Shown here piece after piece: positions 1 to 32,329 of a stretch of 32,329 nucleotides of DNA. Position numbers and translations under genes: made by a program. Location: the IMG/VR virus record IMGVR_UViG_3300045457_000235, positions 1-32,329 of that record; one strand, written 5' to 3'. The notes beneath the pieces are model-generated. The model ran no database searches, was not told where the DNA came from, and saw only the letters and a program-made list of their open reading frames with translations. How positions within the stretch are numbered: position 1 is the first letter of the stretch; each line of letters opens with the position of its first letter. This stretch comes from a virus. Taxonomy: Duplodnaviria; Caudoviricetes.

Positions 1-4
1 TCAT

Positions 5-3000
5 TTGTCTTGGTTGTATTTTTTAAACATAAGTGGAACATCTTATGATGGATCTACTTTAGTAGCTGATGCTATAGTTGATACAATTTGGAGAGGTCAA
101 GAGTTTCTTTTAAATGATGCAATTAAATTACTAACAGAATATATTTTTAGAAATTATGAGGATCATCCTAATTGGGAATCCTATAATTTTCTTCCCACTT
201 ATTTTAAACCAAATCTTGATTTAAAAGATGTAACTTATACGAGTGGATTACAACAACTAGATAAACTAAAAACACTTATAGATGTTATTTACTCTCCCCA
301 ATACGCCGACAGAGGAGACACTAAAGTAAAAGAGGCATTTGATGAATTTCTAGAAAACGGAATATTATTAGATGACTTAGAAGTTCAAGGTCCTTTTTAT
401 AAGTTTTTAAAAGCAATATCTTTTGCTTTTTCCGATTACACTAATTCTGCCGAACTCTTAGAATTCCTTAATGATCCTCAGAGGTGCCCAGCCCAATACT
501 TACCTTATTTAGCAGACTTGTTGGGGTGGAGGTTATTAGGCTCGGAACCTCAAAAATGGAGAGTTCAATTAATAAATTGCGTCTCAATATATAAAACTGT
601 AGGAACTAGCAAGGCTCTACAGTCCGTAGTAGACTCAGTTTTCTCTCAAGACTTGTTTGATGCCTCTTCTGAAATTTATGAATTGTGGGAATCATATATA
701 CCACATTTAATTTATTATTCTTTAGCAACTGAATCCCCTTTATTTAAAGATAGGACAACATGGACTGAAGAAGTTGCAAGAGAAAAAGGTGTTACTTATA
801 TCACATCTAGTTTTGATGAAAGTATTAGATGTGCCGTAGACAAAATAATACTCGATGTATTTACACAATTTCCTACTGAATTTTGGGTTAGGGGAGAAAA
901 GTTATCTGTATTAGATCCTAATTGTGTTTTCAATTACAGAGGCAGAGATTATAAAGTCCCCCCTTTTGAAGAATATCCTTTTTATATAAATCAAAAACTG
1001 AACAAAAAAATAGTTAATTATATAATTGATCTTTTAGTTTGCTTTGGAGTCTCAACTAGTTTTGCTGATTCCCTAGGTGAATTTATTAAATCTAATACTA
1101 TTGATTCTGTCGATGATATTTCTAGAGGATATAGTTGGTTATTCTTTACTGAATCCGCTCAGTATCCTCCTAATTGGAACGATATCATTTTAGATATATC
1201 CAACAAAAATTCTGAGTACTTGCCATTATGGAATGGAAAGTCTTCTCACTTTAAAATATTTTTAAACATAGATGACTTTACATTTGTAAGGGATTCTCTT
1301 CTAATTAATTCTGTTGAAGGTTTAAGAATATTAAATGAAATTATAGATGAGTTTAGTCCAGCACATGCAGTAAAGCAATTATACTTTAGATTAAATGATT
1401 CAGACTTTGTTAGATATCAAAATACCTCTCTTCCTTTAATTTTTTATAATCAATCAGAAAACTATGGATTAGATGATTCTGATACTTTAGGATTTACTAA
1501 TTATGAGCTTTCTGGCTCTCTGATAAAGTCCTACAAAAGAGGAGATGTTACAAATTACAATTTAGTAAGCAGGGATTCTGTAGATAGTTTACAAGATATA
1601 TTCTTAAGTGGAACAGCAACTCTGCAACCTAGAAAAAGTTTTAGAAGAAGAAATTTTGAAAACTTATTAAACCTTGAAGGAGTCTATACGAGGACAGGGT
1701 TTAATATGCCCACTACCTTTAAAGGAACAGTGCAGGAAAACTCCCTAGATTCGTCATTAGGTTTCTTACCTTTAGGATTAATACCATCATCTCAACAATA
1801 TGTACTAGTTACTGGAAGTAGCCTAGTTATTCCTACAAGCCCAGAAAGGCTGGGTCGTTCCTATGAAACATGGAGAGATATTCCACGAATTTACAGTATT
1901 TGTGAAGGGTTAAATTCAACATCAGTTTTTTCTGGTCTAGAAGTAAGTAATACCTTCCCTTGCAGAGGTTTGTCTTCCGTTAACTTAGAAGAAGTTAGAG
2001 ATTATACTGTTGATAGGGGCAACCTAAACTCTATAGTAAATGTAATGCACCAAATAGGAACAGCTTCTTGTTTGGTTCAAGCTTCATCAATTATCGATCA
2101 GGATAACTCTTACATAACTAATAATCCTAATTGGTTAAATGTTACTTTGTCTTTGGCAAATAAATTAATAGAACTTAATGGATTCCCAAACTCTTTTGAT
2201 GATTACAAGAATTTTAAATTTGGAAAAGAAATTCATAAATTACATAGAGACTACTGCACTTATTTTGAAAGACATTCATTACCCAAGTTAATTTTAAATA
2301 TAGATGGTCCAAATATTTTTGCACATATATTTGGTTCAATTTATAGAAATTCAAAAATGGAGCAATACGGTAACGCTTATACTTTAAGCTCTAACTGTTT
2401 TGTTTCATCACTAGAAAGCGAATATTTATTTAGACCCTTTGATGACTTCTTCCCTTCCGCAGCAGGAGGTACTTTTAATTCTTTTGTTTTATCAGCACCT
2501 TCTTCCTTCCCTATGACTGTTAGTGATATAGGGAATTCCTCAATACTTTCCGGGGTTGAACTAATTCATGGAATTAGAAATACTAATGACTATTTTGTTT
2601 TGTATGATCTTAAGGGAACAGAAGTAAATTTTCCAACTGATCAACCAAGAAGATATGTAACACAAAACAAGTTGATAAAAATAAAAAATCAAAACACTAC
2701 AACTTTACCTAGAATAAAATTTGATCTAAAGAAGTATTCACATTCTTCCTCTGAAGGTCATCCACTGTCCTCAAATTTCTTAATTCCAGAACATAATTTT
2801 AAATTAAATATAAAAGCTCTGGTAGCTAAAGATGATCTTTCTAGGTTTGGGGGAGGCACCATAGGAGTGTTTATACACACTTCCTATGAAGAGGGGGGCA
2901 CATGGGTATTCAGTCCAGAAAATAAATGGGTATTCGTTAAACAATCTAATATTGATTTTAGATCTGTTAAAAGAATTTATTCTCACAAACTGTCTCTGAC

Positions 3001-3601
3001 AGAAGACCCTTTCACCAGATCACCAAATGTTTCTTTTAGACTTTGCAGAGATAGTGTAATAACTGAACGCAGTTTATATGATTTAGAAGAATCTGATTTT
3101 AAAAATCTATCTCTATCTTTCAATACAAAGAATCAACTTATTTCTGTTCCTGAGTTTTACTACAAAAATTATCAACAAGTTCATAGAAAAGATCAAAATT
3201 ATTTTATAGAAATTTTCTTTTACAATTCTATAGATAAGTTTTTATTAATAGATACCATAAATGTTCATGATGATACTTTAAACAAATGGAGTCAATATTT
3301 AGTCACTGCCTCAGGCAATCAATTTCCTGTAGGAGACTTTAATAAAATTGAATATAGATCCCCCTTAACTAAAGAAAATATCTATTATATTTTTAGATAC
3401 TTTACTGAGATAACAGGATCGAACTCTCAATTTGGGTTAGCTAGCAGAATTTCGTCCATAACTCAAAGTAAATTTGAAACTAACGGAGGAAGTAGATTAA
3501 ATTACAGATTAAATCCTTCTTGGTTACAAAATACAACTGTAAGCAATATATCCCCTGCTTACGACTTTAATTTAATAAACAGTTTGTACATAGAGAATTA
3601 A
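5..3601 (+). CDS. Large baseplate wedge/tail protein with P2 gpI-like domain (probably 5'-truncated by window edge)
   Basis: 1198-aa ORF, with the frame open to the window start. The motif LNDPQRCPAQYLPYLADLLGW...WR...YKTVGT resembles the Tail_P2_I signature (DPxxCPxxxLPxLA...KGT), and a later PAH motif is also typical. It lies at the start of a tightly coupled tail operon. Confidence 0.65.
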   Translation: MSWLYFLNISGTSYDGSTLVADAIVDTIWRGQEFLLNDAIKLLTEYIFRNYEDHPNWESYNFLPTYFKPNLDLKDVTYTSGLQQLDKLKTLIDVIYSPQYADRGDTKVKEAFDEFLENGILLDDLEVQGPFYKFLKAISFAFSDYTNSAELLEFLNDPQRCPAQYLPYLADLLGWRLLGSEPQKWRVQLINCVSIYKTVGTSKALQSVVDSVFSQDLFDASSEIYELWESYIPHLIYYSLATESPLFKDRTTWTEEVAREKGVTYITSSFDESIRCAVDKIILDVFTQFPTEFWVRGEKLSVLDPNCVFNYRGRDYKVPPFEEYPFYINQKLNKKIVNYIIDLLVCFGVSTSFADSLGEFIKSNTIDSVDDISRGYSWLFFTESAQYPPNWNDIILDISNKNSEYLPLWNGKSSHFKIFLNIDDFTFVRDSLLINSVEGLRILNEIIDEFSPAHAVKQLYFRLNDSDFVRYQNTSLPLIFYNQSENYGLDDSDTLGFTNYELSGSLIKSYKRGDVTNYNLVSRDSVDSLQDIFLSGTATLQPRKSFRRRNFENLLNLEGVYTRTGFNMPTTFKGTVQENSLDSSLGFLPLGLIPSSQQYVLVTGSSLVIPTSPERLGRSYETWRDIPRIYSICEGLNSTSVFSGLEVSNTFPCRGLSSVNLEEVRDYTVDRGNLNSIVNVMHQIGTASCLVQASSIIDQDNSYITNNPNWLNVTLSLANKLIELNGFPNSFDDYKNFKFGKEIHKLHRDYCTYFERHSLPKLILNIDGPNIFAHIFGSIYRNSKMEQYGNAYTLSSNCFVSSLESEYLFRPFDDFFPSAAGGTFNSFVLSAPSSFPMTVSDIGNSSILSGVELIHGIRNTNDYFVLYDLKGTEVNFPTDQPRRYVTQNKLIKIKNQNTTTLPRIKFDLKKYSHSSSEGHPLSSNFLIPEHNFKLNIKALVAKDDLSRFGGGTIGVFIHTSYEEGGTWVFSPENKWVFVKQSNIDFRSVKRIYSHKLSLTEDPFTRSPNVSFRLCRDSVITERSLYDLEESDFKNLSLSFNTKNQLISVPEFYYKNYQQVHRKDQNYFIEIFFYNSIDKFLLIDTINVHDDTLNKWSQYLVTASGNQFPVGDFNKIEYRSPLTKENIYYIFRYFTEITGSNSQFGLASRISSITQSKFETNGGSRLNYRLNPSWLQNTTVSNISPAYDFNLINSLYIEN

Positions 3602-3602
3602 A

Positions 3603-4586
3603 ATGATAGTCGATCAAGCAGGAGAAGTGATTGTAGATTTCTTAACTCTATCGCCAAGTTTGGCTGAGATCCCAACAGCATCTGCATTATTAGATACATC
3701 TAACTATACTTTTCAAGCTATTAGTTATGGGAAAGATATAAGCGGATTTAATCAACATGCTCATGGTTACTACGATCCTGAGTTACCCGCAATAGTTGTT
3801 TTAAGTTATCAAGCAACCAGTGTATCCTCTTATCATTCCTCTGCAATAGCTTCCGCTATCCCCGGATATAAGTTAATGCCGGAATATCCACATCCTTTAA
3901 ATACAAGATTAGAGCAGGGATCCTGTCGAACTTTAATATCTGGAATTTCTGGAATCGATAACGGGCAATGTGCCAATCATTTATTTTTATCCGCCTATTC
4001 TGGATCTTACACTACTTTGGGATGTTTTGCTCCCTCTGACGGAGTAGATTATTATGTTGTAGAGTCTTTAAATGATCCTTTAAGTAAAGTTATTTATTCA
4101 GGGACATTAAGTGGGTCGTATAATGAATATGGGACAATGGATGGCTTTGGGTTCTTAACTTTCGCACCCTTAAACGGATCTCAAGGGAATACCCAAGCAG
4201 GGCTAGGGAATTTTACCAGCGGTGCCTTATTAACTTTGTCCAGCAACTTTAGCTCTACTGGTAGAGTTCCTGTAACTTGGAGGCTAGATGCCGGAGATGC
4301 AGGTTCTTTATTACTTTTTGGTGGTGTCTATCATTTAGGGCTATGGTGTCTAGATGTTAAACAAATGTTAAAAGATGGACATAAGCCACCTTTTGCATTT
4401 AATCACCTAAATAACATTAGAAAATATCGTCTTTTTGCTAAAAAGACATTTAACAGAGATCTTTTATATATGAATGATGCATTAGGATTACCGGGATTCA
4501 ATACTTTATTTGGCCTAGGGAATCCTTCTGTAGACTCGGATTGGAATAGATATTGTTTATATCGTTGGACAATAAGGTTTTTATAA
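3603..4586 (+). CDS. Putative baseplate/tail-collar (fibre attachment) protein
   Basis: 327 aa. IVDQAG start, HLGLW, LFAKKTF and terminal YRWTIRF parallel the motifs of the next gene and of tail-collar-type beta-sandwich proteins. Confidence 0.45.
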   Translation: MIVDQAGEVIVDFLTLSPSLAEIPTASALLDTSNYTFQAISYGKDISGFNQHAHGYYDPELPAIVVLSYQATSVSSYHSSAIASAIPGYKLMPEYPHPLNTRLEQGSCRTLISGISGIDNGQCANHLFLSAYSGSYTTLGCFAPSDGVDYYVVESLNDPLSKVIYSGTLSGSYNEYGTMDGFGFLTFAPLNGSQGNTQAGLGNFTSGALLTLSSNFSSTGRVPVTWRLDAGDAGSLLLFGGVYHLGLWCLDVKQMLKDGHKPPFAFNHLNNIRKYRLFAKKTFNRDLLYMNDALGLPGFNTLFGLGNPSVDSDWNRYCLYRWTIRFL

Positions 4587-5192
4587 ATGAATATATTTGA
4601 TTACTTAAACATTAACGGACATGTCACAGTTCATAAACTATTCGATGACGGTAAGGAAGAACTAGTTTATGATGATCATAACGTTATTGTATCTGGAATG
4701 GGGGTAGGACTATCCTGCTTCTTTGGATTATCTGGTTCCGATTCTGTTTTAGATTATCAAATTGATAGGTTCCAACTAGGAGTCTCTGGTAATATTGCTA
4801 ATGAGGTAAGTAGTACCAACAGATTGAGTTCTTCCCTGTCCAGTTTTTCTGAGTATGTAGGGACTAACGGAGAAATAGAAACAGCATCTGCAAATCAATT
4901 TGCCGGATCACTAATAGCACAAACAATTTGGTATGGATTAATCCCAGCCCATAACATAACAAGAATTAATGAAAAGTCAGTTAGGTACACGATTATAGTT
5001 GATAAAGATTCTTGTAATAATCTGACTAGGAATGGACAACCAGTAAACATAAATGAACTTGGCTTATTCATGAAAAACCCGTTAGATATTTATCCTACTA
5101 TTGCTCCAATATTAGTTGCATACAAAGTAATTTCTAACATAAGAAAGACTTCAGACTTTGGTTTAATTTTTAGATGGACTTTAAATTTTTAA
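4587..5192 (+). CDS. Putative baseplate/tail-collar protein
   Basis: 201 aa. HNVIVSG...INELGLF...LVAYK...IRKTSDF.LIFRWTLNF is a pattern typical of myovirus baseplate/tail-collar proteins. It abuts the upstream stop (TAAATG). Confidence 0.55.
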   Translation: MNIFDYLNINGHVTVHKLFDDGKEELVYDDHNVIVSGMGVGLSCFFGLSGSDSVLDYQIDRFQLGVSGNIANEVSSTNRLSSSLSSFSEYVGTNGEIETASANQFAGSLIAQTIWYGLIPAHNITRINEKSVRYTIIVDKDSCNNLTRNGQPVNINELGLFMKNPLDIYPTIAPILVAYKVISNIRKTSDFGLIFRWTLNF

Positions 5193-5200
5193 GGTAAATT

Positions 5201-8200
5201 ATGGTATACTTACAAAACGATTATTATACAGCGAGTGGATCAGTAAAGTTATATCATTCTTGGACTGATAAGGTTACCAAGTTTGACACCAGCTCTTTTT
5301 ATAACTGGGAACAAGATAATTTACCCTTGTATGATCTTGATGAAAGAACTTATTATCTCTGGGAACAATTAGGGCACCCAACTTCAAGCATACCCGGAGT
5401 TGCTCTGGTAGTGTCGGCTGGAGGAGATTCATCAGAGTATGAGTATAACAGAAATAATTTTGAGACTGTTAGTGCAGCCATAGCCGCCCTACCTCAAGTT
5501 TTAAATTATCCAGTGATAATTGAAATATGTAATAAAGGGGAACTAGGATCTTTAGAATTAAAAAATATAAAGTGTGGCCCTAATGGCTCTTTAGAAATAG
5601 TTAATAAAGTTTTTGCAAAAGCTGAACCCGACTTTGGTGGAGTTAATTTAAATCGAGGATTTTCTGGGGCTTCTTATCCTTATAACTTATTAAGCTCTAT
5701 TTCTGGAACTTTAGCAGGTCAATCTTTTGGTGTGTCTTTTTCTCCAAGACAACATTTTGCTTCAACTAAATCTGAATTTTTAAATTTAAAAATATTTGAT
5801 ACAACATCATTAACTTCAATAGATAATTATCTAAATGGTTTTATCTCTGTAAATCAAGACTCTCTTATTACAAGATCCACATATTTTATAAAATCTACGT
5901 CTCCTAACGGAGCAACTAGCGCAGTCCTTAATGTTGTTCCATACGAAACAACTTCTGATGCTATAAATAATCACCAAATTAATTCTTATGATATTAGTGC
6001 ATTTGATGTAGAGACGAACAACAGATTTGTTCCAACTGTGTTTTCAGAGGACTCTACTTTAACTAGATTGGTAGGTTTGTTTTATGGAAACACCTTAACT
6101 AAAGTTATTGTTTCTAATTGTGATGGGCCTATTTATTTAAGAAATTTATTTATTGATGGAAGTGGTTACACAACTTCTAATAAAAATGGTGTTGAGGTTA
6201 CTAACTCAAGAAATATAGTAATAGAAAATTGTGTTAGCGTAAGAAACACCAATGCAGGTTTTTACTTAAACAATTCAAAAGTTATTCTAACAAGAGGTAT
6301 TGGTGCTTACAGGAATTATGGGTTTACAAGTAATACCAGATTAACTGAACCAAATAATGAAACGAGTATTGAAAGAGACGAAAGAGATTTAGCTGCTGGT
6401 CTCTACGCAATTAACTCTGAGATTCAATTTAGCTCTACATCCTCTTTTGAAAGATCTGTATTTAACGCAGATCCAATATTTAGCGCAGTTAGTTCTCAAG
6501 GGTCCATCAGTTATGGTTTAAATTATCCTCTAAATTTTAGCAGAAATGCTAATGGTATAATTCTCAATAACTCTAAGTTATTTGGAGGTATAACAGGATC
6601 TTCTTCTATAACACTAACTTGTGAACTCAATAATATTTGTGGATTAAGATTAGTAAATTCAAACGTTGATTGGGACGGCAGATTAAAACTTAGACAAAAT
6701 AATATTGGACTTCTTTCCAATAACTCAAATCTTACTCTCGATAAATATACTGTAAGAGAAAATACTAGAGTAGGGATGAAGTTAATTAATTCAAATTTAA
6801 CTTACAATAAAAAATTAAATGGGTCTGTTGCATTTACAGAGGAACAATTTAAATTTGATAGAAACGGAAAGCATATTCATTTAGTAAACTCTAATTATAA
6901 ATACAACTCAACAACTGATGTCCCTTCTGTTTTGGGCATACATAGAATTTTAAATAGCAATAAGAGATCCCTCTTAGTAGAAAATTCTTCTGAGCTACAA
7001 CTAGCTCATGGATTTATAAGATCTAGAACAGATATAACAACCACAGAAGTTAAGTATGGTGATCCCATAGCAGTTGAAAATTCTTCTAAAGCTACATTCA
7101 AAGGATCAGGTTTTGTGGCGACAACAATAATAGGAAGTGAGAATGCAAACTATAGGCTTAATTCTTGCTGTGTTTACGCTGGCAAAAATTCAAATGTAAG
7201 TTTCCAAGGTCCTACAGCTATAGCTCGTTACGATATAAATTGCCTAGCAGAAGATAATTCTGTTATTAATTTTGAACCACATAAGAACGATCAAACTGGA
7301 GATTTAGAAGTAACAGAATTTAATTTAGATGATTCAAGTAATCATACGATGGTAGAGTTACATGCTAACAGAGCATGTTTAGTAGTTAATAAACATTCTG
7401 TTTTAAATATGAAAGATTTAGGGGATGTCTTATACTATTGGGGCAGATCCGCTGCTGGAAGTCTAAGAATAGCCAGTGGCCTAGATTATGAAGATAGATT
7501 GGATGAATACAAACAATATGTTTCTGGTGGATACTTCCAATTTTATCCAAACCCAATGGGGACTGTTGGAGGAAATCCTACATCAGTAACTTCACTATCT
7601 TTCTCAATTGCAACCGTAGATGGACTCACAGCACCTTACTACCTATTTAATCGAGATGACGATTTCAATAACTTCAGTTCAATCACTAGGGGTGGTGTAT
7701 GCCTGAGAGCAGTAAATAACAGTTTAGTTGATGTTAAAAATGTAAACTTTCCCACAGGGTTTTGGAACCCTTCGGGAGTATTCTTTAATGCAGCCGCTGC
7801 TGCCGATGTTGGTGATCTTTGCTGCAAATTAATGATTTGGAACATAGCAGATAATTCTAAACTTCATGCTTCCTATTTATCTGTAAGTTCTCATTTCCCC
7901 ACTGAAGTTGGTTATCATGGTCCTTTTGCAACTTGGTTAACCTACCTGAAGGAGAACGGAGGGTTAAGTGGAGGTCTTGTTAGTGGAGCTTTCCCTAACG
8001 ATAAGGACGTATATGCAAGCTCCTATGCTCTTTTAGACTTTGCAGGATCTGGCCCAACATCAATTCCAATTTATGCATCATCTTTTGCTAATCAAGGTCC
8101 TTTTAGATTATTCTTCTCCACTGATCCTTTAGCTAGTATGCTCGGAGTTGCCTCTACAACTATAACAAATAATTTAGGAGGTTATTATTTTAGTGCTGGG

Positions 8201-8644
8201 TGGATACCTCAAATATTTGCTCAGGGATATTGTCCTCCGGGTTACTTATCGGCTACATCGGCAGTGTCATCATTACATAGATCTGTTGTTCGATACAGGG
8301 CTTACACTAATCCTTTTACTGATGAATGGTCTACTTCAGGTATTTTTAGGCCAGCACCGTATAATGAGGTTATGTATAATACTAATAACGCTTCTAACTA
8401 TCTAACAACAATAGGAGCAGGGATGACTCATGATGCATACTCAACTAGAGTGTTCCTTGATGAGTCTGCCTCTAATACTTTTGCAAATGCAAAACATTGT
8501 GCAACGGGTAAATCAGGTGCTCCAAAAATTGTATCTATCTATTATCCATATATAACAGCGTTTGGAGATTCAAATACCATAAACAAGGTGGTAGCAACTG
8601 GGTTAACTAACCTCAACTCTTTTGATCTAACAAGAGATAACTAA
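5201..8644 (+). CDS. Tailspike-like protein with right-handed parallel beta-helix (pectin-lyase-like) repeats
   Basis: 1147 aa, Asn/Ser/Gly-rich. FETVSAAIAALP precedes repeated GxxLxNS/N units (NGVEVTNS, AGFYLNNS, AGLYAINS, NGIILNNS, CGLRLVNS, VGMKLINS). N-terminal DNLPLYDLDERTYYL is a fibre-anchor-like motif. AAGGT RBS upstream. Confidence 0.7.
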   Translation: MVYLQNDYYTASGSVKLYHSWTDKVTKFDTSSFYNWEQDNLPLYDLDERTYYLWEQLGHPTSSIPGVALVVSAGGDSSEYEYNRNNFETVSAAIAALPQVLNYPVIIEICNKGELGSLELKNIKCGPNGSLEIVNKVFAKAEPDFGGVNLNRGFSGASYPYNLLSSISGTLAGQSFGVSFSPRQHFASTKSEFLNLKIFDTTSLTSIDNYLNGFISVNQDSLITRSTYFIKSTSPNGATSAVLNVVPYETTSDAINNHQINSYDISAFDVETNNRFVPTVFSEDSTLTRLVGLFYGNTLTKVIVSNCDGPIYLRNLFIDGSGYTTSNKNGVEVTNSRNIVIENCVSVRNTNAGFYLNNSKVILTRGIGAYRNYGFTSNTRLTEPNNETSIERDERDLAAGLYAINSEIQFSSTSSFERSVFNADPIFSAVSSQGSISYGLNYPLNFSRNANGIILNNSKLFGGITGSSSITLTCELNNICGLRLVNSNVDWDGRLKLRQNNIGLLSNNSNLTLDKYTVRENTRVGMKLINSNLTYNKKLNGSVAFTEEQFKFDRNGKHIHLVNSNYKYNSTTDVPSVLGIHRILNSNKRSLLVENSSELQLAHGFIRSRTDITTTEVKYGDPIAVENSSKATFKGSGFVATTIIGSENANYRLNSCCVYAGKNSNVSFQGPTAIARYDINCLAEDNSVINFEPHKNDQTGDLEVTEFNLDDSSNHTMVELHANRACLVVNKHSVLNMKDLGDVLYYWGRSAAGSLRIASGLDYEDRLDEYKQYVSGGYFQFYPNPMGTVGGNPTSVTSLSFSIATVDGLTAPYYLFNRDDDFNNFSSITRGGVCLRAVNNSLVDVKNVNFPTGFWNPSGVFFNAAAAADVGDLCCKLMIWNIADNSKLHASYLSVSSHFPTEVGYHGPFATWLTYLKENGGLSGGLVSGAFPNDKDVYASSYALLDFAGSGPTSIPIYASSFANQGPFRLFFSTDPLASMLGVASTTITNNLGGYYFSAGWIPQIFAQGYCPPGYLSATSAVSSLHRSVVRYRAYTNPFTDEWSTSGIFRPAPYNEVMYNTNNASNYLTTIGAGMTHDAYSTRVFLDESASNTFANAKHCATGKSGAPKIVSIYYPYITAFGDSNTINKVVATGLTNLNSFDLTRDN

Positions 8645-8645
8645 C

Positions 8646-11288
8646 ATGGCTCAACTAAATATCAATTTTTTTAATCCTCAGAATCCTTACAGATTTGCAG
8701 ACCCTGTCCGTAAGTACAAGGAAAATGATCCTTACCATTACACTGTTGATAATATTCCAATTAAACAATTAGAAGAAAACATCTTATGGATTAAGGATGT
8801 TCTGGAAAATGCAACAGTTGATATAGAGGATGGTAAGGATGGAGTTTATAGAGAAAACTTCATGGAGCTAAAGCCTTATCTAAAAAATGAGGGTCCTCAA
8901 AATGCTGTCTATGTTAATCCCGGAAGATTTACTGCAAGAGTAAATGATGCTTATAACTTAACTCCTTTACAAGTTATTTCAAGAGTTTTAGGAGAAAATG
9001 TCGCAGAATTTAATGAATGGGATGTTGCTAGTAGGACTAACCCAGTTTTATCTGGGACGATAGAAAAATTTAAATCTGCTCTATCTCAAAATGCTTTAGG
9101 GATGAATGGTTTAGCAGAAAGAAGTTTTGTAAGTCCATTTACTTCCTCTACCGATTATATTTTTAATTACTCACCAATTGAAGGTGATGTCACACCGTTT
9201 AATTATACTCAATTTAATTTAACTTTAGGACAAGAGTATCCAAACTTTTTTACTTTTTTGTGGGGCACTACAGGGTCACTGAGTAGATCCTCTATAACTG
9301 CAAGATCTACTTCTTGGAACGGAGAAGGAGAGCCTCTTGAAGGTTCCCAAAACTCAGTTCATTCTATATCTCAAAATGCAAGAAATTTGTTTTTCTCTGA
9401 TGTAGAGTTTGTAAGAAGATGGAGAGGGGTAGCTAGAACTTCTATTGTTGACGTACCTTATACGTTAAGTGCAACAGTTCAAAATTTTGAAAATGATGAT
9501 TTTTCTTACTTAGATGAAAACGGAGAAATTAATAATTCTTTATCAAGTTTAGTAAACTCAAGAATAGATTTATTATTTATATACTCTAAACCTATAGATC
9601 AAACTGAAACTTATATATCAGAATTTGAAAGAACCGATCCAGTGTCTTCCTTTGGTAACTCCCCTGACGAGGAGTCTCCTAGAAGATTGATAAGGGCTGA
9701 ACTTGGTATTGTTAGAGGAGCCGGAGTTCAAATGGACTTTGGAGCAGAATCTAAATGGTTTTTTGCAAATGCAAACGGTTCTTTAGGATCTCCACAAATA
9801 CTAGCTCATGCTGCTGATCAAGCAAATACTGGCTTGGGCTTTGCTAGTCTGAATGTACATGGTTCATTTCCATCACCTGATGATTTAATGAATTTATCTC
9901 CTATGCTAGCTGAATGGTTACCTAAGAAACACATAGCATTGGTTGGTCAAACTATTCTTCCTTTAGCTTACATAGTTGTAAAGAAAAGCGCAGTTACAAA
10001 TGGAATAACTGTTTTAGAAGATTCTGACGTAATTGATATTAGACCTTTCTTTAGAACGGCTGAACTAACTTACAACGAAAGGGCAGGATTAGCAGCGGCA
10101 CTTCCTTCTGTATCATTAGCAAATCCAGTTGCTACAGAATCTTATGTAGATACTGAAGTTAAGAAAGTCTATGATGCAATTCCAGCACTTCCCCCAGTTC
10201 CATTATTTAGAGATCAATTTAATGTTATAGATGCAAGCTTAGATACTAGGCATTTAATAAGAATAAGTAGTAATTGTCTCAATAATTGGCCCGGAGCATT
10301 CGGAGGACACTATTATGGTCGTTGGCCTTTAAGTGCCATGCCTTACGTTCCCTCCATAGATTCAGGTGCAGTAGTATTTCCTCAATTTTCAAGTTTGCCA
10401 ATAATAGCAAACGGTGGTATGGATTTAATTTCAAGAGATCTTGATTTCTGGAAAACAAATCCAACAGGGGATTACGCTTTAAGAGATGGAGTATATAAAC
10501 TACCAGATGCATCATACAACTACAAAAGATATGGAAGTGATAATGTAGCATTCTTTGTTTTCACTGTTAAAGATATTCCTGCATTATATGGACCTCAACC
10601 AGACGGATCTGAGTGGGATATAACGATAGACTGTTTAACTCCAACAAAAGTTACCCACTTTGCCCCAGTTGCAAAAAATTTATCTGGTGGCCCTATGTAT
10701 GAATTTTTTAGAGCTGAAAGTGATACCCTTGATTTATGGCAAAGTGGAATAACTTTAGCAGGTTCTTTAGAGAGAAGCCCTATACTAAGACACAAGGACT
10801 TTGCTTATAACACAGCAGAATGGTATTTTTATAATAATCCCGGTGGAACAAATCCAACACATTTAACTGGTGGAAGTAATGGTGAGACACCTCAAGTTTA
10901 TACAGAAAATAGATCACAACATGGAACCCTTCTTCCCGGCTTTATAAACAACATAGAAAGACCCGGGTTTAACGGACAAGGATTATTTTCAGACTATGAT
11001 TTCTTAGCCGTGGCAGCAAGACAAAACTTTAACAGACCTCCTGTGTTAACAAGGGATAACGTTACACAGTGGCCTAGCTGGAGAAGAAGATCTACCTTAC
11101 TACATCACATGGATCCAAGAGGAGACGTAATTAGAAACAGCGTTGGAGTATCTTTAAGACAATTATACAAAGCTCCAGCAGCCTTTTATGGAAATAGATC
11201 AGTTGATTTAAAATTTGTTGTAATGGTTAGTAACAGAATTAGTATCAAACAGTTTAGATTTACTCTAACAAACATGCGAGTTACATAA
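8646..11288 (+). CDS. Putative tail fibre / receptor-binding protein
   Basis: 880 aa. N-terminal DNIPIKQLEENILWIK anchor-like motif; fibre-type ATESYVD motif near aa 500, followed by a distinct C-terminal domain. Confidence 0.5.
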   Translation: MAQLNINFFNPQNPYRFADPVRKYKENDPYHYTVDNIPIKQLEENILWIKDVLENATVDIEDGKDGVYRENFMELKPYLKNEGPQNAVYVNPGRFTARVNDAYNLTPLQVISRVLGENVAEFNEWDVASRTNPVLSGTIEKFKSALSQNALGMNGLAERSFVSPFTSSTDYIFNYSPIEGDVTPFNYTQFNLTLGQEYPNFFTFLWGTTGSLSRSSITARSTSWNGEGEPLEGSQNSVHSISQNARNLFFSDVEFVRRWRGVARTSIVDVPYTLSATVQNFENDDFSYLDENGEINNSLSSLVNSRIDLLFIYSKPIDQTETYISEFERTDPVSSFGNSPDEESPRRLIRAELGIVRGAGVQMDFGAESKWFFANANGSLGSPQILAHAADQANTGLGFASLNVHGSFPSPDDLMNLSPMLAEWLPKKHIALVGQTILPLAYIVVKKSAVTNGITVLEDSDVIDIRPFFRTAELTYNERAGLAAALPSVSLANPVATESYVDTEVKKVYDAIPALPPVPLFRDQFNVIDASLDTRHLIRISSNCLNNWPGAFGGHYYGRWPLSAMPYVPSIDSGAVVFPQFSSLPIIANGGMDLISRDLDFWKTNPTGDYALRDGVYKLPDASYNYKRYGSDNVAFFVFTVKDIPALYGPQPDGSEWDITIDCLTPTKVTHFAPVAKNLSGGPMYEFFRAESDTLDLWQSGITLAGSLERSPILRHKDFAYNTAEWYFYNNPGGTNPTHLTGGSNGETPQVYTENRSQHGTLLPGFINNIERPGFNGQGLFSDYDFLAVAARQNFNRPPVLTRDNVTQWPSWRRRSTLLHHMDPRGDVIRNSVGVSLRQLYKAPAAFYGNRSVDLKFVVMVSNRISIKQFRFTLTNMRVT

Positions 11289-14200
11289 TGACTGGGGGTC
11301 CTCCTGTATTTAATTGTGGAGAGTATAAACCTTTAAGGTTTAATCCAATTCGTCCTCCAATTATTCAGGAACCCAATATATTTATTCCAGTAAGTTTGAA
11401 TCCAAGACCACCAAGAAGAACTGATCCAGTAGAGAATTATGTTTGTATTTGTAGAAGTACTGTAACTACTTTAGGTGGCTGTTCTGATGAATCATCTAGA
11501 GAATGTGTGAAGATTTCTGAGGCTGGTGGATTTCCTCAATCTGAAGTTCAATATTCCTCAAGAGAACAATGCGAGGCAGACGCATATAGTAAAAGACCTT
11601 GTGCATTATCATTATTTCAATGCACTAGGACTCAGGAGCCTTGCCCACCTCCCCAATACGGGACAATCTCAAGAGGCTTTTGTGGAGAGTTACCCCCGGT
11701 AGCCTTTAGACCCGCTGCATTACCCATCGACATTTATGATACTTTAGGGAATTGTATTTTAAACTGTAGGACTATTAGAGATTGTGTATCAATTCCTACT
11801 ACTGGGGATGGGCAAGTAACTCCCGCTATTCCGGGAGGACCACCCACGGGATATAAGTGTGTAACCACATTTAGCCAGTGCCAGAACTCAGGATTGCGAA
11901 GAAACATCCGAGAGTGTGTAGAGTGCGTAATAAAGCCTGAGGATCCAAATTGTATAAATCAAACTTTAAGCGAATGTGAAACCGCTTGTGTAAGTGATGA
12001 ATGTAAGTATGAATGTGTTCCTTATCAAATAGAATGCCCAGATAATACTTATGCCACAGGAACTAGATGTGCTCCTTGTATATATAACCCATTAGATCAA
12101 TCTACAGAAAATTGTAATTTACCTGACGAATCCTCCTGTAGTGAATGTGTACCTCCTATATGTCCACCTGTAATTGCAGGAAGAACTAGAATCCCAGTAA
12201 TACCAATAATTAGAGATCCGGGAGTTCTCCTAGGAGACCAATGGAGGTGCGCTCCGGGACCAGCCTGCATAAGATGTACTACTCAAGAGATCCTAGCAGG
12301 CTATTGTCCATATACAACAGAAGCAAGGTGTATAGCCGATTGTGGCGTTATTAATACAGGTGGAATTTATAACGATCCTGTAAGGTATAAATGTGTAAAC
12401 TCCACATGCACGCTTTGTGCGGCTACAGAAGCAGCGACAAATCCTAATTTGTGTAGATATAGCAACCCAAACTGTAATGGAGAATGTGTTCCACCCCCAG
12501 TATTTATAACTTACAAGGGAATTATTGAAAATGGAGTTAGGCAATGTGTCCAATGCAACTCAACTACTACAAACCCTAATACCTGCCCTTACCCAACTTT
12601 AAGAGACTGTGCATTAGCTTGGTTATATAACCCTAGTACTTTTGATGCAGAAACAACTTTTAAGGCATCTATACAAATAACACAAAACAATAATATAAAT
12701 ATTATTAATCTAGGGTTAAATGATTCAAACGTAATTGAAGAAAAGAGTTTTTCTGAGGAAAACAAAGACACTAATATTTATGATCCTATTTACAATTTCT
12801 TTAATTACACTTCAAATGAAACAACAAGATATGTTACAAATATTTATTACTTAAATATATTTAATGATTTTGTAGCAGAAGAAGTTTATGCGTTCTTAGA
12901 TAAAAATTTTAAACAACAACCTTTCTGGAACGAGAAACTTTTTAGTAATCTTACTTTAGCAAAAATATCAATTAGTTTAAGAAAAGAATTAATAGACTCT
13001 TTTAGTAATATAAGAAGTGTTGACGGTACTTTAGTTGATCCGATAAATTTTTATCAAATGATTAGAAAACTGTTAATAACAAATAAACTAAATGAATTTG
13101 ATCCTTCTTTTTATATAAATTTATATGAACAACAAAAAGATGAATTAATAAATCAGTATCAGTTTTCAGAGTCATCTGAAATTTTAGAGAGAGCAAGTTT
13201 AGGAATACTAAAAACTGGGTCTTTAATCTCGGACCCATCACAATATAAGGATCTAGATAAGTTTAAAATTTTAAGACAAAAGAGATTAAACACTGACATC
13301 AACACCCGTGTAAATGTAACTGATATAAATAATCAAGATTATTCAGTCTCATTGGCAGATGATGGTTTACAGGTAACAGATCAAGATGCCTCTAGTTTAG
13401 TTTCTGTCCCTCTAGGAACTGGAGAGGGATATTTTATTAATGTTACTACAGACGAGGAAATTAAACTTCCTCTTATAACAGAAGAGTATAGATCTTATTT
13501 TGCTCCAACAAATATTAGATATGCCGCCTTAAAAGCTTTCCAACAAAACCCAGATATAAATTTATATGTTTCATCTTTATCTGGGCAGCATGAATTAATT
13601 GAATCTTATGAGTTATCAACAGTGTTAACTCCAATGTATTTTGCACTGAATTTATCGAAAATTGAAGATCAAGAAAAAATTAATCCACTTGTGGATAATA
13701 TAAAAGCTGAATTTAATTTATTAACTAATAATCAAGAGATACAGGATCACGTTTACAACTACGGTTATTCAGTAATTAGAATTAATTTAGATTACAGAGA
13801 TCCTTTAATTCATTATGCCAAAGACACTAGCTGCTTAAGTTTAGAACAGAATGATATTACTTTTAGATTTTTTGATTTAGTAAAAAGTGGAACATTAAAT
13901 TCTAATTCAATTCTTACTAGAAACTTACCATTTGGAATTGTTTTAGTTCCGGGCTGTGGATCTCAACATAATCCTTTTGCCGGAGGATCAGAGATAGTGG
14001 ATAGGTTTAATGGAAAAGTTATAAGAAAAATAACTTTAACAACCTTGTATGATCCTTCTTCTAAAAATATAATAAATGAGCCTAAAGTCTTAAGTTCTAT
14101 AGAAACCGAACCGATTGAATCAAACCTACCAGAGCAAAATTATAATTATGCCAATAGGTTCTACTATGTCTACTCTACAGAAAAATATAAAGACACTTAT

Positions 14201-14554
14201 TTTTACAATGGAATTTACAAATCAACGGAACCTCAAGAACTTTCTAAGGATAAACCAGTAACTTCATTCATGGTAAATGAAGTTATCGATAAGTTAATAC
14301 AAGGGTATTCTCCCAAAGAATTAAAATGGTTTGATGTTTATTCAAGATTAACTGCAAATCAAATGGGAGACTTAGAATATAATAATTCTTATGAATTAGA
14401 AAAATCTTTAGAAGAAGGAGAGCGTGGAGTTTTAATTAAACCAGTATTAAGAACTGACAAAGAAGTTAAAACTTATATTGATCCTTTAATTATACCTGAA
14501 GTAGACGTACCTAATCCTATAATAACTAAGGAGAATAGATTTAATGCCATCTAA
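11288..14554 (+). CDS. Putative virion protein with N-terminal Cys/Pro-rich repeats
   Basis: 1088 aa. About 45 Cys in the first ~445 aa, arranged as 7 repeats; the C-terminal ~640 aa is almost Cys-free. Translationally coupled (TAATG) within the tail operon. The ORF is certain, the function is not. Confidence 0.5.
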   Translation: MTGGPPVFNCGEYKPLRFNPIRPPIIQEPNIFIPVSLNPRPPRRTDPVENYVCICRSTVTTLGGCSDESSRECVKISEAGGFPQSEVQYSSREQCEADAYSKRPCALSLFQCTRTQEPCPPPQYGTISRGFCGELPPVAFRPAALPIDIYDTLGNCILNCRTIRDCVSIPTTGDGQVTPAIPGGPPTGYKCVTTFSQCQNSGLRRNIRECVECVIKPEDPNCINQTLSECETACVSDECKYECVPYQIECPDNTYATGTRCAPCIYNPLDQSTENCNLPDESSCSECVPPICPPVIAGRTRIPVIPIIRDPGVLLGDQWRCAPGPACIRCTTQEILAGYCPYTTEARCIADCGVINTGGIYNDPVRYKCVNSTCTLCAATEAATNPNLCRYSNPNCNGECVPPPVFITYKGIIENGVRQCVQCNSTTTNPNTCPYPTLRDCALAWLYNPSTFDAETTFKASIQITQNNNINIINLGLNDSNVIEEKSFSEENKDTNIYDPIYNFFNYTSNETTRYVTNIYYLNIFNDFVAEEVYAFLDKNFKQQPFWNEKLFSNLTLAKISISLRKELIDSFSNIRSVDGTLVDPINFYQMIRKLLITNKLNEFDPSFYINLYEQQKDELINQYQFSESSEILERASLGILKTGSLISDPSQYKDLDKFKILRQKRLNTDINTRVNVTDINNQDYSVSLADDGLQVTDQDASSLVSVPLGTGEGYFINVTTDEEIKLPLITEEYRSYFAPTNIRYAALKAFQQNPDINLYVSSLSGQHELIESYELSTVLTPMYFALNLSKIEDQEKINPLVDNIKAEFNLLTNNQEIQDHVYNYGYSVIRINLDYRDPLIHYAKDTSCLSLEQNDITFRFFDLVKSGTLNSNSILTRNLPFGIVLVPGCGSQHNPFAGGSEIVDRFNGKVIRKITLTTLYDPSSKNIINEPKVLSSIETEPIESNLPEQNYNYANRFYYVYSTEKYKDTYFYNGIYKSTEPQELSKDKPVTSFMVNEVIDKLIQGYSPKELKWFDVYSRLTANQMGDLEYNNSYELEKSLEEGERGVLIKPVLRTDKEVKTYIDPLIIPEVDVPNPIITKENRFNAI
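11438..12625 (+). repeat. Seven degenerate Cys-rich protein repeats, (Y/F/W)xC...C(xxC)...C(x)Y.T...CxxxC
   Basis: Examples: YKCVTT..RECVEC..PNCINQTLSECETAC; WRCAPGPACIRC..YCPYTTEARCIADC; YKCVNSTCTLC..LCRYSNPNCNGEC; RQCVQC..TCPYPTLRDC. Confidence 0.8.
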
Positions 14555-14951
14555 TGTATTGACAGAAAAAATACCAGTAACTTCCGATTCTGCGATACCT
14601 CCTTTATTACCTGTAGTACCAGATTTAATAAAGCCTAATTACATTTTTCCGGCTTACTCATTTCCGGTTAGAAATGTTTTTTTAGGAGTGCAAAAATTTA
14701 GACCTGTTATGGAGGGAGATTTTTATTTAACTCACGTTGTTGGATCTACAAGAAATCCGATAACCCATGCAGACTCTAAAGCTAAAGCAATTACTGCAAG
14801 AACTTTTAAAGTTTTTATTGGGCCTCAAAAACTTTGTTTAATAAGTGATACTGATGCTATTCTTGGAGAAAGTGGATGTCTGTTTCCGGCTCCGGGACAA
14901 CTTAAACCTGTACCAATACCAACTCATAGGGTATTTGTAGGTCCAAATTAA
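14544..14951 (+). CDS. gp5.4: PAAR-like baseplate spike tip protein (T4 gp5.4-like)
   Basis: 135 aa. Three VF(L/I/V)G units, plus GDFYLTH...ITH, ARTFKVFIG and a late Cys, matching the gp5.4/PAAR layout. Confidence 0.7.
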   Translation: MPSNVLTEKIPVTSDSAIPPLLPVVPDLIKPNYIFPAYSFPVRNVFLGVQKFRPVMEGDFYLTHVVGSTRNPITHADSKAKAITARTFKVFIGPQKLCLISDTDAILGESGCLFPAPGQLKPVPIPTHRVFVGPN

Positions 14952-14990
14952 ATATTTATTAAATTTTTATATCTATTTTTCAAGTTCTGT

Positions 14991-14998
14991 TATAAATA
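14991..14998 (+). promoter_or_regulatory. T4-type late promoter TATAAATA
   Basis: Exact match to the gp55-recognised consensus, in the intergenic gap directly before the head operon. A gp55-like gene is present in the window. Confidence 0.7.
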
Positions 14999-15032
14999 GT
15001 TTATAGGACATAGTTTATTAATTGGTGATATT

Positions 15033-15683
15033 ATGGCAAAACGTTTAGATGACACTCAAGGTTTTATTAATACTGTTTTAAGCGAAGCTAATTGGACTCA
15101 AGCTAATATTAAGCTTAAGTTAAATGAAGAAGAGGATAAAACAGAAGAAGGTGAGGACGAGGAAGAGGAAGGTGATGACGATGAGGAAGTAAACGATTCC
15201 ACCGACTACACCTTATCCTATGCCAATTGCCCACTCTGCGAGTCAGAGTTAGAAGATGATGACGCAATCTTTGAGAACATTGATTCTCATTTCGTCAATC
15301 TTCTCGATCTCGTTGAGCAAGTAGAGACAATAGCTGAAAGTGATGATTATGACGGCAATGAAATAATCATTGAGTCAAATGACATTCATAATTGCCCACT
15401 TTGCGAATCAGAGATTGAGGATGATTCTGTAGTCATCGACAACATGAATGAGCATTTTGATGTGGTTTTAGAGATGCTTGATGAGCTTGTTGAGGCCAAA
15501 ACTCCCGAAGAGAAGGCAGCTAAGGCTAGAGTTATGAGAGCCCAAGATGATCAATTCACGGCTCATACAGACACTGCCATATATGGAAAGAAGAGCCCAC
15601 AAGCTAAGAAGACTAGAGGCGAGGCCGCAAAGTCATTAAAAGCAGCCATGGGTGATATTCGTAAGTATCGTAATCAAAAGTGA
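15033..15683 (+). CDS. Acidic putative prohead core/internal protein with tandem CPLC modules
   Basis: 216 aa with a poly-E/D tract, two C-x2-C-x16-H repeats, many (L/I/V)xE gp21-type cleavage sites and a basic tail. Its position upstream of gp21 corresponds to the T4 core-protein genes. Confidence 0.5.
   Translation: MAKRLDDTQGFINTVLSEANWTQANIKLKLNEEEDKTEEGEDEEEEGDDDEEVNDSTDYTLSYANCPLCESELEDDDAIFENIDSHFVNLLDLVEQVETIAESDDYDGNEIIIESNDIHNCPLCESEIEDDSVVIDNMNEHFDVVLEMLDELVEAKTPEEKAAKARVMRAQDDQFTAHTDTAIYGKKSPQAKKTRGEAAKSLKAAMGDIRKYRNQK
15225..15495 (+). repeat. Internal duplication with 165-nt (55-aa) period
   Basis: aattgcccact(c/t)tgcga(g/a)tcagag occurs at 15225 and 15390, encoding NCPLCESE(L/I)EDD...EN/DN...HF. 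Confidence 0.85.
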
Positions 15684-15703
15684 TTATTTAGAAAATAATC
15701 TCT

Positions 15704-16120
15704 ATGTCCAATTACCCTAAGGATTCTGTAATTGATATCGCTATGGGCATCATGTCTAACATGAATGCCCGTAAAGATTTAATAGAGACAGAAGCTCCTC
15801 CTAGAAGACAAATCTCTGAAGAAAAAAGTATATCCAATTTTGTCCCAGATATTGCCGATGTAAAGGTAGGCGAAGATTATATCACAAGTATCTTAGAAGG
15901 TAGTATGGGAGTAACGGTAGACAATACAAGAAAAAAACCTATTAAAGAAATAAAAAAACAATCGCAAACAAACTTAACAGAAGAAAGAGTAAATGATTTA
16001 ATATTTAGATTGTCCTCTTTATTGAATGAAGCAAGACAAATGATTGATGAAATGACCACCGTGGGGATGATTGGTGGTCCTCGCTTAGGGCGTAAATTAA
16101 ATAAAAATAAGAAGAAATAA
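15704..16120 (+). CDS. Putative prohead core/internal head protein
   Basis: 138 aa with repeated LIE/ISE/ILE/IKE/LTE/LNE/IDE sites and a Lys-rich C-terminus, within the head operon. Confidence 0.45.
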   Translation: MSNYPKDSVIDIAMGIMSNMNARKDLIETEAPPRRQISEEKSISNFVPDIADVKVGEDYITSILEGSMGVTVDNTRKKPIKEIKKQSQTNLTEERVNDLIFRLSSLLNEARQMIDEMTTVGMIGGPRLGRKLNKNKKK

Positions 16121-16121
16121 A

Positions 16122-16523
16122 ATGGATTTATTATTTTTAATTAATGAAGCAAACTTTGAGATTGGGAAGGGGTCTTCCGCAGGTAGATCAAAAATGCTTT
16201 CCGCTGAAAAAACCCGACATGATAATCCAAAAAAATCTAGAGTAAAAATATACAATAGCATTACTGATGCTTTAAAAAGAGGTTATGTATCTCAAATTTT
16301 TAGCACCAAAAACTCTGATAGGCTTTACGTCATAACAAAAAGAAAATGGGGTAAGGATGATGAGCAAGAAGTTTCTGGAAGAGTTGCTAAAGGATTTTCT
16401 CCCCAAACTATACCTTCCGACTTTAGCGACGTAAAGAAATATGCAGCTAGAACAGCCGTTAGACATGGGAAGTCTGCCAACCCAGAGTATAGAAAAGAAT
16501 TTAAATCCAAGAGAAAGGACTGA
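16122..16523 (+). CDS. Basic putative internal head / DNA-binding protein
   Basis: 133 aa, very K/R-rich after a short leader ending LINE; directly upstream of the protease. Confidence 0.45.
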   Translation: MDLLFLINEANFEIGKGSSAGRSKMLSAEKTRHDNPKKSRVKIYNSITDALKRGYVSQIFSTKNSDRLYVITKRKWGKDDEQEVSGRVAKGFSPQTIPSDFSDVKKYAARTAVRHGKSANPEYRKEFKSKRKD

Positions 16524-16528
16524 TCAAT

Positions 16529-17605
16529 ATGTTATTAACTGATATTAGAATTTTAGATAGTTTACAAGTTGTAAACGAATCTGCAGGTCCCGGAAAGCCC
16601 ATGAAGGTTCGTGGCATTTTCCAAAGAGCCGACGAAGCTAATAACAATGGTCGTATCTATCCTCAAAAAGTATTAGAGAGTGCTATTAACAATCTCATAG
16701 AGGCTGTTCAAGAGCGTCGTTGCGTTGGTGAGTTAGATCATCCTACTTACGATATGGTAAAGCTTTCAAACGCTTCACACATTATAACCAGCCTACGTTT
16801 TGAAGGCAAGGATGTTATAGGGGAAGCTGAAATACTTTCTACTCCAGCCGGAAAGGTTGTTGAGGCACTTATTAGAGACGGCATCAAGATTGGTATTTCT
16901 AGCCGTGGCATGGGAACTTTAAGCGAAGGTAAAGGACATAAGATTGTTAATGAAGATTTCAAACTCTTAACATTTGATATTGTCGCTGATCCCTCCACCC
17001 GTGGTGCATTCCCTTCTTTAGCTGAGAGCAAAAATCATCAATCACAACTTGTTGAGAATACAATAAAAAAGGTTGTCGGTAAAAATGTTTTCTTATCAAT
17101 GCTAGAAGCCAAGATTGATAACAAACTTGATGAGCTTCGCGTTGATGAAGCAAAGGATAAGAGAGCCGGAGATCCTTGCTGGAAGAACTACAAGCAAGTT
17201 GGGATGAAGATGAAGGGTGGCCGCAAAGTCCCTAATTGTGTTCCTGCTAATGAATCAACAGTAGAAGAGGCTAACCTTTTAGACAAAGATTTGTCTCCAG
17301 AGGAAAAAGCAAAAGCAAGAACTAAAAGAGCTAGGAGTAATCCTGTCTATGCTTACTACTCAGATGCTGAAGTTAATAACTGGAGGGCTACGGACCATTA
17401 TGACAGGAATCAAGCCATGAGATATAATAAAAAGAAGGGAAGAATGTCTCCTAAACAAATTAAGAAAGATTATGGTAATGCTTACACAACCCGTGGAACC
17501 CCTACTAATAAAAAAGATAAAACTTCTAAGAGGGAAGACTCTGGCAACATATACGAAAAATATGGTAATCATTTTTTAAACGAAATGATTAGAAGAAATA
17601 AATAA
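16529..17605 (+). CDS. gp21: Prohead core protein protease (T4 gp21 family) with long C-terminal extension
   Basis: Motifs GIFQRAD..NNNGRIYP, GELDHP (catalytic His), GISSRGMG (catalytic Ser) and FDIVADPS..AF. Confidence 0.95.
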   Translation: MLLTDIRILDSLQVVNESAGPGKPMKVRGIFQRADEANNNGRIYPQKVLESAINNLIEAVQERRCVGELDHPTYDMVKLSNASHIITSLRFEGKDVIGEAEILSTPAGKVVEALIRDGIKIGISSRGMGTLSEGKGHKIVNEDFKLLTFDIVADPSTRGAFPSLAESKNHQSQLVENTIKKVVGKNVFLSMLEAKIDNKLDELRVDEAKDKRAGDPCWKNYKQVGMKMKGGRKVPNCVPANESTVEEANLLDKDLSPEEKAKARTKRARSNPVYAYYSDAEVNNWRATDHYDRNQAMRYNKKKGRMSPKQIKKDYGNAYTTRGTPTNKKDKTSKREDSGNIYEKYGNHFLNEMIRRNK

Positions 17606-17616
17606 AGGATTTAGTT

Positions 17617-18258
17617 ATGGCAAAAAGAAATACAATGGAAGAGATAGCAAAGTTACTACCAGACAACTTAGATGAGTCTGTAGCTAATGAAATTGCTTCT
17701 CTTGTTAGTGAGAAGATAACTGAGGAGGTTCAAAAAGTAAAAGCTGACCTCACAGTTAAAACAACTTCATTTATTCGTGGTCAAATAGAAAAATTAAAAG
17801 AGCACGCTCTCAAAGAACTTGAGATGGACAATGAAACTGTCAGAAATGCTGCTATGTATGATCACTTAAAAGCAATCATGGCTATTGAAGTTGGCCCTGA
17901 GGATGAAGTTAATGCTGTTAATTTAATGGCATTAGAGCAAACAAACTTAGAAAAGAACGTTGATATTCTCAAAGAGGAAATGTCTAGAGTACTGGAAGAG
18001 AATAACAAGTTTAAAAATGTTATCAAGATTCAAAAGGACAAAATTGGTCTTCTTGAATCAAGAGTTTCTAACTTACAAATTGGTATCAGAGAACATAAAG
18101 AAAGAACCAAGATGGAAGTTAGTGGTGATGCAGTAGTTGTTTCTGAAGAAAATTTTAAGAAGAGAGAACCAATTACTGAATCAAAAATTCATAAGACTTC
18201 AGGAGTCTACAACCCCTTTTTAAATGAAGAGACCCTGAACCTTATGATGAAAGATTGA
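17617..18258 (+). CDS. gp22: Prohead scaffolding/core protein (T4 gp22-like)
   Basis: 213-aa Glu/Lys-rich coiled coil between protease and capsid genes; AAGGA RBS. Confidence 0.75.
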   Translation: MAKRNTMEEIAKLLPDNLDESVANEIASLVSEKITEEVQKVKADLTVKTTSFIRGQIEKLKEHALKELEMDNETVRNAAMYDHLKAIMAIEVGPEDEVNAVNLMALEQTNLEKNVDILKEEMSRVLEENNKFKNVIKIQKDKIGLLESRVSNLQIGIREHKERTKMEVSGDAVVVSEENFKKREPITESKIHKTSGVYNPFLNEETLNLMMKD

Positions 18259-18277
18259 TATTTAGGAGAGTTTTAAA

Positions 18278-19897
18278 ATGAAAAAAATTGATAGTAATGT
18301 CGTACAGAAGTGGTCAAAGGCCCTAGACGGTATCAAAACCGATTATATGGCCGAAGTAACCGCTCAACTTTTAGAGAACCAAGCCAAGGCAGTTCTGACC
18401 GAGGCTAGCAAACTGACCGAGGAGCAGCTTACTCCCGGAGCTACAACTGTTGGCAAGTTAGGCACCTTCCAAAAGTTTGCCTTCCCAATCGTTCGTAGAG
18501 TATTCCCAGAACTGATCTTCAACATGATCGGATCAACCCAACCAATGGAAGGGCCTGTCAGCCAAATCTTCTATCTAGGCAACAGCCGTGGTGGAGATAT
18601 CAATGGTGATGGCACCTATGGACAACAAAGCGTTTACTCTAAGTATCAAATGACATACTTAGGTAGAGCAGCTAGAGGAATCGGATCAACTTCAGCCGCT
18701 GGAGCTTGGAACGATCCTGCTACCTCAACCTTTGGTTCAGGTCTAGATGCAGCTAACGCATTTGATGCTGGTGGTTACGAGCTATCTAACATCATTAGCT
18801 CAACTTACGGTGGACCAACCACAACATACGGTGGTAAAATTGCTTCATTCCCAGATAGCGGAACAATCGATGGATGGTTCGTATCTGCTGGTGAGCAACT
18901 AAGAACATCCGCCATTCCAGAGGTTAGCTTCCACATTCAAAGCCAAGCTGTAGTTGCCAAGACTCGTAAGATGAGAGCCCTGTGGACCATTGAGGCTTCA
19001 CAAGATCTCAAGGCTTACCACAATCTTGATCTAGAGCGTGAGCTAACTGACCTCCTCAGCAAGGAAATCTCACTTGAGATCGACCGTGAACTGATCGAGG
19101 AAATCCGTGGAATCGCTTACGGATTTGTTGGTAATCAAGCAGCTTACGGATGGGATCAAAGAAGACTTGATAACCGTGGAGCCAATCAATTCGGAGATAC
19201 CTACGGCAAGTCACCAAATGGTGGAACTAGCTTTGAGCCTTGCGCTTTTGAGTATGATTTCCATAATTCAAACGCAGGAAATAGAATTGCTATCCCAACA
19301 AATGATACACAAAGATCAAACGTTTTCGCTCTTGATCTAACCAATCCTCTGTATGGCTTTGGTAGCAATATAAGCTTTGCCCCACAACACGTTGGGCATG
19401 TTTACAGCAACCTGCTCGCTTTGATTAACCATGCTTCACAGGACATTTACAAGACCACAATGCGTGGTCCCGGTACAGTCCTAATCACCTCACCATTGGT
19501 CGCTTCACTCCTAGAGTCAGCCGCCAAACTTGAGGGTGGTCTTCCTGAGAAGGACGGCCCAACCAACATGGGTAACAGAATTGAGTACCGTGGTAAGTTT
19601 GCTGGCAAGTACACCCTAATCGTCGATCCTCTCTTCCCAGAAGACGAGATCATCGTCGGTTACAACGGAACCAACCCAATGGATGCTGGTTTCGTATACT
19701 GCCCATACATCCCACTCATGCCAATCCAAACCATAACTGATCCTGAGACCTTCCAACCAAGAAAGGGTATCATGACCCGTTATGCCAAGGCAGCAGTTGC
19801 CCCAGCTAGCAGATTCTACAGAGTCATCAGACTCATCGGAGGAGGCAAGAATTACCTCACTCCAAATATCGCTCGCGTTAATGGAACCGCTTACTGA
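18278..19897 (+). CDS. gp23: Major capsid protein (T4 gp23 family)
   Basis: Motifs KW...TAQLLENQ, PIVRRVFP.LI, QPMEGP..QIF, AKTRKMRALWTIEASQDLKAYH, EIDRE, DAGFVYCPYIPL and DPETFQPRKGIMTRY. Strong AGGAG RBS and codon bias of a highly expressed gene. Confidence 0.98.
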   Translation: MKKIDSNVVQKWSKALDGIKTDYMAEVTAQLLENQAKAVLTEASKLTEEQLTPGATTVGKLGTFQKFAFPIVRRVFPELIFNMIGSTQPMEGPVSQIFYLGNSRGGDINGDGTYGQQSVYSKYQMTYLGRAARGIGSTSAAGAWNDPATSTFGSGLDAANAFDAGGYELSNIISSTYGGPTTTYGGKIASFPDSGTIDGWFVSAGEQLRTSAIPEVSFHIQSQAVVAKTRKMRALWTIEASQDLKAYHNLDLERELTDLLSKEISLEIDRELIEEIRGIAYGFVGNQAAYGWDQRRLDNRGANQFGDTYGKSPNGGTSFEPCAFEYDFHNSNAGNRIAIPTNDTQRSNVFALDLTNPLYGFGSNISFAPQHVGHVYSNLLALINHASQDIYKTTMRGPGTVLITSPLVASLLESAAKLEGGLPEKDGPTNMGNRIEYRGKFAGKYTLIVDPLFPEDEIIVGYNGTNPMDAGFVYCPYIPLMPIQTITDPETFQPRKGIMTRYAKAAVAPASRFYRVIRLIGGGKNYLTPNIARVNGTAY

Positions 19898-19914
19898 AAA
19901 GTAAGTGATTAATT

Positions 19915-19943
19915 AAAAGCGGGGCTTAAAGCCCCGCTTTTTT
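19915..19943 (+). terminator. Rho-independent terminator after major capsid gene
   Basis: AAAA-GCGGGGC-TTAAA-GCCCCGC-TTTTTT. Confidence 0.92.
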
Positions 19944-19955
19944 ATTTTATAGACC

Positions 19956-19963
19956 CTAGATAA
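19956..19963 (+). promoter_or_regulatory. Candidate late promoter variant (CTAGATAA)
   Basis: TAGATA lies between the terminator and the GAGGT RBS of the neck operon, where a new promoter is expected. It resembles TAAATA. Confidence 0.4.
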
Positions 19964-19977
19964 GATAGAGGTATTTT

Positions 19978-20229
19978 ATGTTTAAATATAGGAATACGGG
20001 TAAGTATACTTTTTTAATAGAGGTTAATGATAAATTAATATCAGTAAAGCCTCATCAAGAGTTTTTGAGTGACAAATTATTGGATCATCCATGGTTACTT
20101 GAATTAAACACTCGTCCTCAAGAAGAGAAAAAGGAAATAAAAAAAATAGTAAAGCCTGTAGTTAAAAAAGAAGTAGACGAAATTAAGTTAGATTTAAAAC
20201 CTGAGTTATCACATGATAGCAAAGCCTAA
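19978..20229 (+). CDS. Small hypothetical protein, possibly head/neck associated
   Basis: 83 aa with GAGGT RBS and a K/E-rich tail; overlaps the next gene by 17 nt. Confidence 0.6.
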   Translation: MFKYRNTGKYTFLIEVNDKLISVKPHQEFLSDKLLDHPWLLELNTRPQEEKKEIKKIVKPVVKKEVDEIKLDLKPELSHDSKA

Positions 20230-21076
20230 TGTTACTGCTTACGGATCTTCCTACGGAAAATACAAGGGAAACAACGTAGATCTTTATTCTAATTCTTCAG
20301 ACATAGATGTCGAAGAGTTAAATAAAAATTTAATCATTGATAATGTTGAATTTAATAAGTTTGAAAAAACTATTAGAGATTATGTATTTGCTCAGTTAGG
20401 GCAACCCGTTGTCAGAGTAGAGTTAACTGAATTACAAGTTAAAATGTGTGTGGACGAAGCAGTCACAAAATTAGATTACCATGCTCCAACGTGGGCGTTG
20501 CAGTATGCGGTCTTCGATGCTTCCGCTGGGATTAGCCTGTACGAGCTACCAGCATTCGTTATGAATAATCTTAGTTACGTTGTTTATCAAAAAGATTTAC
20601 TAGCGTTTCAATTTAGTAAGGGATCTCTTGAATTCGACTTCTTCTTAGGGTTTTGGCAGAACAATAGATTCTTTCAAAACATGAATGTCGGAGATTATCT
20701 TCTTGTACAACAGTACATGGAAATGATTCGTAAAGTTCTTTCCAGAGATGGTGGCTTTGATGTTATCAATGGAAAATATTTACAACTATATCCAGAACCA
20801 CCTACAACACCTTGCCCTGTCATTCTAGAATATAGAGCTTTAGATTCTGATACCATATTGCCTGCATTTAGGAATTGGGTTCAAAGATATGCTCTTGCAT
20901 GTGCTAAAGCAATTTTAGGTAGAATTAGAGGTAAATATCAATCTATTCCCGGTCCCGGTAAAGGAGCTACCCTAGATGGTAAAGATTTACTAGAGGAGTC
21001 TGCAAAAGAAAAAGAAGCTTTATCTAAAGAATTATTAATGGAGATAGAAGAACCACCATTCTTCTCTGTTTACTAA
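20213..21076 (+). CDS. gp13: Neck protein (T4 gp13-like)
   Basis: DYVFAQLGQPVVRVELTELQVKMCVDEA..YH and WVQRYALACAK.ILG..RGKY..IPGPG..TLDG match gp13. Confidence 0.9.
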   Translation: MIAKPNVTAYGSSYGKYKGNNVDLYSNSSDIDVEELNKNLIIDNVEFNKFEKTIRDYVFAQLGQPVVRVELTELQVKMCVDEAVTKLDYHAPTWALQYAVFDASAGISLYELPAFVMNNLSYVVYQKDLLAFQFSKGSLEFDFFLGFWQNNRFFQNMNVGDYLLVQQYMEMIRKVLSRDGGFDVINGKYLQLYPEPPTTPCPVILEYRALDSDTILPAFRNWVQRYALACAKAILGRIRGKYQSIPGPGKGATLDGKDLLEESAKEKEALSKELLMEIEEPPFFSVY

Positions 21077-21645
21077 TGGACGAAAAGTTTATTGTTAAGA
21101 AGCCACCTAGTAAATCTCCCATAACTCAGGTGGATGATTCTGATAGTATACTTAATTTCTTTGATCAATCAAACCCCGACATAGACTTTTTTAATCTGGT
21201 TGATGATGAAACTATAAGAATATCTGGATCAAAGATTGCTCTTTATAAGTATTATCCTTCCCAAGAGTTCGATGATGTTTACATGGAGTCTAGATCAAAA
21301 GCTATTTCAAAAGATCCAATAATATTATTTGCTCACTACGAGCCAAAAGCCATAGAACAAAGTCTTAGTCAATTCGGTTTAGAAGTTGATAATGATCAAG
21401 TTTTTACTTTTAATAAATTATATGTAGAAAGAAAGATAGGAAGACCAATAATTGTAGGAGATATTATTGCTCCTATGTTCCAAAATATAAAGTATAAAGT
21501 ATATCAAGTATCTGAAGATTCCTATGAGGTTTATGGTGTGTATCATTTAATGTGTTATTGCAACCTCCTTAGAGATACTGAGGCTATTCAAAATCAACCA
21601 ATTATGGATAGGCCAAATAATTTAGGAAAAGATATTAATATATGA
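21076..21645 (+). CDS. gp14: Neck protein / head closure (T4 gp14-like)
   Basis: E.IRISG...Y, LSQFGLEVDND..FTF and P.VGDII motifs; follows gp13. Confidence 0.85.
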   Translation: MDEKFIVKKPPSKSPITQVDDSDSILNFFDQSNPDIDFFNLVDDETIRISGSKIALYKYYPSQEFDDVYMESRSKAISKDPIILFAHYEPKAIEQSLSQFGLEVDNDQVFTFNKLYVERKIGRPIIVGDIIAPMFQNIKYKVYQVSEDSYEVYGVYHLMCYCNLLRDTEAIQNQPIMDRPNNLGKDINI

Positions 21646-22475
21646 AAACTACATTTGCCAGAAATAGAATTGCTAAAGATATATTTTATAAAATGTCTTC
21701 GGAGCCTACGAGACATGTAAGTTATATTCATAAAGAGTGTCTTAGATTTTTATTAAACACATTCGGTAACTTAGCATACTATGATGGCAATAATAACAAA
21801 ACTGAAATAAGGTGTTATCACGCAAACCCAGAAAGAGCTATAGGCATAATATTTAAAGATTCGACAATAGTTCTTCCTGTGTTATCAATTTCTGAATCTT
21901 CTACAGATACCTTTACCCAAGGAAAAAGATACGAGCCAGTTTTGATAGATCAGAGTTATTGGTTAGATAAAGCTCAGAGAGCTTTTAGAATTGTTAGTTT
22001 ACCTCCTAAGCCTATTGAAATATCTTATGGATTAAATATTTGGTCATTTTATAAAAATGATATGGATCAAATTAGGGAAATGATTTTCTCTATGTTTAAC
22101 CCAGACTTAAATATATCAACTTCTCAAGGGTTTACATGTAAAGTTTATATTGATTCAGAGTCGGATGCTTCAGAGACTAAGGTACAAGATCAAGAAGATA
22201 GATTACTTCAAAAAACAATTGGATTAAGTTTAGAAACTTTTGTTCCGTCCCCAAGATTTCTTTACACATCTACAGGTAAAATAGAAAAACTTAAATTTGA
22301 ATTTGATATACAATCAGGAAAATTAACTGATGAGTCTGCTACCGAATTAAGTCAATTTTTAAATGCAGACTTAATAGAAACGGGCACAGGAACAGGGGCT
22401 GGGTATGTCCCAGAGCATATTCATCGTTATGTAACTCCAGAAGAGCTACAATCAATGACTTGGCTTACTAATTAA
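21642..22475 (+). CDS. gp15: Tail terminator / sheath stabiliser (T4 gp15-like)
   Basis: LPVLSI...PKPIEISYGLNIWS.YKNDMDQIREMI...FNP motif; gp13-14-15 synteny; ATGA overlap. Confidence 0.85.
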   Translation: MKTTFARNRIAKDIFYKMSSEPTRHVSYIHKECLRFLLNTFGNLAYYDGNNNKTEIRCYHANPERAIGIIFKDSTIVLPVLSISESSTDTFTQGKRYEPVLIDQSYWLDKAQRAFRIVSLPPKPIEISYGLNIWSFYKNDMDQIREMIFSMFNPDLNISTSQGFTCKVYIDSESDASETKVQDQEDRLLQKTIGLSLETFVPSPRFLYTSTGKIEKLKFEFDIQSGKLTDESATELSQFLNADLIETGTGTGAGYVPEHIHRYVTPEELQSMTWLTN

Positions 22476-22511
22476 AATATAATTTTTTTAATAAAAATTA
22501 TGATCATTGTG

Positions 22512-22519
22512 CATACATA
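22512..22519 (+). promoter_or_regulatory. Candidate late promoter variant (CATACATA)
   Basis: TACATA sits just upstream of an AGGAG RBS in the gap before the sheath operon, with spacing to the ATG (16 nt) close to that of the 19957 motif (15 nt). Confidence 0.4.
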
Positions 22520-22535
22520 TATTTAGGAGTTTCTT

Positions 22536-22712
22536 ATGAAGATCATTAAGAACGAAACCACTCAAGGTTTTGAAATTTATCTAAATACGAGCCAAGGAAT
22601 TAAGTCTGTTTGGCTTAGTCCAAAGCAAAAATTAGTAGTTGAGGAGTCTGCAATCACTACTCAACTTTTAACATTAAATAAAAGAAAGATTGTAAGAATC
22701 TCCAACGCATAA
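22536..22712 (+). CDS. Small hypothetical protein (58 aa), absent from the ORF track
   Basis: MKIIKNETTQGFEIYLNTSQGIKSVWLSPKQKLVVEESAITTQLLTLNKRKIVRISNA; strong TTAGGAG RBS; fills the gap before the sheath gene. Confidence 0.8.
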   Translation: MKIIKNETTQGFEIYLNTSQGIKSVWLSPKQKLVVEESAITTQLLTLNKRKIVRISNA

Positions 22713-22721
22713 GGTGCTTAA

Positions 22722-24842
22722 ATGGTAGGACAATTAAACAGCCCCGGTATTTTAGTCAGAGAAGTTGATAACACAGCTTTCGCCCCTTCACTTGATTCAT
22801 CAATTGTAGGCATAGTTGGATTCGCAACAAAAGGACCATTAGATAAGCCAACACTTATTACTAATGCAGAGCAATTAATAAAAGTTTTCGGAGAGCCAAG
22901 TGAGATGCTTCCCGGACAAGGACTAATAGGTGCTCTAGAAATTTTAGAAGCAACCAATAGAATATATTTTTCAAGATGCGCTAGCGCAGCTTCTGAAGCT
23001 TCAGCAGCAGTTGTTATGGGAGCCTGCCCAGCAGTTGCCGTTCATTTTAGTGCTTTAAGCAGTGTGACTGGAACTAACGGATATGCTACATCTGCAGTGT
23101 GGTTAAGAGTTGGAGTAAGCTCCAACAACTCAACACTAGTGGCTACTCAAATAGTAAAAGTTAATCTAACAGATACAACCTTCGTAAACAATTTTACAAG
23201 AGATATAGGAAAAGGTTCCTCTGAACAAGATTTCTTCTCAGCAGATTTCGATCCACTTAATCCAGATATAGCTTACGTTTATGCTCGCATTCCCGGAAAA
23301 ACAGCAAGAATAAGTGTAAGCGCAACAAGTGCCACTTCATCAACTGGTCCAGTTACTTGTGTTTCAATCGTTGATCCATCAGGTTTAGCTGGTACAGTAA
23401 GTTCAAACGCAGTTGCATCAGGTATAACTTTTGCTAAAGAAGACTTTAATTTTGGAGTAAGTTCTCTTTATGCAGGAGCAGGATACAACCTTGGTGTGTC
23501 TGTAAAAACTGGCGAAGTTACTGGAGTAAGTGTAGAAATTGAAAACGTAGCTGGCCCCTACTTCAAGTTGCAAGTTAATGATAAGGGATATGCAAACGAA
23601 ACATTTAGACTAAGCTTAATTGGTGATAATACATTTATCAATCAAGTAATCAGAACTAGTGAAACTCAAACTCCACTATTCTCAGATTTCATCAAGGGAG
23701 ACTTTACAGGGGATGCTGGTCCAGACACCGGAAATCCTCTGACTTCTCCTGCACAAAGAATGACCGACCTTTTCGGGTCCTCTGTTTCCGCTAATCTTGG
23801 CTTTGAGTATGGTGGAAACACTGTTGCAGATGGCGCAGATCCAAGATTCATCAAACCACTCAATGGAACTTACGGATTAGAAGATGGTGATAACGGTAAC
23901 TTTGATAATGTTGGATCTCAAGGTGCAAGCCCCGGAGAGGTCGAAGAAGGAGCAACAGACACTCTGAACGCTACTATCATAGGAACCGCAGCAAATAAAA
24001 CCGGAATTTATGCTCTAGATGATGATAACTTAAACATCTCTATGGCTGTAGTCCCCGGCTTTACAAATCAAGACGTTCAAAATGCCTTGATTACATTAGC
24101 TGAGTCCTCACAAAACTTCATAGCTGCTGTTGCTCCTCCTTATGGGTTGAACAGCACTCAAGCAGCAGTTAATTGGATGAACGGTAGAAATATAAGAACG
24201 GCAGCAATTAACAACTCATTTGCAGCAGTTTACTGGCCTTGGGTACAGGTCTACAGTGTATTTGATGAGAAAGACTTATGGCTGGATCCAGCCATCTATG
24301 CTATCCGTCAAATGGCATTCACTGACGCTGTTTCAGAACCTTGGTTTGCCCCCGCAGGCTTCACTAGAGGTAGAGTTACCAAGCCAGTAGATACCGAAAT
24401 CCTGTTGAGCACCGGAGACAGAGATACCTTATATGAGAATAACGTTAACCCAGTTGTTAAGTTCTTCCCAGAAGGCATCACAATTTTCGGACAAAAGACA
24501 GCTAAGAGAATCCCATCAGCCACTGACAGAATCAATGTTAGAAGAATGATGATTTTCTTAAGAAAGACTTTACTAGCTTCAAGCAGAGCTTTCGTGTTTG
24601 AGCCAAATGATGATATCACTTGGGAGAGAGTTAGAATCTCCGCAGAACAAATTCTCGGAGATATTCAATCAAGAAGAGGTATTCAAGAGTTCAAGGTAGT
24701 TTGCGATAACACCGTAAATACCCCACTGAGAGTATCAAGAAGAGAGTTATGGTGCAAGATTATATTAAGACCCACAGAGACTGCTGAGTATATAATCTTT
24801 GAGGTTAACTTAACAAACAATTCCTCACAATTAGGAGCATAA
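22722..24842 (+). CDS. gp18: Contractile tail sheath protein
   Basis: Motifs SPGILVREVD, VGFATKGPLDKPTLITN...FGEP, YWPW, PWFAPAGFTRG, NPVV.F..GITIFGQKT, DRINVRR and FVFEPND. Confidence 0.97.
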   Translation: MVGQLNSPGILVREVDNTAFAPSLDSSIVGIVGFATKGPLDKPTLITNAEQLIKVFGEPSEMLPGQGLIGALEILEATNRIYFSRCASAASEASAAVVMGACPAVAVHFSALSSVTGTNGYATSAVWLRVGVSSNNSTLVATQIVKVNLTDTTFVNNFTRDIGKGSSEQDFFSADFDPLNPDIAYVYARIPGKTARISVSATSATSSTGPVTCVSIVDPSGLAGTVSSNAVASGITFAKEDFNFGVSSLYAGAGYNLGVSVKTGEVTGVSVEIENVAGPYFKLQVNDKGYANETFRLSLIGDNTFINQVIRTSETQTPLFSDFIKGDFTGDAGPDTGNPLTSPAQRMTDLFGSSVSANLGFEYGGNTVADGADPRFIKPLNGTYGLEDGDNGNFDNVGSQGASPGEVEEGATDTLNATIIGTAANKTGIYALDDDNLNISMAVVPGFTNQDVQNALITLAESSQNFIAAVAPPYGLNSTQAAVNWMNGRNIRTAAINNSFAAVYWPWVQVYSVFDEKDLWLDPAIYAIRQMAFTDAVSEPWFAPAGFTRGRVTKPVDTEILLSTGDRDTLYENNVNPVVKFFPEGITIFGQKTAKRIPSATDRINVRRMMIFLRKTLLASSRAFVFEPNDDITWERVRISAEQILGDIQSRRGIQEFKVVCDNTVNTPLRVSRRELWCKIILRPTETAEYIIFEVNLTNNSSQLGA

Positions 24843-24848
24843 TAGATT

Positions 24849-25448
24849 ATGGCAGATATATTACAACGTAATAGGCAAGTTATAAGAGGCAGCTCAAACT
24901 TACCTTTTCTTTCAACTGCACTTGATTCAGTAAGACCTTATCAGTTTGAGGTACAATTTACTTTCGATGGTCAGTTACAAGGACCCAATTCAACAGCCAC
25001 TGACGCTATCACCAATCTAACAATTGGAGCAAAACAAATTCAGGCAGGTGGCTTAAAAGTTGGTGAGGTTATGGCACATAGGCTTAACGATGTTTACTAC
25101 TATCCCGGAAAGCCAGAGTATGATACTCTACAAATAACCTTTGATAACATCCTATTAACTGAGACTGGACAAACTCTATACAAGTGGTTCCAAACCTGCA
25201 CATTTGATCCATTAGATGGAACTCAAGCAAAAGCCGCAGGATTTACAACTGGTGGAAGATTCAAGGCTCCTTTAGTTAGAGTAATCGAATATAATGGTAG
25301 ATTAGATCCAGTAGCTTATGTTGATTACCGTGGTGTATTTCCAACAAGTCTTAGCTTTGGAGAGAGAAACTATGCAACTACTACAGAGTTTCATACACTA
25401 AGCGTTACTTTTAGATATGATATTATTGATACTTGGAAAGATACTTAA
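24849..25448 (+). CDS. gp19: Tail tube protein
   Basis: Follows the sheath. Motifs RPYQFEV, YYPGK..Y..LQITFD, W, GVFPTSL and SVTFRYD are typical of gp19-type tubes. Confidence 0.9.
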   Translation: MADILQRNRQVIRGSSNLPFLSTALDSVRPYQFEVQFTFDGQLQGPNSTATDAITNLTIGAKQIQAGGLKVGEVMAHRLNDVYYYPGKPEYDTLQITFDNILLTETGQTLYKWFQTCTFDPLDGTQAKAAGFTTGGRFKAPLVRVIEYNGRLDPVAYVDYRGVFPTSLSFGERNYATTTEFHTLSVTFRYDIIDTWKDT

Positions 25449-25473
25449 TAGTTTTTGATACTTTAAAATTTAC

Positions 25474-25506
25474 AAAAAGCCTATCTATTAATAGATAGGC
25501 TTTTTT
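25474..25506. terminator. Probable (bidirectional) intrinsic terminator; perfect 32-bp palindrome
   Basis: AAAAAGCCTATCTATT|AATAGATAGGCTTTTT immediately after the tube gene. Confidence 0.85.
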
Positions 25507-25511
25507 AATTT

Positions 25512-25519
25512 CTATAATA
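25512..25519 (+). promoter_or_regulatory. Candidate -10 element (CTATAATA), possibly giving a leaderless mRNA
   Basis: TATAAT at 25513-25518, 5 nt before ATG 25524. No SD, and a terminator lies directly upstream. Confidence 0.45.
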
Positions 25520-25523
25520 ATCT

Positions 25524-28373
25524 ATGAGCTACTTTTTAGAGATACTAAATAGTTTTTCCAAAAGAACTGGACGTTCGTTAAGTATTCTGGAAAGAAGTGA
25601 TTCTAAGGTTAACACAGGACCTGTAGTCTTCTCCAATAACCCGGATGCTGGATGGGCTACAAATGTTAGAGATGGAAGAGAAGATTTAATTAGTTTAGGC
25701 TTTAGTGATCAGGATATTGCTGCAATAGAGGCAAAAGCTGGTCCAAACAAATCCGGTGCTGTAGCAATAACACCTCAAGGAAAAAGCAGCCCTGTAATTT
25801 ATGCATGGAGGATGGAAGGACAGGGACAGACCACATCGCAGCAACCTCAATCGGTACCCTTAGCACAGCCCACTCAAGGATCTCAAGCTTCTACAGCGAA
25901 GCCTCAAATGAATGCTCTGGTTGCAGAACTTCTTCCAATAGCTCAAAGTGTTTGGGATCAACAATTTCTAACTAATATTTCTACTAAAATTAAACCAAAA
26001 GACTGGAGATACCCAATAGTTTCTTCATTTTTAAAATATGCTTTAGGTTATAAAGCTTCATCACCAGAAGATATTAAAAAAATGGAATTGGAGGAAGATC
26101 GTTTGGAAGGTTTATTAAAGCCAGAAGATCTTGCTCAGGAAGATAAACAAAAAGTTTTTGGAAACTTTGTAGACAAGAACCTTACTTTTTTCGGAAGATT
26201 AGCAAGGTTGAGCGTGTTCTCTGTTAAGGAAGGGGAAATAGAACTACAGACTACAGAAGAGGAAACTGAAATTTCTAAAGAAGCTTTGGAAGGTGTGGCT
26301 AAGACTTGGAAAAGTATTTTTGATTTCTTATCAGATTACCAAGGAAGAGAAATATCAGACTTAAAACAAGATAAAGAATATCGTGCAAGGGCCGAATATC
26401 TTTTAAGTAGAATAAAACTTCTTAATCCAGAAAGCAAAACAAAAGGAGAGTTTACAAAAAAGTACGTTATTTATTCTGACGATTTACAATGGGCAGGGGT
26501 AGGGATCGATAGTGCTACAGTACATGCTTTGATGGGAATATTAAAGAGTAGATTATCTCCAGCTAGAGCTTCTCTCCAAAATCCAGAAGGTAAAGTAAAT
26601 TTTGATGAAGCAGACGTAGCAGAAGAAAGTGCAGCTACAAAACAATTTGGAGAAAACTTTGAAAAGTTTGTAGAGGGTTACTGTGCTTTGTCTATAGTTA
26701 GTCCTGAGTTAGCTGGAGATGTAGCAACTGACGTAGGAGAACTTCTAGAAACTTTTAAAAGAAAATGTTCTTCTTTAATTAAAATGTTATCTGTTGAAGA
26801 TATAGTTGGTGAGTCTAATGAGCTATTGGCAGCATTAAAATTGGCCGAAGATGTTAAATTAAAATTAGGTACAGAAGAAGATCAAGTTCAAGCTTTTGCA
26901 ATACTTGGAGCATTCATGAGGCGTAATCCTGTTTTTAGAAATGCCAAGGGAGTTTTCCGTAAAGGAGGCGAAACCATGGCAGGAAAAAGACAAGACTTTA
27001 TAACTGTTTATGATTCCAAACAAAAAGCACAGGAAGCGTCAAATTTTTCTTTAGAAACTTATACTGAAATTACAGTTGGTGATTTTAAGAAAAAAAGAAA
27101 TGAATACAAAGATACCTATAAAACCTTTGATTCATTAGTTGCTGGAAAAGAAGATAATGAAGTTTTGTATTTAATGCAGCCTTCAATAAAAATTAACACA
27201 AAATCAGAAGAACAAATAAAATTAGCAAGTCAATCACTAAAGTCTCAACAATATATATTAAATATTTTAAAAGCAAAATATCAAGGAAATAAAGAAGCTT
27301 ATGAAAGAGAGAGTGCAAAATATTTAGAATATCTAAAAACGTTACCCGGTGCTTCTGGAAAAGTATTACCTAGTTTGGAAGATATAGATGCTTCTAACAA
27401 AGTTATGGGTTCTTTATTTAAAGAAGCCTCTGGAGATACAGACTTACAAAGATTACAGGAAGCATCAGAAAGAGTAGCAAGAGATCTAAGAGTTTTAGTA
27501 AATATAGATTCTTTTGAAGACGGACAAGCAGTAATTCTAGGTAACGATAAGGAACCTATAAAACAAGATAATTTATCTAAGGTTATAGATCTAGTAACAA
27601 AAACTATTAATAAAAGACTTGGAATAAGCATAGGAATAGACATTGAGGACAAATCTTTTGATCGGTCAAAAGAAGTATCAGACTTAGAATTAGAAAAAGT
27701 TGTAAGTGAATTGTATGGTAATAAAGCAAAAGAAGTATTTACTGAATTAAATAAGCATATAACAAGAATACAAGAATTAAAAGAACCAAAAGAAAAAAAA
27801 GCTGCGCTAAGAGACTTATTAATTTATACTAGAAATGTAACACTAAAACAAGAATGTGACGAGAGAGATGCTGGTGGTAAGCTAACTGAAAAAGCTAAAA
27901 AGAGAAGAGAAGAAATAGCTATTGAATTAATAAGCGCAGCACATTCTTCTAAAGAATCTCAATCTGTTCATTCCTTTGATTTAGATGGAAACATGCATGT
28001 GTTTTCTCATAATGAACCTTTACGAGTCTTTTTATCAAAATTTTTAAGTGATAGTCCTGACGTTGAGTTTAATGTCAGTAAAAAAGGATATTCTTTATTT
28101 ATAAGAGAACAAGGAAACGAACTAAACGGTTCTCGATTATCACTTCAATATTCTGAAGGTGGTGGAGGTCTTAGTAGCTATATTAATATAAATGAAAAAA
28201 CTAAACAATCTTTTTCTAGAAAAGAAGGTAAAGTAAAGTTACCTAGAAAAGGTAAAAATAAATCTTTATCTAAGGAAGCTGTAGAAGAGATGATAGAGTC
28301 TTATTTAGAAAAACAAAAAAGATTTTTGATGAAATTAATCGAACCAAAAATCTCTAGTGCTAATTTTAAGTAA
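25524..28373 (+). CDS. Large hypothetical protein, possibly head-packaged
   Basis: 949 aa, K/E-rich and helical. Short leader ending SILE (gp21-type site), followed by a Q/P-rich linker. No recognised family. Confidence 0.5.
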   Translation: MSYFLEILNSFSKRTGRSLSILERSDSKVNTGPVVFSNNPDAGWATNVRDGREDLISLGFSDQDIAAIEAKAGPNKSGAVAITPQGKSSPVIYAWRMEGQGQTTSQQPQSVPLAQPTQGSQASTAKPQMNALVAELLPIAQSVWDQQFLTNISTKIKPKDWRYPIVSSFLKYALGYKASSPEDIKKMELEEDRLEGLLKPEDLAQEDKQKVFGNFVDKNLTFFGRLARLSVFSVKEGEIELQTTEEETEISKEALEGVAKTWKSIFDFLSDYQGREISDLKQDKEYRARAEYLLSRIKLLNPESKTKGEFTKKYVIYSDDLQWAGVGIDSATVHALMGILKSRLSPARASLQNPEGKVNFDEADVAEESAATKQFGENFEKFVEGYCALSIVSPELAGDVATDVGELLETFKRKCSSLIKMLSVEDIVGESNELLAALKLAEDVKLKLGTEEDQVQAFAILGAFMRRNPVFRNAKGVFRKGGETMAGKRQDFITVYDSKQKAQEASNFSLETYTEITVGDFKKKRNEYKDTYKTFDSLVAGKEDNEVLYLMQPSIKINTKSEEQIKLASQSLKSQQYILNILKAKYQGNKEAYERESAKYLEYLKTLPGASGKVLPSLEDIDASNKVMGSLFKEASGDTDLQRLQEASERVARDLRVLVNIDSFEDGQAVILGNDKEPIKQDNLSKVIDLVTKTINKRLGISIGIDIEDKSFDRSKEVSDLELEKVVSELYGNKAKEVFTELNKHITRIQELKEPKEKKAALRDLLIYTRNVTLKQECDERDAGGKLTEKAKKRREEIAIELISAAHSSKESQSVHSFDLDGNMHVFSHNEPLRVFLSKFLSDSPDVEFNVSKKGYSLFIREQGNELNGSRLSLQYSEGGGGLSSYININEKTKQSFSRKEGKVKLPRKGKNKSLSKEAVEEMIESYLEKQKRFLMKLIEPKISSANFK

Positions 28374-28853
28374 GTCTTCTAACTTCATTACAAGTAAACT
28401 ACTATTGTTAAAACTTATAAAAGGTACATCTTTAGCTGAGTGTTTTAAATATAAGTCTTCAAATATTGCAAGTGTATCTTTTCTGTCTTGCTGAAAAATA
28501 ACCATCCATTTTTTCGAGATTTTGCTTGCATCTCTCTTGGCTTGCTCGATAAAATCATAGAACTCTGATTTAGTATTAAATAAACTTCCTAACCCTACTT
28601 TATTGTAGCCTTTCTTACATTCAATAATATATTGAAACTTTTGAGGAACAATAAGATCTCCGTAAACTTTTAAGTGATCTGGTAGTTTGTGTGTATTTGC
28701 AAATGCACCTGACCCGGGCGACCTGTTAAAATCTGTAGTTTCAAATCTTTCGTTAAACAGTGAGCACACTTTTCTTTCAAAAGCGTTGCCTTTTGTACGA
28801 CTGTTCTTACGTTTTTTCTTCTTCAGAGCGGAAAAATCAAAATTGTCTTCCAT
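28335..28853 (-). CDS. Holliday junction resolvase (Hjc-like PD-(D/E)XK nuclease)
   Basis: NSRTKGNAFER...RSPGSGA...GDLIVP...IIECKK; GGAG RBS. Confidence 0.85.
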   Translation of the reverse strand: MEDNFDFSALKKKKRKNSRTKGNAFERKVCSLFNERFETTDFNRSPGSGAFANTHKLPDHLKVYGDLIVPQKFQYIIECKKGYNKVGLGSLFNTKSEFYDFIEQAKRDASKISKKWMVIFQQDRKDTLAIFEDLYLKHSAKDVPFISFNNSSLLVMKLEDLLKISTRDFWFD

Positions 28854-28868
28854 AATCTTCTCCAGTGT

Positions 28869-28879
28869 ACTATGATAGT
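28869..28879. promoter_or_regulatory. Candidate bidirectional -10 element ACTAT-G-ATAGT
   Basis: Inverted repeat in the 43-bp divergent gap. It reads TATGAT on + and TATCAT on -, each upstream of an RBS. Confidence 0.5.
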
Positions 28880-28896
28880 TTACTTAATGAGGTTAT

Positions 28897-29172
28897 ATGC
28901 AAATTTCAATTAATTTTACAGAAGATGAAGCTCAAGCATTCAAAAATTGGTCTGGTCAAGTTAGACCTATTGAGCTTGATCTAGACACTTTTTACAAACA
29001 AATTTTCTTTAATGGAATTGGTGCCATAAATGAGAAGTTAGCTACGATGGCACAGGAGTCTCTTAGTAATCCAGAGGTTAGGCAAAAGCTTAAAGAATCT
29101 GGTGTTGACGTAGAGCAACTGGAAAAAGAAATTCTAGAGAGCCAACAATCAAGTCCCCCTGCCGCCACCTGA
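28897..29172 (+). CDS. Small protein, ribbon-helix-helix-like putative DNA-binding
   Basis: 91 aa. Alternating N-terminal strand MQISINFT followed by two amphipathic helices; GAGGT RBS. Confidence 0.4.
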   Translation: MQISINFTEDEAQAFKNWSGQVRPIELDLDTFYKQIFFNGIGAINEKLATMAQESLSNPEVRQKLKESGVDVEQLEKEILESQQSSPPAAT

Positions 29173-29174
29173 AC

Positions 29175-29522
29175 ATGAATAATTTTAAGTTGACGTTTTT
29201 GAATCGTCACGTTCAATTAGAAGATTTAATTGAAAGTTTAAACATTCCGCAAAGACAAGCAACTTTCCTGCTAGTTAATGATTGGTGCGATGTTTGTGGT
29301 AAGTTACTGACTAGGCTCAAGTGTAGCAACTCTAGTGAGCTACCTCCAAAAGAGATTTTTGTTCTGGACTCTTGGGATATCCCAGATGGAACTCAGATGC
29401 TTAGAGAATCCTTTGGAATAAAAACAAGAATTAATAGAGTTCCGTCTCTTGTAGTTATTAAGGACAATAACGTTTCAGTCATCACTAATAATGATGCTGT
29501 TTATAGAGAACTGGGACTCTGA
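29175..29522 (+). CDS. Thioredoxin-like protein
   Basis: 115 aa with WCDVC active-site motif after a hydrophobic strand and a cis-Pro-type motif INRVPSLVVIK. Confidence 0.75.
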   Translation: MNNFKLTFLNRHVQLEDLIESLNIPQRQATFLLVNDWCDVCGKLLTRLKCSNSSELPPKEIFVLDSWDIPDGTQMLRESFGIKTRINRVPSLVVIKDNNVSVITNNDAVYRELGL

Positions 29523-29863
29523 TCTCTCTGCCGAGGTCCGTATTTCATTTCAAAATAATCGTTAATTTTCTCAGAATACTTTTTACGTTTAGTAAAAATA
29601 AGTTTGAGATTATTAACGATTATTGTCGTAAAGTAATTGAATGCGCTACCTTGAGAGGGTTTAAAGTTTTTGAGCGTCTTTAGAACCAGAACAAAACACT
29701 CCTGTTTTGCATCTTCCTTATCGACTTTGAAGTGGAAGCTGTCTATGATATTGGAGATGAGTAGGTCGAATAGATGAAACAACTCTGCCTCGTTCTTGTG
29801 GCGACCTCTACAGTGCTCTTTGATTAACTTCTCAAATTTCTTATTATCAATGTAATTAGGCAT
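29501..29863 (-). CDS. gp55: Late transcription sigma factor (T4 gp55-like), minimal
   Basis: NYIDNKKF...EDAKQEC...LKNFKPSQGSAFNYFTTII matches the gp55 pattern YVNNK...NF.P....F.YFT.I; 120 aa. Confidence 0.8.
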   Translation of the reverse strand: MPNYIDNKKFEKLIKEHCRGRHKNEAELFHLFDLLISNIIDSFHFKVDKEDAKQECFVLVLKTLKNFKPSQGSAFNYFTTIIVNNLKLIFTKRKKYSEKINDYFEMKYGPRQRDQSPSSL

Positions 29864-29877
29864 TACATTAATTATAG

Positions 29878-30927
29878 ATGAACTTTTTAAACGATTTATA
29901 CAAAACTACTTATGAGGGTTGCACTGGCTGCAAGATCCTCAATAAGAATCTTCCAGTCCATTCTGTCATGGACTACAAGGACTTTAAACAAGCAGACATA
30001 CTTTTTGTGTCAGATTCTTTTAAGATGGATCAAACGGGAGATGTGCTTCCATTTGATAATGAGGAGTCCGATCTTATCTTAGATGTGCTTAAAGCAAGTG
30101 ACGCTATCCCTATTATGAATAGGATCCAGTACACTGCTTCTGTTAAGTGCCCTAAGATTAGGCTTGATGATATCTCCAAGGATGACAAAGATATTTGCAG
30201 AAAGCATATTTTTGCTACCCTAGAAACCGTCAAACCTAAACTTGTGTTTGCCTGTGGTAATCTACCTCTCGTCATGCTTACCAGAAAGACTGGAATCGAA
30301 CAAAAGAGAGGTAGATCTATCCCAATAACTCTTGAATCCGGCCATGAGTGCGTTATCGTCCCCATCTATCACCCCTTCCAAGTCATCATCGAACCAAGAA
30401 ATCGGTATCTCTTTGAGACCGATATCCAGAATGCCATCAATGAATTCATTTTTAAGAAGAACTCTGAAGCTAGCTTTTCCTATACTCTTGTGGATACTAT
30501 TGACAAGCTTCATAACCTAAACTTACCTCTAGATGAGGAGGGTATTGTGGCGGTCGATATAGAGACTGAGGGTTTAAACTTCCTGACGCAGAAGATTCTC
30601 ACTGTCGCCTTAAGTTTTAAGTCTAATGGTGTGTATACTAATTGTGTTATCCCTCTTAATCATAGAGAGTCGAGGTTTAGTGAACAGGAACTGGGATTAG
30701 TCCTAGAAGAGCTTAAACGGCTATTTGCAGCCCCTTGTCGTAAGGTGCTACACAATGCCAAGTTCGACCTAAAGTTCTTTCGTTTGGCCGGAATAACCGA
30801 TGTACGGAACGTATGGGACACAAAGGTAATGCAACACCTAATTGACGAGAATCTACCTAAATCTCTTAAGGATCTTGTTAACTATTATTTTCCTCATGAA
30901 ATAAAGTCTGATGCTAACAGTAACTAA
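29878..30927 (+). CDS. DNA polymerase A part 1: family-4 UDG-like Fe-S domain fused to 3'-5' exonuclease motifs I and II
   Basis: CTGC...VKCP...DIC, KPKLVFACG and PIYHP (UDG family 4), followed by VAVDIETEGL (ExoI), HNAKFD (ExoII), WDT.VM..LIDEN and SLKDL. Confidence 0.85.
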   Translation: MNFLNDLYKTTYEGCTGCKILNKNLPVHSVMDYKDFKQADILFVSDSFKMDQTGDVLPFDNEESDLILDVLKASDAIPIMNRIQYTASVKCPKIRLDDISKDDKDICRKHIFATLETVKPKLVFACGNLPLVMLTRKTGIEQKRGRSIPITLESGHECVIVPIYHPFQVIIEPRNRYLFETDIQNAINEFIFKKNSEASFSYTLVDTIDKLHNLNLPLDEEGIVAVDIETEGLNFLTQKILTVALSFKSNGVYTNCVIPLNHRESRFSEQELGLVLEELKRLFAAPCRKVLHNAKFDLKFFRLAGITDVRNVWDTKVMQHLIDENLPKSLKDLVNYYFPHEIKSDANSN

Positions 30928-31456
30928 CCCAAATCGTGTAAATTGGAGTGAGATGTCCCTAGCTCAAATGGCTAGAGGCAATGCACTCGATAGTTATTTT
31001 ACCCTTAAGTGTTACGAGGTTCTTTATGATAAGCTCGATAAACTTAAAATGGTTAAAACTTATGAGGAGATTATGGCTCCAGCCTCTCTCTTCTTTGTCG
31101 ATATGGAAGTTGATGGTCTAACCATATCTGAAAGTCAACTTAAGATCCTACAAAAGGAACTCAGAAATAAGATTATTGAAGCCGAAGAACTTCTTTATTC
31201 TTACCCAGAAGTTAAAAAGGACTCCAATATGGGATCAGCAAATGACATGATTCGAATCTTTTTTTCTTTAGATAAATTTGTAGGAACCCAAGGGCAGAAG
31301 GATTGGCTAATTAACCCAGAATGGGGATTTGGTTTGTATCCTCCGGTATTTACTGCTAAAAAGCAGCCATCTACCTCGTATGAAGCGTTAGACTTACTTT
31401 TAACACAGATTAAAGACGAAATAGATCGTAGAGGACTCCATGGGAAGAAAAAGTGA
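30911..31456 (+). CDS. DNA polymerase A part 2: ExoIII region and N-terminal half of thumb
   Basis: NW...GNALD (ExoIII position), P....VDMEVDGL, SNMGSANDM..IFF (corresponds to FNxxSxxQL) and GL.P..T.K.QPST..EAL..L. Confidence 0.8.
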   Translation: MLTVTNPNRVNWSEMSLAQMARGNALDSYFTLKCYEVLYDKLDKLKMVKTYEEIMAPASLFFVDMEVDGLTISESQLKILQKELRNKIIEAEELLYSYPEVKKDSNMGSANDMIRIFFSLDKFVGTQGQKDWLINPEWGFGLYPPVFTAKKQPSTSYEALDLLLTQIKDEIDRRGLHGKKK

Positions 31457-32329
31457 AGAAGAGCAGAATAAGAATGTTAGTGCCTCAGTAATAGCTCAAA
31501 AGTCGGACAAGGAACTCTTACGCACTAAAGAGTTTATTGAAAAGTTCCTAGAACTTCGTGGGTTGGAAAAACTTTACAATACTTATATCAAAACTGTTTC
31601 TGGTGCTCTTAAGTATAATAAGAGTAATAAGATTTATGTAGAATATAAGTTAGATGGAACAGCCACAGGTCGCCTATCCAACGCAGGTTATAATGCCGAG
31701 GAAGCTATGGGAGTGTCGTTTCACACACTTCCAAGAGAATCGGCAGCAGTCAACATTCGTAGTTATGTTGTCGCCCCGGAAGGCCACGATTTTATTACCG
31801 CTGACATGAAGGCGATGGAACTAAGGATTCTCGCTCACCTGTCTAGGGAGAAGAACATGGTGAAGGCATTTAATAATAAAATAGACCTTCACAAGTATTC
31901 GGCATCCATGACGTTTGGTAAACCCCTAGATAAGGTAACAGACGAGGAGCGTCAAATTGCTAAGGAAGTTTCGTTCTTGGTTGTATACGGTGGCTCTGAT
32001 TATACTCTGGCAAGGAAGCGAGGTATTCCTCAAAAACGAGCCTCAGACATTATCAACGGATGGATGGCAGCATTCCCGGGAGTTCCAAGCTACATGGAAC
32101 ACGTTTTCAATCACATTAAGAACCGTGGGTATGCTTATACTATTTTTGGCCGTCGCCGCAACCTCCCTAACATTTATGCAAATGTTGAGTCTGTGCAGAA
32201 GCAAGCCCTTAGACAAGGACTCAACTTTACAGTTCAATCTGCTGCCAGTGATACCCTCCTTTGTTGCATCCTTGGTCTTAACAAGAGACTCAAGGACAAG
32301 AATATGGACACTAAAATTGTAGCAACCGT
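31440..32329 (+). CDS. polA: DNA polymerase A part 3: rest of thumb, palm and fingers (3'-truncated; absent from the ORF track)
   Basis: Translated by hand from ATG 31440 (GAGGA upstream): LELRGLEKLYNTY, GTATGRLS, motif A ADMKAMELRILAHLS, DLH, motif B RQIAKEVSFLVVYG, FPGV, TIFGRRR, NFTVQSAASD, ending KIVAT just before motif C. Confidence 0.95.
   Translation, partial: MGRKSEEEQNKNVSASVIAQKSDKELLRTKEFIEKFLELRGLEKLYNTYIKTVSGALKYNKSNKIYVEYKLDGTATGRLSNAGYNAEEAMGVSFHTLPRESAAVNIRSYVVAPEGHDFITADMKAMELRILAHLSREKNMVKAFNNKIDLHKYSASMTFGKPLDKVTDEERQIAKEVSFLVVYGGSDYTLARKRGIPQKRASDIINGWMAAFPGVPSYMEHVFNHIKNRGYAYTIFGRRRNLPNIYANVESVQKQALRQGLNFTVQSAASDTLLCCILGLNKRLKDKNMDTKIVAT

Follow-up and report, generated by a model that had tools for sequence, protein, structure and literature searches.

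A UDG-fused family A DNA polymerase divided over three conserved genes in T4-like aquatic phages

Three genes for one polymerase

Three collinear ORFs at the end of the window (by which we mean the whole stretch of DNA analysed, 32,329 nucleotides) rebuild one family A polymerase of the UDG-Exo-PolA type (Table 1), as a sequence-only reading had described, and their products match consecutive stretches of PHROG 17. The part-3 ORF still runs at 32327, where 296 aa have been encoded, meaning that its true length exceeds this value; the complete part 3 of the close relative L001 has 357 aa. Each downstream frame is closed just upstream of its start, by TAA at 30902–30904 for part 2 and by TAG at 31422–31424 for part 3, and both 17-nt overlaps come with a +1 frame change, in agreement with that reading. 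The GAGGA taken there as the ribosome-binding site of part 3 is also present, 4 nt 5′ of the ATG; no Shine-Dalgarno-like sequence was found before part 2 in the window. A sigma-70 promoter scan of positions 28700–32329 gave 6 sites against 7.8 expected, that is, no signal.

Table 1. Positions, in the window, of the split polymerase genes, their junctions and three upstream genes
Feature	Position	Strand	Description
Part 1	29878..30927	+	349 aa; UDG and first part of PolA exonuclease with ExoI/II
Part 2	30911..31456	+	181 aa; starts MLT; ExoIII helix, connecting helices, most of thumb
Part 3	31440..32329	+	N-terminal tail, last thumb helix, palm, fingers; motif A (D122), motif B
Junction 1	30911..30927	+	17-nt overlap of parts 1 and 2; no Shine-Dalgarno sequence
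Junction 2	31431..31456	+	GAGGA Shine-Dalgarno-like sequence, part-3 ATG at 31440, 17-nt overlap with part-2 stop
949-aa protein gene	25524..28373		after tail tube gene; no Pfam or PHROG match at useful E-value
Resolvase gene	28335..28853	-	PD-(D/E)XK/RusA-like; upstream of polymerase
Small sigma-like gene	29501..29863	-	sigma-70 region 2-like; upstream of polymerase

The window also carries T4-like virion genes, namely those of the gp23 capsid protein, prohead protease, tail sheath, tube and sheath stabiliser. Fifteen runs each contain half or more of the sampled window words; 14 of them are labelled freshwater and one aquatic metagenome, and no RNA run is among those listed. The search for a close cultured phage returned none (best identity ~31–32%), and no relative was confirmed among GTDB genome contigs. 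The window is a 32-kb fragment, and another replicative polymerase may lie elsewhere in the genome. The relative L002 keeps the order of the resolvase and sigma-70 region 2-like genes, and has a long ORF at the position of the 949-aa protein gene.

Both breaks lie where they were first placed. Break 1 divides the ExoI and ExoII acids, on part 1, from the ExoIII aspartate, on part 2. Break 2 is in the thumb: the part-2 profile (93 sequences) covers, in its alignment with the Klenow fragment (E 5e-16), the region that starts at the ExoIII helix and ends at the thumb tip, and part 3 matches DNA_pol_A (PF00476) from position 66 onwards (66–331 of 381, E 6e-66).

Part 1 matches UDG and positions 1–132 of 173 of the DNA_pol_A_exo1 profile, and its exonuclease carboxylates D227, E229 and D297 are invariant in 46 part-1 sequences. 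The UDG profile aligns to the UDG of 4zbx with an E-value of 1e-16. Its catalytic motif is altered, GEAPG of 4zbx being replaced by SDS and the Asn before VKC by Ser or Ala, so that part 1 lacks the intact GE-type motif A of an active family-4 UDG. The HP motif and four Cys are retained in the three-gene forms; the KC..C pattern is missing from all 42 two-gene part-1 proteins. Judging from these motifs the UDG domain is probably non-catalytic, and it could have a structural or processivity-related role.

In part 2 the ExoIII helix reads G23-x-x-x-D27, with GNALD standing opposite the Klenow YAAED, and M1, L2, G23, N24 and D27 are invariant across the 93 part-2 sequences. The 3′–5′ exonuclease carboxylates of ExoI, ExoII and ExoIII are thus all present (D227, E229, D297 and part-2 D27). 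The ExoIII tyrosine (YxxxD) is replaced by Gly in each of 125 distinct N-termini of split forms (124 counted by pattern and L020 by eye) and is retained in distant intact relatives; proofreading may accordingly be weaker or rebuilt. The structure model of part 2 (pLDDT 87, pTM 0.57) consists mainly of long helices and ends in an extended C-terminal helix (residues 157–174), and the low pTM together with the long helices is what we would expect of a chain that packs on partners. Foldseek gave no match to this model at E ⩽ 0.001, the top row being Bacillus Pol I (E 0.087, TM 0.37).

The family A polymerase motifs A (Asp), B (R-x3-K-x3-F/Y-x3-YG) and C (HD) are all found, with D122, R171/K175/F179/Y183 and H298/D299 invariant in 58 part-3 sequences. 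The earlier statement that the core catalytic residues are intact therefore holds for the carboxylates and for motifs A and B, which lie in the window, and not for the exonuclease motifs as a whole, since these are not fully canonical; motif C (HDS) falls just past the window end and is visible only in relatives, where it was read in L001.

The split in relatives

The split is genuine and runs through the whole clade. Junction 1 is spanned free of gaps, under a bridging rule of 31 letters on each side, by contigs of two further runs (X3 and X5); over junction 2, overlapping contigs of four runs form an indel-free tiling, though no contig among them satisfies the 31-letter rule on both sides. 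In L001, which is 91–96% identical to the window, both junctions are unchanged, and comparison with L001 gives dN/dS values of 0.064, 0.021 and 0.053 for parts 1, 2 and 3; by this measure all three genes are under purifying selection.

Part-2 or part-3 queries yielded 101 loci, some of them duplicates, with the metagenome scan represented by the best 80 of 192. Loci were gathered with part-2 or two-gene profiles and the best 80 taken per scan, so the counts given here are not unbiased frequencies. Across the 101 listed loci there are 72 different part-2 proteins. In 79 of the loci (54 distinct) all three parts can be seen, and in none of the 101 do two parts lie in a common stop-to-stop frame. 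A profile search without length filter returned 2341 clusters; among the best 150, 83 are stand-alone part-2 proteins of 150–185 aa, 10 start like part 2 and continue into part 3, and a further 13 have matches to every one of the three parts, with ~23–30% identity to part 2. A word search for longer proteins found 7 distant Pol I-type proteins, which carry little weight alone.

Many relatives share both breakpoints, with overlap lengths, frames and inserts that differ. At junction 1, the 57 distinct listed loci with a visible part 1 include overlaps of 1 nt (22 loci), 7 nt (6) and 17 nt (1), and 28 in which an insert of 118–2486 nt separates the two genes. Adjacent relatives thus usually have a 1-nt stop-start overlap here, and the frame is opposite to that of the window in 28 of 29 adjacent distinct loci. 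At junction 2 the distinct adjacent listed loci divide into 35 with a +1 and 30 with a −1 frame, and the overlaps are mainly of 4 or 8 nt (starts were called automatically, and two look doubtful). We have also considered whether the identical 17-nt/+1 overlaps of the window carry a special meaning, and rejected it: among the 57 relatives a junction-1 overlap of 17 nt occurs in L001 alone, and the match is lineage-specific.

The genes inserted between the parts in relatives include ThyX, glutamine synthetase, dNMP kinase and glycosyltransferase genes. Junction-1 inserts of three-gene loci are mainly small antisense genes, others being glycosyltransferase or 2OG-Fe(II) oxygenase genes, and junction 2 is interrupted by a dNMP kinase gene in L019 and L171. 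Variable arrays of small basic genes lie on the minus strand between parts 1 and 2 in L025, L044, L061, L075, L077 and L079; their products often start with a MNSYERIY..LL.E-like signal and have almost no Pfam matches. They are reminiscent of the capsid-targeted internal proteins found in T4-like phages.

A TA(T/A)TATATA-type motif stands just 5′ of the part-2 ATG in 24 of the 28 distinct insert-bearing three-gene loci listed; of the four misses, the insert lies on the sense strand in three, and the fourth carries a longer variant. In the window the motif is absent at that place. The motif may be a two-way promoter. In insert-bearing loci a near-palindromic motif of the CTATTATATAG type was seen 16 nt before the part-2 ATG, between divergent genes (for example at L025:3984-4003), and at window positions 14517 and 25512 gene starts are directly preceded by sites of the related type CTATAATA; this would be a candidate phage promoter.

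Two-gene sisters and the probable order of the breaks

We have also scanned for two-gene loci with fused part 2+3 proteins. Among the best 80 of 555 confirmed stretches, parts 2 and 3 form one ORF in 61, 15 are three-gene and 4 have contigs that lack part 2. Where part 1 is visible, in 71 loci of this set, it is always a gene of its own, and parts 1 and 2 are fused in none of the 71. All split forms cluster apart from 7 intact PolAs (SH-aLRT 100), an outgroup that is distant and small, which leaves the root soft. Since two-gene forms occupy deep branches as well as one large clade of the tree, break 1 is probably ancestral to the group and break 2 later, meaning that fission was likely stepwise, with the exonuclease cut first and the thumb cut second.

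Several other genes were noted around part 1 and part 2 of two-gene loci. The gap between them holds glutamine synthetase genes in L106, L107, L119, L120, L122, L123 and L125, saccharopine dehydrogenase-like genes in L116 and L162, and ThyX in several. An ORF of 61–67 aa with no convincing family abuts or overlaps the start of the fused 2+3 gene in L109, L121, L129, L142, L146, L147, L161 and L162.

The distance from the thumb PS/PQ motif to the TY motif is 37–46 aa in 43 fused sequences versus 53–80 aa, summed over both chains, in 70 split ones, so that three-gene forms have ~30 extra residues at the thumb cut. Loci L164–L167 are three-gene, yet nested within the two-gene clade, and a single origin of three-gene forms that includes them was rejected by AU tests on junction-free polymerase domain columns (p-AU 6e-5, with the constrained tree search unfinished). 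Their tails are shorter (53–54 residues summed); both flanks of their junction 2 score as the two-gene type, and only ~40 tail residues are slightly nearer to the three-gene forms, a pattern that could reflect convergence or, equally, a short junction that was transferred. The fused protein P0095 has kept both tails and falls within the three-gene forms in free trees, and a re-fusion is possible. We do not claim it, since trees that place P0095 outside the three-gene forms were not rejected (p-AU 0.35 and 0.72).

Taken together, we consider it quite probable, from these sequence comparisons, that the three conserved PolA genes are translated separately and that their products assemble, without splicing, into a three-chain enzyme with a shared proofreading site. 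Where the genes abut, translation would be coupled through the start-stop overlaps. Part 2 would be a bridging chain packed on both neighbours, the proofreading site would form at the part 1/part 2 interface, and the extra residues at the thumb cut may act as docking helices or tails, a role suggested by those of the Aeh1 reductase, which is likewise fragmented (PMC3045599). Published split polymerases, discussed below, that form a complex or are predicted to do so are in keeping with this reading.

Two other arrangements of separate chains deserve attention. The motif before part 2 and the rejected single origin of the three-gene polymerase domain together raise the idea, which we regard as doubtful, that proofreading is a separable subunit, with part 1 transcribed apart from parts 2 and 3 and its dose relative to the polymerase chains tuning fidelity or processivity in the course of infection, and that the thumb cut with its tails originated, or was transferred, repeatedly. 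It also seems improbable that parts 2 and 3 are the working polymerase and part 1 a loose or structural partner, the composite exonuclease site giving little or no proofreading. The uniform ExoIII glycine would fit such a division of labour, as would the frequent distance of part 1 upstream of part 2 (⩽2.5 kb in the three-gene and ⩽3.7 kb in the two-gene loci listed) and the CCPols with their three exonuclease helices, predicted to use another protein for the missing piece (PMC10201439); however, the four exonuclease carboxylates are invariant and the exonuclease half of part 1 has a dN/dS of 0.10.

Rejoining of the pieces into one polypeptide is very unlikely by either of two routes. Two programmed +1 frameshifts would suit the paired 17-nt overlaps of the window and the part 2 that lacks a Shine-Dalgarno-like sequence, but junction 1 in relatives is nearly always in the opposite frame, junction 2 occurs in both frames, whole genes, mainly antisense, are inserted in 28 distinct listed loci, and the part-2 start Met is invariant. 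RNA splicing or split inteins, both known in phage polymerase genes (PMC2677866), are equally hard to credit: the window ORFs overlap and leave an intron no room, Rfam searches of the window and of 12 loci with inserts (13 sources in all) had no match that reached the gathering score, no intein family was found in the three parts, and HNH, GIY-YIG and LAGLIDADG families are absent from 83 distinct insert proteins of relatives. The first description, of parts with no intron, intein or homing nuclease between them, is thus borne out. The PD-(D/E)XK nuclease family does occur in 3 of these 83 proteins, all three from two-gene loci, and given these genes break 1 may have a mobile-nuclease origin.

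Sequencing error or a decaying pseudogene, to which a metagenomic assembly is in principle open, can be practically discounted given the contigs across junction 1 and the tiling of junction 2, the same junctions and the low dN/dS (0.02–0.06) against L001, and conservation in relatives down to ~30% identity. The sequence-only reading had left error and double frameshifting as alternatives; since overlaps vary (1–20 nt, both frames) and unrelated genes lie between the parts, error and a common frameshift are both removed as general explanations.

Relation to known split enzymes

A family A polymerase is treated as one chain, and in the papers covered here its split form has two genes. The widespread aquatic phage clade described here shows where the Pol I fold tolerates breaks, namely in the proofreading site and the thumb, and its intact outgroup, two-gene and three-gene forms provide a natural series for how split enzymes gain interfaces. 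The natural split sites are usable in polymerase engineering, and polA-based phage surveys could miss the clade or discard it as fragmentary. Among the main texts of openly readable papers, no paper was found with a three-gene PolA or with an ExoII/ExoIII cut for which both genes are present, although supplementary genome tables may list such genes, and the accessible portions of PMC8541194, PMC12926913, PMC7824862, PMC3201878, PMC11348598 and PMC10580990 do not describe the three-gene layout. The three-gene form of a UDG-fused PolA in T4-like aquatic phages is thus apparently undescribed.

Among published cases the nearest is the two-gene exo|pol fission of S-SBP1-like or clade B T7-like cyanophages, reported as the first in PolAs (Czernecki et al. 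2023, PMC10201439; PMC12695635), where the S-SBP1 exo and pol proteins form a complex by prediction (PMC10201439). As far as the available text of these papers goes, both systems have gene fission, overlapping ORFs, no splicing element and a predicted reassembly. The cyanophage PolA has two genes that separate the exo and pol domains, whereas here there are three genes and one cut runs through the exonuclease motifs; moreover, the present PolA is UDG-fused and accompanied by T4-like virion genes. With two breaks and T4-like genes the window does not belong to the S-SBP1-like type, which has a single break in a T7-like phage, and with overlapping ORFs and neither Rfam nor intein families it does not show the features of an intron- or intein-split polymerase either.

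The CCPol-MP of staphylococcal cassettes keeps only the last exonuclease helices and starts at about the position of break 1 (PMC10201439). For CCPol-MP, according to the available text, a gene encoding the lost part of the exonuclease was not found and an unrelated protein fills in; here, in contrast, the complementary exonuclease gene is present with its catalytic acids. The UDG-PolAs of N4-like, SPO1-like and SP15-like phages carry, like the present PolA, a family-4 UDG-like domain on the N-terminal side of exo and pol (PMC10201439, PMC13697223), and in N4-like enzymes the UDG catalytic motif also looks altered. In the portions of these sources available to us they are described as single-chain enzymes, unlike the three genes here, and the word 'split' does not occur in that of PMC13697223.

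Split polymerases are also known in family B (PMC2677866, PMC13648687). The gp43 of Aeromonas T4-like phages (PMC2677866) and DNAP-N/C of PhiKZ resemble the present case in that a replicative polymerase is divided over separate genes with variable spacing; these are two-gene splits of a family B catalytic core, and the PhiKZ halves form a stable 1:1 complex, as seen by cryoEM (PMC13648687). A further parallel is Aeh1 NrdA-a/NrdA-b (Crona et al., PMC3045599), again an essential enzyme of a phage that has been fragmented and bears new tails at the termini next to the break. This enzyme is a ribonucleotide reductase split by the mobE homing endonuclease, and its tails have been tested and are needed for activity, whereas the tails of the three-gene PolA are deduced from length and conservation.
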